The position numbers and the translations under genes were made by a program. A model generated the notes under the pieces. The model ran no database searches. It was not told the DNA's origin and worked only from the letters and a program-made list of their open reading frames with translations. DNA of 64,000 nt from an uncultured Prevotellaceae bacterium (GTDB lineage: Bacteria > Bacteroidota > Bacteroidia > Bacteroidales > Bacteroidaceae). This document shows, one piece after another, positions 1-64,000 of this stretch; positions within the stretch are counted from its first letter, which is position 1, and every line of letters starts with the position of its first letter. The DNA lies in contig CAMWJL010000001.1 in assembly GCA_947174565.1 (NCBI GenBank), positions 3,946 through 67,945 of the forward strand, given 5' to 3'.

Positions 1-10
1 CATAACAAGA

Positions 11-37
11 GGGGCTGAACCAAATCGGTTCAGCCCC
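11..37. terminator. GC-rich hairpin at the window edge, probably the terminator of a gene outside the window
   Basis: GGGGCTGAACC (11-21) pairs with GGTTCAGCCCC (27-37) around a 5-nt loop. Orientation is ambiguous. Confidence 0.4.
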
Positions 38-219
38 TTATCGTTGCCTTTGTATCAAATTCAAAAGTTCCGGGTCAATATCTGAAAATCTGTATGCGCC
101 ATTCTTCCGAACTTTACCGCCGAGAACGATGAGACACGGCGCGTTACGCCTGTGCATCATTCATTACACATTATTATATTTATTAACAGTTTTATCTAAC
201 CAATCAAAACCAAAAACTC

Positions 220-3200
220 ATGAAAAAACTATTCATGTTTGTTCTGACGCTGGCTGCCTCCATGGGGGGGGTAGTTCACGCGCAAAGTGCTGCCGACTGG
301 CAGGCTGGTGATGATGTTACTGCACAGATAGGACTGGGCGACTGCGACGGCACGTTTACGGGCGAGTCGAAACCCAATGACTATGATGGCGGTGACGTAA
401 CCTCAATTGGTAACTACTGGAAGGGCAGCATGCCCAACGAGTTCCGAGCAGTTGAAGACGGCAAGGGTGTTCTTGCTTTCTACAACCAAAAGGAGTTCGA
501 CATCTACCAGGTAGTGCAGCTCCCTGCTGGTTCTTACACCATCAAGGTGCAGTCCTACTACCGCGAGGGCAACCCTAACGACACCTTCGCGAACTGGAAC
601 AACAAGGGTCGTGTCAAGAAGAACGCTTACCTCTATGCCTCTATCTTGAACGCCGCATCGGAAGTGGAGCGCGATTTCAGCAAACTGATTCGCTCAATGG
701 CTCAGACTTCTAACACCGTTTCCCAGTACACATCAGACAAGGACTGGGCATCTGACGCTCACCGCACCGTGACTTACGGTGTGGAAGAACCGCTCGAAGT
801 CTATTTCCCAAGCTGTAACATCGGTAACTACTATCACCTCTCACAGGGCTTCTACCCCAACGAGATGAAGATTGTGCTCTCTGAGCCAGCCGCTGTCCGC
901 ATGGGTATCCGCAAGGTAGCCTCTATCCCAGAGGATTACGTGCCACTCTACGACTTCCAGGTTATCTACAACGGTCCAGCCGATGATGAAGCTGTGCTCG
1001 ACGCTGCTCGCGAAGACTGCCATCAGGCTCTTTCAGAGCTTGAGGACTTCAAGACTCAGTTGGAAGACGCTGGCTTTGAAGGCTTTGCTGGTGCTGTCAG
1101 CGACATCCTGATTGACCTTGAGGAGCAAATCGACGACGCTGAGTCAACCGAAGCACTCGACGCTATCCTTGCAAACATCAATGCAACCGTTGATAACTAC
1201 CTCAAGAGCCTCGCTTCTGTCAATAGCTTGGACGACCTCATCAGCATGTCTGAGGACATGTTGGCATCAACCGAGTTCCCTGGCTACGATGCTTTCAAGG
1301 CTGCAGTAGAGAAGGCTCAGGCCGACGCAAAGACCGACGACGTTGAAGCTCTTGGCGATGACCCAGGTGCATACTTCGCAGGTGTGTACAACACTCTTGC
1401 AGAGGCTCGCGCCAACTACCTCGACTCTCAGGAGAAAGATGCAGATGGTGCTAAGGACTTCTCTGCTCTGATTAAGCATCCTTGGTTCGTGAACCCTGAA
1501 TACACTCCAACTCAGAACGAGGACGGCACTTGGACGCTGAAGGAAGGGACTTGGAACTGGGGCAACGTTGGTAACCCTGGCGACTACTCAACAAATGGTG
1601 GCAGCAGAACTGACATCAGCTCAAAGGTAAGCTTGGGCACTGACGCTTCTATCAACAACCAGTGGTACAAGAGACTGAAAGCCTTCGGTGGCGGATGGTC
1701 AGCCAACAGCTTCCACCTGTTCTATCAGGCAGGTCTGATTGGTGTCAGCCAAGGCTGGTGCTCTGGCTTCGACGATTGGGAAGGTGTTTGCCAGCAGTTG
1801 GTTGGTCTTCCAAATGGTTACTACAGCTTGAAGGCACTGGTGCGCGGTAACAACGCCGACCCATGGAATGAAGACAATCTTCCTCCATACCACAACATCT
1901 TCGCAGAGAACTCAGAGGAAGTGAGAGTGACATCTATTGTTGGTCATACAGACAGCTACTATTGCAAGCAACTGCTTTCTGCCGATAACGGATGGTATGA
2001 GTGGAATCCTGTCATCTGGCAGGAGCACAAGACTGGCACAATCCAGGTGAGCGACGGTAAGCTCCTCATCGGTGGTCAGAGTAGCATGCTCGCTAACTTC
2101 ACAGGCTTCCGCCTGCTGTTCTACGGCACAGAGCCTCCATTCTCCGCCCTGATTCAGAAAGAGCTTGACGCCATCAACGCTGATAAGGAAGGTCTCTTCA
2201 AGGGCGACATCAAGGCTGTTGACAACCTCCTTGCAAAGATTGCACTGCCTATCCCAGACGCTGCCGCTTACGATGCTGCATTGGTGGTTATCAACGAGGC
2301 AAATGACTATATCAACTTTGCCAAGTCGGCTATTAAGAAGAACAATGCACATGAAACCTACACCAACTTGATGGACAAATACACCACTGCCGACGAAGTG
2401 GCAATGCTCGAGCCAGCGCAGATGTATGCCATCAACTTGGGTGAGAACGACGATGACGTTTACACAATGGTTGAACCTGCCATTGCCGCAGCTGCCAAGT
2501 ATAGCACTTACATGGAGCTGTATCACGCCGCTACTGCATACAAGGAGACCATCGGCAAGATTCTTACAGAACAGACTGATGCCCTCAAGGCTGGACACAA
2601 GAATGCTGAGACCATGCAGAAGTTCATCGAAACGCTCCAGTCAGCATACAACCGTGAAATGTTCGCTGACAAGGGTGCAGCCGACGCAACAGCAGAGCAA
2701 CCTCTTGACATCACAAGCCTCATCGTGAACCCATCCTTCACCAACAGCCCATCTGACGGCTGGTCAGGCGAGACTCCTACTGTCAATGAGTACGGACGCA
2801 GCAACGCTGAGCTGTGGAACAAGAACGCATTCACGCTCTCACAGAAGATTGCAGGTCTCCCAGCTGGTACATACGAACTCCGTGTAAAGGCAATCTACCG
2901 CGATGGTGGTTCTGTTACACCTGAGCTTGTAGAGGGTTACAACAATGCTGGCAGCGTAGAGGCATGGAGCAACCACAACGCACAGCTCTTTGCCAAGGTT
3001 TCTGACGACAACGACCAGTTCTCTTACATCAAGGCTATCGAGTCTCTCAAGACCAATGAGAACACATTCACATACGTAGCTACTGCCTTCGAGGAGGAGG
3101 AGCAAGATGACGAGTCAATGCTGAGATTCGCCACCAAGTTCCAAAAGATTGCAGGCACAGAGATTCCTGCTGAAGAAATCTATGGCGAACCAGCTGTGGA

Positions 3201-3597
3201 AGACAAAGCAGAAGGTGAGTACCCATTCGACACCAAGGTTACAGTTGGTGAAGAGACCCTCTACTATCCTTCATCAATGCAGGGCTTCTACCAGTGGTGC
3301 GTGAAGGCTCCAGAGGCTGTGTCCAACAGCGTGCAGATTACGATCGAGGATGGTGAAACCCTCGAAATCGGTATCCGCAAGACTGCAGCCATCGGTAGCG
3401 ACTGGGTCATCTTCGACGACTTCCAGCTCTTCTACCTCTCTGGCGACACGTTCAAGGAAACGCTCACAGGTGTTGAAGAAGTTGCCGCTCCTGTCAAGAA
3501 GGGCGACAAGGCTATCTACAACCTCGCTGGTCAGAAGGTGGATGCAAGCTACAAGGGCATCGTTATTCAGGACGGCGTAAAGCGTCTCAACAAGTAA
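220..3597 (+). CDS. Large secreted T9SS cargo protein with three beta-sandwich/CBM-like modules, helical Ala/Asp/Glu-rich linkers and a C-terminal sorting domain
   Basis: 1125-aa ORF with signal peptide MKKLFMFVLTLAASMGGVVHA/QS. Three related modules are visible: LPAGSYTIKVQSYYREG, LPNGYYSLKALVRGNN and LPAGTYELRVKAIYRDGG. Modules 1 and 3 end in GIRK..FQ(V/L).Y. The C-terminus AIYNLAGQKVDASYKGIVIQDGVKRLNK resembles a Por/T9SS CTD. Confidence 0.8.
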   Translation: MKKLFMFVLTLAASMGGVVHAQSAADWQAGDDVTAQIGLGDCDGTFTGESKPNDYDGGDVTSIGNYWKGSMPNEFRAVEDGKGVLAFYNQKEFDIYQVVQLPAGSYTIKVQSYYREGNPNDTFANWNNKGRVKKNAYLYASILNAASEVERDFSKLIRSMAQTSNTVSQYTSDKDWASDAHRTVTYGVEEPLEVYFPSCNIGNYYHLSQGFYPNEMKIVLSEPAAVRMGIRKVASIPEDYVPLYDFQVIYNGPADDEAVLDAAREDCHQALSELEDFKTQLEDAGFEGFAGAVSDILIDLEEQIDDAESTEALDAILANINATVDNYLKSLASVNSLDDLISMSEDMLASTEFPGYDAFKAAVEKAQADAKTDDVEALGDDPGAYFAGVYNTLAEARANYLDSQEKDADGAKDFSALIKHPWFVNPEYTPTQNEDGTWTLKEGTWNWGNVGNPGDYSTNGGSRTDISSKVSLGTDASINNQWYKRLKAFGGGWSANSFHLFYQAGLIGVSQGWCSGFDDWEGVCQQLVGLPNGYYSLKALVRGNNADPWNEDNLPPYHNIFAENSEEVRVTSIVGHTDSYYCKQLLSADNGWYEWNPVIWQEHKTGTIQVSDGKLLIGGQSSMLANFTGFRLLFYGTEPPFSALIQKELDAINADKEGLFKGDIKAVDNLLAKIALPIPDAAAYDAALVVINEANDYINFAKSAIKKNNAHETYTNLMDKYTTADEVAMLEPAQMYAINLGENDDDVYTMVEPAIAAAAKYSTYMELYHAATAYKETIGKILTEQTDALKAGHKNAETMQKFIETLQSAYNREMFADKGAADATAEQPLDITSLIVNPSFTNSPSDGWSGETPTVNEYGRSNAELWNKNAFTLSQKIAGLPAGTYELRVKAIYRDGGSVTPELVEGYNNAGSVEAWSNHNAQLFAKVSDDNDQFSYIKAIESLKTNENTFTYVATAFEEEEQDDESMLRFATKFQKIAGTEIPAEEIYGEPAVEDKAEGEYPFDTKVTVGEETLYYPSSMQGFYQWCVKAPEAVSNSVQITIEDGETLEIGIRKTAAIGSDWVIFDDFQLFYLSGDTFKETLTGVEEVAAPVKKGDKAIYNLAGQKVDASYKGIVIQDGVKRLNK
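264..271 (+). repeat. G8 homopolymer (T-G8-TAG module) inside the signal-peptide codons of the T9SS cargo gene
   Basis: catGGGGGGGGtag, read in frame as ATG GGG GGG GTA G. G7 would give ATG GGG GGG TAG. Confidence 0.9.
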
Positions 3598-3631
3598 TCC
3601 CTCATTAGCATTCACAATTCTTAAATAAAGC

Positions 3632-3665
3632 ACCCGCCGCTCGGCATGAGCGGCGGGTCTTTTTT
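3632..3665 (+). terminator. Rho-independent terminator of the T9SS cargo gene
   Basis: ACCCGCCGCTC (3632-3642), loop ggcat, GAGCGGCGGGT (3648-3658), followed by cTTTTTTg. Confidence 0.8.
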
Positions 3666-3686
3666 GTGCCTTACAAAGCCACAAAA

Positions 3687-3751
3687 GGGGTCTGAGTCAC
3701 ACCCTGTTTGAGGTCTGAGTCACACCCCAAACAGGGTGTGACTCAGACCCC
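3687..3751. repeat. Composite palindromic repeat: two direct copies plus one inverted copy of GGTCTGAGTCACACCC
   Basis: GGGGTCTGAGTCACACCCTGTTTG (3687-3710) and CAAACAGGGTGTGACTCAGACCCC (3728-3751) form a 24-bp inverted repeat. An extra direct copy GGTCTGAGTCACACCC lies at 3712-3727. The element sits between convergent genes. Confidence 0.8.
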
Positions 3752-3812
3752 TTTTAGGGCTGTAAAAGCACGCCATGACAGGGAGTGAATGATGGAGCGT
3801 GGCAATGCACCC

Positions 3813-5147
3813 TTAGACCTCTTTCTCGCACAGGAAGTCAGGGGTGCGGCGGATGTACTCGAAGCCGAACCTGCAGCGCAGACAGTCGCGACGCTGGCAG
3901 TAGTTGTGGTGAAGTTGGAGAAGTGCCTGAGAGTCGGCAGCAGTGTCGCAGGGAATGCCAGCAGCCGCCCAGTCGCGGATGATGGCATTGTTCTCGGGCG
4001 GCAGTTGCTGCCACAAGGCGAAAGCGCGGTCGCAGAGGCTGTGGTCGGACTTGTAGCGACCATAGGCAAAGAGCATGGGAGCCACGCTGTTGATGACGAG
4101 AAGCTGGATGGATGCCGACGAGAGCGACTTCTCCATCGGCTTGGTGGGCTGAGAGGCAAAGGTGTAGTGGGTGCGCCAGTAGTCGCTCACATGGGTGAGA
4201 AACAAGGCACTCACCTCTTCGAGGCTCTCAGCGTTGAGCAACCGAGAGAGGTTGAGCCGCTGCTCGTAGTAGAGCATGGCAAGCTGCGCGATGCGGATGT
4301 GGGGGAAGTTGTGAGGACGAAGCCTCAGGAACTTCCAAACACTAACAGAGATGGGCGTGAGGGAGAATTTGTGACGGAGATAACGGTACTCCTTCTGCAA
4401 TCGGTAGTAGTAGTCATCCTGCGTCCCTACGCCTTGTGACACAGGAGGTTCTCCCTGCGGAGACACGTCTTCGAGCAGACCTGCCTGACCGAAGAAGATG
4501 GCTTCAATCTGAAACAGGTTGTCGCGATGCTTGCCCACCGCCATCATGGGGATGGAACACGCCCACTGCTCGAAAGCGTCGCCATTGATGCCAAAGCCGA
4601 AACTGCGGGCAAGGGTGACAAAGAGGGTGTCCTCCCAGTTCTTGTCGAGGCTCTCGCGCCGCTGCATGATTTGGCGAGCACGCTCCTCGAACCGCTGGAG
4701 GGTGAGGGAGGTCAGCCAGTTGTGTACCTGAAAGAGAGGCAGCCCCCCTACCACCTCGCGACAACGGGGACGGGCATCATTGCGGCTGAGGGCAGTGTAG
4801 TTCTCGCGCACCGAAACGGGCACGGAGAGCTGCAACTGCGGAATGGGCTGTCCGTTAGGATAGCAGAGCGGCTGGTCGATGTCAGTCGCCACATGCAGAA
4901 TGATGTTATCGTAGGCAGGATTGGTGTCGTGGTGATGCCGAAACCAGTCGCTGCTCTTGAGATGCAGCTCCACGTTGCCCACCCATTCCGTACCGTCCAG
5001 TTTAATCTTCGCCCCCGTGAAGTCGGGGCCTGCATCAGTGTTGTGAATGCCAGGACTGAGCACCTCCAGCAAGCGTCCGTCGGTGGTGCGAAGCTCGCGC
5101 AGGGGGAAAAGCTTGTGCATCCATGTGTAATGCAAGAGTTGTTCCAT
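3813..5147 (-). CDS. DUF2851 family protein
   Basis: 444 aa. The N-terminus MEQLLHYTWMHKLF..GIHNTDAGPDFTGAKIKLDGTEWVGNVELHLKSSDW..YDNIILHV matches my memory of the DUF2851 pattern. Confidence 0.75.
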   Translation of the reverse strand: MEQLLHYTWMHKLFPLRELRTTDGRLLEVLSPGIHNTDAGPDFTGAKIKLDGTEWVGNVELHLKSSDWFRHHHDTNPAYDNIILHVATDIDQPLCYPNGQPIPQLQLSVPVSVRENYTALSRNDARPRCREVVGGLPLFQVHNWLTSLTLQRFEERARQIMQRRESLDKNWEDTLFVTLARSFGFGINGDAFEQWACSIPMMAVGKHRDNLFQIEAIFFGQAGLLEDVSPQGEPPVSQGVGTQDDYYYRLQKEYRYLRHKFSLTPISVSVWKFLRLRPHNFPHIRIAQLAMLYYEQRLNLSRLLNAESLEEVSALFLTHVSDYWRTHYTFASQPTKPMEKSLSSASIQLLVINSVAPMLFAYGRYKSDHSLCDRAFALWQQLPPENNAIIRDWAAAGIPCDTAADSQALLQLHHNYCQRRDCLRCRFGFEYIRRTPDFLCEKEV

Positions 5148-5254
5148 GTTTTGCGTTAAAAAATCTTTTCAAGTGAGACAAAGTTACTACTTTCCATTCA
5201 AATCTCTCGTTTCTTTGCAAAGATATTACTAATTTTGCAGACAAAAGAGAGCTG

Positions 5255-6436
5255 ATGGCGAAACGATTCACGCATATTGACTGCTTTGCAGGACCAGGAG
5301 GCATTTGCACTGGTCTTCATGCTGCTGACTTCGAGACATTAGTGGCGATTGAGTATGTCAAAAGTTGCTGTGAAACTTACCAATACAACCATCCCGAGGT
5401 GCATGTGATACACTCTGACATCCGAAAGGTGGGAAAGGAGGACATCGAAAAGTATATACCTCAAGAAGGCGTGGATTTGGTGACATCGGGAATGCCATGC
5501 GAGACATTCAGCAATGCGGGCACAACGTCGCGTTCATTCTATGATGACCGTCAATTTCTTTTCCGCGAGGGCATTAGGATTGCCCAACTGGCAAATGCGA
5601 AGATGATTCTGTTTGAGAATGTTCCCGGGATTACTTCCAAGACTGTTGCTGCGGACGACCCCACGTTAATCATCAATGTGCTGAAACAAGAGTTGAAGGA
5701 AGCTGGATACGAGAATTACATCGAGGCGAAACTCAGCGCAGTGGATTTTGGCGTTCCGCAGAAGCGTGTGAGGTATTTTATATTGGCGACACGGTTTAAG
5801 GATTGGGAGTTGTCGGCACCAACGCCAACACACACAGAAGCCGTCACCGTTGGAGATGCCTTGGCAGGACTGCCCGAGGTTTTCCCTAATACGGATATAT
5901 ATGGGACAGAATACACCAAAGAGGCATCGGCATATTCTAACCTAATGCGCAATCTCGAATTTTGGCATAGAGAGTCATTCGATGACTCAAAAATTGTCAA
6001 TCATTTCCCCATGCGCCATAAGGCTGGGACACTGAAACGTTTTTCACTGATTCGCCCAGGAGAGGGAGTGAAACATTTATTTGCACGTCTAAGTACAGAA
6101 GAAATAGCAAAGCTTCAAGCACAGAAGGTGTTGCCCAAAAAGGTTTTTGCAAAGAGGAATATCCGACTGGAAAAAGACAGACCTGCCTTAACCGTAACGA
6201 GCCATTGTCTTGATGAAAACATCCATCCCATTCAGGACAGAGCACTCACCGTCAGGGAATGCGCCCGTTTGCAGTCATTCCCAGACACTTACTATTTCTG
6301 TGGTCCCTATTCAGTTTCTCATGACAATAGGGATGTACAGGACAAATACGAACAGATTGGCGATGCAGTCCCTCCACTTTTGGCATACGCATGGGGCAGC
6401 AACATCAGCAACATCCTAAACAGATACACGCTATGA
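5255..6436 (+). CDS. DNA (cytosine-5)-methyltransferase, modification subunit of a type II R-M pair
   Basis: C5-MTase motifs: I FAGPGG, IV GMPCETFS (catalytic Cys), VI ENVPG, VIII QKRVRYFILA, then TVRECARLQSFPD and GDAVPP. Confidence 0.9.
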   Translation: MAKRFTHIDCFAGPGGICTGLHAADFETLVAIEYVKSCCETYQYNHPEVHVIHSDIRKVGKEDIEKYIPQEGVDLVTSGMPCETFSNAGTTSRSFYDDRQFLFREGIRIAQLANAKMILFENVPGITSKTVAADDPTLIINVLKQELKEAGYENYIEAKLSAVDFGVPQKRVRYFILATRFKDWELSAPTPTHTEAVTVGDALAGLPEVFPNTDIYGTEYTKEASAYSNLMRNLEFWHRESFDDSKIVNHFPMRHKAGTLKRFSLIRPGEGVKHLFARLSTEEIAKLQAQKVLPKKVFAKRNIRLEKDRPALTVTSHCLDENIHPIQDRALTVRECARLQSFPDTYYFCGPYSVSHDNRDVQDKYEQIGDAVPPLLAYAWGSNISNILNRYTL

Positions 6437-7311
6437 ATATCGAAGAGAAAATCTATGATTATAGTTTGTCTCACTACAACAATGTGTACAAGCTGACAAA
6501 GGAAAGGCTGGAAGCCGAAGCAATGGACAAACCCCACAACAGCATCCTGTCTGATTCAAAGAAGAAAGAGATTGAAAATCTTGCCCAGCTCGAAGCTATC
6601 AAGACAACAATGACGGATGGGAGATTATTGTTCCCTGATGACATTCCCTTGCTTTGGAACTCTATCTATAAGGCACATCTGTACCGCAAGTCGGGTATAA
6701 GCGACCCCGAAGTTGTGGCAAATGCAATTGCAGCGGCTCAAAGTTGGAAAGCTGCTTCTGGACACGCTTTTGAATATATGACAAAGGATTTGGCTACGCT
6801 TGCTTTTCATGGAACGTCCATTCGTTTCATTTTGCAAAAGGATTTGAACACCTTATTGAAAGCAAACGAATTAGCCAACGAGGTGAGGGATATCAGTTGG
6901 CTAAAGGAGCAAGTCAAGACAGACAATTTTGACCTTTATGCGGTCAATGATGTAGATGACAAGACTTATTGCTTTGGATGTGTACAATGCAAAACAAGCA
7001 TTCGCGACAGAGTTTCGCGCGACAGGGAAATTTCTTCGACAGCTATGAGTGCTTACTTTTGGAGTATCTCCATCGTGCTTGACGGGACTTATCTTAGTAC
7101 ACCCAAATACCGCACAATGGTAAATGGCGGTGAGAGTCCGTTCTTGGACAATGGTTGGCACGGCATGTACGACCTTTCGGGTTGCTATCCTGTTGACCGC
7201 ATCTATGCCCTTGACGTACAATTCGATTTATTACGCAGCCATGCGATACAAGCAAAAGACGCTTGGTTGAAGCAAAGGCAGTGGCTTGACAGAACTTGGA
7301 GAGCAAAATAG
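6433..7311 (+). CDS. Putative type II restriction endonuclease, PD-(D/E)xK fold, CC:GG-family-like
   Basis: 292 aa counted from the ATG at 6433. That ATG overlaps the methylase stop as ATGA. Candidate catalytic and recognition block: NFD167 .. QCK187-TSI-R191-D192-R193 .. E199. No other family is recognisable by eye. Confidence 0.6.
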   Translation: MNIEEKIYDYSLSHYNNVYKLTKERLEAEAMDKPHNSILSDSKKKEIENLAQLEAIKTTMTDGRLLFPDDIPLLWNSIYKAHLYRKSGISDPEVVANAIAAAQSWKAASGHAFEYMTKDLATLAFHGTSIRFILQKDLNTLLKANELANEVRDISWLKEQVKTDNFDLYAVNDVDDKTYCFGCVQCKTSIRDRVSRDREISSTAMSAYFWSISIVLDGTYLSTPKYRTMVNGGESPFLDNGWHGMYDLSGCYPVDRIYALDVQFDLLRSHAIQAKDAWLKQRQWLDRTWRAK

Positions 7312-7346
7312 CATTATAAAAAAACAATTTGAAAAAATAAAAAGAG

Positions 7347-8102
7347 ATGAAAATAGCATTGATAGGATATGGCAAGATGGGCAAGATGATTGAGCAGATT
7401 GCCTTGAACCGCGGTCACGAAATCGTGAGCATCATCGACATTGACAATCAGGAAGATTTTGAGAGCGAGGCGTTTGCCAGTGCCGACGTGGCCATCGAGT
7501 TCACCACCCCCATGACTGCCTATGGCAACTACCTGAAGGCATGGAAGGCTGGCGTGAAGGTGGTGAGCGGCAGCACGGGCTGGCTGAAGGAGCATGGCGA
7601 CGATGTGAAGAAGGCATGCACGGAGGGTGGCAAGACACTCTTTTGGGCCAGCAACTACTCAATCGGTGTGGCCATCTTCAGTGCCGTGAACAAGTATCTG
7701 GCGAGCATCATGAATCAGTTCCCCCAGTATGACGTGAAGGAGGTGGAGACGCACCACATCCACAAGCTCGACCATCCGTCGGGCACGGGCATCACGCTGG
7801 CTGAGCAGATTGTGGAACGCTTGGACCGCAAGAAGGACTGGACAATGGGCTACTTGCAGCAGCCTGACGGCACGGTGGAAGGCTCAGACGAGGTGGCCGA
7901 AGACCTGTTGCCCATCAGCAGCATCCGACGCGACGAAGTGCCTGGCATCCACTCGATTACGTGGAACAGCGAGGCTGACCAAATCACCATCACGCACGAT
8001 GCACACTCGCGTCAGGGCTTTGCGCTGGGGGCTGTCATCGCAGCAGAGTTCACCGCACAGCACGAGGGACTGCTCTCGACCGACGACCTTTTCAAATTCT
8101 AA
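7347..8102 (+). CDS. dapB: 4-hydroxy-tetrahydrodipicolinate reductase
   Basis: MKIALIGYGKMG Rossmann N-terminus and the ETHHIHKLDHPSGTG signature. Confidence 0.9.
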   Translation: MKIALIGYGKMGKMIEQIALNRGHEIVSIIDIDNQEDFESEAFASADVAIEFTTPMTAYGNYLKAWKAGVKVVSGSTGWLKEHGDDVKKACTEGGKTLFWASNYSIGVAIFSAVNKYLASIMNQFPQYDVKEVETHHIHKLDHPSGTGITLAEQIVERLDRKKDWTMGYLQQPDGTVEGSDEVAEDLLPISSIRRDEVPGIHSITWNSEADQITITHDAHSRQGFALGAVIAAEFTAQHEGLLSTDDLFKF

Positions 8103-8111
8103 CAGGAGACC

Positions 8112-9599
8112 ATGGGATTCGACTATAAAAACTTTAAGAAGACTCGGTCGGGCGAGGCGAACAAGCCTGAGTGGGCTGGCTGGAAATGGGTGAAGTTTGG
8201 CGTGGTTACGGCTTGCTATTTGGCTTTCCTCATTTGGGTGAAGTCTTGGTGGGGGCTGATTGTCGTGCCTTTCATCTACGATGTGTATATCAGCAAGAAA
8301 ATCAAGTGGACGTGGTGGAAGGAGCTGGAGAGCGACGTGGCACGCACCCTCATGAGCTGGGTGGATGCCATCGTGTTTGCGCTGGTGGCTGTGTATTTCG
8401 TCAACAATTTCTTTTTCCAGAACTATCAGATTCCATCGTCGTCGCTGGAGAAGACGCTGATGACGGGCGACTTCCTGCTGGTGAGCAAGATGAGTTATGG
8501 TCCACGCATTCCGCAGACTCCGCTGACAATGCCGCTGACACAACATACGCTGCCGCTGGTGAACACGAAGTCGTACATCGAATGGCCGCAGTGGGAGTAC
8601 CGCCGCGTGAAGGGGTTCGGCAAGGTGGAACTGGGTGACATCGTGGTGTTTAACTACCCTGCTGGCGACACGGTGGCTGTGGCTTACAATGGCGACTACT
8701 ACGATTTGTGCTACCAACTGGGATGCAAGGCGGTGATGGAACAGGGGTATGAAGTGCCGCTGATGCAGGACCTGCCACGCGAGGAGCAGCAGATGCAGTT
8801 CGACCAGCTGTATAACATTGGCAAGCAGGTGGTGGCATCGCAGAAGAATATCTACGGCAGTGTGACCAGCCGTCCTGTTGACCGCCGAGAGAACTATGTG
8901 AAGCGTTGCGTGGGGTTGCCTGGACAGACGCTGCAAATCAAGGACAAAATTATCTATGTGGATGGCAAGAAGGAGGAGACTCCGACGTTCGCACAGTTCA
9001 ACTACAAGGTTTATACCCACAACTATCAGGTGCTCAGCAGCGAGATGTGTGAGGAGCTGAACATCAGCGATGAGGACCGCGACAAGATTCAGGACCATGA
9101 GATGGGCATTCCGCTCACACGCATGGCGGTGGAGGCGTTGCGTGCCGACAAAAGCTTCTGCGACAGCATCGTGGAGGTGAAGGATGGCTACTGGGGCAAT
9201 CTCTACCCCATCAACCACCAATATGGCTGGACACGCGACAATTATGGTCCCATTTGGATTCCAGCCAAGGGACAGAGCGTGAAGCTGACGCTGGACAATC
9301 TGGCGATTTACGAGCGTCCTATCCGTGTGTATGAGAACAACAAACTGGAGGTGAAGGATGGTCTTATCTACATCAATGGCAAGCAGACCGACCAATACAC
9401 CTTCAAGATGGACTATTACTGGATGATGGGCGACAACCGCCACAACTCGGCTGATAGCCGTTACTGGGGTTTCGTGCCCGAGGACCATGTGGTGGGCAAA
9501 CCGCTGTTCATTTGGCTCTCGCTCATCACCGACCGCTACGGACAATCGCACGGTGTGCGCTGGAAACGGATATTCACTTGGGTGGATAACATCAAGTGA
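8112..9599 (+). CDS. lepB: Signal peptidase I
   Basis: N-terminal TM segments, PSSSLEKTL (Ser box), GDFLLVSKMSYG and GDNRHNSADSRYWGFVPEDHVVGKP. Confidence 0.9.
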   Translation: MGFDYKNFKKTRSGEANKPEWAGWKWVKFGVVTACYLAFLIWVKSWWGLIVVPFIYDVYISKKIKWTWWKELESDVARTLMSWVDAIVFALVAVYFVNNFFFQNYQIPSSSLEKTLMTGDFLLVSKMSYGPRIPQTPLTMPLTQHTLPLVNTKSYIEWPQWEYRRVKGFGKVELGDIVVFNYPAGDTVAVAYNGDYYDLCYQLGCKAVMEQGYEVPLMQDLPREEQQMQFDQLYNIGKQVVASQKNIYGSVTSRPVDRRENYVKRCVGLPGQTLQIKDKIIYVDGKKEETPTFAQFNYKVYTHNYQVLSSEMCEELNISDEDRDKIQDHEMGIPLTRMAVEALRADKSFCDSIVEVKDGYWGNLYPINHQYGWTRDNYGPIWIPAKGQSVKLTLDNLAIYERPIRVYENNKLEVKDGLIYINGKQTDQYTFKMDYYWMMGDNRHNSADSRYWGFVPEDHVVGKPLFIWLSLITDRYGQSHGVRWKRIFTWVDNIK

Positions 9600-9602
9600 C
9601 AG

Positions 9603-10199
9603 ATGATTCTTCCAAGTGCCTACTTGCCCCCTGTCTCGTGGTTCTCTGCCCTATTAAGGGAGGAGTCTGTCTTGATTGAACAACATGAGAACTACCAGAA
9701 GCAGACGATACGCAACCGATGCACCATCGACTCTCCGAATGGTCCGCTGAACCTGTCGATTCCCGTAGATAGGAGCATTTTCACAGGTGGCAAGTGTCTG
9801 ATGAAGGATGTACGCATCAGTGACCACAACGACTGGCAGCACCAACATTGGTACGCCTTGGAGACGAGCTACTTCAACTCCCCTTTCTTCGAGTATCTGC
9901 AAGATGACTTGCGTCCGCTATATGAACGGAAGTGGGACTTCCTCATCGACTTCAACGAAGCCCTTATCAACAAATGTTGCGAGATGCTTGACGTGCAGCC
10001 AAACATTTCGCGTACATCTTATTATATGGGAATTGACTTCGTGGTCAACAGCCAACTGTCAACAGTCAACTACTATCAGGTCTTTCAGCAGAAACATGGT
10101 TTCTTGCCCAACCTGAGCATCATCGACCTCATTTTCAACATGGGACCTGAAAGTGTGCTTGTGCTACAATCTCAACGCAACACGGAAGTGTCGCGCTGA
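9603..10199 (+). CDS. WbqC family protein
   Basis: 198 aa. ILPSAYLPPVSWFSALL..EQHENYQKQTIRNRCTI..GPLNLSIPV is typical of Bacteroidota WbqC-like proteins. Confidence 0.7.
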   Translation: MILPSAYLPPVSWFSALLREESVLIEQHENYQKQTIRNRCTIDSPNGPLNLSIPVDRSIFTGGKCLMKDVRISDHNDWQHQHWYALETSYFNSPFFEYLQDDLRPLYERKWDFLIDFNEALINKCCEMLDVQPNISRTSYYMGIDFVVNSQLSTVNYYQVFQQKHGFLPNLSIIDLIFNMGPESVLVLQSQRNTEVSR

Positions 10200-10301
10200 C
10201 AACCTGCCACAAGGCTCATTCCTTCCTCATATAAGGAAAATTTAACTTTTTTTGCTGTATTTAGAAAAAGATTTAATACATTTGCATAACTTTTCAGTAG
10301 T

Positions 10302-11177
10302 ATGGCAATTGAAGCAGACTATTTCAAGGTGGATATAGACCAAGTGCTGAAGGACAAGCTGGGCAAGAAGTTCAAGTTTGTTCCTCGCTTTTTGGTGTCG
10401 TGGCTGAAAGGCATTATCCATCAGGATTGGATGAACGTACATTTATGTGGCGAAGGGAAAGGACAAGTGGGCGTGGAATGGCTGGACGGATGCCTCAAGT
10501 ATCTGAACTGCACAACGAAAGTACAGACCAACATTGGGGGCGTGATTCAAAAGGGGTTAGATGCCCTGCCCAGCAATGAAGGAGGACGCTATTTCACCAT
10601 CGTATGCAATCACCCCCTTGGAGGACAGGATGGCATTGCATTGGGTTCTATCGTCTGCCACAAATACGACAGCCAAATGGTCTATTTGGTCAACGACTTG
10701 CTGATGAGTTTCAAAGGGTTAGCACCACTATGTGTGCCCATCAACAAGACGGGACGCAACGGACGGAACTTCCCAAAGATGGTAGAAGCAGCGTTTCAGT
10801 CTCCGAAGAACGTGGTTATGTTCCCTGCTGGGCTTTGTTCTCGAAAGGGAGAGGATGGTGTCATCAGAGACGTTGAATGGAAGAAAACCTTCATCACCAA
10901 GTCCGTACAATACAAAAGAGACGTGATTCCCGTCCACTTCTCAGGACACAACTCCGACCGTTTCTACAACATTGCTCGGTGGTGTAAGCGACTGCACATC
11001 AAGTTCAACATTGCCATGCTGTATTTGGCCGATGAGATGTATAAGAATCAAGGCAAGACCTTCACCGTCACCTTTGGAGAACCCATCCCTTGGCAGACGT
11101 TTGACAAGTCAAAGACACCTTCCGAATGGGCACAGTGGGTGAAAGACAAGGTATATCAGTTAGATAAAGGGCAATAG
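10302..11177 (+). CDS. Lysophospholipid/glycerol acyltransferase family protein (GlsA-like O-acyltransferase)
   Basis: 291 aa. Its N-terminus resembles Bacteroides acyltransferases encoded next to an N-acyltransferase gene. It sits directly upstream of the GNAT/hemolysin-like gene. Confidence 0.65.
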   Translation: MAIEADYFKVDIDQVLKDKLGKKFKFVPRFLVSWLKGIIHQDWMNVHLCGEGKGQVGVEWLDGCLKYLNCTTKVQTNIGGVIQKGLDALPSNEGGRYFTIVCNHPLGGQDGIALGSIVCHKYDSQMVYLVNDLLMSFKGLAPLCVPINKTGRNGRNFPKMVEAAFQSPKNVVMFPAGLCSRKGEDGVIRDVEWKKTFITKSVQYKRDVIPVHFSGHNSDRFYNIARWCKRLHIKFNIAMLYLADEMYKNQGKTFTVTFGEPIPWQTFDKSKTPSEWAQWVKDKVYQLDKGQ

Positions 11178-11225
11178 GGCGATACCGCGCATGCCCCAGA
11201 CATCAGAATAAGGACATAACAAGAT

Positions 11226-12254
11226 ATGGAAGCAGAAATCATAGCACCTATCCCCAAGGAGGTGCTAAAATCAGAACTGACAGATGACAAACGCTTGCGC
11301 ATGACCAGTAAGAGCAACAATGAGGTGTTTGTCATCACTTGGCAAGACTCGCCAAACGTGGTACGGGAGATTGGGCGTCTTCGCGAAATCGCTTTCCGTG
11401 CTGCAGGTGGCGGAACAGGCTTGGATTGCGACCTCGACGAGTTCGACACCATGGAGAATCCTTACAAACAGCTCATTGTGTGGAATCCAGAGCAGGAAGA
11501 GATTATTGGCGGATACCGCTACATCCTTGGTCCCGATATCCAACTGGACGAGAAGGGGCAGCCCATCTTGGCAACCAGTCACATGTTCCACTTCTCAGAG
11601 AAGTTCATCAAAGACTACATGCCCTACACCATTGAGCTGGGACGCTCGTTTGTCACGGTCGGATACCAATCCACTCGTTCTGACGGCAAGTCGATTTTCG
11701 CTCTTGACAACCTGTGGGACGGACTTGGAGCACTGGCTGTCATCATGCCTAACTGCAAGTACTTCTTCGGCAAGATGACCATGTACCCCAGCTACAACAG
11801 GAAGGGACGTGACATGATTCTCTACTTCCTCCGCAAGCACTTCGGTGATAAAGAAAGTCTTGTGATTCCGACCAAACCATTGGAACTGGAGCACGACCCT
11901 AAGGAGTTTGAGAAAATCTTCTGCGAAGAATCTTTTAAGGAAGACTATAAGATTCTCAACCGTGAAGTACGTGCCTTAGGATACAACATCCCCCCACTCG
12001 TCAATGCCTACATGGGACTCTCTCCCACAATGAAGATGTTTGGCACAGCCATCAACTACGGCTTTGGCGACGTGGAAGAAACGGGCATTTTGATTGCCGT
12101 CAGCGAAATCTACGACCAGAAGCGCATCCGCTATGTAGATAACTTTGCCAAGGAACACCCCGAATACATCCGCATCACCAGCGGTGCTAACAAGGTCATC
12201 TACGAACCCAAGAACAAAGACGAACTCAGCGATGGTTTCGACCCCGTGAAGTGA
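11226..12254 (+). CDS. GNAT-family N-acyltransferase (hemolysin-like, GlsB/OlsB-like)
   Basis: 342 aa. NVVREIGRLREIAFRAAGGGTGLDCDLDEFDTMENPYKQLIVWNPEQEEIIGGYRY is typical of Bacteroidota amino-acid N-acyltransferases. Confidence 0.7.
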   Translation: MEAEIIAPIPKEVLKSELTDDKRLRMTSKSNNEVFVITWQDSPNVVREIGRLREIAFRAAGGGTGLDCDLDEFDTMENPYKQLIVWNPEQEEIIGGYRYILGPDIQLDEKGQPILATSHMFHFSEKFIKDYMPYTIELGRSFVTVGYQSTRSDGKSIFALDNLWDGLGALAVIMPNCKYFFGKMTMYPSYNRKGRDMILYFLRKHFGDKESLVIPTKPLELEHDPKEFEKIFCEESFKEDYKILNREVRALGYNIPPLVNAYMGLSPTMKMFGTAINYGFGDVEETGILIAVSEIYDQKRIRYVDNFAKEHPEYIRITSGANKVIYEPKNKDELSDGFDPVK

Positions 12255-12315
12255 CTTCCCTCTTTAGCTTTTTTCACACATCTATTATATAAAGGGGACA
12301 ACAACCCTCGTAAAA

Positions 12316-12362
12316 GTGGCACAATTTCTTAGTTTTTGTGCCACTTTTTTTTGTTAATACAA
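12316..12362 (+). terminator. Rho-independent terminator after the acyltransferase pair
   Basis: GTGGCACAA (12316-12324) pairs with TTGTGCCAC (12346-12354), followed by T8. Confidence 0.7.
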
Positions 12363-12414
12363 ATAAAACGCCTACTTTTGTATAAAATTTAACAATCTGT
12401 GTATTAGAAAGACT

Positions 12415-13911
12415 ATGGCATTTACAAGAATCACCGCTGCAGAGGCTGCAGCACTCATCAAGAACGGAGATAATATCGGTCTGTCGGGGTTCACCCCAGC
12501 GGGCACACCTAAGGCAGTGACGGCAGAGATTGCCAAGATTGCACACGCTGAGCACGAAGCAGGACGCCCTTATCAGATTGGCATCTTCACTGGTGCATCC
12601 ACTGGTCAGTCGTGCGATGGCGTACTCTCTGACGAGCAGGCTATCCGCTATCGCGCCCCCTATACAACGAACTCTACATTCCGCAAGCACGTCAATTGCG
12701 GTGAAATCGCATACAACGACATCCACCTTGGCATGATGGCTCAGGACCTCCGCTATGGCTTCCTTGGTCAAGTTGATTGGGCTATTCTTGAGGTTTGTGC
12801 TATCGAAGAAGACGGCAAAGTCTATCTCACCGCCGCAGGTGGCATTTCCCCTACAGTAGCACGCCTTGCCAAGAAGGGCATCATTTTGGAACTGAATGCC
12901 TTCCATTCACCCAACTCAAAGGGCATTCACGATGTCTATGAGCCACTTGACCCTCCTTACCGCAAGCCCATCCCCATTGAAAAGGTGACTGACCGTGTGG
13001 GTACACCCTACCTCCAGCTCGACCCCAAGAAGATAGTGGGCGTGGTAGAGTGCAACCTACCTGACGAAGCTCGTTCCTTCAAGGACGCAGACCCCATCAC
13101 TGACAAGATTGGTGAGAACGTGGCTAACTTCCTCATGAACGAGAAGAAGCGTGGCATCATTCCACCAAGTTTCCTTCCTTTCCAAAGCGGTGTAGGCACT
13201 ACCGCCAATGCCATCCTCTTCGCCTTGGGCAGCAACCCTGAAATGCCAGCCATGGAAGTCTATACAGAGGTGTTGCAGAACGCCATCGTGGACCTCATGT
13301 TCGAGGGCAAGGTGAAGTGCGCTTCTACCTGTTCGCTCACCGTCACCAACGACAAACTGCTGAGCATTTACGACAACATCGACTTCTTCAAGGACAAGCT
13401 TGTGCTCCGTCCTTCTGAAATATCCAATAACGCTGAGGTCATTCGCCGTCTTGGGCTTATCGCCATCAACACCGCCATCGAGGTGGACCTCTATGGACAC
13501 GCTAACTCGACGCAGATTTGCGGCACCAAGATGATGAACGGTATCGGTGGTTCAGGCGACTTCGAGCGCAACGCCTTCCTTTCTATCTTCACTTGCTCCT
13601 CTGTAGCAAAGGGCGGTGCTATCTCTTCCATCGTGCCTTTCTGTAGCCACGTTGACCACACAGAGCACGACGTGAACATCATCGTGACCGAGCAAGGCGT
13701 GGCAGACCTCCGAGGCAAAAGCCCTGTCGAGCGTGCTCGCACCATCATTGAGAATTGCGCACACCCCGACTACAAGCAACTCCTTTGGGACTACCTCAAA
13801 ATCTCGCAGAAAGGTCAGTCATGCCACAACCTCGCTGCCACCCACGCATTCCACGACACTTTCATCAAGGAAGGCGACATGCACAAGGTAGATTTCAGCA
13901 AATTCACTTAA
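12415..13911 (+). CDS. Acetyl-CoA hydrolase/transferase family protein (succinate/propionate CoA-transferase type)
   Basis: 498 aa with a family-typical N-terminus (ITAAEAAALIKNGDNIGLSGFTPAGTPKAV) and GIGGSGDFERNA. Confidence 0.8.
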   Translation: MAFTRITAAEAAALIKNGDNIGLSGFTPAGTPKAVTAEIAKIAHAEHEAGRPYQIGIFTGASTGQSCDGVLSDEQAIRYRAPYTTNSTFRKHVNCGEIAYNDIHLGMMAQDLRYGFLGQVDWAILEVCAIEEDGKVYLTAAGGISPTVARLAKKGIILELNAFHSPNSKGIHDVYEPLDPPYRKPIPIEKVTDRVGTPYLQLDPKKIVGVVECNLPDEARSFKDADPITDKIGENVANFLMNEKKRGIIPPSFLPFQSGVGTTANAILFALGSNPEMPAMEVYTEVLQNAIVDLMFEGKVKCASTCSLTVTNDKLLSIYDNIDFFKDKLVLRPSEISNNAEVIRRLGLIAINTAIEVDLYGHANSTQICGTKMMNGIGGSGDFERNAFLSIFTCSSVAKGGAISSIVPFCSHVDHTEHDVNIIVTEQGVADLRGKSPVERARTIIENCAHPDYKQLLWDYLKISQKGQSCHNLAATHAFHDTFIKEGDMHKVDFSKFT

Positions 13912-13940
13912 TAGAACAAAACGATTAAAAGATTGAAGCA

Positions 13941-14729
13941 TTGAAATTCATTTCTTGGAACGTTAACGGACTCCGCGCCGTGTACGGCAAGGGTTTCTCA
14001 GAGACCTTCGCCGTGCTCGACGCGGATTTCTTTTGCCTGCAAGAAACCAAGATGCAGGCAGGGCAGCTCGACCTCGCCTTCCCTGGCTACCAGTCTTACT
14101 GGAACTACGCCGACAAGAAAGGCTATTCTGGCACAGCCATTTACACCAAGCACACGCCCCTCAACGTGTCCTACGGGCTTCCGCAGGACATCATTCAGCA
14201 GATGCCAGCCAACGACTGGCTGGAGATGAATACCGAAGGACGTATCATCACCCTCGAATATGATGCCTTCTACGTCGTCACCGTCTATACCCCCAACTCA
14301 CAGGATGGGCTTAAACGGCTTGACCAACGCATGATTTGGGACGATGCCTTCCGCCTGTATCTGCTGCAACTGAATCAGAGGAAGCCCGTCCTTGCCTGTG
14401 GCGACATGAACGTGGCACACCAAGAAATCGACCTCAAGAACCCCAAATCGAACCGCCACAACGCAGGTTTCACCGACGAGGAACGCGCCAAGTTCACCGA
14501 CTTGCTCCAAAGCGGCTTCACCGACACCTTCCGCCACTTCTTCCCTACACAGGAGAACATCTATTCATGGTGGAGTTACCGTTTCCACGCTCGCGAGAAG
14601 AACACTGGCTGGCGCATCGACTATTGGCTCTGTTCCAATCAGTTGCAACCACAGCTATTCTCCGCCAAAATACATACAGAAATTATGGGCAGCGACCACT
14701 GCCCCGTAGAAGTAGAAGTTCGGCTTTGA
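13941..14729 (+). CDS. xth: Exodeoxyribonuclease III
   Basis: (M)KFISWNVNGLRA, CLQETK and SDHCPV. It appears to use a TTG start; there is no in-frame ATG upstream before a stop. Confidence 0.9.
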   Translation: MKFISWNVNGLRAVYGKGFSETFAVLDADFFCLQETKMQAGQLDLAFPGYQSYWNYADKKGYSGTAIYTKHTPLNVSYGLPQDIIQQMPANDWLEMNTEGRIITLEYDAFYVVTVYTPNSQDGLKRLDQRMIWDDAFRLYLLQLNQRKPVLACGDMNVAHQEIDLKNPKSNRHNAGFTDEERAKFTDLLQSGFTDTFRHFFPTQENIYSWWSYRFHAREKNTGWRIDYWLCSNQLQPQLFSAKIHTEIMGSDHCPVEVEVRL

Positions 14730-14757
14730 CCAAGCGTCAAAGCCGAACTTCTTTTTT
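14715..14757. terminator. Bidirectional terminator between the convergent xth and TPR/protease genes
   Basis: 16-bp stem: GAAGTTCGGCTTTGAC (14715-14730) pairs with GTCAAAGCCGAACTTC (14736-14751), followed by T6. The 5' arm overlaps the xth stop codon. Confidence 0.8.
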
Positions 14758-16468
14758 ATTGGAAATACGTTTCCATCAACTTTTGGGCACTCTCATCGCC
14801 CATGTCAATGGCACGTTGAATGTTTAGGCGAGCGTTTTCACGGTCGCCTTTTTGTAACTGCGCATAACCAAGAATGCGGTAGGCATCGATGATGTCGGGA
14901 TTCAGCCGAATAGCCATTTGGCACGACTCGATACATTCGTCCAACAAACCTACACGAATAGTGATAACAGCACGCGCTACATGATAAAGCGGTGTGCGCG
15001 GTGCCATCTCTATCGCCTTGTTGATGTCGTCCAACGCCTGTTGGAACATGCGCGCATTGACCTCTATCTGAGAACGTTCGTAGAAGAAGACGGCACTCAC
15101 CTTCCCTTCCAACAGATAAGCGTATTGGGTGTAGTCAAGCACCGCCTCACGATACTTGCCCGCATTGGCATAAAGCTGTCCCCGACGAATGACATAGTTT
15201 GCCGCCTCGCGTGGCAAGGGATTGCCCATCAAAGCCAAAGCAGAATCCAGCGGTGCCACCACAGCACTCAACGAATCGCCACGCTCCTCACGCGCCATGC
15301 TGATGGCATACAAGTAGGCCGCAGCAGAACTGCTACCCTCTCGCAACAACTCGTCATAAATAGCGATAGTGGCATCATAATCCTTCGCCTCCATCAGAAT
15401 CTGCGCCTTTAGCGTCTGGCACTTGACGTATTCCTCCTTTTGCTGTTCGCTAACAGGCTTCGCAGCATTCAACGAAAGTGCTTGCTCAACATACTGCCGC
15501 ACCACGTCGAGCGTCCACGGCTCATAGGCAGGTTCTGGTTGCAGCCGCAACTTGTCGAAAATCAGCGACGCCACATTATAGTTACCTGCCACTTTATCTT
15601 CCACCAGCGACAAATACTGCGCCAAATCCTGTGCCGCCTCATCAAAACGCATGAGGTCAATCAGCGGTGTGGCACGTCGCAAATAGCCTTCCGCATTCTT
15701 TGGGAATGCCGTCACGAAACGATTGACCATATCCATATACTCCTCATTCCCAGCCGACCGCGATTTGATGTAGAGATACACCAAAGCCTCCTCTGCCGTA
15801 GCAGGCAAAGCCTTCGGGATGAAGATGTTGTTCAGTGCAGCAGATGCCGAATGGGACGGAATGGCAACCATATTCAACGTCTCGCAGAAACGGGCATCCA
15901 GCACATAGCTCTTAGTGCCCAAGGTGGAATGCAGTATCCCAACCAATGCGCCCGAAGCATTGAAGACAGGCGACCCCATCAAACTCTCGTCCAACTGACA
16001 ATCCAAGCCATAGTAAGCATATTTCCCCTGAATGAGAGACGTGTCTTCTACCACCACTTGCTTGCTCTGCACTGCCGTTCCATCAGAAGGATGCAGCACA
16101 TACAAAGTCGATTTCAGCGGCTGAACATCCGTGACCACGGGATAAGGGGCTTTCATCTTCACGGGGACATGGAAACGCACCAGCGAGTAGGTATCATCAG
16201 CCCCCAACACATAATCCACCGCCACTTTCTTCCCGTCAGCACCCACCACATCAGCCTTATACGCCCCCTTCAGCACACGGAAGTCAGCCAACGCCTCACC
16301 ATTCTCGCCCACATAGAAGCCGATGCCTTGATGGAGGAGCACACCTTGTTTGTCATACGCATTCACCGAAAATATGCCCTTTCTGACCTTCGCCGCAAAC
16401 TTGGGTTGAGCAAAGACCACACACGCCATGCAGCAGAGGGAAAGGGTGAATAGAAACGATTTCTTCAT
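14756..16468 (-). CDS. Secreted trypsin-like serine protease domain fused to TPR repeats
   Basis: Start chosen at MKKSFLFTLSLCCMACVVFA (signal peptide). The N-terminal half contains GSPVFNASGALVGILHS (chymotrypsin-fold-like). The C-terminal half is TPR-like. Confidence 0.65.
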   Translation of the reverse strand: MKKSFLFTLSLCCMACVVFAQPKFAAKVRKGIFSVNAYDKQGVLLHQGIGFYVGENGEALADFRVLKGAYKADVVGADGKKVAVDYVLGADDTYSLVRFHVPVKMKAPYPVVTDVQPLKSTLYVLHPSDGTAVQSKQVVVEDTSLIQGKYAYYGLDCQLDESLMGSPVFNASGALVGILHSTLGTKSYVLDARFCETLNMVAIPSHSASAALNNIFIPKALPATAEEALVYLYIKSRSAGNEEYMDMVNRFVTAFPKNAEGYLRRATPLIDLMRFDEAAQDLAQYLSLVEDKVAGNYNVASLIFDKLRLQPEPAYEPWTLDVVRQYVEQALSLNAAKPVSEQQKEEYVKCQTLKAQILMEAKDYDATIAIYDELLREGSSSAAAYLYAISMAREERGDSLSAVVAPLDSALALMGNPLPREAANYVIRRGQLYANAGKYREAVLDYTQYAYLLEGKVSAVFFYERSQIEVNARMFQQALDDINKAIEMAPRTPLYHVARAVITIRVGLLDECIESCQMAIRLNPDIIDAYRILGYAQLQKGDRENARLNIQRAIDMGDESAQKLMETYFQ

Positions 16469-16485
16469 GATTCGATTTACATAAC

Positions 16486-18159
16486 CTATTGATTGTCCAA
16501 CAAAGACCGCGCGTTGTCCCATGCCGCCTGTGTGAGCTTCTCGCCACTCAGCATGTGGGCGATTTCCTCCACACGCTGTTCCTTGGTCAGCGGAACGATG
16601 TGACTCAATGTCGCATCATCGGTGTCTTCCTTATATACTTTATAATGATGGCTGCCCAGTGCCGCTATCTGTGGCAGATGCGTGATAGAGATGACCTGCC
16701 GCTCGCGCCGCCCCATCTCCTGCATGATGCGTGCCATCTTCTCAGCGATAGAGCCACTCACGCCCGTGTCTATCTCGTCAAAAATAATGGTCGGCAGCTT
16801 GACCGCACCAGCAATCAACGCCTTGAGAGACAGCATCACACGAGCAATCTCGCCCCCCGAAGCGATTTGGCTGACAGGTTTCAATTCGCCGCTCTTATTG
16901 GCATTGAAGAGGAACTGCACTTGGTCATACCCCGTAGGAGTCAACTCTGAGGGATGCGCCATCACCGAACACTTGAACTGCACGTTGGGCATGCCCAACG
17001 GCAACAGCCGCTCCTGCATCTCCTGCTCCACTTGCTTGGCAACCTTTCGGCGTGCGTCAGACAGCTGCTCCGCCAGTTGGACACACTGCTCCCGCTGCGC
17101 CTCCACCTGCTGACGAAGCGTTTCTATCATGTCGTCAGCATGCGTGATACGCATCAGCCGTTCCGTCAGTTGATCCTGCAAGACCAGCAAATCCCCCACG
17201 GTCTCCACCCCGTGCTTCTTCTGCAAAGTATAGATGGTATTCAGCCGCTCATTCACCTGCTCCAAGCGTTGCGGATTGTACTCCACATCCTCCGCATTCC
17301 CCTCCAGTTCGCCAGCCACATCTTTCAGTTCTATATAGCAAGAGTCTATCCGCTCTGCAAGTTCCTCAGCCGCAGCATATACAGACGCAATGGCGCGCAA
17401 CTCGGAAAGCCCCTGTTTGAGCAGCCCCAAGGCATCAGTTCCGTCGGTCGATGACTGCAACAGATTCGCCACCGTGTAAAGCGCAGATTTGATGTCCTCG
17501 GCATGCTCCAACGTCTCTTGCTCTGCCTCCAACTCAGCCTGTTCTCCCTCCTGCAAGTTAGCGTCCGCGAGCTGTTCCACCTGAAAGCGCAGGTAGTCCT
17601 CATCCTCCCGACTGCTCTTAGCCTCCGCCTGTGCCGCCTCCAACTCATGCGCCGATGCCTTATAAGCCTTGTACGCTTCCTTATACGCATCGAGCAACGC
17701 CTGATGATTGGCAACAATATCCAAGATGTTCAGTTGGAAGTCCTCTTTGCCCAACAAGAGATTCTTATGCTGTGAATGCACATCAATGAGCTGCTCGCCG
17801 ATTTCCTTCAGCTGCGCCAAAGACGCTGGCGTGTCATTGATAAAAGCACGAGACTTGCCCGATGCCGTCAGTTCGCGTCGGATGATGCACTCCGTGCCGT
17901 CGAAATCGAAGTCATTCTCACGGAAAAACGCCTCTAACTGGTAAGAAGACACGTCGAACGTGCTCTCTATCACACAACGCTTGGCTCCCGCCTTCATCGC
18001 TTTCGAGTCAGCGCGTTGCCCCAAGAGCAGACCGATGGCACCGATGATGATGGACTTTCCCGCACCCGTTTCGCCCGTGATGACGGAGAAGCCCGAATGG
18101 AAATCAATGTCCAAGTGCTCAATCAGTGCGTAGTTCTCTATGTGCAGATGACGAATCAT
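16486..18159 (-). CDS. recN: DNA repair protein RecN
   Basis: 557 aa with Walker A GETGAGKSIIIGA, a coiled-coil middle and a C-terminal SGGE signature (ASGGEIARVMLSLK). Confidence 0.95.
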   Translation of the reverse strand: MIRHLHIENYALIEHLDIDFHSGFSVITGETGAGKSIIIGAIGLLLGQRADSKAMKAGAKRCVIESTFDVSSYQLEAFFRENDFDFDGTECIIRRELTASGKSRAFINDTPASLAQLKEIGEQLIDVHSQHKNLLLGKEDFQLNILDIVANHQALLDAYKEAYKAYKASAHELEAAQAEAKSSREDEDYLRFQVEQLADANLQEGEQAELEAEQETLEHAEDIKSALYTVANLLQSSTDGTDALGLLKQGLSELRAIASVYAAAEELAERIDSCYIELKDVAGELEGNAEDVEYNPQRLEQVNERLNTIYTLQKKHGVETVGDLLVLQDQLTERLMRITHADDMIETLRQQVEAQREQCVQLAEQLSDARRKVAKQVEQEMQERLLPLGMPNVQFKCSVMAHPSELTPTGYDQVQFLFNANKSGELKPVSQIASGGEIARVMLSLKALIAGAVKLPTIIFDEIDTGVSGSIAEKMARIMQEMGRRERQVISITHLPQIAALGSHHYKVYKEDTDDATLSHIVPLTKEQRVEEIAHMLSGEKLTQAAWDNARSLLDNQ

Positions 18160-19076
18160 TTCTTAATTCTGTTCCAATAAGTGTTTTGGCTGGCATTGAT
18201 AGAAGAAACGATGTCATAGACCTCCTGCTTCTCCTTCTCCGTCCCATGCCCTGAATAGATGTTGACAATCTCGTCGCGCTTGAAGTCCGTATAAATCTGA
18301 GGCAGCTGCGACAGCGGCTTGTTGCTATGTGCCTCCTTCAGCAGCTCCAACGCCTCGGTGACAGCCACCCTGCCACGGTCGGCATTCTGCGACATCTCGT
18401 CTAACCCCTGCCGATAGTACTTATACTGCATCTGCCGCAGGGGTTCGAGCGACGACTCCATATAGTCATTGATGATGGCATGCCTGTTCTTCGAGTCTTG
18501 GAACGCCTTCCAACCCGTGCTGCCCATGCCTTGCGCGTTATTGACAATGCTCTCCACTACATGCAGCACCTCCGTTCCGCCCAGCGGAGAGAAGGTGTCC
18601 AGGTCCATGCCGATAAACAGATAGGCATAATAGGCAAGCATGGCGGTCAGGTTGTCATCCAGATTGTTGATGTTGAACTCCAGCGGGTCATGCTCCTTGT
18701 ATGTGAAGGAAAAGTCAGCGTCCTTCATCGAAAAGACGGTCGTATTGTAAGCCGAATTGAAGACAGGACGCGACACTTGGAACAGCAGTTCCCCCGTGAA
18801 CGCATTGTTCGCCTCGTCATACTTCTTAATCGTGATGTTCATGCTGCAATCAATCCGTTCCGACTTCTGAAACTGGAGGTCGGTCCACTCACGGTTGTTC
18901 ATAAACTCCGTGATGGCACTCTCGAGCGTCTCAAACACGCTCTTGTTCGTGCCCTGCACCTGCGAGTGAATCACCTTGACCGTACAATTCAGCTCCTGCG
19001 CCACCGCATCGACGACACGAAACGAACACAAGAAGCCACCCAAGAGGCAAAGGAGAAAACGGCTGATTTTACACAT
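18156..19076 (-). CDS. DUF4835 family protein
   Basis: Start chosen at MCKISRFLLCLLGGFLCS (signal peptide). Its position next to recN (4-bp overlap) fits the usual DUF4835 context in Bacteroidota. Confidence 0.6.
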   Translation of the reverse strand: MCKISRFLLCLLGGFLCSFRVVDAVAQELNCTVKVIHSQVQGTNKSVFETLESAITEFMNNREWTDLQFQKSERIDCSMNITIKKYDEANNAFTGELLFQVSRPVFNSAYNTTVFSMKDADFSFTYKEHDPLEFNINNLDDNLTAMLAYYAYLFIGMDLDTFSPLGGTEVLHVVESIVNNAQGMGSTGWKAFQDSKNRHAIINDYMESSLEPLRQMQYKYYRQGLDEMSQNADRGRVAVTEALELLKEAHSNKPLSQLPQIYTDFKRDEIVNIYSGHGTEKEKQEVYDIVSSINASQNTYWNRIKK

Positions 19077-19203
19077 CACACTTTCTTTTTTTCGGACACA
19101 AAAGTATAGCTTTCTGCCGACATAGCCAAATAATCTCCCACCAAATTCGGGATGAGTCCCCAATACCCTCCCCATTTCTCTCGCTTCCGACCTCTCACCG
19201 CCC

Positions 19204-19332
19204 ACCCCTCAAAAAACGCTCAAAAATCGGAGTCCCCGACATCGACCAATCGGAGTCCCCGACTCCGACCGACCGATGTCGGGGACTCCGATTTAGAGGC
19301 CGTGAAAGCACCCTGCACGCAGAAGCGTCTCA
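19204..19332 (+). repeat. Nested-palindromic MITE/REP-like element, copy A (full length)
   Basis: Left arm ACCCCTCAAAAAACGCTCAAAAATCG. The core is built from GGAGTC-CCC-GAC(A/T)(T/C)C units (19224-19299). Right arm GATTTAGAGGCCGTGAAAGCAC..GAAGCGTCTCA. Homologous to copies B, C and D. Confidence 0.85.
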
Positions 19333-19459
19333 AGCCTGTATGACACCTGCCGCCCGAGGCAAGCAGAGATACCCCTCCACCGACAAAGATTCATCGGCAC
19401 TTTCGGCTGTTTAGCATACGATAACGACAAAAAAACGGGCAATTAACAAAGATTAACAT

Positions 19460-19467
19460 GGGGGGGG
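19460..19467 (+). repeat. G8 homopolymer (T-G8-TAG module), intergenic, upstream of the three-gene membrane cluster
   Basis: acATGGGGGGGGTAGaa. The tract ends 21 nt upstream of a TAccTTTG box at 19489-19496. It also opens a 16-codon mini-ORF (19458-19508). Confidence 0.9.
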
Positions 19468-19488
19468 TAGAAACAAAGGCTAAACCCG

Positions 19489-19496
19489 TACCTTTG
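19489..19496 (+). promoter_or_regulatory. Candidate Bacteroidota -7 promoter box (TAccTTTG) for the 19601 cluster
   Basis: Exact match to TAnnTTTG, 105 nt upstream of the ATG at 19601. There is no TTTG at -33; the G8 tract occupies that position. Confidence 0.35.
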
Positions 19497-19600
19497 CCGT
19501 CGCAATGACTTAAAGAGATACAATGGTGGGATAAAGGGTTCGGCCCAATCTGCGTATCGCCCAACCCCAATAATAACCAAACGAACCCGAAAAAAGCATT

Positions 19601-20038
19601 ATGTCAAAATTAAAATCAGGCGTCATCTTAGACACAGATGAAAACCTCGTCGTCGAACTGGAAGCGGAACTGTGGGCAAGCAGCCAGAACCCCATCGCCA
19701 AACTGATTGGCACCGTAACCCGTTTAATCAACCTGCTGCTCGGCTTCAAGCGTCGAGGCTACATCGTCATCACCGACAAACGCGTCATCGAGGTAACTCA
19801 GTACATCTCATTATGGGTGTTCAACACAGGCAAGGGCGTGAAGTATGTGCTCCCCAGCAGTGTGAAGGAAGTCGGCTACACGAAAGAGGGAACGTGCCTT
19901 GGCTGCTTCTGCCAGGCCTACAGCCTCTACTACGATTCATTCACACAGCGCACCTCTGTGTTGCTCCCAGTGTCTTCCGAAGCTGAGACCAAGAAGATTG
20001 TCGATGCGTTCTACAACGCCATCAGCAAAAATCAATAA
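19601..20038 (+). CDS. Hypothetical protein, possibly a bacterial PH-like fold
   Basis: 145 aa. RRGYIVITDKRVIEV ... VLPSSVKEVGY resembles bPH-domain patterns. It is the first gene of a tightly packed trio. Confidence 0.5.
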   Translation: MSKLKSGVILDTDENLVVELEAELWASSQNPIAKLIGTVTRLINLLLGFKRRGYIVITDKRVIEVTQYISLWVFNTGKGVKYVLPSSVKEVGYTKEGTCLGCFCQAYSLYYDSFTQRTSVLLPVSSEAETKKIVDAFYNAISKNQ

Positions 20039-20041
20039 AGA

Positions 20042-20482
20042 ATGTCGGAACAAACCATCTCGACATTCTCTCGATACCTTTATCTGAACAGCTATGCCTT
20101 TCTCCTGCTTGCCATGGGAACAGGCATAGCTTTCATTCCACTCTACCGAATCAGTTGGTGGCTCTTGATTCCGCAGGCACTGGGAGCAATCCCCTGTCTG
20201 AAAGGGGCTTACAGCATCTTCTCCTCGTGGGAGGACAAGAAACGGAAATACCACATGCTGATGGAACGCAACCGCACCGAATTGCGCCCAGACACATTCA
20301 CGGAGTTCATGCAAGCACCATGTGGACGACTGCTGAGCCGAGTGGTGCTGGCTGACCTTGGACGCAGCGATGCGTATCCGACGCTGAAACGCCTGACGCA
20401 GAAGCCCCTGCGGAAACGCCTGCAAGAAGGGTGCAAGCCACAAAAGACTATTATCTACACGAACGAAAACTACCTACCATGA
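20042..20482 (+). CDS. Hypothetical membrane protein
   Basis: 146 aa with two N-terminal hydrophobic helices. It starts 4 nt after the previous stop. Confidence 0.5.
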   Translation: MSEQTISTFSRYLYLNSYAFLLLAMGTGIAFIPLYRISWWLLIPQALGAIPCLKGAYSIFSSWEDKKRKYHMLMERNRTELRPDTFTEFMQAPCGRLLSRVVLADLGRSDAYPTLKRLTQKPLRKRLQEGCKPQKTIIYTNENYLP

Positions 20483-21123
20483 GTATCTTTATCATCATCC
20501 TGTTCACCATCATCATCTTAGCGTGCGCCTATCTGATTCTGCGCTACTTGGTCATCCCGATGCCAAAGTCGTCGGAAAAGACACTGCTCTTCATCGCCAC
20601 CGTCGTCGGAACGCTCCTGTTCAGCACCTTACTCATCCTCGCCACGTTCATCCCCAGCCAAGTCAACGCATTCATCGACGACGGCATAGCCAAAGTGGAA
20701 GAGAATATCAACACCATTTCTCCTGACTACATCCACGAGGAACAAGACCCGACAAAACTAAAGGAGTTTCTCTCTAACTACAAACAGATTCAAGCAGGGC
20801 TTGAATCGAACGACGGCGCGCAGCTCCTGACCGAGCTGATAGGCGTAAACACATATATCAAGTATCTGAACTTCTTCACATCCAGCATCGACACCAACTT
20901 GCGGGAGATGGAAGAAGAACACATCCCGTTCACTATCCACAACATCTTCATGCGTGTACAAGAGAAAAGCCAGGATAGCGTCTTGGAGATAACACGAACA
21001 ATAGAGATTGCGATTCTGATTATTACACTCCTCTTCTTCATCGTCGTCGTGAGTGCTTATTTCCTCCTCAAGCACGACATGTCAGACGATGGGAAAGTCA
21101 TCATCGTAGGAGAAACCAACTAA
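20479..21123 (+). CDS. Hypothetical membrane protein
   Basis: Start at MSIFIIILF, an ATGA overlap with the previous stop. It has two N-terminal TM helices and one C-terminal TM helix flanking a helical domain. Confidence 0.5.
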   Translation: MSIFIIILFTIIILACAYLILRYLVIPMPKSSEKTLLFIATVVGTLLFSTLLILATFIPSQVNAFIDDGIAKVEENINTISPDYIHEEQDPTKLKEFLSNYKQIQAGLESNDGAQLLTELIGVNTYIKYLNFFTSSIDTNLREMEEEHIPFTIHNIFMRVQEKSQDSVLEITRTIEIAILIITLLFFIVVVSAYFLLKHDMSDDGKVIIVGETN

Positions 21124-21130
21124 ACAAAAA

Positions 21131-21169
21131 AGGCTTTCCCCACAGATACATCTGCGGCATGGAAAGCCT
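21131..21169. terminator. Bidirectional hairpin between the convergent membrane cluster and coaBC
   Basis: AGGCTTTCC (21131-21139) pairs with GGAAAGCCT (21161-21169), with an inner CCACAGAT/ATCTGCGG sub-stem. Confidence 0.6.
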
Positions 21170-21172
21170 CTC

Positions 21173-22372
21173 CTATCCCTGTTGCACCAGGCGGTCGATA
21201 ATGTCTTTAGCCACCTCCGTCTTGGGCTTCAACGCATACTCCGTCTTGCCCTGTGGGGTGATAATGGTAATTTGATTGGTGTCGGTTTGGAAACCAGCGC
21301 CTTTATTTTTTAGGCTATTCAGCACGATGAAGTCGAAGTTCTTCTTCTTCAGCTTCGACTGGGCGTTGCTCTCTTCGTTGTTGGTTTCAAGGGCAAAACC
21401 CACTAATTTCTGCCCCGCCTGTTTCATCTTGCCCAATGCCGCTGCAATGTCAGGATTGGGCTTCAAGCGAATCACCAAGTCATCCGCTGTGCGCTTCATC
21501 TTCTCCATCGCCACCGCCTCGGGAGCATAATCAGCGACGGCAGCACACAACACCGCTGATGTCATCGACGGGAAACGCTCCTTGCATACCTCATACATCT
21601 GTTGAGCACTCTCCACGTTGATACGATGGATGTTGGGATGCTCCGTCTGCATGGCTGCCGACACAGGACCACACACCAATGTCACGTCTGCCCCCCGACG
21701 GGCACACTCCTCTGCAAGGGCAAAGCCCATCTTCCCCGAAGAGTAGTTGCCGATGAAGCGAACAGGGTCGATTTTCTCATAAGTAGGACCTGCGGTTATC
21801 AAGATGCACTCTCCCTCAAGGTCGCACTGCTTGGCAAAGAACGCCTCCAGCGCAGCCACAATGTTCTCAGGCTCTTCCATGCGCCCCTTTCCTTCCAGTT
21901 TGGAAGCCAAGAACCCCGTACCAGGCTCAATGACGTGGTTGCCGTATGACTGCAATGTCTGCAAATTCTTCTGTGTCGAGGGATGGGCATACATATCCAA
22001 GTCCATCGCAGGGGCGATGAACACAGGGGCTTTCATGGAAAGGTAGGTAGTGATGAGCATATTGTCGGCGATGCCGTTCGCCATCTTGCCGATGGTCGAT
22101 GCCGTGGCAGGCGCAATCAACATGGCATCAGCCCAAAGCCCAAGATTTACATGCGAGTGCCATGTTCCATCGCGCTGTGAGAAGAACTCACTGATGACGG
22201 GCTTGCAGGTCAGTGCCGATAGCGTGATGGGCGTGATGAACTCCTTACCCGCAGGGGTGATGACCACCTGCACTTCCGCCCCCTTCTTTATCAACTGACG
22301 GATAATCAGGCACGACTTGTAAGCTGCGATGCTGCCAGTGATGCCAAGCACTATCTTCTTACCTTTCAACAT
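21173..22372 (-). CDS. coaBC: Bifunctional phosphopantothenoylcysteine decarboxylase / phosphopantothenate-cysteine ligase
   Basis: 399 aa. LGITGSIAAYK flavoprotein N-terminal domain plus a CoaB C-terminal domain. Confidence 0.9.
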   Translation of the reverse strand: MLKGKKIVLGITGSIAAYKSCLIIRQLIKKGAEVQVVITPAGKEFITPITLSALTCKPVISEFFSQRDGTWHSHVNLGLWADAMLIAPATASTIGKMANGIADNMLITTYLSMKAPVFIAPAMDLDMYAHPSTQKNLQTLQSYGNHVIEPGTGFLASKLEGKGRMEEPENIVAALEAFFAKQCDLEGECILITAGPTYEKIDPVRFIGNYSSGKMGFALAEECARRGADVTLVCGPVSAAMQTEHPNIHRINVESAQQMYEVCKERFPSMTSAVLCAAVADYAPEAVAMEKMKRTADDLVIRLKPNPDIAAALGKMKQAGQKLVGFALETNNEESNAQSKLKKKNFDFIVLNSLKNKGAGFQTDTNQITIITPQGKTEYALKPKTEVAKDIIDRLVQQG

Positions 22373-22393
22373 AGTTACCTCCGCTCAATATGG

Positions 22394-23170
22394 TTACTTA
22401 CGCGACTTGGATGCCAAATACAACTTAGTCAGCACTTGCTTGGTGTTTTGGGCAAAGTCGCCCTGCATCATCCACGCATAATAGCTGGGGTCAAGACGGC
22501 GAAGCACATCCACCACAGGCTTACCCTTATGCTTCCCGAAGTTAAAGATTGCCACACCCTTCTCATCGCGGATGATACGACCTGCAAAGTCAACATTGTT
22601 GTTCATCTTGCTGTACTCTGCCAGAAAACCTACATCGTTCTTCAAATCAGACGGGTATCTATCCAACTGCGCCTCCAGCACCTCTAATGTCGCACGCGTG
22701 TCAGCCAACGCCGAATGGGCGTTCTCCAAGTCCTTTTCACAATAATATTTATAGGCAGCTACCAGCGTCCTGCGTTCCAACTTGTGATAAATGTTCTGCA
22801 CATCTATACACTTGCGCTTCGACACATCGAAGTCCATGCCTTGACGCAAGAACTCCTCGCACAGCAAGGGGATGTCAAACCGATTGGAGTTGAAGCCAGC
22901 CAAGTCACACCCTTGAAAGGTCTTGAACAGCTCGGAGGCGATGTCCTTGAATGTCGGGCAATCGACCACATCTGCATCATATATGCCATGCACCTCCGAC
23001 GATTTCGGCGGAATAGGCATGCAGGGATTGATGCGCATGGACTTCGACTCTTCATTGCCGTTCGGAAAAACTTTGATGTAGCAAAGTTCCACAATGCGGT
23101 CCTTTGCTACATCAACGCCCGTCGTCTCCAAATCGAAGAATATGAGTGGGTTCTGTAAGTTCAGTTTCAT
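22394..23170 (-). CDS. 3'-5' exonuclease, DnaQ/epsilon-like
   Basis: FFDLETTG (ExoI), FNSNRFDIPLL (ExoII) and HSALADTRAT (ExoIII). Confidence 0.85.
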   Translation of the reverse strand: MKLNLQNPLIFFDLETTGVDVAKDRIVELCYIKVFPNGNEESKSMRINPCMPIPPKSSEVHGIYDADVVDCPTFKDIASELFKTFQGCDLAGFNSNRFDIPLLCEEFLRQGMDFDVSKRKCIDVQNIYHKLERRTLVAAYKYYCEKDLENAHSALADTRATLEVLEAQLDRYPSDLKNDVGFLAEYSKMNNNVDFAGRIIRDEKGVAIFNFGKHKGKPVVDVLRRLDPSYYAWMMQGDFAQNTKQVLTKLYLASKSRK

Positions 23171-23172
23171 TA

Positions 23173-24297
23173 TCAGTCTTTCAGCATCATGGGCATCAAC
23201 AGCATGATGAGATCCTCGTTCTCCTCTTGCTCTGCTGGCGTGATGACACCAGCCCTACTTGGGTCAGCAAGTTCGAGAACCACATCATTACTTGTGATAC
23301 TGTTCAACACATCGAGCAAGAACGGACCATTGAAGCCTATGCTCATTGCCATTCCGTCATACTCACACATGATGTGCTCCTCTGCCGAAGTGGAGAAGTC
23401 CAAGTCCTGTGCCGATACGGTCAGCGTGCCGCGATCCACATGAATCTTAATCAACGCACTGCTTTGACTGGCGAAGACACTGACACGACGCAAAGCACTG
23501 ATGAAAGCCATGCGGTCAGCTGTCACACGGAAAGGATTATCCGTAGGAATCACTGAGTTATAGTTGGGGTATCGTCCTTCTATCAGGCGGCAGCTAATCA
23601 CATAGTCCGTCATCTGCAGTTCTGCGTTGCGGTCGTCAAAGCGCACCACCACGTCTCCGTCTGCCTTTGGAAGCACCGTCTTCAGCAACAAAGCCGGCTT
23701 CTTGGGCAGAATGAAGGCTGAAGGTTCGTCAGCATGAACGGAAAGCACCCGATTGCGCACCAACTTGTGTCCATCGCTGGCTACAAACGTGATGTTCTCA
23801 GGGGTCATGTCGAAATATACACCATTCATTTGCGGACGAAGCTCGTCATCGGCTGCGGCAAAAAGGCATCGCGTGATGCCGTCCAGCATCACCTGCGCAT
23901 CAATCGCAATGTGGCGAGACCCATCGCTTTTGCCTGTTGGCTCGGGAAACTCATAGCCGTTCTGTCCAATCAGGTTATACTTACCATTCTGATAGTTAAT
24001 CTCAATGGCGAATGTATCAGGATTCACATTGAACGTGATGGGCTGCTCTGATATTTCCTTGACTGAACTAATCAGCTGTTTAGCACCGATGGCAAACTTT
24101 CCTTCCCCATCAGCATCCATCACATCGAGCGTCGTCACCATCGTGGTTTCGCTATCGGACGCCGTCATCTTCAACACGTTGCCTGAAAGCTCAAACAGAA
24201 TGCAGTCGAGGATAGGCAAAGCGTTCTTTGAGCTTTGCACTCTGCTTATTGTCTGCAGACGATTGCTGAGACTTGTACTTGAAATATTGAATCTCAT
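23173..24297 (-). CDS. dnaN: DNA polymerase III subunit beta (sliding clamp)
   Basis: 374 aa with a three-domain clamp pattern. The N-terminus MRFNISSTSLSNRLQTISRV..LPILDCILFE is typical. Confidence 0.9.
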   Translation of the reverse strand: MRFNISSTSLSNRLQTISRVQSSKNALPILDCILFELSGNVLKMTASDSETTMVTTLDVMDADGEGKFAIGAKQLISSVKEISEQPITFNVNPDTFAIEINYQNGKYNLIGQNGYEFPEPTGKSDGSRHIAIDAQVMLDGITRCLFAAADDELRPQMNGVYFDMTPENITFVASDGHKLVRNRVLSVHADEPSAFILPKKPALLLKTVLPKADGDVVVRFDDRNAELQMTDYVISCRLIEGRYPNYNSVIPTDNPFRVTADRMAFISALRRVSVFASQSSALIKIHVDRGTLTVSAQDLDFSTSAEEHIMCEYDGMAMSIGFNGPFLLDVLNSITSNDVVLELADPSRAGVITPAEQEENEDLIMLLMPMMLKD

Positions 24298-24337
24298 TGT
24301 CGAAAATATTTATTTGAACACAAAGTTAAAGAGAAGT

Positions 24338-24368
24338 TTTGAGAAAACAAAAAAAAAGCGTACTTTTG
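24338..24368 (+). promoter_or_regulatory. Canonical Bacteroidota promoter (TTTG-N19-TActTTTG) for the DUF3127 gene
   Basis: TTTG at 24338-24341 and TActTTTG at 24361-24368. The spacer contains an A9 run (24349-24357). The ATG lies at 24410. Confidence 0.55.
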
Positions 24369-24409
24369 TGGCTGATTTTAGTGTATTGTACAATAATAAA
24401 CGACAAAAT

Positions 24410-24817
24410 ATGGAATTTACAGGAAGAATCATCAAGGCGATGGAGCCAAGAGGTGGTGTGTCAGCCAGAACTGGCAATCCATGGAAAATGCAGGACTTCG
24501 TGATAGAAGAGACGATGGGACAGTTCCCCAAAAGAATGGTCTTTAACGTCTTTGGCGAGGATAATCTGAATCGTTTCAACATACAGGAAGGTCAGGAGCT
24601 GACCGTTTCCTTCGACATCAACGCACGCGAATTTAATGGTCGTTGGTACAACGATGTGCGTGTGTGGAACGTCGTTGCCGCTCAACCAGCCGCTGCGCCA
24701 GCTGCACAGCCTGTAGCAGCAACTGCGGCTGCGCCATTCCCCCCTGCGCAACCAGCCGCACCAGCCCCAAACGCTTTTGAGGCTGCACCCGACGAATCGA
24801 GCGACCTGCCCTTCTAA
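24410..24817 (+). CDS. DUF3127 domain-containing protein
   Basis: MEFTGRIIKAMEPRGGVSARTGNPWKMQDFVIEE..FNVFGEDNL matches the DUF3127 pattern. The tail is Ala/Pro-rich. Confidence 0.75.
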   Translation: MEFTGRIIKAMEPRGGVSARTGNPWKMQDFVIEETMGQFPKRMVFNVFGEDNLNRFNIQEGQELTVSFDINAREFNGRWYNDVRVWNVVAAQPAAAPAAQPVAATAAAPFPPAQPAAPAPNAFEAAPDESSDLPF

Positions 24818-24840
24818 GCAAGTCATCGCCACGACTAATA

Positions 24841-24884
24841 CAACAGCCCCCGAACCTCTGCGGAAGAAGGTTCGGGGGCTGTTG
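24841..24884. terminator. Bidirectional terminator between convergent genes
   Basis: 17-bp stem: CAACAGCCCCCGAACCT (24841-24857) pairs with AGGTTCGGGGGCTGTTG (24868-24884). Confidence 0.75.
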
Positions 24885-24896
24885 CTATGTTAGGGG

Positions 24897-26240
24897 TTAT
24901 TCCCAATAGAGGATTTCGCGGTTAATGTTCCACTTGTGGTCCTTGGGGAAGTCATCGCCCTCCCATGCCTTCTTGCTGGTCCACTTCTCGGCAGGGTCGG
25001 TCCAGAAGGGGTCGGTGGCTGGCAAGCCGAGGGGCATGAACGCCAGCGAGGTCATGTAGAGCGAGCCATTGTTGGTGTACCAGTCGGCTACATTGGGGTG
25101 TGAACCCACAAAGCCAATGGTCAAGAAGCCACCTTCATTGTAGTTGTGGCTCTTTTGTTTGGCGTTCTGCAAGGGGTTCTCCACCTGTCCATAGAACATA
25201 CGGTTAGCGACAGCCGTGATGGCGGCACGCACTTGACCATTGTGCAGTTCCTGTGGCAACTCCTTGCGCCACGCCAGCTGGGCAAGCGGCTGGAGTACTG
25301 CCATGCGGTAAGGGATGCTTCGTCCCACCACGGGGAAAGTGCCTTCGGGAGAGATGAAACGCTCCAAGATGACAGCCCACTTCTGCATGCGCTTGCGAAC
25401 TTCCTTCACACGGTTGTTGGCGGTGTTGCGCTTGCCATCGGTGGCACGGATGAGGTAGCCGTTACCTCCCTGACGGGCACTAATCATCTCCAAGCACTCC
25501 AAGTACATGGGCTGGATGACAAACGAGTTATAATAGTCGAATGCGAATGAGGGACCATCGCTGTAGATGCCATCGCCGATATACCATTCTTCCACCTTGC
25601 TCATGGCGGTCTTGATGCGGAAAGCGTCGTAATCCGCCCCGACATACATCAGGAAAGATTCTTCCATGCCCACAAAGAGGAACCAGTTGGTGTAAGGTGG
25701 GTCATAGCGACGCAAGCCCTTGATTTCCTTGATGTAGAGGTCCTTCGTTTCCTGAGGCAGTGGCACCCAAAGTGAGTCATAGCCACGATAGAGTCCCTCT
25801 ACCACATAAGCACCATCCACCAAGGTCTGACCGCCATTTTCCCAGCCGAGGCGGTCGGGCGACTTGGGGTCAACGGCATTGATGATGGCCTTGCGCGTCC
25901 ATTCACGCAGTTGCTTGCGCTTTGCACACTCGGGCGTGTCGTCGTCCGGGAGGTTGAGCCAAGGTGCCAATCCTGCCAACAAGCGACCGAAGGCTTCCAT
26001 GTAAGCCACCTTCTTGTCACGATTGTCCCATGTGGGAGAAAGTTCCAAATTGGTGCAACCACCGACCGTGTCCATCACCTGCTGCAACTTTCCTTCTGCC
26101 ATGTTGCGCATCACTGGCTCTGCCATCTGATACATGATGTCCACCCACACCTCGCGGTCGGTCTTCTGTTTGTTTTTCGGTGCGGCAAACAGACCCATGC
26201 TGATGCACACCAAGAGCATTGTTAAAGTTAATTTCTTCAT
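24897..26240 (-). CDS. Secreted DUF2264-like protein
   Basis: 447 aa with signal peptide MKKLTLTMLLVCISMGLFA. The family assignment is from memory of its conserved blocks and is tentative. Confidence 0.5.
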   Translation of the reverse strand: MKKLTLTMLLVCISMGLFAAPKNKQKTDREVWVDIMYQMAEPVMRNMAEGKLQQVMDTVGGCTNLELSPTWDNRDKKVAYMEAFGRLLAGLAPWLNLPDDDTPECAKRKQLREWTRKAIINAVDPKSPDRLGWENGGQTLVDGAYVVEGLYRGYDSLWVPLPQETKDLYIKEIKGLRRYDPPYTNWFLFVGMEESFLMYVGADYDAFRIKTAMSKVEEWYIGDGIYSDGPSFAFDYYNSFVIQPMYLECLEMISARQGGNGYLIRATDGKRNTANNRVKEVRKRMQKWAVILERFISPEGTFPVVGRSIPYRMAVLQPLAQLAWRKELPQELHNGQVRAAITAVANRMFYGQVENPLQNAKQKSHNYNEGGFLTIGFVGSHPNVADWYTNNGSLYMTSLAFMPLGLPATDPFWTDPAEKWTSKKAWEGDDFPKDHKWNINREILYWE

Positions 26241-26302
26241 AAATAGGTTATTGTTATAAGGTTATTCTGTCTTCGTCATGCTGTTCTGCCCGACGGGCAT
26301 CA

Positions 26303-26893
26303 TCAATTATACCGTTCAAATTCTGTCATGAAGTCGCCATTCATCAAGACGAGGCTGTCGGATGTCAACTGCATGATTTCAAACGTATCCACCACGGCAG
26401 GGGCTTCATCGCCGATTCGTTTGGGCACATGGAGGAGCAGCTGCCCTGCTTTCACCTCCCACGAGTCGTAATCGACCGACATATTGTAGGTCGTCGCCCT
26501 GCCCCCTGAGTCCAGTTCCAAGCTCTGCTCGCGCCCGTCAGCCCCGCGTTGCGCCCAAAGGTGTTGGAGCGAGGTGAGGTTGACGGCAAGAGAGGCAAAG
26601 ATGTCGTCGTCCGAGATGTTGTATATCACCTCCACCTCATCGCCTACGCGGACACCGCCCATCACGGCCTGTACGGGCACATTGATGTAGATGGTGTCAC
26701 CGCTGTCACTGACAAATTCCATCACATTCATGCTGGAGCCTTCGCCAATGGTGCCGTGCGCCTCCACGATGCTGGGCATTTCTTCCAATGCGCGTATCTC
26801 CACAGGCGGTTTGGGCAGCTCCTTCTTCTTCTCCTCGCAGGAAAAGAGACCAAGCGCAACGAACGCTATCAGAGCGATTGAAATTTTCTTCAT
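26303..26893 (-). CDS. Hypothetical lipoprotein
   Basis: 196 aa. Lipobox in MKKISIALIAFVALGLFSC. Confidence 0.6.
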   Translation of the reverse strand: MKKISIALIAFVALGLFSCEEKKKELPKPPVEIRALEEMPSIVEAHGTIGEGSSMNVMEFVSDSGDTIYINVPVQAVMGGVRVGDEVEVIYNISDDDIFASLAVNLTSLQHLWAQRGADGREQSLELDSGGRATTYNMSVDYDSWEVKAGQLLLHVPKRIGDEAPAVVDTFEIMQLTSDSLVLMNGDFMTEFERYN

Positions 26894-27099
26894 GGTGATA
26901 GTTTATGACTTGATGTTGCAAAGATAGCACATATTTTCTCGCCAGCGTCACTTTTTCTGAAAAGTTTTTCACGCCACACCTCACTTTCCACCTTTCCCTC
27001 CATTCTGCACTCCGCCTTTCCGTCCATTAACGGGGCGAAACCACACCCACATACCGACACCCTGCGCATGCTTAATCGCGCACCCTGCACAAAATATTA

Positions 27100-27137
27100 T
27101 GCGCACCCTGCGCGTGTTATTTCACGCAGGGTGCGCA
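27100..27137 (-). terminator. Terminator hairpin downstream of ddh, built from GCGCACCCTGCG repeat units
   Basis: 13-bp stem: TGCGCACCCTGCG (27100-27112) pairs with CGCAGGGTGCGCA (27125-27137). On the minus strand it is followed by TAATATTTT. Confidence 0.6.
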
Positions 27138-27179
27138 CAATAGATAATCAAAGGTGTCCGAATATTCGTCCTTCGTCGC

Positions 27180-28079
27180 TTAGACAAGATGGCGGATGAG
27201 TTCCTCCTTGTCACCACACAGCATGTCGATGACAGGAATCTCAATCATTGTATAAGCACCGGGCTGCTGCTTGAGTGAGGCACGAGCCACATTGACAAGC
27301 ACTTGGGCCGTAAGCGCAGGGTTGTTAATCTTCATGTCAAACTCGAAGAGCTGGTTGTGAGTCTTGCCACTAACGCCCTTGCGAACGAGGTTGACACCAT
27401 GACCTACATCGTTGAGCGCATCCACGCAGGGAACCTGCTGCACATGCGTCTCGTCATTGACGAAATATGGGTCGGCTTTGATGGCAGCCTCCACCTTCTT
27501 GAAGTCTGCACCTTCCTCAAGCTCCACATACACCATGCGGCGGTGAATGCCTGTACCCACAGGAATGGTCATGGAAAGCGCGTCCTTCACACCATCAATG
27601 GCGCGCACAGCCACAGAGTGACCCATCGAGCGACCTGGACCGAAGTTGGTGTAGCTGACACCCTTGGGAGCAAGGCTCTCCATGAGCGAACGCACGATAG
27701 AGTCAGAACCTGGGTCCCAACCTGCGGAGATGATGGAAACGGCATTGTTGGCCTTGGCGGCAGCATCGAGCGAACGACGGAGGTCAACAATCTGTGTGTG
27801 GATGTCGAAAGAATCGACCGTGTTGATGCCGAGGGCAAGGCACTGCTTGGCATATTCTTCCACCTTACGGGTTGGCGTGGCGAGAATTGCCACCTGCACA
27901 TCCTTCAGGTCTGTGATGTTCTTCACTACTGGATAGTTCACCAGTTCGGCAGGCTTGTCGGCATCGCCATTGCGACGAACCACGCCTACACACTCCATGT
28001 CCTCTGAGGCCTCAATGGCTTCGAGCGCATACTTTCCGATGTTGCCATAACCAACGATGGCGGCACGAATCTTTGTCAT
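27180..28079 (-). CDS. ddh: meso-Diaminopimelate D-dehydrogenase
   Basis: 299 aa. MTKIRAAIVGYGNIGK, with overall Ddh-like length and blocks. Confidence 0.85.
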   Translation of the reverse strand: MTKIRAAIVGYGNIGKYALEAIEASEDMECVGVVRRNGDADKPAELVNYPVVKNITDLKDVQVAILATPTRKVEEYAKQCLALGINTVDSFDIHTQIVDLRRSLDAAAKANNAVSIISAGWDPGSDSIVRSLMESLAPKGVSYTNFGPGRSMGHSVAVRAIDGVKDALSMTIPVGTGIHRRMVYVELEEGADFKKVEAAIKADPYFVNDETHVQQVPCVDALNDVGHGVNLVRKGVSGKTHNQLFEFDMKINNPALTAQVLVNVARASLKQQPGAYTMIEIPVIDMLCGDKEELIRHLV

Positions 28080-28183
28080 AATTTTGTGTTGTTTTTTGAG
28101 AGTTCAGGGCTTATAAGTCTCCTCTGTCCCATCCGAACCCATCATCCTTGCAGGAACGATGGCGAGAAAGACGACAAGAAAAA

Positions 28184-28209
28184 GGGCAGCAACATGAACG
28201 TTGCTGCCC
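28184..28209 (-). terminator. Rho-independent terminator of secDF
   Basis: GGGCAGCAAC pairs with GTTGCTGCCC. On the minus strand it is followed by TTTTTCTTG. Confidence 0.7.
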
Positions 28210-28219
28210 TTAGTTATGT

Positions 28220-31200
28220 TTACTTCTGAGACGACTCTTCGTCTGACTCCTTGATGCGGGCACCCATCACAAGGTATGCCGTTGGAGCTGCAATGAAGAG
28301 CGAAGAACTTGTTCCGATGATGACACCAAGCATCATGGCGAAAGCGAAGGAACGGATGCTGTCGCCGCCCAAGATGAAGATGACGAGCAGCACGATGAAC
28401 GTAGATACAGAAGTGTTGATTGTACGTGCAAGAGTGCCGTTCAAGGCATCGTTGAAGACGCGTTGACGGTCACGCTTCGGATAGTTATTGAAGACCTCGC
28501 GGATACGGTCGAAGATGACCACCTTGTCGTTGATGGAGTAACCAATCACCGTCAGAATGGCACCAATGAACGTTTGGTCAACCTCCAGCGAGAAACCAAT
28601 CCAACCGTAACAGAGTGAGAACATGCCGATTACGAGTACCGTGTCGAGCGTCAGCGCAACAATAGAGCCAACCGAGTATGCCACATTGCGGAAACGAACG
28701 AGGATATACACGAAGATGACCACAATGGCGAAGAGCACAGAGAGAACTGCGCCACGCAGGATGTCGGACGCAACGGCAGGACCTACCTTCTGAGAAGACA
28801 CGATAGAACCACCATCACGGTTGTCGCGGTCGAGGAATGCCTCTTCCGAAACAGCCTCATCTACCATTCCGCCATCAACAAATGCCTGATAGAGCAAAGA
28901 TTCAATATGAGCATCAGCCTCAGAACTGTTATCCTGAATGTTGAAGTTGGTCGATACACGCACATTGTTACCCTCTGTACCGATAGCAATAACCGTCACA
29001 TTGATAGCCTCTTCGTTCTGGTTGTTGGCCTCAAACTGCTTCACGATAGCAGCCTTCACAGCCTCAGGTTCTACCTGCTCCAAGAACTCAACCTTATAGT
29101 TACGACCACCCGTGAAGTCGATTGACTGGCTCAAGCCACGGATGCCGAAGCTTACACAAGCCACCAGCAAGAAAGCACCAAAAGCGATGAACGACTTCTT
29201 GTAGTTGCCCATGAAATTGAACTTCGTGTCTTTCATCATGTTCTGCGAGAACTTCGTGGTGAACTTGAGGTCTTGCCACTTGCCACGGTTCAGGAAGTGC
29301 TCGTAAACGATACGAGTCATCCATACGGCTGTGAAGAACGAGCAGATAATACCGATGATGAGGGTCGTGGCGAAGCCCTTGATAGGACCTGTGCCGAAGT
29401 TATAGAGGATAACACCCGTGAGGATGGTTGTCACGTTAGAGTCAAAGATGGCAGAGAATGCGTTGCTGTAACCAGCTGCCACAGCGGCATTGATGCCCTT
29501 GCCTGCACGCATCTCTTCCTTGGTGCGCTCGTAGATGAGCACGTTGGCATCGACCGCCATACCCAACGTGAGCACCATACCTGCAATACCAGACATTGTA
29601 AGAGCCGCGCCGAGCGAAGTGAGGATACCGAACGAGAAGAAGAAGTTGAGAACCAATGCGCAGTTAGCAACCATACCTTCGCGAACACCATACATGACAA
29701 CCATGTAGAGCATCAGGATGATGAAGGCAACGATACAAGAAATGAAGCCTGCCTGAATGGACTGTGCGCCGAGGGTAGGACCAACGATGTCCTCCTGAAT
29801 GATGGTGGCAGGAGCAGGCATCTTACCCGATTGCAGCACGTTAGCAAGGTCCTTGGTCTCGCTGGTAGTGAAGCTACCTGAGATTTGAGTGCTACCACCG
29901 TCAATCTTGTTCATGACGTTTGGTGCGCTATAAACCAAGTTATCCAGCACAATGGCAACGCAATGGTTGACATTCGCTTCTGTGAGGGCAGCCCACTTAC
30001 GAGCACCTTCTGTGTTCATCTTCATGCTGACCACAGGATTGCCATACTGGTCGAAGTCGTCTTTTGCCTCAGTCACCACATCGCCTTCCAGCGGAGCACG
30101 TCCGTTAGCACCTGTGGTGCGAATAGCATAAAGTTCAAAAATCTTACCAGCCTTATCCATTGACTTCACGCCCCACTTGAGCGAGAGGTCGGCAGGGAAA
30201 ATCTGCTTGGCAACCTCTGAATTGAGGAGCGCATTGATTTCGGCGGTGTCAAGTGCCTGTGCGATACCGACCATGCAACCACGCTGAGCACCAGTAGGTT
30301 GGAGCATTGCGAAAAGAGGGTTCTCCTTCTTAGCTGCATCAGAAGCCTTAGTGGCTTGCGCAGCCTTTTCTTCCACCTTGTTCACCTGAGCAAGTACGCT
30401 GGCTGCACTCTTGCCAGAGTCTGCCACTTCTGCAACCAGTTCTGTAACCACCGTGTCAGCAACGATTGAATCGACTGCTTCTGCCACGACACTACCATTG
30501 CGGAGGGCTGCATTGAGCTGTGAAAGGTAAGGTGCGACCTGAGGAGCGTCATAAGTCTCCCAGAACTCAAGGTTCGCACTACCTTGAAGAAGTTTACGCA
30601 CACGTTCTGGCTCTTTGATGCCAGGAAGCTCGACCATGATGCGTCCGCTTTGTCCCTCAATCTTCTGAATGTTAGGCTGAACGACACCGAAGCGGTCGAT
30701 ACGGGTACGAAGCACGTTGAACGAGTTGTCAACTGCCTCATCCACACTCTTGCGAAGCACCTTCTCCACTTCTGCGTCACTGCTGTTGGTGTTCACCTGT
30801 CCCTTCAACTGCTGGGTGGCAAAGATGGCAGCGAGGGGCTTGCCTGCCGCATTCTTTTTATAAGCCTTGACAAAAAGTGTGATGAAATCGCTCTGACTCT
30901 CTTGCGCTTCCTTCGCTGCCTCGCTGACAGATTGGAGGAAAGCTTCGTCAGTCTTGTGGTCTGCCAACGTCTTGACAACTTCAGGCACGCTTACTTCGAG
31001 GATGACGTTCATACCGCCTTTCAGGTCCAAGCCCAGACCGATGCCGGTTTCGCGACAGTCCTTCAGCGTGTAGTTGCCAAGGTAGAATGGAGTCGTATTC
31101 AACGAATCCAAATACAACTCAGCGGCCTGTTCGTCCATCTTCGCAGCCTTGTCTTCCACATACTTGGTAACAAAGCCGAAGGAGAGGTAAAAGAGGCAGA

Positions 31201-31249
31201 TGAGCGTCAACGCCACTGCTAAAAACTTTACAAATCCTTTGTTTTGCAT
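28220..31249 (-). CDS. secDF: Protein translocase subunit SecDF (fused)
   Basis: 1009 aa. It has a SecD-like periplasmic domain and two 6-TM bundles. A fused SecDF is typical of Bacteroidota. Confidence 0.9.
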   Translation of the reverse strand: MQNKGFVKFLAVALTLICLFYLSFGFVTKYVEDKAAKMDEQAAELYLDSLNTTPFYLGNYTLKDCRETGIGLGLDLKGGMNVILEVSVPEVVKTLADHKTDEAFLQSVSEAAKEAQESQSDFITLFVKAYKKNAAGKPLAAIFATQQLKGQVNTNSSDAEVEKVLRKSVDEAVDNSFNVLRTRIDRFGVVQPNIQKIEGQSGRIMVELPGIKEPERVRKLLQGSANLEFWETYDAPQVAPYLSQLNAALRNGSVVAEAVDSIVADTVVTELVAEVADSGKSAASVLAQVNKVEEKAAQATKASDAAKKENPLFAMLQPTGAQRGCMVGIAQALDTAEINALLNSEVAKQIFPADLSLKWGVKSMDKAGKIFELYAIRTTGANGRAPLEGDVVTEAKDDFDQYGNPVVSMKMNTEGARKWAALTEANVNHCVAIVLDNLVYSAPNVMNKIDGGSTQISGSFTTSETKDLANVLQSGKMPAPATIIQEDIVGPTLGAQSIQAGFISCIVAFIILMLYMVVMYGVREGMVANCALVLNFFFSFGILTSLGAALTMSGIAGMVLTLGMAVDANVLIYERTKEEMRAGKGINAAVAAGYSNAFSAIFDSNVTTILTGVILYNFGTGPIKGFATTLIIGIICSFFTAVWMTRIVYEHFLNRGKWQDLKFTTKFSQNMMKDTKFNFMGNYKKSFIAFGAFLLVACVSFGIRGLSQSIDFTGGRNYKVEFLEQVEPEAVKAAIVKQFEANNQNEEAINVTVIAIGTEGNNVRVSTNFNIQDNSSEADAHIESLLYQAFVDGGMVDEAVSEEAFLDRDNRDGGSIVSSQKVGPAVASDILRGAVLSVLFAIVVIFVYILVRFRNVAYSVGSIVALTLDTVLVIGMFSLCYGWIGFSLEVDQTFIGAILTVIGYSINDKVVIFDRIREVFNNYPKRDRQRVFNDALNGTLARTINTSVSTFIVLLVIFILGGDSIRSFAFAMMLGVIIGTSSSLFIAAPTAYLVMGARIKESDEESSQK

Positions 31250-31536
31250 TTTGTTGATTTTATTAAATTGTTGATTGTTATTTGTTGTCGATGAATCAAT
31301 GCCGTAAACGCCTCAAGGGCGAAACGGGACACCGCAATACGCATGCCATATTTATAATATAGAACGCGCGCATATACGACGTGAGACATTCAAGATGCAA
31401 AGGTATGCTTTTTTTTACAAAACAGAAGAATTTCCTAATAAAATTATTTGTTTCGTAGTATTCAAGAGGACGCTTTTACATCAAAATAGCGTTAAACCGC
31501 ACAAAGGAGCGAGCTTACCTGCATGTACAACCGCGG

Positions 31537-32616
31537 TCATTCTTCGTCGAAACGAATAAAACATGAGATCGGATAATGGTCACTGGCTTTGATGGAACGA
31601 TCGACAACTGCTCCATAGGCTTTCAGGTTGGGACTGATAAGAATATGATCCAAACGGAAGTACATACCACTGCGATAGTAACTGATGCCAGGCCCATTAC
31701 CACTGCGTGTGTAGGCATCGTTGAGGAACTCCGTCAGTTTGTAGTGCGTATAGGAAATCGGAGAGGCGTTAAAATCTCCACATGCAACAATATACCTGTC
31801 CTTGTTTTGCAGAACAAATGCCGCCACCGAATCGACCTGCATGCCACGCAACGAATCGCGATAAGCCAGTTTCTCTAAGAGTTGGAAAGACTTGCTCTTC
31901 GATTTGTTCTGTTTTGGATGCTGATAATTTGCGATAATGGACTTATAATCATCCTTGTCTTCCTGAGTCAGCCGATATGATTCCAAATGATTATTGACGA
32001 CCAGCACGGTCTTAGTACCTACCGCCACCTCGTATGCGTAAGAAGCATTGGAGGATGAGACATAATCTATCTTCCGTTCTGACAGAATCGGGTATTTAGA
32101 AAGACAAACAAGATAATTCTGTTCAGCTTCATGCAACCGACTATAAGGGTATTGCTCCCCCAACACCTCCAAAGCCTTCTTTGTTCCAGCATTAGTGGCC
32201 TCTTGAAGACAAACAATGTCGGCATTGCTATGCTGCAAATACTGCACAATCTCATTTTCTTCCCACAGCGCACTCGCCTCGCCCCCAAAGTTCATGATGT
32301 TGTAAGATAATACCTTGATTGCTCCAGCAGGAGGCTCTTGTGGCAGATTCACAGGGATATAGGTGCGGATACTACCAGCACACAACAACATCCCCACAAG
32401 AGAAATCAGCACAAATTTCCTCTTGAAAACAAGCCAAAACACAATGAAGGGCACATTAACCACAAGAAACACGGGAAACAACATCCCACATGCAGACAAT
32501 CGTGCATAATGCTGAGGAGGCAGCACAACAGAATAGGCACAAACAAGCATTGCCACCACCATAATAATGTTGATGACAATGACGAGTGTTTGTGGTATGG
32601 TTTTCAGCAACTTCAT
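31537..32616 (-). CDS. Membrane-anchored endonuclease/exonuclease/phosphatase family protein
   Basis: N-terminal TM helices followed by an EEP fold, with the blocks VLSYNIMNF, CLQE and SDHYPI. Confidence 0.8.
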   Translation of the reverse strand: MKLLKTIPQTLVIVINIIMVVAMLVCAYSVVLPPQHYARLSACGMLFPVFLVVNVPFIVFWLVFKRKFVLISLVGMLLCAGSIRTYIPVNLPQEPPAGAIKVLSYNIMNFGGEASALWEENEIVQYLQHSNADIVCLQEATNAGTKKALEVLGEQYPYSRLHEAEQNYLVCLSKYPILSERKIDYVSSSNASYAYEVAVGTKTVLVVNNHLESYRLTQEDKDDYKSIIANYQHPKQNKSKSKSFQLLEKLAYRDSLRGMQVDSVAAFVLQNKDRYIVACGDFNASPISYTHYKLTEFLNDAYTRSGNGPGISYYRSGMYFRLDHILISPNLKAYGAVVDRSIKASDHYPISCFIRFDEE

Positions 32617-33521
32617 GCCTCGCCCTTCATTCGCTTGCTGGCATTAAAAAGAGTCTCTTTCTCCTGAGCAGACAAGTTCTGATACCCATTCTTGCGAATC
32701 TTGTCGAGAATGCGGTCTATTTCTTCGTTGTCCTGCGCTTTCTGCCAGTTGTACTCATGGTCAGCATGGTTGACTTCACGCACATTCGTCACACGCATCT
32801 TAGGAGCATGCGAACTTCCAAAGCCCTTCTTCACTTTCTCCCACATTCCCTCATCCTTGTCATACTGAGTTCCTCGTGCAGAAGAGTCATACTTAGACTC
32901 CCAACCGCCAGCATGCCGCTTGGCTTGCGCTCGCCAGAAGAAGAGCAACGAAAGACCCACCAAAATACCACCCAAATGGGCAAAGTGAGCCACGCCGTCA
33001 ATGGACGTGATACCCATGTACATCTCCACCAAGGTGTAGAAACCTACCAGATACTTCAATTTGATAGGGAAAGGGATAGGAATGATGAACAATCTTGCAT
33101 TGGGGAAGAAGAAAGCAGCCGCCACCATCACACCATAGATTGCACCTGAAGCTCCCACCAACTGGACAGGCGGAATCAACCCCATATACGTACACAACTG
33201 GTTGACCAATGCTGCACCAATGCCGCTCAACAGATAGTACCACACAAAACGTTTCGTGCCCAACTGTTGCTCCACGGCATTGCCAAATATCATCAGCGAC
33301 CACATATTAAAGAACAAATGCCACCAACCGCCGTGCATAAACATATAGGTAACATATTGATAAAGAGCGAAGCCGCTATAACCAACAGGATGGAGGGCAT
33401 TGAAATTCAAGAACCAATCCGTATGCCCACCCACAGAGAATGCTGGCGTAATCAGATACGTCAACAAATAAAACACTACATTGATAATCAGTATAACCTT
33501 AACGGCAGGAGTCATTCTCAT
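32613..33521 (-). CDS. Rhomboid family intramembrane serine protease
   Basis: GASGAIYG (GxSG) and FAHLGGILVG (catalytic His helix). The tail is hydrophilic. Confidence 0.85.
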   Translation of the reverse strand: MRMTPAVKVILIINVVFYLLTYLITPAFSVGGHTDWFLNFNALHPVGYSGFALYQYVTYMFMHGGWWHLFFNMWSLMIFGNAVEQQLGTKRFVWYYLLSGIGAALVNQLCTYMGLIPPVQLVGASGAIYGVMVAAAFFFPNARLFIIPIPFPIKLKYLVGFYTLVEMYMGITSIDGVAHFAHLGGILVGLSLLFFWRAQAKRHAGGWESKYDSSARGTQYDKDEGMWEKVKKGFGSSHAPKMRVTNVREVNHADHEYNWQKAQDNEEIDRILDKIRKNGYQNLSAQEKETLFNASKRMKGEA

Positions 33522-33784
33522 AATATTACATTTAATAATACACTCACTTCCTTTTTCGCTGCAAAATTAGCGATTTTCCTTCGTTCATGGGGCAAAAATC
33601 CAGAAAACAAGCTTTTTTTTGACTTTTTTCAACATTTTTTCAACTAAATTGTTCGTGCATAGGAATATATCCCATATATTTGCAACCAAGTTTCATGCCA
33701 AACAGGCTTGCAATCAGCACGTAAGCCGCATGTTGACGCAAACATTTTTCAACAAATTATTAAAATACCTAAATTATCAAACTT

Positions 33785-34057
33785 ATGAACAAGACAGAAC
33801 TCGTTAGCTCTATCGCTGAAAAGGCAGGTTTGAGCAAGGCTGATTCAAAGAAGGCACTCGATGCTTGTGTTGAGGCAATCGCAGAAGCTCTCAAGGCAGG
33901 TGACAAGATTTCACTCGTCGGCTTCGGCACATTCTCTGTTTCAGAGCGTCCTGCTCGTCAGGGCATTAACCCTGCAACCAAGGCTCCTATCTCTATCCCA
34001 GCCAAGAAGGTTGCAAAGTTCAAGGCCGGCTCTGACCTCGACAACGCTATCAACTAA
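33785..34057 (+). CDS. hup: HU family DNA-binding protein
   Basis: 90 aa. MNKTELVSSIAEK..GFGTFSVSERPARQGINPATK. Confidence 0.95.
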   Translation: MNKTELVSSIAEKAGLSKADSKKALDACVEAIAEALKAGDKISLVGFGTFSVSERPARQGINPATKAPISIPAKKVAKFKAGSDLDNAIN

Positions 34058-34091
34058 TAGACCTTTCCTTGAAGAAAGGAAAAAGGTAAAA

Positions 34092-34128
34092 GGGCACTTC
34101 AACACAAATGATGCAGAAGCGCCCTTTT
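34092..34128 (+). terminator. Terminator after hup
   Basis: GGGCACTTC (34092-34100) pairs with GAAGCGCCC (34116-34124) with one mismatch, followed by TTTT. Confidence 0.55.
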
Positions 34129-34263
34129 CTGATAAGAAACAGAACGATGCGCCCTCGGGCGTTTCCCTTTCAGTCAGTGAATAACCTTTTTATTCATTAG
34201 TGCGCACGAAAGCGGATTCACATCGTTCTATTTTACATACATTTAAGTCTTCACTCTTGTTCT

Positions 34264-34393
34264 CTATCTTCTAAACCGCCAAAGACAGAACCACGAGAAC
34301 AAGCAAGTGTAAGGCCCATGCCCCTTGATGGGGTGTGACCTTGCATCCCTGCTTGTTTGTGGTAAAGGCGCTTGGCGGTGCCTGAAGATAGAA
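34264..34393 (+). ncRNA. Candidate structured RNA or leader: a rod-like imperfect hairpin of about 130 nt upstream of the lipoprotein/beta-barrel operon
   Basis: Five nested helices: 34264-72/34385-93 (9 bp), 34276-83/34373-80 (8 bp), 34300-06/34351-57 (7 bp), 34309-15/34340-46 (7 bp, one U-G), 34318-25/34331-38 (8 bp, two wobbles, loop UUGAU). The wobble pairs only work for a plus-strand transcript. Confidence 0.35.
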
Positions 34394-34489
34394 TAGGCAT
34401 CGGACAAAAGATTACGCCCCCTTCTTTCTGACATTCACAAAGTAAAAAATCTTGTTTAAAACACCAAACTATTTACAAATTACAAAACT

Positions 34490-36268
34490 ATGAATTTTAA
34501 TTCTCGGCATCATTGGCTGATGGGGGGGGTAGTATGCGCCCTCGTGACTGCGTCCTCTTGTATGGACAACGCTTATGATCTCAGCGACATTGACACTACG
34601 GTAAGGCTCAATGTCAAAGAGCTTACTATTCCCATGAACTTGGACGTAATCACGTTCGACCAAGTATTCGACATTAACGAAGACAGCGAGGTAAAAGTAG
34701 AACAAGACGAAAACGGGAACACCATCTACGCTGTAAGAATAAAGGGAGATTTCAAATCTGACGACATCAAAGTCAACGCCTTTAATACATCAAAGCCAAA
34801 TATCCATCCTATAGAAAGCACATTGGAATTAAACACAGGAGCATCCATTCCCAATGTTCCTGGTATGCCCGACATAGAAATTCCCGACATCTATTTCCAC
34901 TACCCAATTACGGAAGAACTCACATCCATAAGCACTCAATCAAACAATGTAGATAAGTCTATCAGACAGATTAAGACGTTGGATGTAGCAACCACGATAA
35001 CAATCATGATAGAGATAGATAACACAATCCCATCTTCTATCATGAGGAACATTAAAGTTGAAGGACTGAAAATACAATATCCAAAGGGAATTATCGCAGA
35101 ACCCCAAGGAGTAAAAGGCACATACGATTCGGAAACAGGTGTGCTTGTTGTAGAAGAAGCACTTACACCACAAAACGGCAAAATCCAACTCTTATTGGAT
35201 GTCAAAGGCATTGATTTTAACCAAAGCAATGCCTCTTTTGAGGCAGGAGACCCAGGCGTGTTCACATTTGAGGACAAGGTGGGTGTAATCGAAGGTTTTG
35301 TCAATGTTTACGTCAATGAGACCCCCCCATCCCATGTCAACTTCTCTGTCCGCCCCACAATGGATGCTATCCAAGTGCGCAGATTCACTGGAAAAATAGA
35401 ATATGCCGTAGAACAGTTTAACATTGACCCAATCGAGCTAAACGACCTTCCTGACCTCATCAACCAAGAGGGTACTTCTATCAAGCTTGCCAACCCACAG
35501 CTGTATCTCTCCATGAGCAATCCGCTGAAGGATTATCTGACTTATTTGCCTGTAAGTGCTGGATTTGAGTTAGTTGCCGAACGAAATCGGGATAAAGCAA
35601 CTTACACCTCAGATTTAACTACTGACCCAACAAATCGTGACAACCAATATGTATTGTCACCCAACAATCCAAGCAAGAAGCAAGACGGCTACACCGATGC
35701 ACAGTATGTGCAATTCACGGGACTGTCCAACATTTTGGACGTGAATGATCAGGGTATCCCATCTACCATCAAGGTCAATGTCACCAACCCTCTCATCAAC
35801 GAGACGGAAATAAAAGACTTTAAGTTAGGTACAAGTTTGAAAGGGGTGAGCGGTGACTATCTGTTCTATGCACCTCTCCAACTAAAAGACCAATCCACCA
35901 TCAAATATGAGGACACCATCGACGAGTGGAACGATGAGGACGTAGATAAGATGGCTATCAGCAAGATAAAGCTTGATTTCACAGCCACCACCGAAGTGCC
36001 CATCGACCTGGAGCTTACCGTAGTGCCTATTGACAAAGAAGGCAAAGTAATCAAGGGTGTAGAGAGCAACACTGTAAAAGTGCCAGCAAAAGCCAACAAT
36101 GCAGAGGTACACTTTGAGATGACAGGTGACATCAAGCATCTTGACGGAGTGAAAATCACAGCAAAGCTGGTCAATGTGGGCGATGACACCGCACTGGCTC
36201 CTCAAATGAAACTTAACGTAAAGAACCTCAAAGCCACGCTCACTGGCTACTATGAGGATGAACTCTAA
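34490..36268 (+). CDS. Hypothetical surface lipoprotein
   Basis: 592 aa. Lipobox LVTASSC. The gene carries the T-G8-TAG module at codons 11-14 and a C7 run at 35322-35328. Confidence 0.6.
   Translation: MNFNSRHHWLMGGVVCALVTASSCMDNAYDLSDIDTTVRLNVKELTIPMNLDVITFDQVFDINEDSEVKVEQDENGNTIYAVRIKGDFKSDDIKVNAFNTSKPNIHPIESTLELNTGASIPNVPGMPDIEIPDIYFHYPITEELTSISTQSNNVDKSIRQIKTLDVATTITIMIEIDNTIPSSIMRNIKVEGLKIQYPKGIIAEPQGVKGTYDSETGVLVVEEALTPQNGKIQLLLDVKGIDFNQSNASFEAGDPGVFTFEDKVGVIEGFVNVYVNETPPSHVNFSVRPTMDAIQVRRFTGKIEYAVEQFNIDPIELNDLPDLINQEGTSIKLANPQLYLSMSNPLKDYLTYLPVSAGFELVAERNRDKATYTSDLTTDPTNRDNQYVLSPNNPSKKQDGYTDAQYVQFTGLSNILDVNDQGIPSTIKVNVTNPLINETEIKDFKLGTSLKGVSGDYLFYAPLQLKDQSTIKYEDTIDEWNDEDVDKMAISKIKLDFTATTEVPIDLELTVVPIDKEGKVIKGVESNTVKVPAKANNAEVHFEMTGDIKHLDGVKITAKLVNVGDDTALAPQMKLNVKNLKATLTGYYEDEL
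34522..34529 (+). repeat. G8 homopolymer (T-G8-TAG module) in the lipoprotein signal peptide
   Basis: tgATGGGGGGGGTAGta, read in frame as ATG GGG GGG GTA GTA. This gives the same M-G-G-V-V as in the gene at 220. Confidence 0.9.
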
Positions 36269-36297
36269 ATTTTCACACATACAACGAAACTAATTAT

Positions 36298-37689
36298 ATG
36301 AGAGATATAAAATTCGCGCTTGCAGCAGTTGCATGCGCCGTGGCATCAGCCTCAATGGCACAAAATCTCCAATCGAGCTATTTCACCGAAGGACACCTCT
36401 ATCGCCACACTCTTAACCCTGCCTTTGGCAACGACCAGACTTATATTTCCATGCCAGCGTTGGGCAATGTCAATGTTCACTTCAACACCAACTTGCCCAT
36501 GGATAACATTTTCTATAATGTGAACGGAAGAACGGCTCTGTTCCTCAACCCCCATGTCAACACGGGTGAGTTCCTCTCGGGCATCAACGACAAGAACAAG
36601 ATTTCCGAGTCTCTCAAGATGCAGATTCTTGGTGTCGGCTTCAAGGGTCTTGGCGGATACAACACTATCGAAATCAACGCAAGACAATCGTTGGATGTAA
36701 ATCTGCCCGGCGACCTCTTCCGAATGGCAAAGGAGGGTTTGGAGAACAAGACCTATGACATGGGCGGTTTGTCTGTCAATGCCAACGCTTATGCTGAAAT
36801 GGCTCTTGGACACAGCAGACAGATTAACGACCAGTTGCGCGTAGGTGCCAAACTCAAATTCTTGTTTGGTTTTGCCAATGTCGATGCAGAGGTCAACACT
36901 GCCCGCCTCACTTTGAGAGAGGACGCATGGATTGGCGAGACCGATGCGAAAATTCAAGCAAGCATCAAAGGTCTGAAATACGAGACAGAGGAAAAGTTAC
37001 GCGGTCCTGAAGGAGAGCAAAGCGTCCACCAATACGTAAACGACATAGACATCGACGGAGTGGGCATGAACGGCTTTGGTTTAGCCATGGACCTCGGTGC
37101 TGAATACAAGTTGGACAATAATTGGTCTTTCTCTGCTGCGTTGCTCGACCTCGGCTTCATCAACTGGAGCAACAACTGCGTGGCAGCGACCAACGGATTG
37201 CAGCAGGTTCGCACGGACAAGTACCTTTTCAGTGTGGATGACGATGCCAAGAACTCGTTTGACAATGAGCTTGACAGGCTCACCGATGACCTTGCAACCC
37301 TCTACGAATTGAAGGACCAAGGCGATACAGGAAGTCGTTCCAAGGCACTTGCCGCCACCATGAACTTGGGCGTGCAATATACGCCAGATTTCTACAACAA
37401 GCTCACGTTCGGATTGATGAACAGCACACGCATGGCAGGCTCTTATAGCTGCACCGACTTCCGTCTCTCGGCCAACGTTGCCCCCATCAAGAGTGTATCC
37501 GCCACAGCCAACTTCTCTGTGGGCACTTTCGGCTGTGCCTTCGGATGGGTGCTTGACTTTCATCCCAATGCCTTCAACTTCTTCATCGGCATGGACCGTC
37601 CCATCGGCAAACTTGCCAAGCAGGGCGTACCACTCTCTAAGGGAGCCAGCCTGAGCCTTGGCATGAACGTTGCCTTTGGCAGAAAATAA
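36298..37689 (+). CDS. Outer-membrane beta-barrel protein (PorP/SprF-like or DUF5723-like; tentative)
   Basis: 463 aa with signal peptide ..ASASMA/QN. The block SSYF..YRHTLNPAFG resembles PorP/SprF-type N-termini. The remainder has an alternating beta-strand pattern. Confidence 0.5.
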   Translation: MRDIKFALAAVACAVASASMAQNLQSSYFTEGHLYRHTLNPAFGNDQTYISMPALGNVNVHFNTNLPMDNIFYNVNGRTALFLNPHVNTGEFLSGINDKNKISESLKMQILGVGFKGLGGYNTIEINARQSLDVNLPGDLFRMAKEGLENKTYDMGGLSVNANAYAEMALGHSRQINDQLRVGAKLKFLFGFANVDAEVNTARLTLREDAWIGETDAKIQASIKGLKYETEEKLRGPEGEQSVHQYVNDIDIDGVGMNGFGLAMDLGAEYKLDNNWSFSAALLDLGFINWSNNCVAATNGLQQVRTDKYLFSVDDDAKNSFDNELDRLTDDLATLYELKDQGDTGSRSKALAATMNLGVQYTPDFYNKLTFGLMNSTRMAGSYSCTDFRLSANVAPIKSVSATANFSVGTFGCAFGWVLDFHPNAFNFFIGMDRPIGKLAKQGVPLSKGASLSLGMNVAFGRK

Positions 37690-37746
37690 CACAGACATAC
37701 TCCTGACGATGTGCGGACCAAACGTGTCCCGCACATCGTTACGCTA

Positions 37747-37785
37747 CGGCATCCTGGAAGCAGACAACAAGCTTCCAGGATGCCG
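37747..37785 (+). terminator. Terminator after the beta-barrel gene, preceded by a second hairpin at 37706-37739
   Basis: 15-bp stem: CGGCATCCTGGAAGC (37747-37761) pairs with GCTTCCAGGATGCCG (37771-37785), followed by TGCTTGTTTT. Confidence 0.7.
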
Positions 37786-37865
37786 TGCTTGTTTTCCATC
37801 CATACCCCGTTCGGGGCAAGGCGATTTTCCGACCGATTGGCGACACGACAGAGCGACGAATCACA

Positions 37866-37962
37866 ACCCCTCAGAAAGCACCCCAAAATCGATGTCCCCG
37901 ACTCCGATTGGTCGGAGTCGGGGACATCGGTCGGTCGGAGTCGGGGACTCCGATTTAGAGGG
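37866..37962 (+). repeat. Nested-palindromic MITE/REP-like element, copy B (left arm plus core)
   Basis: ACCCCTCAGAAAGCACCCCAAAATCG, then the core ..GATGTCCCCGACTCCGATTGGTCGGAGTCGGGGACATCGGTCGGTCGGAGTCGGGGACTCCGATTTAGAGG. It ends 8 bp from the stop codon of the gene at 37971. Confidence 0.85.
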
Positions 37963-37970
37963 GAAATAAG

Positions 37971-38426
37971 CTAACGGATGGCGACCGCTGAATAGGCGAC
38001 AATGAGGTATCGGGTGAACTTGCCCACAAACGACCAAAAGATGACACCCCACACGTTGGCTCGCAGGATGCCCAACGAGATGGATATGGCCGTGCCGAAG
38101 ATGGGGAGGAAGGAGAAGGCGGCAAGCCAAGAGCCTCGCTTCTCCACATAGTCACGCGTCTTGCGCAGGCGGCGTTCCTTGACGTGCATCCAGTGGGAAA
38201 TCTGTTCGATGCTGCCTATGCGCCCTATGAAATAGTTGAACATCGAGCCTAACACGTTGCCGATGGTGCCGCTTATCACGGTCAGCATCGGGTCCATGCC
38301 CGTTGTGACGAGCAGCGCGCCCATCACCGCCTCGGAGCTGAAAGGCACAAACGTGCCCGCCAGGAAGGATGCCATCGCCATGCCCCAGTAGCCGTATTCG
38401 ATAAAGAACTGATTGAGTGAGTCCAT
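37971..38426 (-). CDS. YqaA/DedA-related small membrane protein
   Basis: 151 aa. YGYWGMAMASFLAGTFVPFSSEAVMGALL is typical of the YqaA family. Confidence 0.7.
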   Translation of the reverse strand: MDSLNQFFIEYGYWGMAMASFLAGTFVPFSSEAVMGALLVTTGMDPMLTVISGTIGNVLGSMFNYFIGRIGSIEQISHWMHVKERRLRKTRDYVEKRGSWLAAFSFLPIFGTAISISLGILRANVWGVIFWSFVGKFTRYLIVAYSAVAIR

Positions 38427-38439
38427 GTGCCTGTTTGTC

Positions 38440-39450
38440 TCAGAAGATTAGATGAAGATGAGCATCACACACGTATTGTACAGCCACCACCACGACGGCA
38501 AGCAGCAAGAGAATCAGACAATAGATGTGAGAGAACTTTGTATGTGTCAATGTGAAGAAATGCCCAAACACCATCGACGTGCTCACCAGCAGCAACGGCA
38601 TCAGCACATCGGCATATTGTGGCTGCAAGCAAATCAGAACGATGACCACGCCGCCGTACAGGCAGATTGCGTCATAATGGATGCGTGTGCGCACCCTGTC
38701 CAAATAGCGGTGGAGATAGAAATCAATGGTGCCCGTGAGGAACAGCAGCACCACGAAGAGGAATGTCACCACGTCCCGATAATCCACTGAATGATAGTCG
38801 CCAACATGGAATCCCACAGCGGTCTTCGCATGCTCTATGAACATCGAGAAGTGACCCATCATCGCTGAGACACCTGCATAAAGCCAATAGGTCATGAACA
38901 GTGCCAGCAGCGAGGCGACAAAGCACCGAAACGAGAAGGCTTGGAAATAGCCTTGCATCAGCCAATACAAAGGAACGAACCACACTAACTTGGGAAACGC
39001 CAACGATGCCAACGACAGGCAGAGGAACACCTCGAAGGACAATATCGGGTCGGGACGCTGATAGGCTGTGAACAAGGGGAAAAACGACAGCAACGAGAGC
39101 AGCAGCACCACGCTGCCAGGACGAAAGCCGTGGTATGCCACGCTGATAGTCAACAAGATGGCAAGCATGCAACTCAGCATACGCGAACTGACCCTCAGCA
39201 GGATGTTCCTGCTGTTCAGCTCCACCATCATGTAAACCGCCAAGGCGGCACACAGCAGACCCAAGCCCAAAGCGTCATGCCCCTCCTGCCAAGCCTGTGG
39301 AACAAAACGCCATAGCCCATATTCTTCGCCCGTGAACACCGCCTCTCGCGAGGTCGGGGGCAATACAATCCACAGCAACACCGACAGCACGCCCACCACG
39401 GGGAGTGTCGTTTGGCTACAGGCAATGGTCTTTTGTATGTTCAGTTTCAC
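38440..39450 (-). CDS. Hypothetical polytopic membrane protein
   Basis: 336 aa with about 8-9 hydrophobic helices. I recognise no motif. Confidence 0.5.
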   Translation of the reverse strand: MKLNIQKTIACSQTTLPVVGVLSVLLWIVLPPTSREAVFTGEEYGLWRFVPQAWQEGHDALGLGLLCAALAVYMMVELNSRNILLRVSSRMLSCMLAILLTISVAYHGFRPGSVVLLLSLLSFFPLFTAYQRPDPILSFEVFLCLSLASLAFPKLVWFVPLYWLMQGYFQAFSFRCFVASLLALFMTYWLYAGVSAMMGHFSMFIEHAKTAVGFHVGDYHSVDYRDVVTFLFVVLLFLTGTIDFYLHRYLDRVRTRIHYDAICLYGGVVIVLICLQPQYADVLMPLLLVSTSMVFGHFFTLTHTKFSHIYCLILLLLAVVVVAVQYVCDAHLHLIF

Positions 39451-39636
39451 GGATTGTTCCTTTTGCGACGCTGCCTCCCCGACTTTCTGTGGAGGGGTGG
39501 CAGAATCGGTTGCAAAGTTAGGTATTTAGGGCGAAAAGTGCAGAACAAAAGGTCAAAAAACAATCCTGCCCGCCATTCAGATTGTCAGTAACTTAGTTTT
39601 TTCGGTTTCCACTTTTCACTTTTCACTTTCTTTTCG

Positions 39637-39644
39637 TACCTTTG
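39637..39644 (+). promoter_or_regulatory. Candidate -7 box (TAccTTTG) for miaB
   Basis: Exact TAnnTTTG, 30 nt upstream of the miaB ATG. A TTTTC lies about 20 nt upstream. Confidence 0.4.
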
Positions 39645-39673
39645 TAGCCGATTTTTGTACAAAAAGGTTCTTG

Positions 39674-40981
39674 ATGAAAAAACTCTTTATTGAGACTTAT
39701 GGCTGCCAAATGAACGTGGCGGACAGTGAAGTTATTGCCTCTGTGATGAAGATGGCGGGATACGAGACCTGCACGTCCATCGACGAGGCGGATGCTGTGC
39801 TGTTGAACACCTGTTCCGTGCGTGAAAATGCAGAGAATAAGATATATAACCGTCTGGAGGCTCTTCACGCGATGCAGCGGAAGAAGACTTTCATCGTTGG
39901 TGTTGTGGGATGTATGGCTGAGCGAGTGAAGGAAGACTTGATAGAGCACCATCATGTGAACCTCGTGGCAGGTCCCGACTCCTACCTCTCGCTGCCAGAG
40001 CTGTTTGCCGCTGCCGAGATGGGCGAAAAAGCCATCAACGTGGAACTGAGCACGACGGAGACCTATCGCGATGTCATCCCAGAGCGTGTATGCGGCAGCC
40101 ACATCAGCGGTTTTGTCAGCATCATGCGTGGATGCAACAACTTCTGCCACTACTGCATCGTACCCTACACCCGAGGCCGTGAACGCAGCCGCGAGGTACA
40201 CAGCATCTTGAACGAGGTGAAGGACCTGCAAGACAAAGGCTACAAGGAAGTGACCCTGTTGGGGCAGAACGTGAACAGCTACCGTTTCGACAACGTGGGC
40301 TTTCCCCAGCTCCTGTCCACCGTGGCGGAGACGTTCCCCACGATGCGCATCCGCTTCACCACTTCACATCCTAAGGACATGAGCGACGAGACCTTGGAGG
40401 TAATTGCCTCACACCCAAACATCTGCCGCCACATTCATCTGCCCGTACAGAGCGGCTCAGACCGCATCCTGAAGCTGATGAACCGAAAATACACCCGCGA
40501 ATGGTATCTTGGGCGTGTGGCTGCCATCCGACGCATCATCCCCGACTGCAGCATCACCACCGACATCTTCGTCGGCTATCATTCTGAAACAGAAGAAGAC
40601 CACCAGCTGTCGCTCTCGCTGATGCGAGAAGTGGGATATGACTCCGCTTTCATGTTCAAGTATTCTGAACGCCCTGGCACTTACGCATCGAAACACCTGC
40701 CTGACGATGTGCCCGAAGAGACCAAGATTCGCCGTCTGAACGAGATGATAGCCTTGCAGAACACCCTTTCGGCCGAGAGCTACAAGAAGGACATCGGCAA
40801 GACGTTCGAGATTTTGGTAGAAGGCGTGTCGAAGCGCAGCAAAGAGCAGCTATTCGGGCGCACACCTCAAAACAAGGTGGTGGTGTTCGACCGAGGCAAC
40901 CATCACATTGGCGACTTCGTTACAATAATGGTGACGGAATCCAGTTCAGCAACCCTTAAAGGCATCGAAACCAATGAATAG
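39674..40981 (+). CDS. miaB: tRNA-2-methylthio-N6-dimethylallyladenosine synthase
   Basis: MKKLFIETYGCQMN, the radical-SAM motif CNNFCHYCIVP, and a TRAM domain at the C-terminus. Confidence 0.9.
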   Translation: MKKLFIETYGCQMNVADSEVIASVMKMAGYETCTSIDEADAVLLNTCSVRENAENKIYNRLEALHAMQRKKTFIVGVVGCMAERVKEDLIEHHHVNLVAGPDSYLSLPELFAAAEMGEKAINVELSTTETYRDVIPERVCGSHISGFVSIMRGCNNFCHYCIVPYTRGRERSREVHSILNEVKDLQDKGYKEVTLLGQNVNSYRFDNVGFPQLLSTVAETFPTMRIRFTTSHPKDMSDETLEVIASHPNICRHIHLPVQSGSDRILKLMNRKYTREWYLGRVAAIRRIIPDCSITTDIFVGYHSETEEDHQLSLSLMREVGYDSAFMFKYSERPGTYASKHLPDDVPEETKIRRLNEMIALQNTLSAESYKKDIGKTFEILVEGVSKRSKEQLFGRTPQNKVVVFDRGNHHIGDFVTIMVTESSSATLKGIETNE

Positions 40982-41843
40982 GAAAAGACATTCGTTTCTC
41001 AGCACCCAATTCATCACAGCCACCATCAGCACCACGTTGGTACTGGTGCTTTTGGGCATCATCGTGCTGTTCGTCATGACAGCACAAAACCTCTCCACCT
41101 TCGTCAAGGAGAACATCCAAATCAGTGTGCTCATCAACGACGAGATGGACAATGCTGCCATTTTGCAGATGGAAAAGGCACTGAAAGGAGCACCCTATGC
41201 CAAAAGCGTGGAATACATATCGAAAGAGCAAGCACTGCAAGAAGAGATTGCTGCACAAGGAGTTGACCCCACGGAGTTCATCGGGATGAACCCTTACACT
41301 GCATCGTTTGAAATCAAAATCAATGCCGACCATGCCAACCCCGACAGTGTAAACATGGTTGTCAAGCAGCTGAAAGGAGACAGCAACGTGGTGGATGTCG
41401 TCTATTCCAAAGACCTTATCAAGTCCGTCAATGACAACATCCGAAAGGTGAGCATCATCCTGCTCATCATCGCAGCTCTGTTCACCTACATCTCGTTTGC
41501 CCTCATCAACAACACCGTGCGGCTCACCATCTTCTCTAAGCGATTCATCATCAACACAATGAAGTTAGTTGGAGCCAGCTGGAGCTTCATTCGCCGTCCC
41601 TTCTTAATCAGCGGCTTCGCACTGGGCATTGTGTCGGCTATCGTTGCCGATGGACTCATCCTCGGCGGCTTGTATTGGCTGCACAACTTTGAACCCAGCA
41701 TCCACGCAGTCATCGGACTCAGAGACATCATCGTGGTGTCGGCAGCAGTATTTCTGTTCGGCATCATCATCACGTTCCTCTGCACCTTCTTCTCTATCAA
41801 CAAATATCTGAAGATGAACAGCAGGGAACTCTACTACATCTGA
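40974..41843 (+). CDS. ftsX: Cell division protein FtsX-like permease
   Basis: 289 aa. One TM helix, an extracytoplasmic domain, then three TM helices. It overlaps the end of miaB by 8 nt. Confidence 0.75.
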   Translation: MNRKRHSFLSTQFITATISTTLVLVLLGIIVLFVMTAQNLSTFVKENIQISVLINDEMDNAAILQMEKALKGAPYAKSVEYISKEQALQEEIAAQGVDPTEFIGMNPYTASFEIKINADHANPDSVNMVVKQLKGDSNVVDVVYSKDLIKSVNDNIRKVSIILLIIAALFTYISFALINNTVRLTIFSKRFIINTMKLVGASWSFIRRPFLISGFALGIVSAIVADGLILGGLYWLHNFEPSIHAVIGLRDIIVVSAAVFLFGIIITFLCTFFSINKYLKMNSRELYYI

Positions 41844-41913
41844 CCTGCCCACGCATAGGGCGGTTCGTAACGGTCAATCGTCAACTATCAACTTCAAGCA
41901 TCACAATACTATA

Positions 41914-42150
41914 ATGAAGAACTTTGCGTTTACAAAAATCAACTACATCTTGCTGGCGATAGGATTCATCATCATCGTCGCTGGTTTCATTCTCATGTCG
42001 GGCGATGGCACGACCGAGGAACGGTTTAACCCTGACATTTTCAGTGATACACGCATCAAAGTGGCACCCATGGTGTGCCTCTTCGGCTTTCTCTTCGAGG
42101 TGGTCGCCATTCTTTGGCCTGCCAAGAAAAACAACAATCTAAACAACTAA
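41914..42150 (+). CDS. DUF3098 domain-containing membrane protein
   Basis: 78 aa with two TM helices. [28 protein letters not shown]. Confidence 0.7.
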
Positions 42151-42160
42151 GGCACAGACG

Positions 42161-42979
42161 ATGGATTGGATTCAAGCATTGATTTTAGGCATCGTTCAGG
42201 GCCTCACAGAGTATCTTCCCGTCAGCAGCAGCGGACACCTGCAAATCGGTCAGCACCTATTAGGTGTGAACGAGGCAGGAGGACTCACGTTCGACATCGT
42301 TGTACATGTGGCAACCGTGCTCTCCACATTGGTCATTCTTTGGACAGAGGTGACATGGATATTCAAAGGGCTTTTCAAGTGGGATGGGCAGCTGAACAAC
42401 CAGCAGAAATATGCGCTCAACATCCTCATTTCGATGATTCCTATCGGCATTGTCGGTTTGTTCTTCAAAGATGCCATAGACGCACTCTTCCAAGAGAGCC
42501 TCACTATTGTTGGCGTATGCCTGCTGGTGACCGCTTGTCTGTTGGCACTCACACACTTCTACAAGCCCACCGAACGGGAGAACATATCACCGTTGCATGC
42601 CTTCATCGTCGGTATGGCACAAGCATGTGCTGTGCTGCCGGGCCTCTCACGAAGCGGCTCCACCATCGCCACGGGACTTCTGTTAGGTAACAGCCGCAAG
42701 AGTCTCGCGCAGTTCTCTTTTCTCATGGTCATTCCACCCATCTTGGGCGAGGCACTGCTTGACTTCAAGCACATTGTAGCCCCCAGTGCCGAATACATTG
42801 CCGAACATGGTGAAGCTGCCCAGATTCCGATGATTGCCCTCGTGGTAGGCTTCTTGGCTGCTTTCGTCAGTGGCTGCTTTGCATGCAAATGGATGGTTGC
42901 GCTCGTAAAACGCGCCAAACTCATATACTTCGCTGCCTATTGTGCCATCATCGGCATCATCACGCTTTGTCTGGCATGA
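42161..42979 (+). CDS. uppP: Undecaprenyl-diphosphate phosphatase
   Basis: [14 protein letters not shown] and [10 protein letters not shown] motifs. Confidence 0.9.
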
Positions 42980-43779
42980 ACCCATTAGCTGGCGAAATAC
43001 TCATTTTCAACAAGCCCTACCGTTGGACATCCTTCAACGTAGTGGCAAAAGTGCGAGGCGAACTCTCGCACCGATTGGGCGTGAAGAAACTGAAAGTGGG
43101 TCATGCTGGTACGCTCGACCCACTTGCCACAGGCGTTCTCATCGTCTGTACGGGCAAGAGCACAAAACTGATTGACGAACTCCAAGCCCATACGAAGGAA
43201 TACGTTGCCACCATCAAACTCGGTGCTACCACCCCTTCCTTCGACATGGAAACCGCCGAAGATGCGACCTACCCCACCGCACACATCACCCGAGAACTGG
43301 TGGAAGAGAAACTCAAGGCGTTCATGGGGCGCATCGAACAGATTCCGCCCACATTCTCAGCCGTGAAGGTCGATGGCAAACGTGCTTTCAAGTATGCCCG
43401 ACAAGGGGAGGAAGTGGAACTGAAGCCCAAGATTTTGGTCATCGACGAACTGGAGATTCTTCACTTTGGCGAAGTAGAGAATGAGGCATCCACCGAGAAT
43501 ACTGACTCACGCGAACGCATCAAGTATCAAAGCGATAACCTCCAAGGAACGCACCTCTCGCTCACCATCCGCGTGGTGTGCAGCAAGGGCACTTACATCC
43601 GTGCTTTGGCACGCGACATCGGTCATGCCCTTGGCTCTGGCGGCTATCTCACCAGCCTCATCCGCACCCGCATCGGCAAATATACACTCCAAAACTGCAT
43701 GGACATCAACGAGTTCCCCCAATGGCTGGAGCAACAGACATTTGAACAAGACGGGAGCGATGGAACCAGCAATAAATAA
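42976..43779 (+). CDS. truB: tRNA pseudouridine(55) synthase
   Basis: The start [14 protein letters not shown] overlaps the uppP stop as [18 protein letters not shown] contains the catalytic Asp. Confidence 0.9.
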
Positions 43780-43807
43780 CAGAATCCGTTAAAATACAAA
43801 ACAATAG

Positions 43808-44890
43808 ATGAAGCTTTCACAATTCAAGTTCAAACTTCCCGAAGAGAGGATTGCCCTTTATCCGCGCACTTACAATCCTGAAACGAAGTACTACAACCGC
43901 GACGAAGCCAAACTCATGGTTGTACACAAGCAAACAGGCGAGATTGAGCACCGTCTCTTCAAAAACATCATCGAATACTTTGAAGAAGGTGATGCCTTTG
44001 TGTTCAACGACACAAAAGTCTTCCCTGCACGCCTTTATGGCAACAAGGAAAAGACAGGCGCACGCATCGAGGTGTTCCTCCTGCGCGAACTCAACGAGGA
44101 ACTACGCCTTTGGGACGTGCTCGTCGATCCTGCCCGAAAGATTCGTATTGGCAACAAACTTTACTTCGGATCAGACGAGTCGCTGGTGGCAGAGGTCATT
44201 GACAACACGACCTCCCGTGGTCGCACCCTCCGTTTCCTCTACGATGGTCCGCACGATGCCTTCAAGGAAACCCTCTATGCACAAGGCGAAGCACCCATCC
44301 CCGACGACATCCGCATGCATCGCCCGACAGAAGAGGAAGACCTTGAACGCTTCCAGAACATCTACGCACGCCACGAAGGTGCTGTCACTGTGCCTGTTAC
44401 AGGACTCCATTTTTCGCGCGAGCTGATGAAGCGCATGGAGATTATGGGTATCGAACAGGCTTTCATCACCATGCACGCAGGTCTTGGCAACTTCCGCAGC
44501 ATCGACGTGGAAGACCTAACCAAACACAAGACAGATTCCGAGCAAATGTTCGTCACAAAGGAAGCATGCGACATCGTGAACAACGCCAAGAAGAACGGTC
44601 ACAAAATCTGTGCTGTTGGCAACACCACCTTGCGCGCCCTCGAAACAGCCGTAGGTCCAGGCGGATTCATCAAGGAGTTTGAAGGATGGACAAACAAGTT
44701 CATCTTCCCTCCCTATGATTTCACGGTGGCAGACGCGTTTGTGGTGAACTTCCAGATGCCACTCACCACCATGCTCATGCTCGTCACTGCTTTCGGTGGT
44801 TACGACCTGGTGATGAACGCCTATAAGGAAGCCCTCAAAGGCGACTATATGTTCGGAACTTTCGGCGATGCCATGCTCCTCATTGACTAA
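43808..44890 (+). CDS. queA: S-adenosylmethionine:tRNA ribosyltransferase-isomerase
   Basis: [19 protein letters not shown] .. [12 protein letters not shown]. Confidence 0.9.
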
Positions 44891-44894
44891 CAAA

Positions 44895-45320
44895 GTGCAT
44901 CTCGTATATCTCTCACTCGGAACAAACCTTGGCGACAAGGAACAGAATCTCCTGTCTGCCATCTCGGAAATCGGAAGGCGGATTGGCCCCATCAAGGCAC
45001 AATCTGCCTTCCTCGTCACAGAGCCGTGGGGGTTCGAGAGCGAAAACACTTTCCTCAATGCAGCAGTGCGTGTGGAAACTGAACTTTCTCCTATCGCCCT
45101 GCTTGACGAGACCCAACAGATAGAGCGTACTTTGGGGCGCACCCATAAGACCGCCGATGGACAATATCACGACCGCATCATCGACATCGACATTCTCCTC
45201 TACGACGACCTTCATATCGCCACCCCTCGCCTTACCATTCCACATCCACACATGCACAAGCGAGACTTTGTGCTCATTCCTCTACACGAAATTTTAATCC
45301 CCAACGATACAACGACATGA
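44895..45320 (+). CDS. folK: 2-amino-4-hydroxy-6-hydroxymethyldihydropteridine diphosphokinase
   Basis: VHLVYLSLGTNLGD .. IDIDILLY .. PHPHMHKRDFVLIPL. The GTG start is chosen just after the queA stop, so the start is uncertain. Confidence 0.8.
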   Translation: MHLVYLSLGTNLGDKEQNLLSAISEIGRRIGPIKAQSAFLVTEPWGFESENTFLNAAVRVETELSPIALLDETQQIERTLGRTHKTADGQYHDRIIDIDILLYDDLHIATPRLTIPHPHMHKRDFVLIPLHEILIPNDTTT

Positions 45321-47506
45321 AAACAACCACGTTCCTCACTTTACTCACCCTACTCTCCCTTCCAGTCATGGCACAGAAAAAGCTTTTCACCATCAACGAC
45401 CTCATTCCTGGCGGTTCGACTTACTATGCCCACTCCTACCCCGCAACCAAATATCTTGCATGGTGGGGTGACACCTGCATTGAACTGGGCATAGACCAAT
45501 GTCAGAGCACCAACACGCCCATCGGAGCTGGTGATGCAGTCGCGGCACTCAACACCTTGACATTGAAGAACATCAACACCATCCTCTCCGCCAACGGCAG
45601 AAAGACCATCAACCACTTCTATAACGCTTCTTTCCCCTACGCAGAGAAGCCCTACATCCTCATCGACCGAGACAGGGAACAGACGCTCATTGACTGGGTG
45701 AACCAACAAGTCGTATGGAAAGCAGACCTTCCCATCAAGGCGCATAACGAAGATTGGAACAAGAACTCCCAATCCACGGCCTACACCATCGACCACAACC
45801 TCTTCGTACTCACAGCCGATGGCAAAACACATCAAGTTTCCGCAGACGGCAGCACAGACCTCACCTACGGCGAAAGCGTCCACCGCGATGAGTTCGGCAT
45901 TTCCAAAGGCACTTACTGGAATCCCGATGGCACTCTCTTGGCTTTCTACAAGATGGACCAAAGCATGGTATCGAAGTATCCGCAGGTCAACATCACCTTC
46001 CCCTCCGACGCACAGGAAGGAGCATCCCGTTGCGCCCAGCTTGCTCCAGACCCCTACCCCATGGCAGGCGAGACTTCCCACAAGGTCTATGTGGGCATCT
46101 TCAACCCACAGACAGACAAAACCATCTATCTGAACACAGGCGACCCCACCGACCGATACTTCACCAACATCGCTTGGTCGCCCGACGGCACACGCCTCTA
46201 CCTCATCGAGCTTAACCGTGACCAAAACCACGGCTCGCTCGACGAATACGACGCACAGACGGGCGAGAAGCTCCGCACACTCTTCACCGAAGACAACGAC
46301 AAATACTTTGAGCCAGTACACCCCATCCAGTTCCTGCCGTGGGACAACACAAAGTTCATCTATCAGACCCGTCGCGACGGCTACAACCACATCTATATAT
46401 ATGATGTAGCAGGCAAGCTCGTCAAGCAACTCACCACCGGCAAGTTTGAGGTCATGGACGTGTTGGGCTTCAACACCAAGGCAAAGACCATCATCTACAC
46501 CTCCAACGAGCAGAACCCACTCCAAAAGAACGTCTTCTCTGTCAATATGAAAGGCAAGCGTACCCTGCTTGGCAACGACACGGGCTGGCACAACGCAACG
46601 CTCTCCGAGTCAGGTAAATACTTCACTGACAAATACTCATCGCCCCTCATCCCACGAAACATCGACGTGGTATCGACAGAAGATGGCACTTCTACGAATC
46701 TTCTCTCCGCAGCCGACCCTTGGGCTTCTTACCAAGTGCCTGAAATCAAGATTGGCACCATCAAGGCTGCCGACGGCGTGACCGACCTCTACTATCGTCT
46801 CATCCTGCCCACCGACTTCGACCCCAACAAGAAATACCCAGCCGTGGTGTATGTGTATGGCGGTCCTCATGCCCACAACATCGATGCCACTCGCAACTGG
46901 GGCGCACGTGGATGGGACATCTGGATGGCCCAACAGGGCTACGTCATGTTCTGCCTCGACAACCGTGGCAGCGAACACCGTGGACTCGACTTCGAGCAAG
47001 CCACCTTCCGCCAACTTGGCGTGGAAGAGATGAAAGACCAGCTGAAAGGTGTGGAGTTCTTGAAGAGCCTCCCCTATGTGGATGGCGACCGCCTCGGTGT
47101 GCATGGATGGAGCTTCGGTGGCTTCATGACCACCAGCCTCATGACCACCTATCCCGATGTCTTCAAGGTCGGCGTGGCAGGAGGTCCTGTCATCGACTGG
47201 CACTTCTACGAGGTCATGTATGGCGAACGCTACATGGACACCCCACAATCTAACCCCGAGGGCTACGAAAGCACCTCTCTGCTCAACAAAGCCAAGAACC
47301 TGAAAGGTCGCCTTATGGTCATTTATGGCGGCAACGACCCCGTGTGCGTGCCCCAACACACCCTCTCCTTCATGCGAGCCTGCATCGATGCCAACACCTA
47401 TCCCGACCTCTTCACCTATCCGGGCGACGGGCACAACATGACGGGCACCGACCGCATACACCTCCACAACGTCATCACACGCTACTTTAACGACCATCTG
47501 AAATAA
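45317..47506 (+). CDS. Dipeptidyl-peptidase IV-like S9 family serine peptidase
   Basis: 729 aa with a signal peptide, a beta-propeller N-terminal half, and HGWSFGG (GxSxG) in the C-terminal alpha/beta hydrolase domain. Confidence 0.85.
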   Translation: MKTTTFLTLLTLLSLPVMAQKKLFTINDLIPGGSTYYAHSYPATKYLAWWGDTCIELGIDQCQSTNTPIGAGDAVAALNTLTLKNINTILSANGRKTINHFYNASFPYAEKPYILIDRDREQTLIDWVNQQVVWKADLPIKAHNEDWNKNSQSTAYTIDHNLFVLTADGKTHQVSADGSTDLTYGESVHRDEFGISKGTYWNPDGTLLAFYKMDQSMVSKYPQVNITFPSDAQEGASRCAQLAPDPYPMAGETSHKVYVGIFNPQTDKTIYLNTGDPTDRYFTNIAWSPDGTRLYLIELNRDQNHGSLDEYDAQTGEKLRTLFTEDNDKYFEPVHPIQFLPWDNTKFIYQTRRDGYNHIYIYDVAGKLVKQLTTGKFEVMDVLGFNTKAKTIIYTSNEQNPLQKNVFSVNMKGKRTLLGNDTGWHNATLSESGKYFTDKYSSPLIPRNIDVVSTEDGTSTNLLSAADPWASYQVPEIKIGTIKAADGVTDLYYRLILPTDFDPNKKYPAVVYVYGGPHAHNIDATRNWGARGWDIWMAQQGYVMFCLDNRGSEHRGLDFEQATFRQLGVEEMKDQLKGVEFLKSLPYVDGDRLGVHGWSFGGFMTTSLMTTYPDVFKVGVAGGPVIDWHFYEVMYGERYMDTPQSNPEGYESTSLLNKAKNLKGRLMVIYGGNDPVCVPQHTLSFMRACIDANTYPDLFTYPGDGHNMTGTDRIHLHNVITRYFNDHLK

Positions 47507-47539
47507 CATTTAACAGAAACCAATAACTCATTAACAACA

Positions 47540-47914
47540 ATGAAAGCAATCAGTACAAAGAAGGCTCCAGGGGCGATAGGCCCTTACAGCCAAGCAATCG
47601 AGGTAGGCAACATGGTTTACACTTCGGGACAATTAGGACTTGACCCTGCCACAGGTGCATTCCCTGAGGGAGGAGTGAAGGAACAGGCACGTCAGTCGCT
47701 CCTGAATGTGAAGGCGATTCTGGAAGAGGCAGGGCTGTCGATGGCTAACGTGGTGAAGACGACCGTGTTCATGGCAGACATGAACGACTTTGCCGACATG
47801 AACAGCGTGTATGCCGACTTCTTCACCGAGCCTTACCCCGCCCGTTCAGCTGTGGCAGTGAAGACACTGCCCAAGAACGCGCTGGTGGAGATTGAGGTGG
47901 TGGCAGCCCGATAG
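47540..47914 (+). CDS. ridA: RidA family protein
   Basis: 124 aa. APGAIGPYSQAIEVGNMVYTSGQ .. ARSAVAVKTLPKNALVEIE. Confidence 0.9.
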   Translation: MKAISTKKAPGAIGPYSQAIEVGNMVYTSGQLGLDPATGAFPEGGVKEQARQSLLNVKAILEEAGLSMANVVKTTVFMADMNDFADMNSVYADFFTEPYPARSAVAVKTLPKNALVEIEVVAAR

Positions 47915-47940
47915 TAGAAACTCACCCCAAAAGCAAGAAC

Positions 47941-48762
47941 ATGAAAAAACTGACAGTCGTGAAGGTGGGGGGCAAAATCGTGGAAGACGAGAACTCCCTG
48001 CAACAACTGCTGAAGGACTTCTCCGCCATCGACGGCGCGAAAGTGCTGGTGCATGGCGGCGGCAGGTCGGCGACCAAAGTGGCGGCACAACTGGGCATTG
48101 AGAGCACCATGATAGGCGGCAGACGGGTGACTGATGCCGACATGCTGAAGGTGGTCACCATGGTGTATGGCGGACTCGTCAACAAGAACATCGTGGCGCG
48201 CCTGCAAGCCTGTGGCATCAATGCGCTGGGGCTGACGGGAGCTGACATGAACGTGATGCGCTCGCACAAGCGTCCCCTGAAGAAGGTGACGATGGACGAC
48301 GGCACGGAGCAGTTAGTGGATTTCGGCTTCGTAGGCGATGTGGATGCGTGCGACGGACAGATGCTCGCCACCCTCATTGGCGAGGGTATCGTGCCTGTGA
48401 TGGCACCGCTGACCCACGACCAGCAAGGCCACCTGCTCAACACCAATGCCGACACCATCGCTGGCACGACCGCCAAAGCCTTGGCACCTTACTTCGACGT
48501 GACCCTCATCTACAGCTTCGAGCACGCAGGTGTGCTGACCGACCCCGACGATGAGACCTCGGTCATCCCCCATATCACAGCCGAGAGCTTCGAGCAACTG
48601 AAAGCCGACGGCATCGTGAGCGGTGGCATGATTCCGAAGATTGAGAACGCCCTCGAAGCCGTCAACGCAGGTGTCGAGAGAGTCATCATCACGAAGGCTG
48701 ACGCCATCGATGGCACCAAGGGGACTGTCATCGACAACACACCCTGCGCCCCCAAGAACTGA
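47941..48762 (+). CDS. argB: Acetylglutamate kinase
   Basis: VVKVGGK, VHGGG and amino-acid-kinase fold blocks. Confidence 0.8.
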   Translation: MKKLTVVKVGGKIVEDENSLQQLLKDFSAIDGAKVLVHGGGRSATKVAAQLGIESTMIGGRRVTDADMLKVVTMVYGGLVNKNIVARLQACGINALGLTGADMNVMRSHKRPLKKVTMDDGTEQLVDFGFVGDVDACDGQMLATLIGEGIVPVMAPLTHDQQGHLLNTNADTIAGTTAKALAPYFDVTLIYSFEHAGVLTDPDDETSVIPHITAESFEQLKADGIVSGGMIPKIENALEAVNAGVERVIITKADAIDGTKGTVIDNTPCAPKN

Positions 48763-48778
48763 CACCCACAACCATGTC

Positions 48779-48842
48779 AGTACTTCTTCTGAAGTACTCC
48801 AGTACTGCTACGAAAGTACTGCAGTACCTCAGAGGAAGTACT
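48779..48842. repeat. Array of six AGTACT/AGTACC hexamers with 14/8-bp alternation (22-bp period) between argB and the ECF sigma gene
   Basis: Hexamers start at 48779, 48793, 48801, 48815, 48823 (AGTACC) and 48837. The array is followed by the direct repeat GCGAACAGAGCGAACAG. Confidence 0.85.
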
Positions 48843-48875
48843 GCAAGCGAACAGAGCGAACAGTCAAGACCAAGC

Positions 48876-49385
48876 ATGCTGGATTTCAAGCGCGACATAC
48901 TGCCCCTGAAGAACATCATCTTCCGCACAGCCCTGCGCATCGTCCTGAACAGGGAGGAGGCGGAGGACATCGTGCAGGACACACTGATGAAGCTGTGGCA
49001 ACGTCGCGACGAACTGGAACAGGTGAAGAACCTGGAGGCCTTTGCCCTCTCCTCAGCCCGAAACCTCGCCATCGACCGCAAGGAACGGATGGAGAACCGC
49101 AACGTGTCGCTGGACGACGAGGCACACAACCGTCCCGATGAAAGCTCGCTCGGCAGCGACAGCCACATCGTGCAGCAAGAAACCCACCACTTCATCACCA
49201 GCATCATCAACTCCCTGCCCGAAAAGCAGCGCACCATCCTGCAACTGAGAGACATCGAAGGAAAAAACTACAAAGAGATTGCCAACCTGTTAAGCATCAC
49301 AGAATCAGACGTAAAGGTATCCCTCTTCCGAGCGAGGAGCGAATTGAAAACAAGAATCCTGCAAAAAAAATCACTTTTCCTGTAA
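48876..49385 (+). CDS. ECF-type RNA polymerase sigma-70 family factor
   Basis: Start chosen at MLDFKRDILPLKNIIFRTAL. Region 2 is EAEDIVQDTLMKLW. Region 4 is LPEKQRTILQLRDIEGKNYKEIANLL. Confidence 0.8.
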   Translation: MLDFKRDILPLKNIIFRTALRIVLNREEAEDIVQDTLMKLWQRRDELEQVKNLEAFALSSARNLAIDRKERMENRNVSLDDEAHNRPDESSLGSDSHIVQQETHHFITSIINSLPEKQRTILQLRDIEGKNYKEIANLLSITESDVKVSLFRARSELKTRILQKKSLFL

Positions 49386-49479
49386 CTTTTCCGCTCCTCA
49401 CCCGTCATACTAATAGAAGGAGGCAAGAAAAGCACCCTTAGGGGCAGCCCCCTCTCATCCAATCCCAAGCACTCACCCA

Positions 49480-50028
49480 ATGATGGATTACAAGTACATA
49501 GAGCAACTGCTGGACAGCTACTTCGCCTGCACCACCACCTTGCAGGAAGAGCAAATCCTGCGCTCGTTCTTCTCACAGGAGGATGTACCTGGTCATCTGG
49601 CTCAGTATGCCGACCTCTTCCACTACGAGGTCATCGCAAAGGAAGAGACCTTGGGCGAGGACTTTGACCAGCGCATGATGGCACGCATCGACGCTGAGAA
49701 GAAGGAACAGACAACGACAGGACACATCGTGGAGATGACCACTTCCCGTCACGCCAAAAGCAAGTTCTTGGGCATCTCGTCCCAAGTCTTCGCCCCCTTC
49801 TTCAAAGCCGCCGCCGTCGTGGCAATGGCTCTCACCATTGGACGTGCCGCCGAGCATGCCATCGGTGAACAAGAAGCCGAGGAGAACCGCAACATTGTGG
49901 CGATAGACCCCTACATCAAATCGAGCGACGTGCAGCAAGCCATCCGCGTGAAGGACGTGAGTCAGGCCGAGACCAAAACCACCAACGACTCCATCCTGAG
50001 CATCGCCACCAAAGACGAGATTCAGTAA
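49480..50028 (+). CDS. Conserved partner of the ECF sigma factor (putative anti-sigma, single TM helix)
   Basis: 182 aa. MMDYKYIEQLLDSYFACTTTLQEEQILRSFF, with a TM helix at FAPFFKAAAVVAMALTIG. The call rests on its position downstream of the sigma gene. Confidence 0.5.
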   Translation: MMDYKYIEQLLDSYFACTTTLQEEQILRSFFSQEDVPGHLAQYADLFHYEVIAKEETLGEDFDQRMMARIDAEKKEQTTTGHIVEMTTSRHAKSKFLGISSQVFAPFFKAAAVVAMALTIGRAAEHAIGEQEAEENRNIVAIDPYIKSSDVQQAIRVKDVSQAETKTTNDSILSIATKDEIQ

Positions 50029-50211
50029 CATCAGGAATTTTGCTTTTACATGTAATATAAACACATCAATGCTTAACTAAACCAAAAACCATCAGGCCCA
50101 AGCTGCGAAGCCCAACGCCTTCCGCCCAGAGGCATCCCCCCTGCGGCAATAAAAGATTGAACAAGGTTCAATTCTCTTTGAAACCAACTTCGTGCTCCAA
50201 GCACGAAAAAA

Positions 50212-50242
50212 GGGGCATCTCGCCACGAGATGCCCCTTTTTT
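50212..50242. terminator. Bidirectional rho-independent terminator
   Basis: An A-run, then GGGGCATCTCG (50212-50222), loop cca, CGAGATGCCCC (50226-50236), then T6. Confidence 0.8.
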
Positions 50243-50289
50243 CTGACACATTGACAAAACCATGATGGCATTGCCGACCCCAAGCAGCT

Positions 50290-50382
50290 CTTCACTATAT
50301 ATTTTACCACTCGAACATCAAAAAGCTTGCAGAAGTCATCTGCCATACAGAATAAATCCGTAACTTTGTCATCGGAGAGCAT
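50290..50382 (-). pseudogene. IS982-family-like transposase 5' fragment (copy c1)
   Basis: Encodes MLSDDKVTDLFCMADDFCKLFD..VKY and then loses similarity. It is homologous at the nucleotide level to 55498-55588 and 62472-62567. Confidence 0.55.
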
Positions 50383-50483
50383 AGCAATTATTATTGGTCA
50401 TTTAGTACAGTAATTTTTGTTAATTGCAAAACTTTCAGACAATTAGATTTCGTCGAACTTACGTTATTTAAGAATTATTATAT

Positions 50484-53462
50484 ATGCTATCAACTATTCT
50501 TTCCATATCACTTTCTAATCCAATAATAATAGCTTTTGTTGTAGTTATGATGATATCAATGGCTATTTACCTAATCCACTTTATCACTTACAAGATTGGC
50601 AAAAACAAGTTTGAAAAGCAGGCAAAAGAATTGGTAGAACAAATCAATACGGCACAGCAGGAACTTGAAACCATGTATATGCCTACGCATTTGCTTACAA
50701 ACAAGGATATTGAAGATTTCCAGACTCAACACCAATCTTTGTTAGCAAACATAGAAGTCCTCAAAAAACACAAATACTATAATGAAGACATTTTTGAAAA
50801 AACAGGCATTGCCTCTTTCATGGTTTCGTTTGCAGACAGCAAGGTTAAGAAAGAAGAAAACAACAAAGTCTATAATGCTCTTGCAGAATTAAAAGACAAT
50901 GCAACAAAAATGATGGATAGCTACCGAGCTTTACTCCATCCGTCACATTACTTTGCTCATTCAGAACTGGAAGACTTTATTAAATCACATAATGAGATTA
51001 AAGACAATATCAACTTCATATTTCCCCAATATGCCCAGTTTGTGACAGATGACGACAGCAAACAACTTCCTTCCATTATACTGCGTATAGAAATAGAACG
51101 TACAGAACATAACAAAAAGTTCATTAAATCAGAAATAGAAACCAATAAACTATATTTTGACCATGTGCTTGGGACATATCCGCTCGACCCACAGCAAAGA
51201 GACTCTATTGTAAAACTCGAAGATAATTGTCTTGTGATAGCCAGTGCTGGAAGCGGTAAAACATCAACCATCGTAGGCAAAGTTAAGTATCTAGTGGAGA
51301 AGCAACATATCAATCCCACAAAGATTCTCATTCTAACCTACACAAAAAAAGCAGCTAACGAATTGTCGTCTCGTATACAGATAGCAGGATTGAATAGCGG
51401 CACGTTTCACAGCCTTGCTTATCACATTATTGCGGAGGTAACAGGTCAAACCCCATCAATATGTAACGCAGATGTACCACTGAATGTATTCCGTAAATTG
51501 ATTATGAAAGATGAGCATTTCCTTAATGCTGTCAATAATTACGTTATTAACTGTCAGTCGTTGATGAAACTGGAACACGACTACATAGATGCTTTTGCTT
51601 ATTTTGAAGACAGAAAAAAATATGGAATACAGGCACTATTCCCCGATATTGACGGAAAGGTAATTTTCACTCGAAGTGAAGAAGAAAAGCGACTTTGTTC
51701 CATCTTAACACGTTTGGGTCTCATGTTTCGATACGAATGTGATTATCCTATCAATACACGGACTCCGGAACGTAGGCAATACAAGCCTGACTTTACAATC
51801 TATTTCAAAGACAGACAAGGCCAGTGGCAGCGTATCTATCTAGAACATTTCGCCATTGACAAAAATGGAAAAACCCCTCGTTGGTTTGGAGAAGGGACAA
51901 AAGGTGGGTGGAAAGTTGCCAACAAAAAATACATTGAGGGTATTGATTGGAAACGAAATACTCATAGGCAGAATGGAACTGTGCTTATAGAAACAACCAG
52001 TGCAGATTTCCACAATGAGTCTGTAGAGCAGAAGCTCATCGACCAGCTATCAAAATATGGTGTAGCTATCAGGCAACGTACAGACAAAGAGCTTTATGAC
52101 ATGTTGATACAGCGTAACCACCAGATGGAAAAAACGGTTTTTACTTTGCTTCTCTCATTTATTACCTTGATGAAAGCCAATGAAAAAACTATCGATGGTT
52201 TGCTTGCAACGTTCAAACCCCAAGATGGTTACATGATGACTCCCAATGAGAAACGCAATAAATACATACTGACAGAGATTGTTAAACCATTTTTCGAGGC
52301 TTATCAAACAGAATTAGAAAAGAACCTTGAGATTGATTTTACTGATGCTATCATTCAAGCGACAGCTCTTTGCCGCGATGGATTATGGAAGCATTATGAT
52401 TATATTTTGGTTGATGAGTTTCAGGATATATCTATAGATAGATACAAACTACTACAAGCATTGCGCTCTAACAAGCCTAAAACCAAACTTTATTGTGTTG
52501 GTGACGACTGGCAATCTATTTTCCGCTTTGCGGGCAGCGACATGGCACTTTTTTATGATTTTGAACAATATTTTGGCTTTACAGAACTTTGTAAAATTGA
52601 AACGACCTATCGCTTTCATCAGCCTCTTATAGACAAATCTTCAGCTTTCATAATGAAGAATCCCGCCCAAAAAGAGAAAAATATAAAAACACCTCAGGGC
52701 GACCTCCAAAAGACATTCCTTAACTTTGTAAAATGTAACTCAAAAAATGATGGCGTATTGAAAAAGGTTGAGGAAATTGTAATGTCCCTGCCTATAAATA
52801 ACACGATTCTTCTCATGGGACGCTATAACTATGATGCAATGTCAATAGGTTTCAAAGGGAAGATTGATTATAGTAACAACCACATTAAGGTAAACATTGC
52901 AGGACGTGACATTTTCTTTTTGTCCATCCACTCAGCAAAGGGGATAGAAGCAGACCATGTAATTCTTATCAACTGTAATCAAGGTGCATATGGTTTTCCC
53001 TCTTTGATAGAAGATGACCCCATATTGGACTTTGTTTTAAGTCGTAGCGAGCAATACCCATTTGCAGAAGAACGCCGTCTTTTTTATGTAGCAATGACCC
53101 GTGCAAAGAAACGGATGTACATTCTATATGACCAACAGCGACCATCACCTTTCATTTGTGAGTTTCTTTTGAAATTAGAAATTGGTTCTCGTCTTTGTCC
53201 AAAGTGTCTTGAAGGTAAGATTGTCCCCATCAAGGATGGCACTTCATCCAATGGAATATCATATCGTTCTTTCACTTGTACTAACAACGAGGCAGGATGT
53301 GATTTCTTTGAAACTCGTTTCGGTGACCTCACTCCGCCTGGTATTCTTGTCACAGAAAATATGACGGCACAAGATATTGAGCATTTGCGTGAAAACCGAC
53401 GGCATACGAAACAAACCGGTGGACACAGATATACCATTACACAGCAAAATCGGTGGACATAG
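50484..53462 (+). CDS. Predicted membrane-anchored UvrD/helicase-IV-like SF1 helicase with an embedded PD-(D/E)xK-like module and a C-terminal zinc ribbon
   Basis: 992 aa. TM helix at about residues 10-32. Helical region to about residue 230. Helicase motifs: I ASAGSGKTST (254-261), II ILVDEFQD (641-648), III VGDDWQSIFRFAGS, then SIHSAKGIEADHVILI, and VI RRLFYVAMTRAKKRMYIL. The insert between motifs I and II contains RSEEEKRL..YKPD436F..IYLE454HFAIDK. Zinc ribbon: C905-x2-C908 ... C932-x6-C939. The gene is visibly AT-rich. Confidence 0.75.
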   Translation: MLSTILSISLSNPIIIAFVVVMMISMAIYLIHFITYKIGKNKFEKQAKELVEQINTAQQELETMYMPTHLLTNKDIEDFQTQHQSLLANIEVLKKHKYYNEDIFEKTGIASFMVSFADSKVKKEENNKVYNALAELKDNATKMMDSYRALLHPSHYFAHSELEDFIKSHNEIKDNINFIFPQYAQFVTDDDSKQLPSIILRIEIERTEHNKKFIKSEIETNKLYFDHVLGTYPLDPQQRDSIVKLEDNCLVIASAGSGKTSTIVGKVKYLVEKQHINPTKILILTYTKKAANELSSRIQIAGLNSGTFHSLAYHIIAEVTGQTPSICNADVPLNVFRKLIMKDEHFLNAVNNYVINCQSLMKLEHDYIDAFAYFEDRKKYGIQALFPDIDGKVIFTRSEEEKRLCSILTRLGLMFRYECDYPINTRTPERRQYKPDFTIYFKDRQGQWQRIYLEHFAIDKNGKTPRWFGEGTKGGWKVANKKYIEGIDWKRNTHRQNGTVLIETTSADFHNESVEQKLIDQLSKYGVAIRQRTDKELYDMLIQRNHQMEKTVFTLLLSFITLMKANEKTIDGLLATFKPQDGYMMTPNEKRNKYILTEIVKPFFEAYQTELEKNLEIDFTDAIIQATALCRDGLWKHYDYILVDEFQDISIDRYKLLQALRSNKPKTKLYCVGDDWQSIFRFAGSDMALFYDFEQYFGFTELCKIETTYRFHQPLIDKSSAFIMKNPAQKEKNIKTPQGDLQKTFLNFVKCNSKNDGVLKKVEEIVMSLPINNTILLMGRYNYDAMSIGFKGKIDYSNNHIKVNIAGRDIFFLSIHSAKGIEADHVILINCNQGAYGFPSLIEDDPILDFVLSRSEQYPFAEERRLFYVAMTRAKKRMYILYDQQRPSPFICEFLLKLEIGSRLCPKCLEGKIVPIKDGTSSNGISYRSFTCTNNEAGCDFFETRFGDLTPPGILVTENMTAQDIEHLRENRRHTKQTGGHRYTITQQNRWT

Positions 53463-53591
53463 ACACATTCCTAATAAATCATTTTGTAGAAATAATTTTT
53501 AGACAATTGACAATCACTAAACTCATATCCAAATTAAGAGATGTACCTTGATTTCAATCAGAGCAAAATAAACAACTATAAATCAATTATT

Positions 53592-54137
53592 ATGATAGAC
53601 CAAATTATTGCTTACAACAAGACGTTCGTGGCGGAAAAGGGCTACGAGAAGTATCTGACGGACAAGTACCCTGACAAGCGGCTGGCGGTGCTTTCGTGTA
53701 TGGACACCCGACTGACGGAGTTGCTTCCTGCTGCGCTCGGCTTGAAGAATGGGGATGCGAAGATTATCAAGAATGCTGGGGGCTTGGTTATTTCGGCTTT
53801 CGATTCTGCCATGCGAAGCCTCGTGGTTGCCATCTATGAGCTGGGCGTGAAGGAGATTATGGTGGTGGCTCACAGCCATTGTGGGGCTTGCCACATGAGC
53901 TACGACCACTTCCATCATGAGATGATTGCGCGTGGCGTGACGGACGAGACGCTCGATACGATTCGCAAGTGCGGCATCGACCTGAACACTTGGCTGGAAG
54001 GATTCAAGGACACGACGGAATCGGTGAAGAAAACGGTCACGACCATCAAGACGCATCCGCTTGTCCCGAAGGATATTGTGGTGCGTGGGTTTATCATTGA
54101 CTCGGAAACGGGCGAATTAAGTGAAGTTGTAGGCTGA
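53592..54137 (+). CDS. Beta-class carbonic anhydrase
   Basis: Start at MIDQIIAYNKTF. Zinc-ligand motifs SCMDTRL and AHSHCGA. Confidence 0.85.
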   Translation: MIDQIIAYNKTFVAEKGYEKYLTDKYPDKRLAVLSCMDTRLTELLPAALGLKNGDAKIIKNAGGLVISAFDSAMRSLVVAIYELGVKEIMVVAHSHCGACHMSYDHFHHEMIARGVTDETLDTIRKCGIDLNTWLEGFKDTTESVKKTVTTIKTHPLVPKDIVVRGFIIDSETGELSEVVG

Positions 54138-54337
54138 TGGATTACTTACCTAAAGACCCAATGATGCTGATGTCGAGCGTCAACATGTTGCTCCGTGACG
54201 AAGAGTATGACACGTTGGAGTCGTTGTGTTGCGCTTTCGACAGAGACCCGCAGGAGGTTAAGAATTGCCTGCTGGAACAGGGATATATCTATAATGAGCA
54301 ACAAAAACAGTTCCGACCCGTCGGATGTGACGCATGA
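54137..54337 (+). CDS. DUF4250 domain-containing protein
   Basis: 66 aa. LPKDPMMLMSSVNMLLRDEEYDTLESLC. Confidence 0.75.
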   Translation: MDYLPKDPMMLMSSVNMLLRDEEYDTLESLCCAFDRDPQEVKNCLLEQGYIYNEQQKQFRPVGCDA

Positions 54338-54376
54338 CGATTCTTGCTTCCACCAAAAGACGAATGATTACAAAAT

Positions 54377-54408
54377 AAGGGCTGATTCCTATCCAGGAGT
54401 CAGCCCTT
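54377..54408. terminator. Hairpin between convergent genes
   Basis: AAGGGCTGA (54377-54385) pairs with TCAGCCCTT (54400-54408). Confidence 0.5.
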
Positions 54409-54459
54409 TGTGGTTATCAGAGGGTCGCCAAACCAACTGATGGAAAGGGAAACATTGTG

Positions 54460-54882
54460 TCACTTGCGCCGAATGATGCGGTTGGTCACACGCTCGGCAG
54501 AGATGACTGTGCCGTCTTCGCCCACGATGTCCACGTTCCACACATGGGTGCTCTTGCCAGCATGAACGAGACGCGCCTTGCCATACACTTTGCCTTCGGT
54601 GGCAGACATGGCAACATGGCTGGCATTCACCTCGGTGCCACACACGGCGAGCGACTCGTCATAGTGGGTAAGATGAAGCGAACCGACCCCTGCAATGGTC
54701 TCCGCCAACGTGAGCGAGGCACCTCCGTGGAGAATGCCCAGATACTGACGTGTGGAAGGAGAGATAGGCATTTCAGCCACAGCGAAGTCGTCATCGGTAG
54801 GGATGAAGCGAATGCCCAAAGCCTCAATCATCGTTCCCTGCATGCGGGAATGGAGGAAATCACACTCTTGTTGAGTCAACAC
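54460..54882 (-). CDS. PaaI-family hotdog-fold thioesterase
   Basis: 140 aa. LGIRFI..LHGGASLTLAETIAG. Confidence 0.8.
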   Translation of the reverse strand: MLTQQECDFLHSRMQGTMIEALGIRFIPTDDDFAVAEMPISPSTRQYLGILHGGASLTLAETIAGVGSLHLTHYDESLAVCGTEVNASHVAMSATEGKVYGKARLVHAGKSTHVWNVDIVGEDGTVISAERVTNRIIRRK

Positions 54883-54912
54883 AATGCCATTTACGATTTA
54901 ATCATTTACAAC

Positions 54913-55413
54913 TTACTGACGATAAGGTCCATATTCATTGTCACGCTCTTGACTGCCCAACAATGTGAAGACGAACAGTACGATGCCTCCGACATAAGGG
55001 ACAAGAGCCAGCCAATACCACCATCCGCTTCTGCCTGTATCATGCAGCCTTCTTACGAAAACAGATATTGCAGGACATACCACGCTAAGAGCCACAAGTC
55101 CATAGACGACACATGTAACACTCATTGTAATATCCCTATCCCCACCAGAGAACAATGCTCCAAGTATTCCACCTACGATAGCACCAGCTATGAGGACTAA
55201 AAAATAAAACAACGCAAAGTACCAGTACTCGCTTCTTGTCGCCCTCCCTTCAAAGGACGCATACTTCTCTTTCAGGCAAATACGTACAGCATCACGGAAA
55301 CCGATGCTACCCCCCCCAATGTGACATTGGCATGCTTCTAATTGGTTGCCACATTTGCAGCAGACCTGAGCGTTGTCTGCATTAACCGCATTGCAGTGGT
55401 TACAAATCTTCAT
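54913..55413 (-). CDS. DUF805 membrane protein with an N-terminal zinc ribbon
   Basis: CNHC..CCKC ribbon and RATRSEYWYFALF (DUF805 signature), plus TM helices. A C8 run lies on the plus strand within codons HIGGGS. Confidence 0.75.
   Translation of the reverse strand: MKICNHCNAVNADNAQVCCKCGNQLEACQCHIGGGSIGFRDAVRICLKEKYASFEGRATRSEYWYFALFYFLVLIAGAIVGGILGALFSGGDRDITMSVTCVVYGLVALSVVCPAISVFVRRLHDTGRSGWWYWLALVPYVGGIVLFVFTLLGSQERDNEYGPYRQ
55310..55317 (-). repeat. G8 homopolymer (T-G8-TAG module, minus strand) inside the DUF805 gene
   Basis: The plus strand reads ctaCCCCCCCCaat. The gene strand reads ATT GGG GGG GGT AGC. G9 would give GGG TAG. Confidence 0.9.
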
Positions 55414-55497
55414 AATAGTTCAGTGTTTTTAAGTTGTTTGACAATATGGTGATGAGTGACAAGCGTGGTAACTTATGTGTCAACAACTATCACTGCA

Positions 55498-55588
55498 CCC
55501 ACCGAGGGCAAAGTTACTGATATTTCTTGTATTGCAAATGACTTCCACAAGTTTTTTTGACATCCCGATAGCAAAATATATGGTGAAA
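55498..55588 (+). pseudogene. IS982-family-like transposase 5' fragment (copy c2, frameshifted)
   Basis: Encodes TEGKVTDISCIANDFHKFF*. A T7 run replaces the T6 of copy c3 and creates a stop. On the opposite strand it reads TTTG-N18-TAacTTTG (55509-55538), facing the DUF805 gene. Confidence 0.55.
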
Positions 55589-55874
55589 GGTTGTTATAGC
55601 CCCTCTGTTTAAGACGCACCTTTCACAAAGACATCTCCAAGGATGCTGGAATATGCCCCGATGATGCTACATACAACTTTCCCAAAAGCTGTGAAACTTC
55701 TCTATTTAGGGCATCATTAAAGGAATTAAAGAAACGCACTTTGGGGTAGTCTCTTACAGGCTATATTAGTGTTTTTATAGTTTCCAAATGGCAAAGCCCC
55801 AATATCAATAAATGAATTAAATTGCAAGAAAAATCCAATATAGATTGAGTTTACAAAAAAATCTCTTACAAAAT

Positions 55875-55905
55875 TTTGCAGATTCAAGAATACTTCATAA
55901 CTTTG
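55875..55905 (+). promoter_or_regulatory. Canonical Bacteroidota promoter (TTTG-N19-TAacTTTG)
   Basis: TTTG at 55875-55878 and TAacTTTG at 55898-55905. It would start a plus-strand transcript at about 55912 that runs into the structured element. Confidence 0.55.
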
Positions 55906-55960
55906 AAGCGGTATTCTTTGGAGTATCATTTATAAACGAAGAAGCGTTTTGCTTATCTCT

Positions 55961-56078
55961 TATTGAGAAAACGTAGGAAATTTTCACAATGATGAGAGGA
56001 TAACAAAGCGGTTCCCGCGTTAAGCGTGGGCTGCTATTCCCTCATCTTCATCATAGGTTTCCTACGACCTTCTCAATA
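55961..56078 (+). ncRNA. Candidate structured RNA (an sRNA, or a cis-regulatory leader of the small secreted protein gene)
   Basis: Helices: 55961-69/56070-78 (9 bp), 55972-80/56058-66 (9 bp), 55991-56000/56038-46 (9 bp with one bulge), and GC-rich apical stems around 56007-56035. It lies about 50 nt downstream of the predicted promoter. I recognise no known family. Confidence 0.4.
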
Positions 56079-56157
56079 GAAACGGGCAATTCAGTCCACG
56101 TTTCTGTATCTAAAAATGGTCGATAGGGCTGTAAGACCAACAAAACACGCAATGCGT

Positions 56158-56478
56158 ATGAAAAAAATTTTTTTAATGGTGAGTGCTATCATGCTTTCAA
56201 TTTGCGTTTATGCAAATACATGCACGTATGATGGTGTTCAAGTTAGCCTACAATCTGAAAAAGTACAATGTATAACGGGTGTGGCTATAATCAAAATTTC
56301 AGTAAATGACACATCAAAGAAAGAGGTAAGGTGTCAAGTTGAAGTGGCTAATCAGCGCGCATGGATTACTGTTCAATTGAATTCTGGTTCAGGGACATTT
56401 AACATAGCCAAAGCTATTAGTTTGCCAAATGGTACTCATACTATTAAACTAATCCAAGAAGGAGGTATGTGTTATTGA
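56158..56478 (+). CDS. Small secreted Cys-containing hypothetical protein
   Basis: Signal peptide MKKIFLMVSAIMLSICVYA. The mature part is about 85 aa, beta-rich, with 4 Cys. The start could also be 56152. The context is AT-rich. Confidence 0.5.
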   Translation: MKKIFLMVSAIMLSICVYANTCTYDGVQVSLQSEKVQCITGVAIIKISVNDTSKKEVRCQVEVANQRAWITVQLNSGSGTFNIAKAISLPNGTHTIKLIQEGGMCY

Positions 56479-56519
56479 TTTCCAGTTAAGATATATTTAC
56501 ACTATCTTTTCTGCATAGT

Positions 56520-56554
56520 GGGCTTTAACGTATTTTCGTAGTGCGTTAAAGCCC
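56520..56554 (+). terminator. Hairpin terminator after the small secreted protein gene
   Basis: GGGCTTTAACG (56520-56530) pairs with CGTTAAAGCCC (56544-56554), followed by ATTTCAT. Confidence 0.6.
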
Positions 56555-56760
56555 ATTTCATATACAAACAACCTCTATTAACTTCATCGTGCCGCAAGGC
56601 TGGCACGAATTATGCGAATAAACAACTCCGTTACATTTATCTGCTTCTCATCACAATCTCTCGGCAGACGAGATTAAGATTCTTTACTTATGTTCCGTTG
56701 AGGATAAACGGGATAGAAAGGTCGCTTTTGTTCTCAAACAGGAAGGTCGGACACTGGGCA

Positions 56761-56889
56761 TGAGACGCTTCGGTATTCAGCGTGCTTCCACAGCCTCTAA
56801 ATCGGAGTCCCCGACTCCGACTGACCGATGTCCCCGACTCCGATTGGTCGATGTCGGGGACATCGATTTTGGGGGCATTTTTGAGGGGT
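56761..56889 (-). repeat. Nested-palindromic MITE/REP-like element, copy C (full length, inverted relative to copy A)
   Basis: TGAGACGCTTC..GTGCTTCCACAGCCTCTAAATCGG, then the core, then CGATTTTGGGGGCATTTTTGAGGGGT. Both arms align with the reverse complement of copy A. Confidence 0.85.
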
Positions 56890-56905
56890 GATGAAGGGAG
56901 AAGCA

Positions 56906-56933
56906 TACCGATAACAAAAAACGTGAGTTCGAT
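56906..56933 (-). terminator. Rho-independent terminator of the M48/YgjP-like gene
   Basis: ACGTGAGTTC (56911-20), loop gat, GAACTCACGT (56924-33). On the minus strand it is followed by TTTTT. Confidence 0.7.
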
Positions 56934-56972
56934 GAACTCACGTTGTGCGTATCAATGAAACGATTGGAACGA

Positions 56973-57512
56973 TTAAGCGGTATGGTATTTGTGGAGTTCC
57001 GCTCTCAGGGCGTGTGCCTGTCCGTCGGTCACAGCATCCATTAGTGCCCAAAAACGGGGTGAATGGTCGTGATGGACGGTGTGGCAAAGTTCGTGGAGGA
57101 TGACGTAGTCTTGCAGATGTTCGGGCACTTGCATCAGGTAGAGCGAAAGGCTAATGGTGTTTCTGCTGGAACACGATCCCCATCGGGTTTTGGAGTCGCG
57201 GATGGTGAGGCGTTCATAATGAAAGCCGTGCATGTATGCCAGTTCTGCTGTCCGCCGTGGCAAGAGTGCCTTGGCCTGCTGGCGCATCCTTTCCACGTCG
57301 GCGGCGGTCAGCTGGGGGCGGCTCTGCAGTGCCTTTTGCTTTTTCAGGAGAGGGAGGCGGAACTTGTCGATGGTGCTTTTGACGAATGACAGGGAGGCTC
57401 CCCGAAAGGTGGTAACACGAAGACCGTCAACCTCAGGACGCATAATGATGCTGCGTGCCCTGGGGTTGACGGTCACTGTCACCGTACCTAACTCTTCGTC
57501 GTGGTAGGTCAT
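56973..57512 (-). CDS. YgjP-like (DUF45) M48-family metallopeptidase
   Basis: 179 aa. HELCHTVHHDHSPRFW (HExxH). Confidence 0.8.
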   Translation of the reverse strand: MTYHDEELGTVTVTVNPRARSIIMRPEVDGLRVTTFRGASLSFVKSTIDKFRLPLLKKQKALQSRPQLTAADVERMRQQAKALLPRRTAELAYMHGFHYERLTIRDSKTRWGSCSSRNTISLSLYLMQVPEHLQDYVILHELCHTVHHDHSPRFWALMDAVTDGQAHALRAELHKYHTA

Positions 57513-57567
57513 CTTTGCTTATTAACAATTCAGGCTGCTGCAACGCTTGCGAGCCGTGGGGTGATTG

Positions 57568-57969
57568 TTAATGATTCGTTGTGAACTGCTTGTAGATTTT
57601 GTCTGCAATCTCCTGCATCTCCTCGCTCGAAAGACAGAGTTTGGGGTTGGCGAAGTTCATGTCCTTCTCGCTCTGCATGGGGATAAGGTGGATGTGCGCA
57701 TGGGGCACTTCAAGACCCAAGACGGCCTGACCAACCTTCACGCAGGGGAAAGCTGCCTTGATGGCAACTGCCACTTGCTTGGCGAACACTTGGAAACGCG
57801 CCAATTCATCGTCTTCCATGTCGAAGATGTAATCGACTTCACGGCGTGGAATGACCAGCGTGTGACCCTTCACCATCGGATTGATGTCGAGGAATGCGTA
57901 GAACTCCTCGTTCTCTGCACACTTATAGGAGGGGATTTCGCCTGCTGCGATTTTGCCAAAGATGCCCAT
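57568..57969 (-). CDS. HIT family protein
   Basis: 133 aa with the histidine triad VPHAHIHLIP. Confidence 0.9.
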   Translation of the reverse strand: MGIFGKIAAGEIPSYKCAENEEFYAFLDINPMVKGHTLVIPRREVDYIFDMEDDELARFQVFAKQVAVAIKAAFPCVKVGQAVLGLEVPHAHIHLIPMQSEKDMNFANPKLCLSSEEMQEIADKIYKQFTTNH

Positions 57970-57971
57970 AC

Positions 57972-58442
57972 TTATCCGAAGCTGATGTTCATGATTTCAA
58001 ACTTCATCACACCGCGCGGCACTGTTACTTCGGCCACGTCGCCCACTTTCTTGCCCAGCAGACCCTGTGCAATGGGTGTCTTGATGGAAATCTTGTTCTC
58101 GCGCAGGTTTGCCTCACCTTCGCTGACGATGGTGTAGGTGAGTTTCATGCCGTTCTCCACGTTCTTCAGCTCCACCTTCGAGAGAATCTGCACTTCGTCA
58201 GTCTTCGTCAGTTTCGATGGGTCGAGAATCTTCGTGTCGGCGAGCATTGCCTTCAGTTCGGCAATCTTCGTCTCGAGCTTACCCTGTGATTCCTTGGCTG
58301 CGTCATACTCCGCATTCTCCGAAAGGTCGCCCTTTTCGCGGGCTTCGGCAATCTGACGAATCACTTCAGGACGCTCCACTTCCTCCAGTTGTTTAATTTG
58401 GGCACGAAGCTTGTCGTAGCCCTCCTGTGACATATAAGCCAT
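57972..58442 (-). CDS. greA: Transcription elongation factor GreA
   Basis: Start at MAYMSQEGYDKLRAQIKQLEEVERPEV..GDLSENAEYDAAKE. Confidence 0.9.
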   Translation of the reverse strand: MAYMSQEGYDKLRAQIKQLEEVERPEVIRQIAEAREKGDLSENAEYDAAKESQGKLETKIAELKAMLADTKILDPSKLTKTDEVQILSKVELKNVENGMKLTYTIVSEGEANLRENKISIKTPIAQGLLGKKVGDVAEVTVPRGVMKFEIMNISFG

Positions 58443-58559
58443 AATGCTGTTCTGATTGTTTTGGTTTTCTTGTGTTACTAAAGATGTTTTTTTGAAAGAC
58501 GAAAAGAAAAAGAATCCCAACACCATCTGATGCTGGAACCCTTCCAATCTTTTCGTGTG

Positions 58560-58591
58560 CAAAGGTACGGCATTTCGCCTACCCCACCAAA
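58560..58591 (-). promoter_or_regulatory. Canonical promoter (TTTG-N20-TAccTTTG on the minus strand) for greA
   Basis: On the plus strand, CAAAggTA lies at 58560-58567 and CAAA at 58588-58591. Confidence 0.5.
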
Positions 58592-58673
58592 TATTTATCC
58601 CTTTTTTTACATCTGCGCGTATGCGTCACAAGGGAAGCCGTCTCCCCGTTTCCCCTGTCCAAGGGGAACTCAG

Positions 58674-60332
58674 CTAAAAGCTTAAAGCTAAACCACCTAA
58701 CACATTCACACCCAGGTTGCGGTAGCCCCAATAGCGGTCGTAATTGCGATTCAGCAAATTGTCACCCCTCACAAACAGCGTGCAGGGACACTTGACGGGC
58801 AACGTATAGCGAATGCTGGCACCTAAATTTAAGGTATTGGGGCGATTGTAGGCGAACACCGAGCCTTGGTCGAACGAAGGCTCGTCATAGATGGCAAACT
58901 CCCAATCCATGCCCACATACAGCCCTTTCACCACTTTGGCATCAGCTGTCCAATCCATTAAGAAGAAGGGCTTCGTGAAAGAACCGCTCCTCCACTCATC
59001 ATCAGCCTTGCTACCCACCATATTGATTTGGTTCTTCGCCTCCACCTTCACAATGTCGCCGTAAGCATAAGAGAAATCAGCGTTGATGTAGAAATTGCGA
59101 CGCTTGGCAAACCCAATCCGAGGCATATAGCGTCCATCCTGCAAGGGAGACATCCAATCCGTGTCATACTTGTTCTTGACCATATCAAGACCTGCATTTA
59201 TCTGCCCACAGAAGCCATTCATGCCACAGAAGCGATAGCCCACGCAGACATCAATCTGATGGTACTCTGCCTCCATCTTGAGAATGTCATTGCTGCCCAG
59301 TGTCCCTACACTCTCAAAAGCGAAATAGGGATGTTCACGGGCATACCGCTGGAAATTGTTGTCAGTCTCATAGCTGCGTGCCTTCACATACACCTCGTTC
59401 TGCCTGTCGATGCGGTAAGCCACCCCTGCGTCAGGACCAACCTTTCCACTGGTGCTGGCAAAGAGTCCCACCTGCACGCTCAACTGCTCGCCCACATACT
59501 GGTAATGGGGCGAAAGGCGAAGACTGGTGATGCCCTCCAACTCAGCATTGCCATAAGACGAATTGAAAAAGCCCAAACCCAAGCCCAAGCTGTGCTGCTC
59601 AGCCAACTTGTATGTGCCCTCCATATCCAAGTGTACCAATGTCTCGCCCAGCTTCTCTGTCAGGGTCGTCCGATAGTTTTGGCTGAAGAAATCCACGCCA
59701 CCCTTGGCTTCAATCGTGAGATTCTCAATCTGATAAGGCATCAACCCAAAGTCCAGCGTGCCCAACACATGATGCTGCTTGTCAGTGACATCGCTTGCCC
59801 CCATATAGTTGAACAAATGATTCTCGAACGTACCCCGTGCATACACATCAGCCCCACGTTCAATGTAGTGGCGATACTTCACCACTGCCCGATTGCGGTA
59901 ATCACGGCTGCGCCAATCCTTCACGTCCAAGTAATCATTGTCACGCACTTGCCCGTTGAAGCCTTTCAGCATCAGGCTGATGTCCAACGCATCGTCTTCC
60001 GTCAGGGCAAACTGATACGAAGCCTGCCCGTCCAACTGCCCATGCGTCCCTCCTCCAAGGTGTACATAGCCCTTCTTGTTGCCTTTCACAACTTCCTCCG
60101 TGGCATAGTCACCGACAAGCTCCTCTGCATAATTGTTGGTGGGTTGGCTCTCCACGGCATACTGCATCGTGTAGTGTTTCACCTGTGTTTCAACCGCTTG
60201 CGTCTTCACTTCCACCTTCTTCGCGTCTGTCACCACGGGCTTCACCTCGTTGGTCACTTCCACAGTGTTGTTCAACTGCGCCATTGCCGGCATTGCCACC
60301 AACATGGCGACGATTGTTATCGTTTGTTTCAT
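58674..60332 (-). CDS. Outer-membrane beta-barrel protein (hypothetical)
   Basis: 552 aa with signal peptide MKQTITIVAMLVAMPAMA, alternating aromatic and small residues, and a C-terminal Phe (..GGLALSF). Confidence 0.6.
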   Translation of the reverse strand: MKQTITIVAMLVAMPAMAQLNNTVEVTNEVKPVVTDAKKVEVKTQAVETQVKHYTMQYAVESQPTNNYAEELVGDYATEEVVKGNKKGYVHLGGGTHGQLDGQASYQFALTEDDALDISLMLKGFNGQVRDNDYLDVKDWRSRDYRNRAVVKYRHYIERGADVYARGTFENHLFNYMGASDVTDKQHHVLGTLDFGLMPYQIENLTIEAKGGVDFFSQNYRTTLTEKLGETLVHLDMEGTYKLAEQHSLGLGLGFFNSSYGNAELEGITSLRLSPHYQYVGEQLSVQVGLFASTSGKVGPDAGVAYRIDRQNEVYVKARSYETDNNFQRYAREHPYFAFESVGTLGSNDILKMEAEYHQIDVCVGYRFCGMNGFCGQINAGLDMVKNKYDTDWMSPLQDGRYMPRIGFAKRRNFYINADFSYAYGDIVKVEAKNQINMVGSKADDEWRSGSFTKPFFLMDWTADAKVVKGLYVGMDWEFAIYDEPSFDQGSVFAYNRPNTLNLGASIRYTLPVKCPCTLFVRGDNLLNRNYDRYWGYRNLGVNVLGGLALSF

Positions 60333-60334
60333 AC

Positions 60335-62326
60335 TTACCTCAACCTTTCTTCTATCATTACCTTAATATCGTCATCATCCTTGTAGTTCGCTTTCAGCGA
60401 TTCGAGCGTCTGCCGAGCCTCCACCTCACGACCTTCTGCTTTGTAGATGTCGCTCAGCAAGATGAACGCACGAGCCAACCAATAAGACTTGCTGATACCC
60501 TCATCAATCGCCTTGTTCAGCAGGCTCTCCGCCTGTGCATACTCTCCTGCATCATACGATGCCTGAGCCGCCAACACGGGTGCTTTTGCCTGTTCCATGG
60601 CAATCGAATCCTGAGCCGCTGCGATGGAGTCCTGAATGGCTATGTTCGCTGCCATGTTCGCTAACTCCTCGTTTGCCTTCTGTGCGTATTCCGTGTTGGG
60701 ATACTGCATAGCCAGCTCACCAAACACGACAGCAGCCTCGTCCGTCTTGCCCTGCAACACATAGGCTCGACCCTTCTCGTATAAGGCCTTAGCACCCAAC
60801 GAAGAATGAGCATATTCCGCACTCATCAGCTGAATCAGTTCCACTTTCTTGTCATAGTTGCCTCGCAAGCCCTCTATATACGCCTGCTGCAACATCGAGT
60901 AGTCACCCTGCGAGTGGTCGATTTCCTTGGCTTTCTGATAGCAGACATCCGCTTCATCATAGTTGCGCATGTTCAGGTAGCTGTCACCCATACGGTTGTA
61001 GGCATCGGCACGCATCGCATTGCTGCCTTCGGGCAATTCCGCCACCTTCTGGAACTGCGCAATAGCCGCGTTATACTTCTGCAATTTGAATTGCGCGTAT
61101 CCCAAGCTGTACATGGCATACGCTTTGTTTTTCAGCGTTCCAGCTGAGGTCTGCGTGCCCAAATTCAAGGCCGTGTTGAGGTCGTTAGCCGCTTGTGCAT
61201 AGTTGCCCAACCGATAGTTGCAGTCGCCTTTCACATAGAACGATTCGGCATAAGCCTCCGCGTCTTGACGACCCAAACCGATGGCCTGTGTGGCATAGGT
61301 CAGTGCCTCCTGCACACGATTCTGAGTCAGTTCCTGAAACGCCAAGTTGTAGAGCACGCGCTGCTTGTCAACCTGCGTGTCGGCATTGGGCGATTGTACC
61401 TTGCTGATGGCTTGAAGTGCCTTGGAATAATCCTTTTTGCTCATATAGACCTCGGTCAGACACTGCGACACGGGCGTGGCGTACTTTGAAGTGGGGAACT
61501 CGCTGAGAAACTGCTCCATGACTGGCACCGTCTGCGATGATTTCTGTTCGTGCAAGGTCAAGGAGTAGTTGTAAAGTGCCTGTTCGCGCAGGGAAGCCTT
61601 GGCTGACATGCCCGACGCATTCAGGAATGCCGTTTGTGCCTGCTGCTTCTGTCCACGTTGCAACGCTGCGATGCCTGCATGCAGCCACGCATTCTGCGCC
61701 ATTTCGTCCCGACTGCTGCCAGCCGATTCCGTCAGCGTGTTCCACGCCTTTTCCCATTGTCCGAGGGCATAATAGCACATGCCTTGCTTATACTGCGATG
61801 TGCGCGTCTTCTCGCCCACCTCCAGATAAGGCAACGCCCGTGCATATTCACCTTGGTCGTACAAGTGTTCGCCCGCCATTCTATACAATACTTCATTATA
61901 GGCACAAGCCTCATCGCTCAAGCCCGAAAGCGGATAAGCCAACGGCAAGTCCAGCGAAGCGTCTGTTTCCTCGTCGGCAAAGAACGACAGCAATGCTTCA
62001 TCATAACGCGCCTCCTTCACCAGCAGGTTGCGGTGAAAAACGTGCAATGCGCCAGCATACTGCGAGTACGGATGTTTCTCCACCCACTCGCCCATTCGGT
62101 CGGCAGTTCCTGGCACATCCAGCACATAGTCACACACCAAGAGGAGCGACCGTGCATCTTCACGTCCCTTCTCGCTCTCAGCCCCTTCTAAAAAAAGCTC
62201 CAACTGCTGTTTTGCGCCCAGATAGTGTCCATCCGCCAACGCTTTCACCGCCGTGTGCTGCGCTTGTGCTCCTAATGCCACACCAGCCATCAGCCACGAC
62301 ACCAACATTCGTGAATACCCTTTCAT
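60335..62326 (-). CDS. Large secreted tetratricopeptide-repeat protein
   Basis: 663 aa with a signal peptide and many TPR-like A/Y/L repeats. It ends 2 nt upstream of the beta-barrel gene. Confidence 0.7.
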   Translation of the reverse strand: MKGYSRMLVSWLMAGVALGAQAQHTAVKALADGHYLGAKQQLELFLEGAESEKGREDARSLLLVCDYVLDVPGTADRMGEWVEKHPYSQYAGALHVFHRNLLVKEARYDEALLSFFADEETDASLDLPLAYPLSGLSDEACAYNEVLYRMAGEHLYDQGEYARALPYLEVGEKTRTSQYKQGMCYYALGQWEKAWNTLTESAGSSRDEMAQNAWLHAGIAALQRGQKQQAQTAFLNASGMSAKASLREQALYNYSLTLHEQKSSQTVPVMEQFLSEFPTSKYATPVSQCLTEVYMSKKDYSKALQAISKVQSPNADTQVDKQRVLYNLAFQELTQNRVQEALTYATQAIGLGRQDAEAYAESFYVKGDCNYRLGNYAQAANDLNTALNLGTQTSAGTLKNKAYAMYSLGYAQFKLQKYNAAIAQFQKVAELPEGSNAMRADAYNRMGDSYLNMRNYDEADVCYQKAKEIDHSQGDYSMLQQAYIEGLRGNYDKKVELIQLMSAEYAHSSLGAKALYEKGRAYVLQGKTDEAAVVFGELAMQYPNTEYAQKANEELANMAANIAIQDSIAAAQDSIAMEQAKAPVLAAQASYDAGEYAQAESLLNKAIDEGISKSYWLARAFILLSDIYKAEGREVEARQTLESLKANYKDDDDIKVMIEERLR

Positions 62327-62471
62327 TGTATTTTCAGGTTAATTTATCAATTAGAATTTCGCGACCAACATGTCCTCCCAACATGAGTTGGACGAAGTGA
62401 CACTTGGTGATGAGCGGAAGAGCCGTAACCATCGAGTGCTGAGACTCATACATTACAGACATCCTGCCGCC

Positions 62472-62567
62472 ATGCTTACCGAGGGCAAAGTTACTGAATT
62501 TATTTGTGTTGCGCATGATTTCTGCCAGTTTTTTGATGCCACGACGGCAAAATATGCCACAAGAAGC
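62472..62567 (+). pseudogene. IS982-family-like transposase 5' fragment (copy c3)
   Basis: Encodes MLTEGKVTEFICVAHDFCQFFDATTAKYA and then runs into repeat copy D. The first 20 nt after the first two codons are identical to copy c2. Confidence 0.55.
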
Positions 62568-62664
62568 GTTCCAAACGAGAATCATCGTGCCTTTTGCCAT
62601 CTGCATATTGAAGGTCGCCTCCGTCCGGTGCAGAAACGCCTCTTTCATCTTCGGGCAAAAAGCA

Positions 62665-62745
62665 CCCCTAAATCGGAGTCCCCGACTCCGACCGACCGAT
62701 GTCCCCGACTCCGATTGGTCGGAGTCGGGGACATCGATTTAGAGG
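62665..62745 (+). repeat. Nested-palindromic MITE/REP-like element, copy D (core only)
   Basis: CCCCTAAATCG, then GGAGTC-CCC-GACTCC, then a perfect 18-bp stem: CGATGTCCCCGACTCCGA (62697-62714), loop TTGG, TCGGAGTCGGGGACATCG (62719-62736). It ends in ATTTAGAGG. Confidence 0.9.
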
Positions 62746-62882
62746 CTCTTTCTGCGGTGATGTTGATTCACCAAGCACACACACTTTTCATCCATCATTG
62801 ACAAATGACATTTGACAAATCACCCCGTCGCAGGTGTTTTTGTGCTGTAATAAAGGCTGGATAACAAAATTGTCCATCATCC

Positions 62883-62915
62883 ATTGCCCATTGCTAATTT
62901 ATTTGCCTACCTTTG
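62883..62915 (+). promoter_or_regulatory. Candidate promoter (aTTG-N21-TAccTTTG) for nadB
   Basis: TAccTTTG at 62908-62915, 20 nt upstream of the ATG at 62936. Confidence 0.4.
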
Positions 62916-62935
62916 CATGTCAACATTAGCTAATT

Positions 62936-64000
62936 ATGACGAAAATCTACGATTTCCTCATCATCGGCTCCGGTGTAGCCGGTATGAGTTATGCCCTCAA
63001 AGTGGCGGAGGCCAAGAAGGGCAAGATTGCCATCGTCTGCAAAACGACCTTGGAAGAGGCTAACACCGCCAAGGCGCAAGGCGGCATCGCATCGGTCACA
63101 AACCTGTTGGTCGATAACTTTGAGAAGCACATCGAGGACACCATGATTGCTGGCGACTGGATTAGTGACCCCGAAGCCGTGAAGCAAGTGGTCATGGGTG
63201 GGCCTGCTGGCATCAAAGACCTGTTGCGGTGGGGCGTGAACTTCGACAAGAAGGAAGATGGCTCGTTCGACCTGCACCGTGAAGGCGGTCACTCCGAGTT
63301 CCGTATCCTGCACCATGCCGACGACACAGGCGCAGAAATCCAGCGCGGCTTGATGGAGGCGGTGAGGAACAACCCCTACATTGATATATTAGAGAACCAC
63401 TTTGCGGTGGAGATTATCACCCAACACCATTTGGGCATCCGTGTGACCCGACGCACGCCCGACATTGAGTGCTATGGCGCATACGTGCTGAACCCCAATA
63501 CGGGCAAGATAGACACATTCCTGTCCAAAGTGACGCTGATGGCCACAGGCGGAACAGGTGCCATCTATGCCACCACTTCCAACCCCAACATCGCCACAGG
63601 CGACGGCATTGCCATGGTGTATCGTGCCAAAGGGAAGGTGAAGGACATGGAGTTCGTGCAGTTCCACCCAACCGTGCTGTTCAACCCTGCCGAGACGCAT
63701 CCCGCCTACCTCATCACGGAAGCCATGCGTGGCTATGGCGGCATTCTCCGTCTGCCGAACGGCGAGGAGTTCATGCAGAAGTATGACGAGCGGCTCTCGC
63801 TGGCTCCGCGCGACATTGTGGCGCGCGCCATCGACAACGAGATGAAGATTCATGCCCTCGACCATGTGTGCTTGGACGTGACCCACAAAGACCCAGAAGA
63901 GACCAAACACCACTTCCCCAACATCTATGCCAAGTGCCTGTCCATCGGCATCGACATCACGAAGGAGTACATTCCCGTAGCCCCTTCGGCTCACTACATG
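62936..64000 (+). CDS. nadB: L-aspartate oxidase (5' part; runs off the window)
   Basis: Open frame to the window end; it is absent from the ORF track because it has no stop codon. YDFLIIGSGVAGMSYA (FAD), AQGGIA, HREGGHSEFRILH, MATGGTGAIYATTSNP..TGDGIAM and EFVQFHPT. Confidence 0.9.
   Translation, partial: MTKIYDFLIIGSGVAGMSYALKVAEAKKGKIAIVCKTTLEEANTAKAQGGIASVTNLLVDNFEKHIEDTMIAGDWISDPEAVKQVVMGGPAGIKDLLRWGVNFDKKEDGSFDLHREGGHSEFRILHHADDTGAEIQRGLMEAVRNNPYIDILENHFAVEIITQHHLGIRVTRRTPDIECYGAYVLNPNTGKIDTFLSKVTLMATGGTGAIYATTSNPNIATGDGIAMVYRAKGKVKDMEFVQFHPTVLFNPAETHPAYLITEAMRGYGGILRLPNGEEFMQKYDERLSLAPRDIVARAIDNEMKIHALDHVCLDVTHKDPEETKHHFPNIYAKCLSIGIDITKEYIPVAPSAHYM

What the first reader, a model, noticed from the sequence alone, without database searches (positions are those of the whole stretch)
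50484..53462. AT-rich single-gene island encoding a predicted membrane-anchored SF1 helicase with an embedded nuclease-like module and a zinc ribbon (candidate stand-alone defence or DNA-surveillance gene)
**Composition.** The sequence drops sharply in G+C across about 50385-53590. Hand counts of two 60-nt lines inside the island gave 17 and 18 G+C. A line in the neighbouring peptidase gene gave 35.

**Boundaries.** The island is bounded on the left by a bidirectional terminator plus the IS982-like fragment c1. A 10-bp direct repeat, CAATTATTAT, occurs at both edges (50385-50394 and 53584-53593). That is weak evidence in AT-rich DNA.

**Architecture of the single 992-aa ORF.**
- One strongly hydrophobic N-terminal helix (residues about 10-32).
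- About 200 residues of helical or coiled-coil sequence.
- A complete UvrD/Rep/helicase-IV-type motif set: AGSGKT, DEFQD, VGDDWQSIFRFAGS and VAMTRAKKR.
- A gap of about 380 residues between motifs I and II. It contains RSEEEKRL...YKPD436F...IYLE454HFAIDK, which resembles Vsr/DUF559/PD-(D/E)xK-type nuclease cores.
- A C-terminal CxxC...Cx6C ribbon of the topoisomerase type.

**Why it matters.** Nuclease-helicase fusions (for example Nhi, and the UvrD-like GajB partner in Gabija) are recurrent anti-phage effectors. A membrane-tethered version is unusual for this helicase family. It would place the enzyme where foreign DNA enters the cell. No partner gene is visible. If this is a defence function, it acts as a single gene.
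Basis: partly seen in the sequence, partly recalled or inferred. Interest (0 to 1): 0.7.

Follow-up and report, generated by a model that had tools for sequence, protein, structure and literature searches.

The report
Membrane-anchored helicase-nuclease on an acquired island
A 3.3-kb AT-rich block, absent from a closely related genome, carries one gene for a membrane-tethered DNA helicase with a DNA-cutting domain built into it; it belongs to a large, uncharacterised, horizontally mobile family that probably destroys invading DNA, though that role is untested.

Summary
ORF 50484-53462 (992 aa) lies in a low-GC block (0.34-0.41, against 0.50-0.61 in the flanks). A close relative (L092) has identical flanks but no helicase.

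The protein has these parts:
- One N-terminal TM segment, predicted N-out/C-in.
- A helical region of about 190 aa.
- A complete UvrD-type SF1A core, closest to helicase IV but below its equivalog cutoff, with no 2B domain.
- A 250-aa insert at the start of domain 1B.
- A Cys4 ribbon.

The insert folds confidently (pLDDT 94.5) as a restriction-endonuclease-like domain. Its profile matches T7 endonuclease I, with E401 and D436 on catalytic E20 and D55. E401, D436, E454 and H455 are invariant; the canonical Lys is missing.

The insert-bearing family has about 1,240 clusters at 50% identity across several phyla. It is patchy (about 220 of 185,000 species), occurs on 56 plasmids, has no conserved partner gene, and often sits beside R-M, McrBC and other defence genes.

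A stand-alone, membrane-tethered anti-foreign-DNA nuclease-helicase is the best reading. It is not demonstrated. No PADLOC model or paper I found covers it.

The parts
50205..50243 (.). Bidirectional terminator hairpin (perfect 18-bp arms). It is native sequence and marks the last bases shared with the empty-site relative.
   Evidence: Inverted repeat I2. Homology with L092 ends at 50243.
50244..53585 (+). Inserted AT-rich block of 3,342 bp. It replaces 34 bp present in the empty-site relative L092.
   Evidence: blastn of window against L092: left homology ends at 50243 and right homology resumes at 53586. GC 0.34-0.41.
50287..50385 (-). IS982-like 5' remnant (about 30 codons, MLSDDKVTDLFCMADDFCKLFD...). 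It lies inside the inserted block. It is not an intact IS.
Evidence: Two diverged copies elsewhere in the window, at 55501-55588 and 62472-62567. Absent from L092 at this site.
50385..50394 (+). Left copy of the 10-bp direct repeat CAATTATTAT. It is internal to the block, 141 bp from its left edge.
53584..53593 (+). Right copy of the 10-bp direct repeat. Its last 8 nt are native sequence upstream of, and overlapping, the carbonic-anhydrase start codon.
50484..53462 (+). Helicase-nuclease ORF, 992 aa.
   Evidence: The identical protein P0001 is in an NCBI Bacteroidaceae MAG.
50520..50576 (+). Residues 13-31: single N-terminal transmembrane anchor. There are no basic residues before it and a K/R cluster after it, so the predicted topology is N-out/C-in.
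   Evidence: KD19 2.73. All 34 close relatives score 2.2-3.4. 50 of 59 distant relatives have such a segment. Based on hydropathy only; no dedicated TM predictor was available.
50601..51173 (+). Residues about 40-230: all-helical N-terminal region of unknown function.
   Evidence: AF2 helices with pLDDT 79-90. No Pfam or PADLOC family of note.
51183..51437 (+). Residues 234-318: helicase domain 1A, first part (Q motif, Walker A with K259, motif Ia).
   Evidence: Pfam UvrD-helicase. Aligns with PcrA residues 12-100.
51432..52190 (+). Residues 317-569: insert at the start of domain 1B.
   Evidence: PcrA residues 100-144 correspond to query residues 316-570. AF2 model of the insert alone: pLDDT 94.5, pTM 0.89.
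51645..52073 (+). Residues 388-530: core of the restriction-endonuclease-fold (PD-(D/E)xK-type) nuclease domain. E401, D436, E454 and H455 are invariant.
   Evidence: alpha-beta-beta-beta-alpha-beta topology. Foldseek against PDB and BFVD. Profile hit to T7 endonuclease I, and 12 of 30 members hit PF05367. Conservation.
52191..53162 (+). Residues 570-893: remainder of 1B, then 1A and 2A (motifs II DEFQD, III, IV, V, VI). There is no 2B domain.
   Evidence: Pfam UvrD-helicase and UvrD_C. NCBIfam helicase IV stretch 545-893. PcrA residues 317-556 correspond to only query residues 740-807.
53196..53300 (+). Residues 905-939: Cys4 zinc ribbon (CPKC...C-x6-C).
   Evidence: The four Cys are invariant in 34 sequences and at least 90% conserved in 60. 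The ribbon aligns with the Acinetobacter homologue's ribbon, which scores 41.7 bits on PF01396. The window protein itself has no PF01396 hit.
53446..53500 (+). C-terminal frameshift relative to homologues. The relatives' basic tail (GGRRYIPNK...) is encoded in the +1 frame (GGHRHIPNK) after the in-frame stop.
   Evidence: compared with the alignment. A short direct repeat spans the stop codon (D2).

Best explanation
Window 50244-53585 is a horizontally acquired single-gene island. Its product is an inner-membrane-anchored protein with its bulk in the cytoplasm.

**Architecture**
- A UvrD-type (SF1A, helicase IV-like) ATP-driven DNA translocase that lacks a 2B domain.
- A metal-dependent nuclease of the restriction-endonuclease fold, related to T7 endonuclease I and to Vsr/DUF2726, inserted at the start of domain 1B. 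From the known position of 1B in UvrD/PcrA structures, this is next to the path of the DNA. I did not examine it in the model.
- A C-terminal topoisomerase-type zinc ribbon, probably a DNA clamp or DNA-binding element.

**Shown here**
- The gene is an insertion.
- The helicase motifs are intact.
- The insert has the nuclease fold with an invariant E/D/E-H set.
- The anchor is conserved across the family.
- The family is patchy, plasmid-borne, stand-alone and often next to defence genes.

**Inferred**
- The enzyme loads on DNA ends, single-stranded DNA or branched DNA that appears at the membrane (injected phage DNA or conjugally transferred DNA).
- It translocates 3'->5' like other SF1A enzymes and cuts the substrate with the built-in nuclease.
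- It therefore works as a one-protein defence or exclusion system.
- Tethering limits access to the chromosome.

I am about 90% confident of the molecular description. I am about 50% confident of the defence role.
For: **Insertion**
- The empty-site relative L092 has flank proteins 90-98% identical and exact breakpoints at 50243/53586.
- GC is about 16 points below the flanks.
- In 36 loci, homologues have lower GC than their flanks by a mean of 5.6 points.

**Helicase**
- Pfam UvrD-helicase at 1.4e-42 and UvrD_C at 1.5e-19.
- Helicase IV is the best NCBIfam match.
- Sequence matches to PcrA, UvrD and Rep and structure matches to the same enzymes.

**Nuclease**
- Insert model with pLDDT 94.5.
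- Top PDB fold hits are I-Bth0305I (prob 0.95, TMt 0.72), Vsr, NGO0050, MspI and TnsA.
- 16 BFVD hits at E<=1e-3, annotated homing endonuclease, DUF2726, restriction enzyme or VSR endonuclease.
- The profile hits T7 Endo I at E 1e-3 to 5e-3, with E401 aligned to E20 and D436 to D55.
- 12 of 30 members hit PF05367.
- E401, D436, E454 and H455 are invariant in sequences down to about 30% identity.

**Anchor**
-.

**Mobility and context**
- About 220 of 185,579 species genomes carry a relative, spread across Bacteroidota, Bacillota, Patescibacteria, Fibrobacterota and a Methanobrevibacter MAG.
- 56 plasmids carry a relative.
- Neighbourhoods differ in every genome examined.
- One homologue is adjacent to McrBC, a HpaII restriction fragment and an HTH gene.
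- The six most frequent Pfam families among 149 nearest neighbours are SLFN-g3 helicase, Fic, N6_Mtase, RE_endonuc, ResIII and AAA_21. Summing family counts gives about 21 of 149 neighbours; overlaps were not resolved. One review's abstract quotes about 1.5% of bacterial genes as defence genes (PMC13434031, seen).
- The Acinetobacter plasmid homologue sits beside a multiubiquitin/ThiF/DUF6527 module, DUF3800, an IS5 element and an integrase.
- Relatives swap in WYL, TPR or RNase_T modules.

**Conceptual precedent**
- The membrane-anchored nuclease Mpr has been proposed to degrade incoming phage DNA (PMC12596739).
Against: - There is no experimental evidence of any kind.
- No PADLOC model matches the insert, the N-terminus or the ribbon. 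The whole-protein PADLOC hits (GajB, RTasHel) reflect only the shared UvrD core.
- The canonical Lys of (D/E)xK is absent (E454-H455-F456), so nuclease activity is inferred, not certain.
- PDB Foldseek E-values for the insert are all above 0.1, and the window member itself has no Pfam hit on the insert.
- In this window the neighbours are purely housekeeping genes.
- The defence-neighbour enrichment was not compared with a matched control, and each neighbour family occurs only 2-4 times.
- TM topology rests on hydropathy and the positive-inside rule alone.
- 9 of 59 relatives lack the anchor, so tethering is not obligatory for the family's core activity.
- The full-length AF2 model is only moderate (pLDDT 70, pTM 0.48). 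The position of the nuclease relative to the DNA path was not examined.
Confidence: 0.5

Rival explanations
1. It is an accessory DNA repair or recombination enzyme. In this reading it is a helicase IV-like motor with a junction-resolvase-like nuclease (T7 Endo I type) that processes stalled forks, Holliday junctions or other branched intermediates of the host chromosome.
For: - Helicase IV is the best NCBIfam match.
- The closest sequence relative of the nuclease, T7 endonuclease I, is a junction-resolving enzyme (function from established knowledge).
- The Acinetobacter relative has a weak Helicase_IV_N match.
- The window's neighbours are housekeeping genes.
Against: - The gene is absent from the closest relative at the same locus.
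- It is present in only about 0.1% of species genomes, with a cross-phylum patchy pattern.
- It is plasmid-borne.
- Its position varies, often next to R-M or defence genes.
- A membrane anchor is not expected for a chromosomal repair helicase.
- It scores below the helicase IV equivalog cutoff (344.5 against 543).
Confidence: 0.17
2. It is a mobile-element function rather than host immunity. The gene would serve the plasmid, prophage or ICE that carries it, for example by processing the element's own DNA at the membrane during transfer, replication or packaging, or by excluding competing elements for the element's benefit.
For: - 56 plasmids carry homologues, and 34 of them are mobilizable or conjugative.
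- The Prevotella sp. MA2016 homologue lies in an IMG/VR provirus call, between ORFs with weak terminase and portal matches.
- An IS-like remnant lies within the inserted block.
- HU-HIG, DUF5675 and Peptidase_S24 genes lie nearby in other loci.
Against: - In this window and in L081 the gene stands alone among housekeeping genes, with no element around it.
- DNA homology between loci is confined to the ORF.
- Only 1 IMG/VR contig and 3 unannotated phage-collection fragments carry it.
- No relaxase, T4SS or replication gene is a recurrent neighbour.
- Exclusion of competing elements is in practice a form of defence, so this rival overlaps with the best explanation.
Confidence: 0.15
3. The insert is a catalytically dead structural or DNA-binding module, comparable to the inactive nuclease-like domains in RecC or AddB. 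The protein would then be only a membrane-tethered translocase or helicase.
For: - The canonical Lys of the (D/E)xK motif is missing: E454-H455-F456.
- The window member does not reach any nuclease Pfam model.
- PDB fold E-values are weak.
Against: - E401, D436 and E454, the three metal-binding positions, are invariant across about 30%-identity relatives, together with H455.
- Dead nuclease domains usually lose these residues (general knowledge).
- E401 and D436 align exactly with T7 Endo I catalytic residues E20 and D55.
- Vsr-type enzymes use His rather than Lys at the equivalent strand (my recall of the Vsr literature; not tested here).
- K490 in the adjacent helix is at least 90% conserved and could supply the positive charge.
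Confidence: 0.1
4. It is a HelD-like RNA-polymerase recycling factor. In Gram-positive HelD the module inserted in 1A is the clamp-opening domain; here the insert would play that role.
For: - It has a helicase IV/HelD-like core without a 2B domain, plus a long helical N-terminal region.
- There is a weak Foldseek match to the B. subtilis HelD C-terminal domain: 6vsx, E 0.045.
Against: - No HelD-RNAP structure appears among the sequence or fold matches above noise.
- The insert has a nuclease fold with an intact acidic triad.
- The membrane anchor and the accessory, mobile distribution do not fit a transcription housekeeping factor.
Confidence: 0.03

Closest known systems
E. coli DNA helicase IV (HelD; NCBIfam NF008276)
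   Same: - It is the best-scoring named family for the motor: 344.5 bits, with stretch 545-893 matching model positions 345-672.
- It is UvrD-type SF1A with an extra N-terminal region.
- A TM-less relative shows a weak Helicase_IV_N match.
   Different: - The score is below the equivalog cutoff of 543.
- The window protein has no Helicase_IV_N hit.
- It has an extra nuclease domain between motifs Ia and II.
- It has a TM anchor and a Zn ribbon.
- It is not a conserved chromosomal gene.
Phage T7 endonuclease I (gp3; Pfam PF05367; PDB 1fzr, 1m0d, 2pfj, 3cae)
   Same: - It is the closest sequence relative of the insert core: profile E 1e-3 to 5e-3, and 12 of 30 members hit PF05367.
- S-x-x-E (E20) and P-D-F (D55) align with S398/E401 and P435-D436-F437.
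- A Glu on the next strand (E454) matches E65 by inspection.
   Different: - T7 Endo I is a small, free, domain-swapped dimer. Here the domain is a monomeric insertion in a helicase.
- Lys67 has no counterpart (F456).
- H455 is invariant instead.
- The matches are marginal, and the window member itself is below detection.
Vsr / DUF559 / DUF2726 / I-Bth0305I branch of restriction-endonuclease-fold nucleases
   Same: - These are the best structural matches: 3r3p with prob 0.95 and TMt 0.72; 1vsr, 1cw0 and 3hrl; BFVD DUF2726, VSR and homing endonucleases at E 1e-4 to 1e-3 with RMSD 3-5 A over about 130 columns.
- A His follows the beta3 acidic or polar residue, as in Vsr (my recall of the Vsr active site).
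- DUF2726 is described as an REase-fold DNase fused to defence modules (PMC3710099).
   Different: - No Pfam HMM of these families is matched.
- The domain is inserted inside a helicase rather than free or terminal.
Single-protein nuclease-helicase defence systems (Nhi, Hhe/HheA, Hna), the two-protein Hachiman HamAB, and RecBCD/AddAB
   Same: - They follow the same logic: an ATP-driven DNA translocase coupled to a nuclease that degrades foreign or damaged DNA.
- Several are stand-alone genes in defence islands. The list of helicase-bearing defence systems is in PMC12278908.
   Different: - The helicase clades or domain orders differ. From my recall, HheA and Nhi are Upf1/DNA2-like SF1B enzymes with terminal nucleases, HamB and Hna are SF2, and RecB and AddA carry a C-terminal RecB nuclease.
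- None is known to be membrane-anchored.
- None of their PADLOC models matched the insert.
Gabija GajB
   Same: PADLOC GajB models hit at up to 3.9e-44, and PDB GajB chains at about 1e-12, both through the shared UvrD core.
   Different: - No GajA (OLD/TOPRIM) partner lies next to the gene.
- GajB has no inserted nuclease, no TM anchor and no ribbon.
- The insert gives no PADLOC hit.
Membrane-associated anti-phage nucleases or sensors (mycobacterial Mpr; Zorya; Kiwa)
   Same: - The concept is the same: a defence component placed at the membrane, where phage DNA enters.
- Mpr is a membrane-anchored nuclease proposed to degrade the injected genome (PMC12596739).
- The Zorya and Kiwa comparisons are from my own knowledge.
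   Different: - There is no sequence or domain relationship.
- Those are multi-protein systems or different folds.
[quoted passage not shown]' (cut off), so anchoring may not be required even there.

Membership tests
UvrD/Rep/PcrA-type SF1A helicase | Pfam UvrD-helicase and UvrD_C above gathering cutoffs. | tested here: met
   146.7 bits (cutoff 23) and 71 bits (cutoff 25.6).
UvrD/Rep/PcrA-type SF1A helicase | Complete motif set (Q, I, Ia, II, III, IV, V, VI) with Walker A Lys and DExx. | tested here: met
   AGSGKT (K259), DEFQD, VGDDWQSIFRFAGS, HSAKG and VAMTRAKKR are invariant in 34 relatives.
UvrD/Rep/PcrA-type SF1A helicase | Four-subdomain layout including a 2B domain. | tested here: not met
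   PcrA residues 317-556 correspond to only query residues 740-807, so there is no room for 2B. This is a variant layout, as in helicase IV-like proteins.
DNA helicase IV (HelD) equivalog NF008276 | Score at or above the curated cutoff of 543 bits. | tested here: not met
   344.5 bits.
DNA helicase IV (HelD) equivalog NF008276 | Helicase_IV_N (PF12462) N-terminal domain. | tested here: not met
   No hit on residues 1-230 at E<=10. A TM-less plasmid relative gives 21.8 bits against a cutoff of 24.5.
DNA helicase IV (HelD) equivalog NF008276 | Conserved chromosomal gene at a stable locus in relatives. | tested here: not met
   An empty site exists in L092. Neighbourhoods differ in all loci examined.
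PD-(D/E)xK (restriction-endonuclease-fold) nuclease superfamily | alpha-beta-beta-beta-alpha-beta core fold. | tested here: met
   AF2 insert model with pLDDT 94.5, showing H83-94, E98-101, E121-126, E132-140, H159-181 and E185-189. Fold matches are almost exclusively to members of this superfamily.
PD-(D/E)xK (restriction-endonuclease-fold) nuclease superfamily | Conserved acidic residues: Glu on helix 1, Asp at the start of strand 2, and Asp/Glu on strand 3. | tested here: met
   E401, D436 and E454 are invariant in 30 diverse cores. E401 and D436 align with T7 Endo I E20 and D55.
PD-(D/E)xK (restriction-endonuclease-fold) nuclease superfamily | Lys two residues after the strand-3 acidic residue ((D/E)xK). 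| tested here: not met
   The sequence is E454-H455-F456, with H455 invariant. Lys-less and His-using variants such as Vsr are known in the superfamily (my recall).
PD-(D/E)xK (restriction-endonuclease-fold) nuclease superfamily | Metal-dependent phosphodiester cleavage. | not testable with these tools
   Requires biochemistry.
Phage endonuclease I family (PF05367) | Significant match to the family HMM. | tested here: inconclusive
   12 of 30 family members match at E>=2.3e-3. The window member does not match. The profile search against T7 Endo I PDB chains gives E 1.2e-3 to 5.2e-3 and covers only the first half of the domain.
Vsr / DUF559 / DUF2726 | Match to the family HMMs. | tested here: not met
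   No Pfam hit at E<=10 for the insert. Only structural similarity was found.
Topoisomerase-type C4 zinc ribbon (PF01396) | HMM match above the 32-bit cutoff. | tested here: inconclusive
   The window C-terminus has no hit. The aligned ribbon of the Acinetobacter homologue scores 41.7 bits and that of P0224 scores 36.3 bits. The four Cys are conserved family-wide.
Gabija (GajA + GajB) | Adjacent GajA OLD-family ATPase/TOPRIM partner. | tested here: not met
   The neighbours are an anti-sigma factor and a beta-carbonic anhydrase. GajA-like genes occur near only 2 of 79 homologue loci.
Catalogued single-gene nuclease-helicase defences (Nhi, Hhe, Hna) | Match of the nuclease module or the whole protein to the system's PADLOC model. 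| tested here: not met
   The insert, N-terminus and C-terminus give no relevant PADLOC hit. The whole-protein top 25 hits are only RTasHel and GajB; hits ranked 26-44 were not displayed.
Anti-phage defence gene (operational definition) | Enrichment next to known defence genes. | tested here: inconclusive
   Conflict-system families top the neighbour list, at about 21 of 149 neighbours by summed counts. McrBC is adjacent in L082. No matched control was run, and the window's own neighbours are housekeeping genes.
Anti-phage defence gene (operational definition) | Protection phenotype on phage or plasmid challenge. | not testable with these tools
   Requires experiments.
Horizontally acquired genomic island | Presence/absence polymorphism with conserved flanks, and atypical composition. 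| tested here: met
   L092 empty site with breakpoints at 50243/53586. GC 0.34-0.41 against 0.50-0.61.
Horizontally acquired genomic island | Recognisable integration machinery or a target-site duplication. | tested here: not met
   There is no integrase or intact IS. The 10-bp repeat does not flank the block, because its left copy is 141 bp inside.

The most novel reading that the evidence does not exclude
This gene represents a large, uncatalogued class of one-protein immune effectors. About 1,240 clusters at 50% identity carry the insert across Bacteroidota, Bacillota, Pseudomonadota plasmids, Patescibacteria and others.

In this reading, an SF1A DNA motor is tethered to the cytoplasmic face of the inner membrane and carries a junction-resolvase-like nuclease in place of part of its 1B domain. 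It would capture and shred foreign DNA as that DNA enters the cell. Membrane tethering would provide the self/non-self discrimination that other systems obtain from DNA modification or Chi sites.
Probability: 0.4. Interest if true: 0.75.

Novelty: new variant of a known kind. Interest (0 to 1): 0.62.

Why it matters
Helicase-nuclease pairs are a recurring design in prokaryotic immunity and repair. How they avoid attacking the host chromosome is usually the key mechanistic question.

Three features set this family apart from the known examples:
- The nuclease is built into the helicase at the 1B position rather than attached at an end.
- The enzyme is tied to the membrane in most members.
- It works without a partner gene.

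If it is a defence system, it would offer a simple one-gene model for spatial self/non-self discrimination. It would also add a widespread family to defence catalogues. The family is well represented among gut and rumen Bacteroidales in this survey and occurs on Acinetobacter, Vibrio and Pseudomonas plasmids.

If it is not a defence system, a membrane-anchored UvrD-like nuclease-helicase still lacks any known cellular role. The predictions are directly testable with point mutants (K259A, E401A, D436A, E454A, H455A) and an anchor deletion.

Tried and rejected
**Leads that gave nothing**
- Pfam on the isolated N-terminus, insert and C-terminus of the window protein found nothing useful. The DPM3, Vpu and LapA hits only reflect the hydrophobic helix.
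- PADLOC on the three isolated regions found nothing for the insert. A Cmr1 hit (1.1e-5) on residues 14-78 matches a 78-position model over the TM/coiled stretch, and I treat it as spurious.
- Foldseek of the full-length model returned only the helicase core and said nothing about the insert. I therefore folded the insert separately.
- The sigma-70 promoter and terminator scan was no better than shuffles, and it is not appropriate for Bacteroidota promoters.
- Six literature searches with various term sets found no paper describing this architecture. One further search failed on syntax.

**Ideas tested and rejected**
- The 10-bp repeat as a target-site duplication: the left copy is internal to the block and most of the right copy is native sequence.
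- A shared mobile element around the gene: DNA homology to 90 other loci stops at the ORF ends.
- A conserved partner gene: the best recurrent neighbour occurs in 5 of 81 locus groups.
- Phage carriage as the rule: there is only one IMG/VR locus and three short unannotated 'Bacteriophage sp.' fragments. The pattern-based viral scan would miss distant relatives.

**Considered but rejected as the main reading**
- Core helicase IV.
- GajB.
- HelD-type RNAP factor.
See the membership tests for the reasons.

Full report

Yes. The six-frame scan shows a single long ORF at 50484-53462 (+), 992 aa, with only short spurious ORFs overlapping it. GC falls to 0.34-0.41 between about 50250 and 53750. The flanks are at 0.50-0.61.

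- AGSGKT with K259.
- DEFQD at 644-648.
- VGDDWQSIFRFAGS and VAMTRAKKR.
- RSEEEKRL, YKPD436F and YLE454HFAID.
- C905-x2-C908 ... C932-x6-C939.

The terminator is a perfect 18-bp inverted repeat at 50205-50243. The 10-bp repeat CAATTATTAT occurs exactly twice in the window, at 50385 and 53584. Two of 100 shuffles reach two copies.

**2. It is an insertion, and the boundaries can be set exactly.**

I searched metagenome contigs with the upstream anti-sigma protein and recovered L092. Its DPP-IV, RidA, acetylglutamate kinase, sigma, anti-sigma, carbonic anhydrase, DUF4250 and thioesterase proteins are 90-98% identical to the window's. In L092 the anti-sigma gene is followed about 250 bp later by the carbonic-anhydrase gene, with no helicase between them.

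At the DNA level, homology ends at window 50243, the last base of the terminator, and resumes at 53586. So 3,342 bp in the window (50244-53585) replace 34 bp in L092.

- The left edge is 141 bp further left than proposed. The block includes the short IS982-like remnant at 50287-50385 on the minus strand.
- The direct repeat does not flank the block. The ATTATTAT of its right copy is native sequence immediately upstream of the carbonic-anhydrase start. It cannot be called a target-site duplication.

No integrase or intact IS is present. DNA homology to 90 other helicase-bearing loci stops at the ORF ends. How the block moved is therefore unknown.

**3. The protein: anchor and N-terminal region.**

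Residues 13-31 score 2.73 on a 19-residue Kyte-Doolittle window. No other part of the protein exceeds 1.05. All 34 close relatives have one such segment (2.2-3.4) whose sequence is not conserved. In every case a Lys/Arg cluster follows it and no basic residue precedes it. By the positive-inside rule this is an N-out/C-in anchor, with the enzyme in the cytoplasm.

Among 59 diverse insert-bearing relatives, 50 have an equivalent segment before the Walker A motif. These calls rest on hydropathy only, because no dedicated predictor was available.

Residues about 40-230 are confidently helical. They match no informative family.

**4. The protein: helicase.**

Pfam UvrD-helicase (1.4e-42) and UvrD_C (1.5e-19) are far above their cutoffs. 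The best NCBIfam model is helicase IV, at 344.5 bits against an equivalog cutoff of 543. PcrA, UvrD, Rep, UvrD1, AdnB and RecB are the best PDB matches by sequence and by fold.

The PcrA alignment gives the layout:
- Query residues 234-316 match PcrA 12-100.
- Query residues 570-740 match PcrA 144-317.
- Query residues 807-886 match PcrA 556-623.

So about 250 residues are inserted at the beginning of domain 1B, and there is no room for a 2B domain.

**5. The protein: the insert is a restriction-endonuclease-fold nuclease domain.**

Three independent lines agree.

(a) Structure prediction. Folded alone with a 60-sequence alignment, the insert reaches pLDDT 94.5 and pTM 0.89. Its core runs helix, three strands, long helix, strand. 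The same topology appears in the full-length model.

(b) Fold search.
- Against the PDB, the best matches are the I-Bth0305I homing endonuclease (prob 0.95, target TM 0.72), Vsr (two entries), the DUF559 protein NGO0050, MspI, TnsA, Mus81 and EndoMS. All have E > 0.1.
- Against predicted viral structures, 16 matches reach E <= 1e-3 with probability 1.00 and RMSD 3-5 A over about 130 columns. They are annotated homing endonuclease, DUF2726, restriction enzyme, VSR endonuclease or PD-(D/E)XK nuclease.

(c) Sequence profile.
- A profile of 30 diverse cores hits four T7 endonuclease I chains at E 1.2e-3 to 5.2e-3.
- Separately, 12 of the 30 members hit Pfam Phage_endo_I.
- In the alignment to the full-length chain 2pfj_A, family S398/E401 fall on S17/E20 and P435-D436-F437 fall on P54-D55-F56. 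From established knowledge of that enzyme, E20 and D55 are two of its four catalytic residues.

Conservation supports activity. Across sequences down to about 30% identity, the invariant residues are S398, E401, Y417, E418, Y421, P435, D436, F437, Y452, E454, H455, Y483 and S506.

The one missing element is the Lys of (D/E)xK. The strand reads E454-H455-F456. The invariant His recalls Vsr-type sites (my recall, not tested). K490 on the neighbouring helix is at least 90% conserved.

I conclude that the fold assignment is solid and that activity is likely but unproven.

**6. The protein: C-terminal ribbon.**

The four cysteines are invariant in close relatives and at least 90% conserved in the wider family. 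The window protein itself does not reach the Pfam topoisomerase-ribbon model. However, its ribbon aligns with that of an Acinetobacter plasmid homologue (CPKCG...GAFLGCSRYPNC). That homologue scores 41.7 bits against a cutoff of 32, and another relative scores 36.3 bits.

**7. The family and its distribution.**

- More than 120 full-length relatives at 67% identity or higher were listed. All those with a name are annotated only as 'UvrD-helicase domain-containing protein', from Bacteroidaceae and Muribaculaceae MAGs.
- Searching the insert alone against 1.84 billion representatives gives 1,238 clusters at E <= 1e-3 and 506 at E <= 1e-10. Nearly all are 700-1,200-aa proteins with the insert at the same relative position.
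- In the species-level genome collection, 220 stretches encode a relative, out of 185,579 species.
  - Most are gut or rumen Bacteroidales.
  - More distant ones (31-32% identity, residues about 206-945 only) are in Bacilli, Erysipelotrichaceae, Saccharibacteria, Fibrobacterota and a Methanobrevibacter MAG.
- Fifty-six plasmids carry it: Acinetobacter 32, Vibrio 5, Pseudomonas 3 and others.
- The gene's GC is lower than its flanks by a mean of 5.6 points in 36 loci.
- Relatives that lack the anchor carry other modules: weak Helicase_IV_N, WYL, TPR, or an RNase_T exonuclease.

This is the profile of an accessory, horizontally mobile gene with shuffled sensor and effector modules. It is not the profile of a core helicase.

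**8. Genomic context.**

There is no conserved partner. After removing redundant loci, the most recurrent neighbour family appears in 5 of 81 locus groups.

The neighbourhoods differ between genomes:
- Housekeeping genes in the window and in L081.
- McrBC, a HpaII restriction fragment and an HTH gene immediately upstream in L082/L083.
- HU-HIG, DUF5675, Peptidase_S24 and WYL small-gene clusters in L085 and L089.
- A predicted provirus in Prevotella sp. MA2016, between ORFs with weak terminase and portal matches.
- On Acinetobacter plasmid pAS49-2, a cargo region with a multiubiquitin/ThiF/DUF6527 module, a second UvrD-like gene, DUF3800, an IS5 element and an integrase.

I scanned 149 nearest neighbours from 79 loci in bulk.
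- The six most frequent Pfam families are SLFN-g3 (DUF2075) helicase, Fic, N6_Mtase, RE_endonuc, ResIII and AAA_21.
- The leading PADLOC hits are type III, type I and type IIG R-M, PDC candidates, MADS, AriA, GajA and SoFic.
- Summing family counts gives roughly 21 of 149 neighbours. One review's abstract quotes about 1.5% of genes as defence genes (PMC13434031, seen).

This comparison is suggestive only. I could not resolve overlaps between families, and I ran no matched control.

**9. Mechanism.**

Shown here:
- An acquired gene.
- An intact SF1A motor.
- A nuclease-fold insert with an invariant metal-binding set, at the 1B position.
- A conserved membrane anchor.
- A conserved ribbon.
- A stand-alone, mobile gene that often has defence genes as neighbours.

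Inferred:
- The protein sits on the cytoplasmic face of the inner membrane.
- It engages DNA ends, ssDNA or branched DNA arriving there.
- It translocates 3'->5' and cleaves with the built-in nuclease.
- Tethering reduces access to the chromosome.

A membrane-anchored nuclease proposed to attack the injected phage genome exists in mycobacteria (Mpr; PMC12596739). Helicase-nuclease defence systems are numerous (list in PMC12278908).

The rivals are a repair or junction-processing accessory enzyme, an element-serving function, a dead nuclease domain, and a HelD-type RNAP factor. They are weighed in the rival section. None is excluded by computation alone.

**10. Comparison with known systems, and novelty.**

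The protein is a member of the UvrD-type SF1A helicases and of the restriction-endonuclease-fold superfamily. It fails the membership tests for helicase IV (score, N-domain, conserved locus) and for GajB (no GajA partner). It also fails for the catalogued single-gene nuclease-helicase defences (no PADLOC model matches its distinctive parts).

I found no paper describing the architecture.

The concept, a helicase fused to a nuclease acting on foreign DNA, is well known. New here are the internal placement of a T7 Endo I/Vsr-like nuclease, the near-universal membrane anchor, and the size of an unrecognised family. I therefore rate it a new variant of a known kind.

**11. Limits.**

- No wet-lab evidence exists.
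- No dedicated TM predictor was available.
- I had no access to model coordinates, so I could not check active-site geometry.
- The PDB fold E-values are weak.
- The window member is below Pfam detection for the nuclease.
- The neighbour enrichment has no control.
- The viral scan used two peptide patterns and would miss distant relatives.

Noticed in passing
window 55596-56694: A second AT-rich block (GC about 0.35-0.38) is also absent from the empty-site relative L092, where about 67 bp stand in its place. It contains a 120-aa ORF at 56116-56478 with a hydrophobic, signal-like N-terminus. It begins immediately after an IS982-like remnant (55501-55588) that is itself present in L092.
   Followed up: partly
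window 50287-50385 (-), 55501-55588 (+), 62472-62567 (+): There are three diverged copies (74-79% DNA identity over 70-86 nt) of a short IS982-like 5' remnant encoding about 30 codons (xxGKVTDxxCxAxDFCxFFD). None is an intact IS. Two of the three abut AT-rich indels, which suggests these remnants mark recombination or insertion hot spots.
   Followed up: partly
window 53446-53500: The helicase ORF ends ...QQNRWT*, while homologues continue ...GGRRYIPNKHYRR. That tail is encoded here in the +1 frame (GGHRHIPNKSFCRNNF*). The window gene therefore carries a terminal frameshift, which may be real or a MAG assembly error. A 17-nt direct repeat spans the stop codon. Many homologues lack the tail naturally.
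   Followed up: yes
window 53541-54137: The mechanical ORF for the downstream beta-carbonic anhydrase starts at 53541 inside the inserted block. Homology with L092 and the called gene in L091 place the real start at 53592 (MIDQIIAYNK...). The insertion therefore replaced this gene's native upstream region, so its promoter may now lie in foreign DNA or it may be read through from the helicase gene.
   Followed up: partly
L094 3987-6954 and L096 8528-11413: In two other syntenic relatives, about 3 kb of unidentified sequence lies between the anti-sigma gene and the thioesterase gene, with no helicase and no carbonic anhydrase. In L097-L103 the two genes are about 270 bp apart. This intergenic position therefore seems to be a recurrent site of gene gain and loss.
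   Followed up: no
L129 2936-6328 (Acinetobacter seifertii plasmid pAS49-2): A second, larger 'UvrD-helicase domain-containing protein' (1,130 aa) with a hypothetical gene and a sigma-70 family gene lies 1.8 kb from the family member, next to a multiubiquitin/ThiF/DUF6527 module. This looks like a dense plasmid defence or cargo island.
   Followed up: no
L128 / L004 (Prevotella sp. MA2016), 5489-7258 and 19508-20827: The only close cultured carrier of the gene has it inside an IMG/VR provirus call, between ORFs with weak PHROG matches to large terminase (2.3e-7) and portal protein (5.3e-5). Most surrounding ORFs have no Pfam or PHROG match.
   Followed up: partly
L074 (Methanobrevibacter MAG), L073 and L071 (Saccharibacteria): Relatives at about 29-32% identity occur in an archaeal methanogen MAG and in CPR bacteria from gut or rumen samples. 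This implies inter-domain transfer within the habitat, unless the contigs are mis-binned.
   Followed up: no
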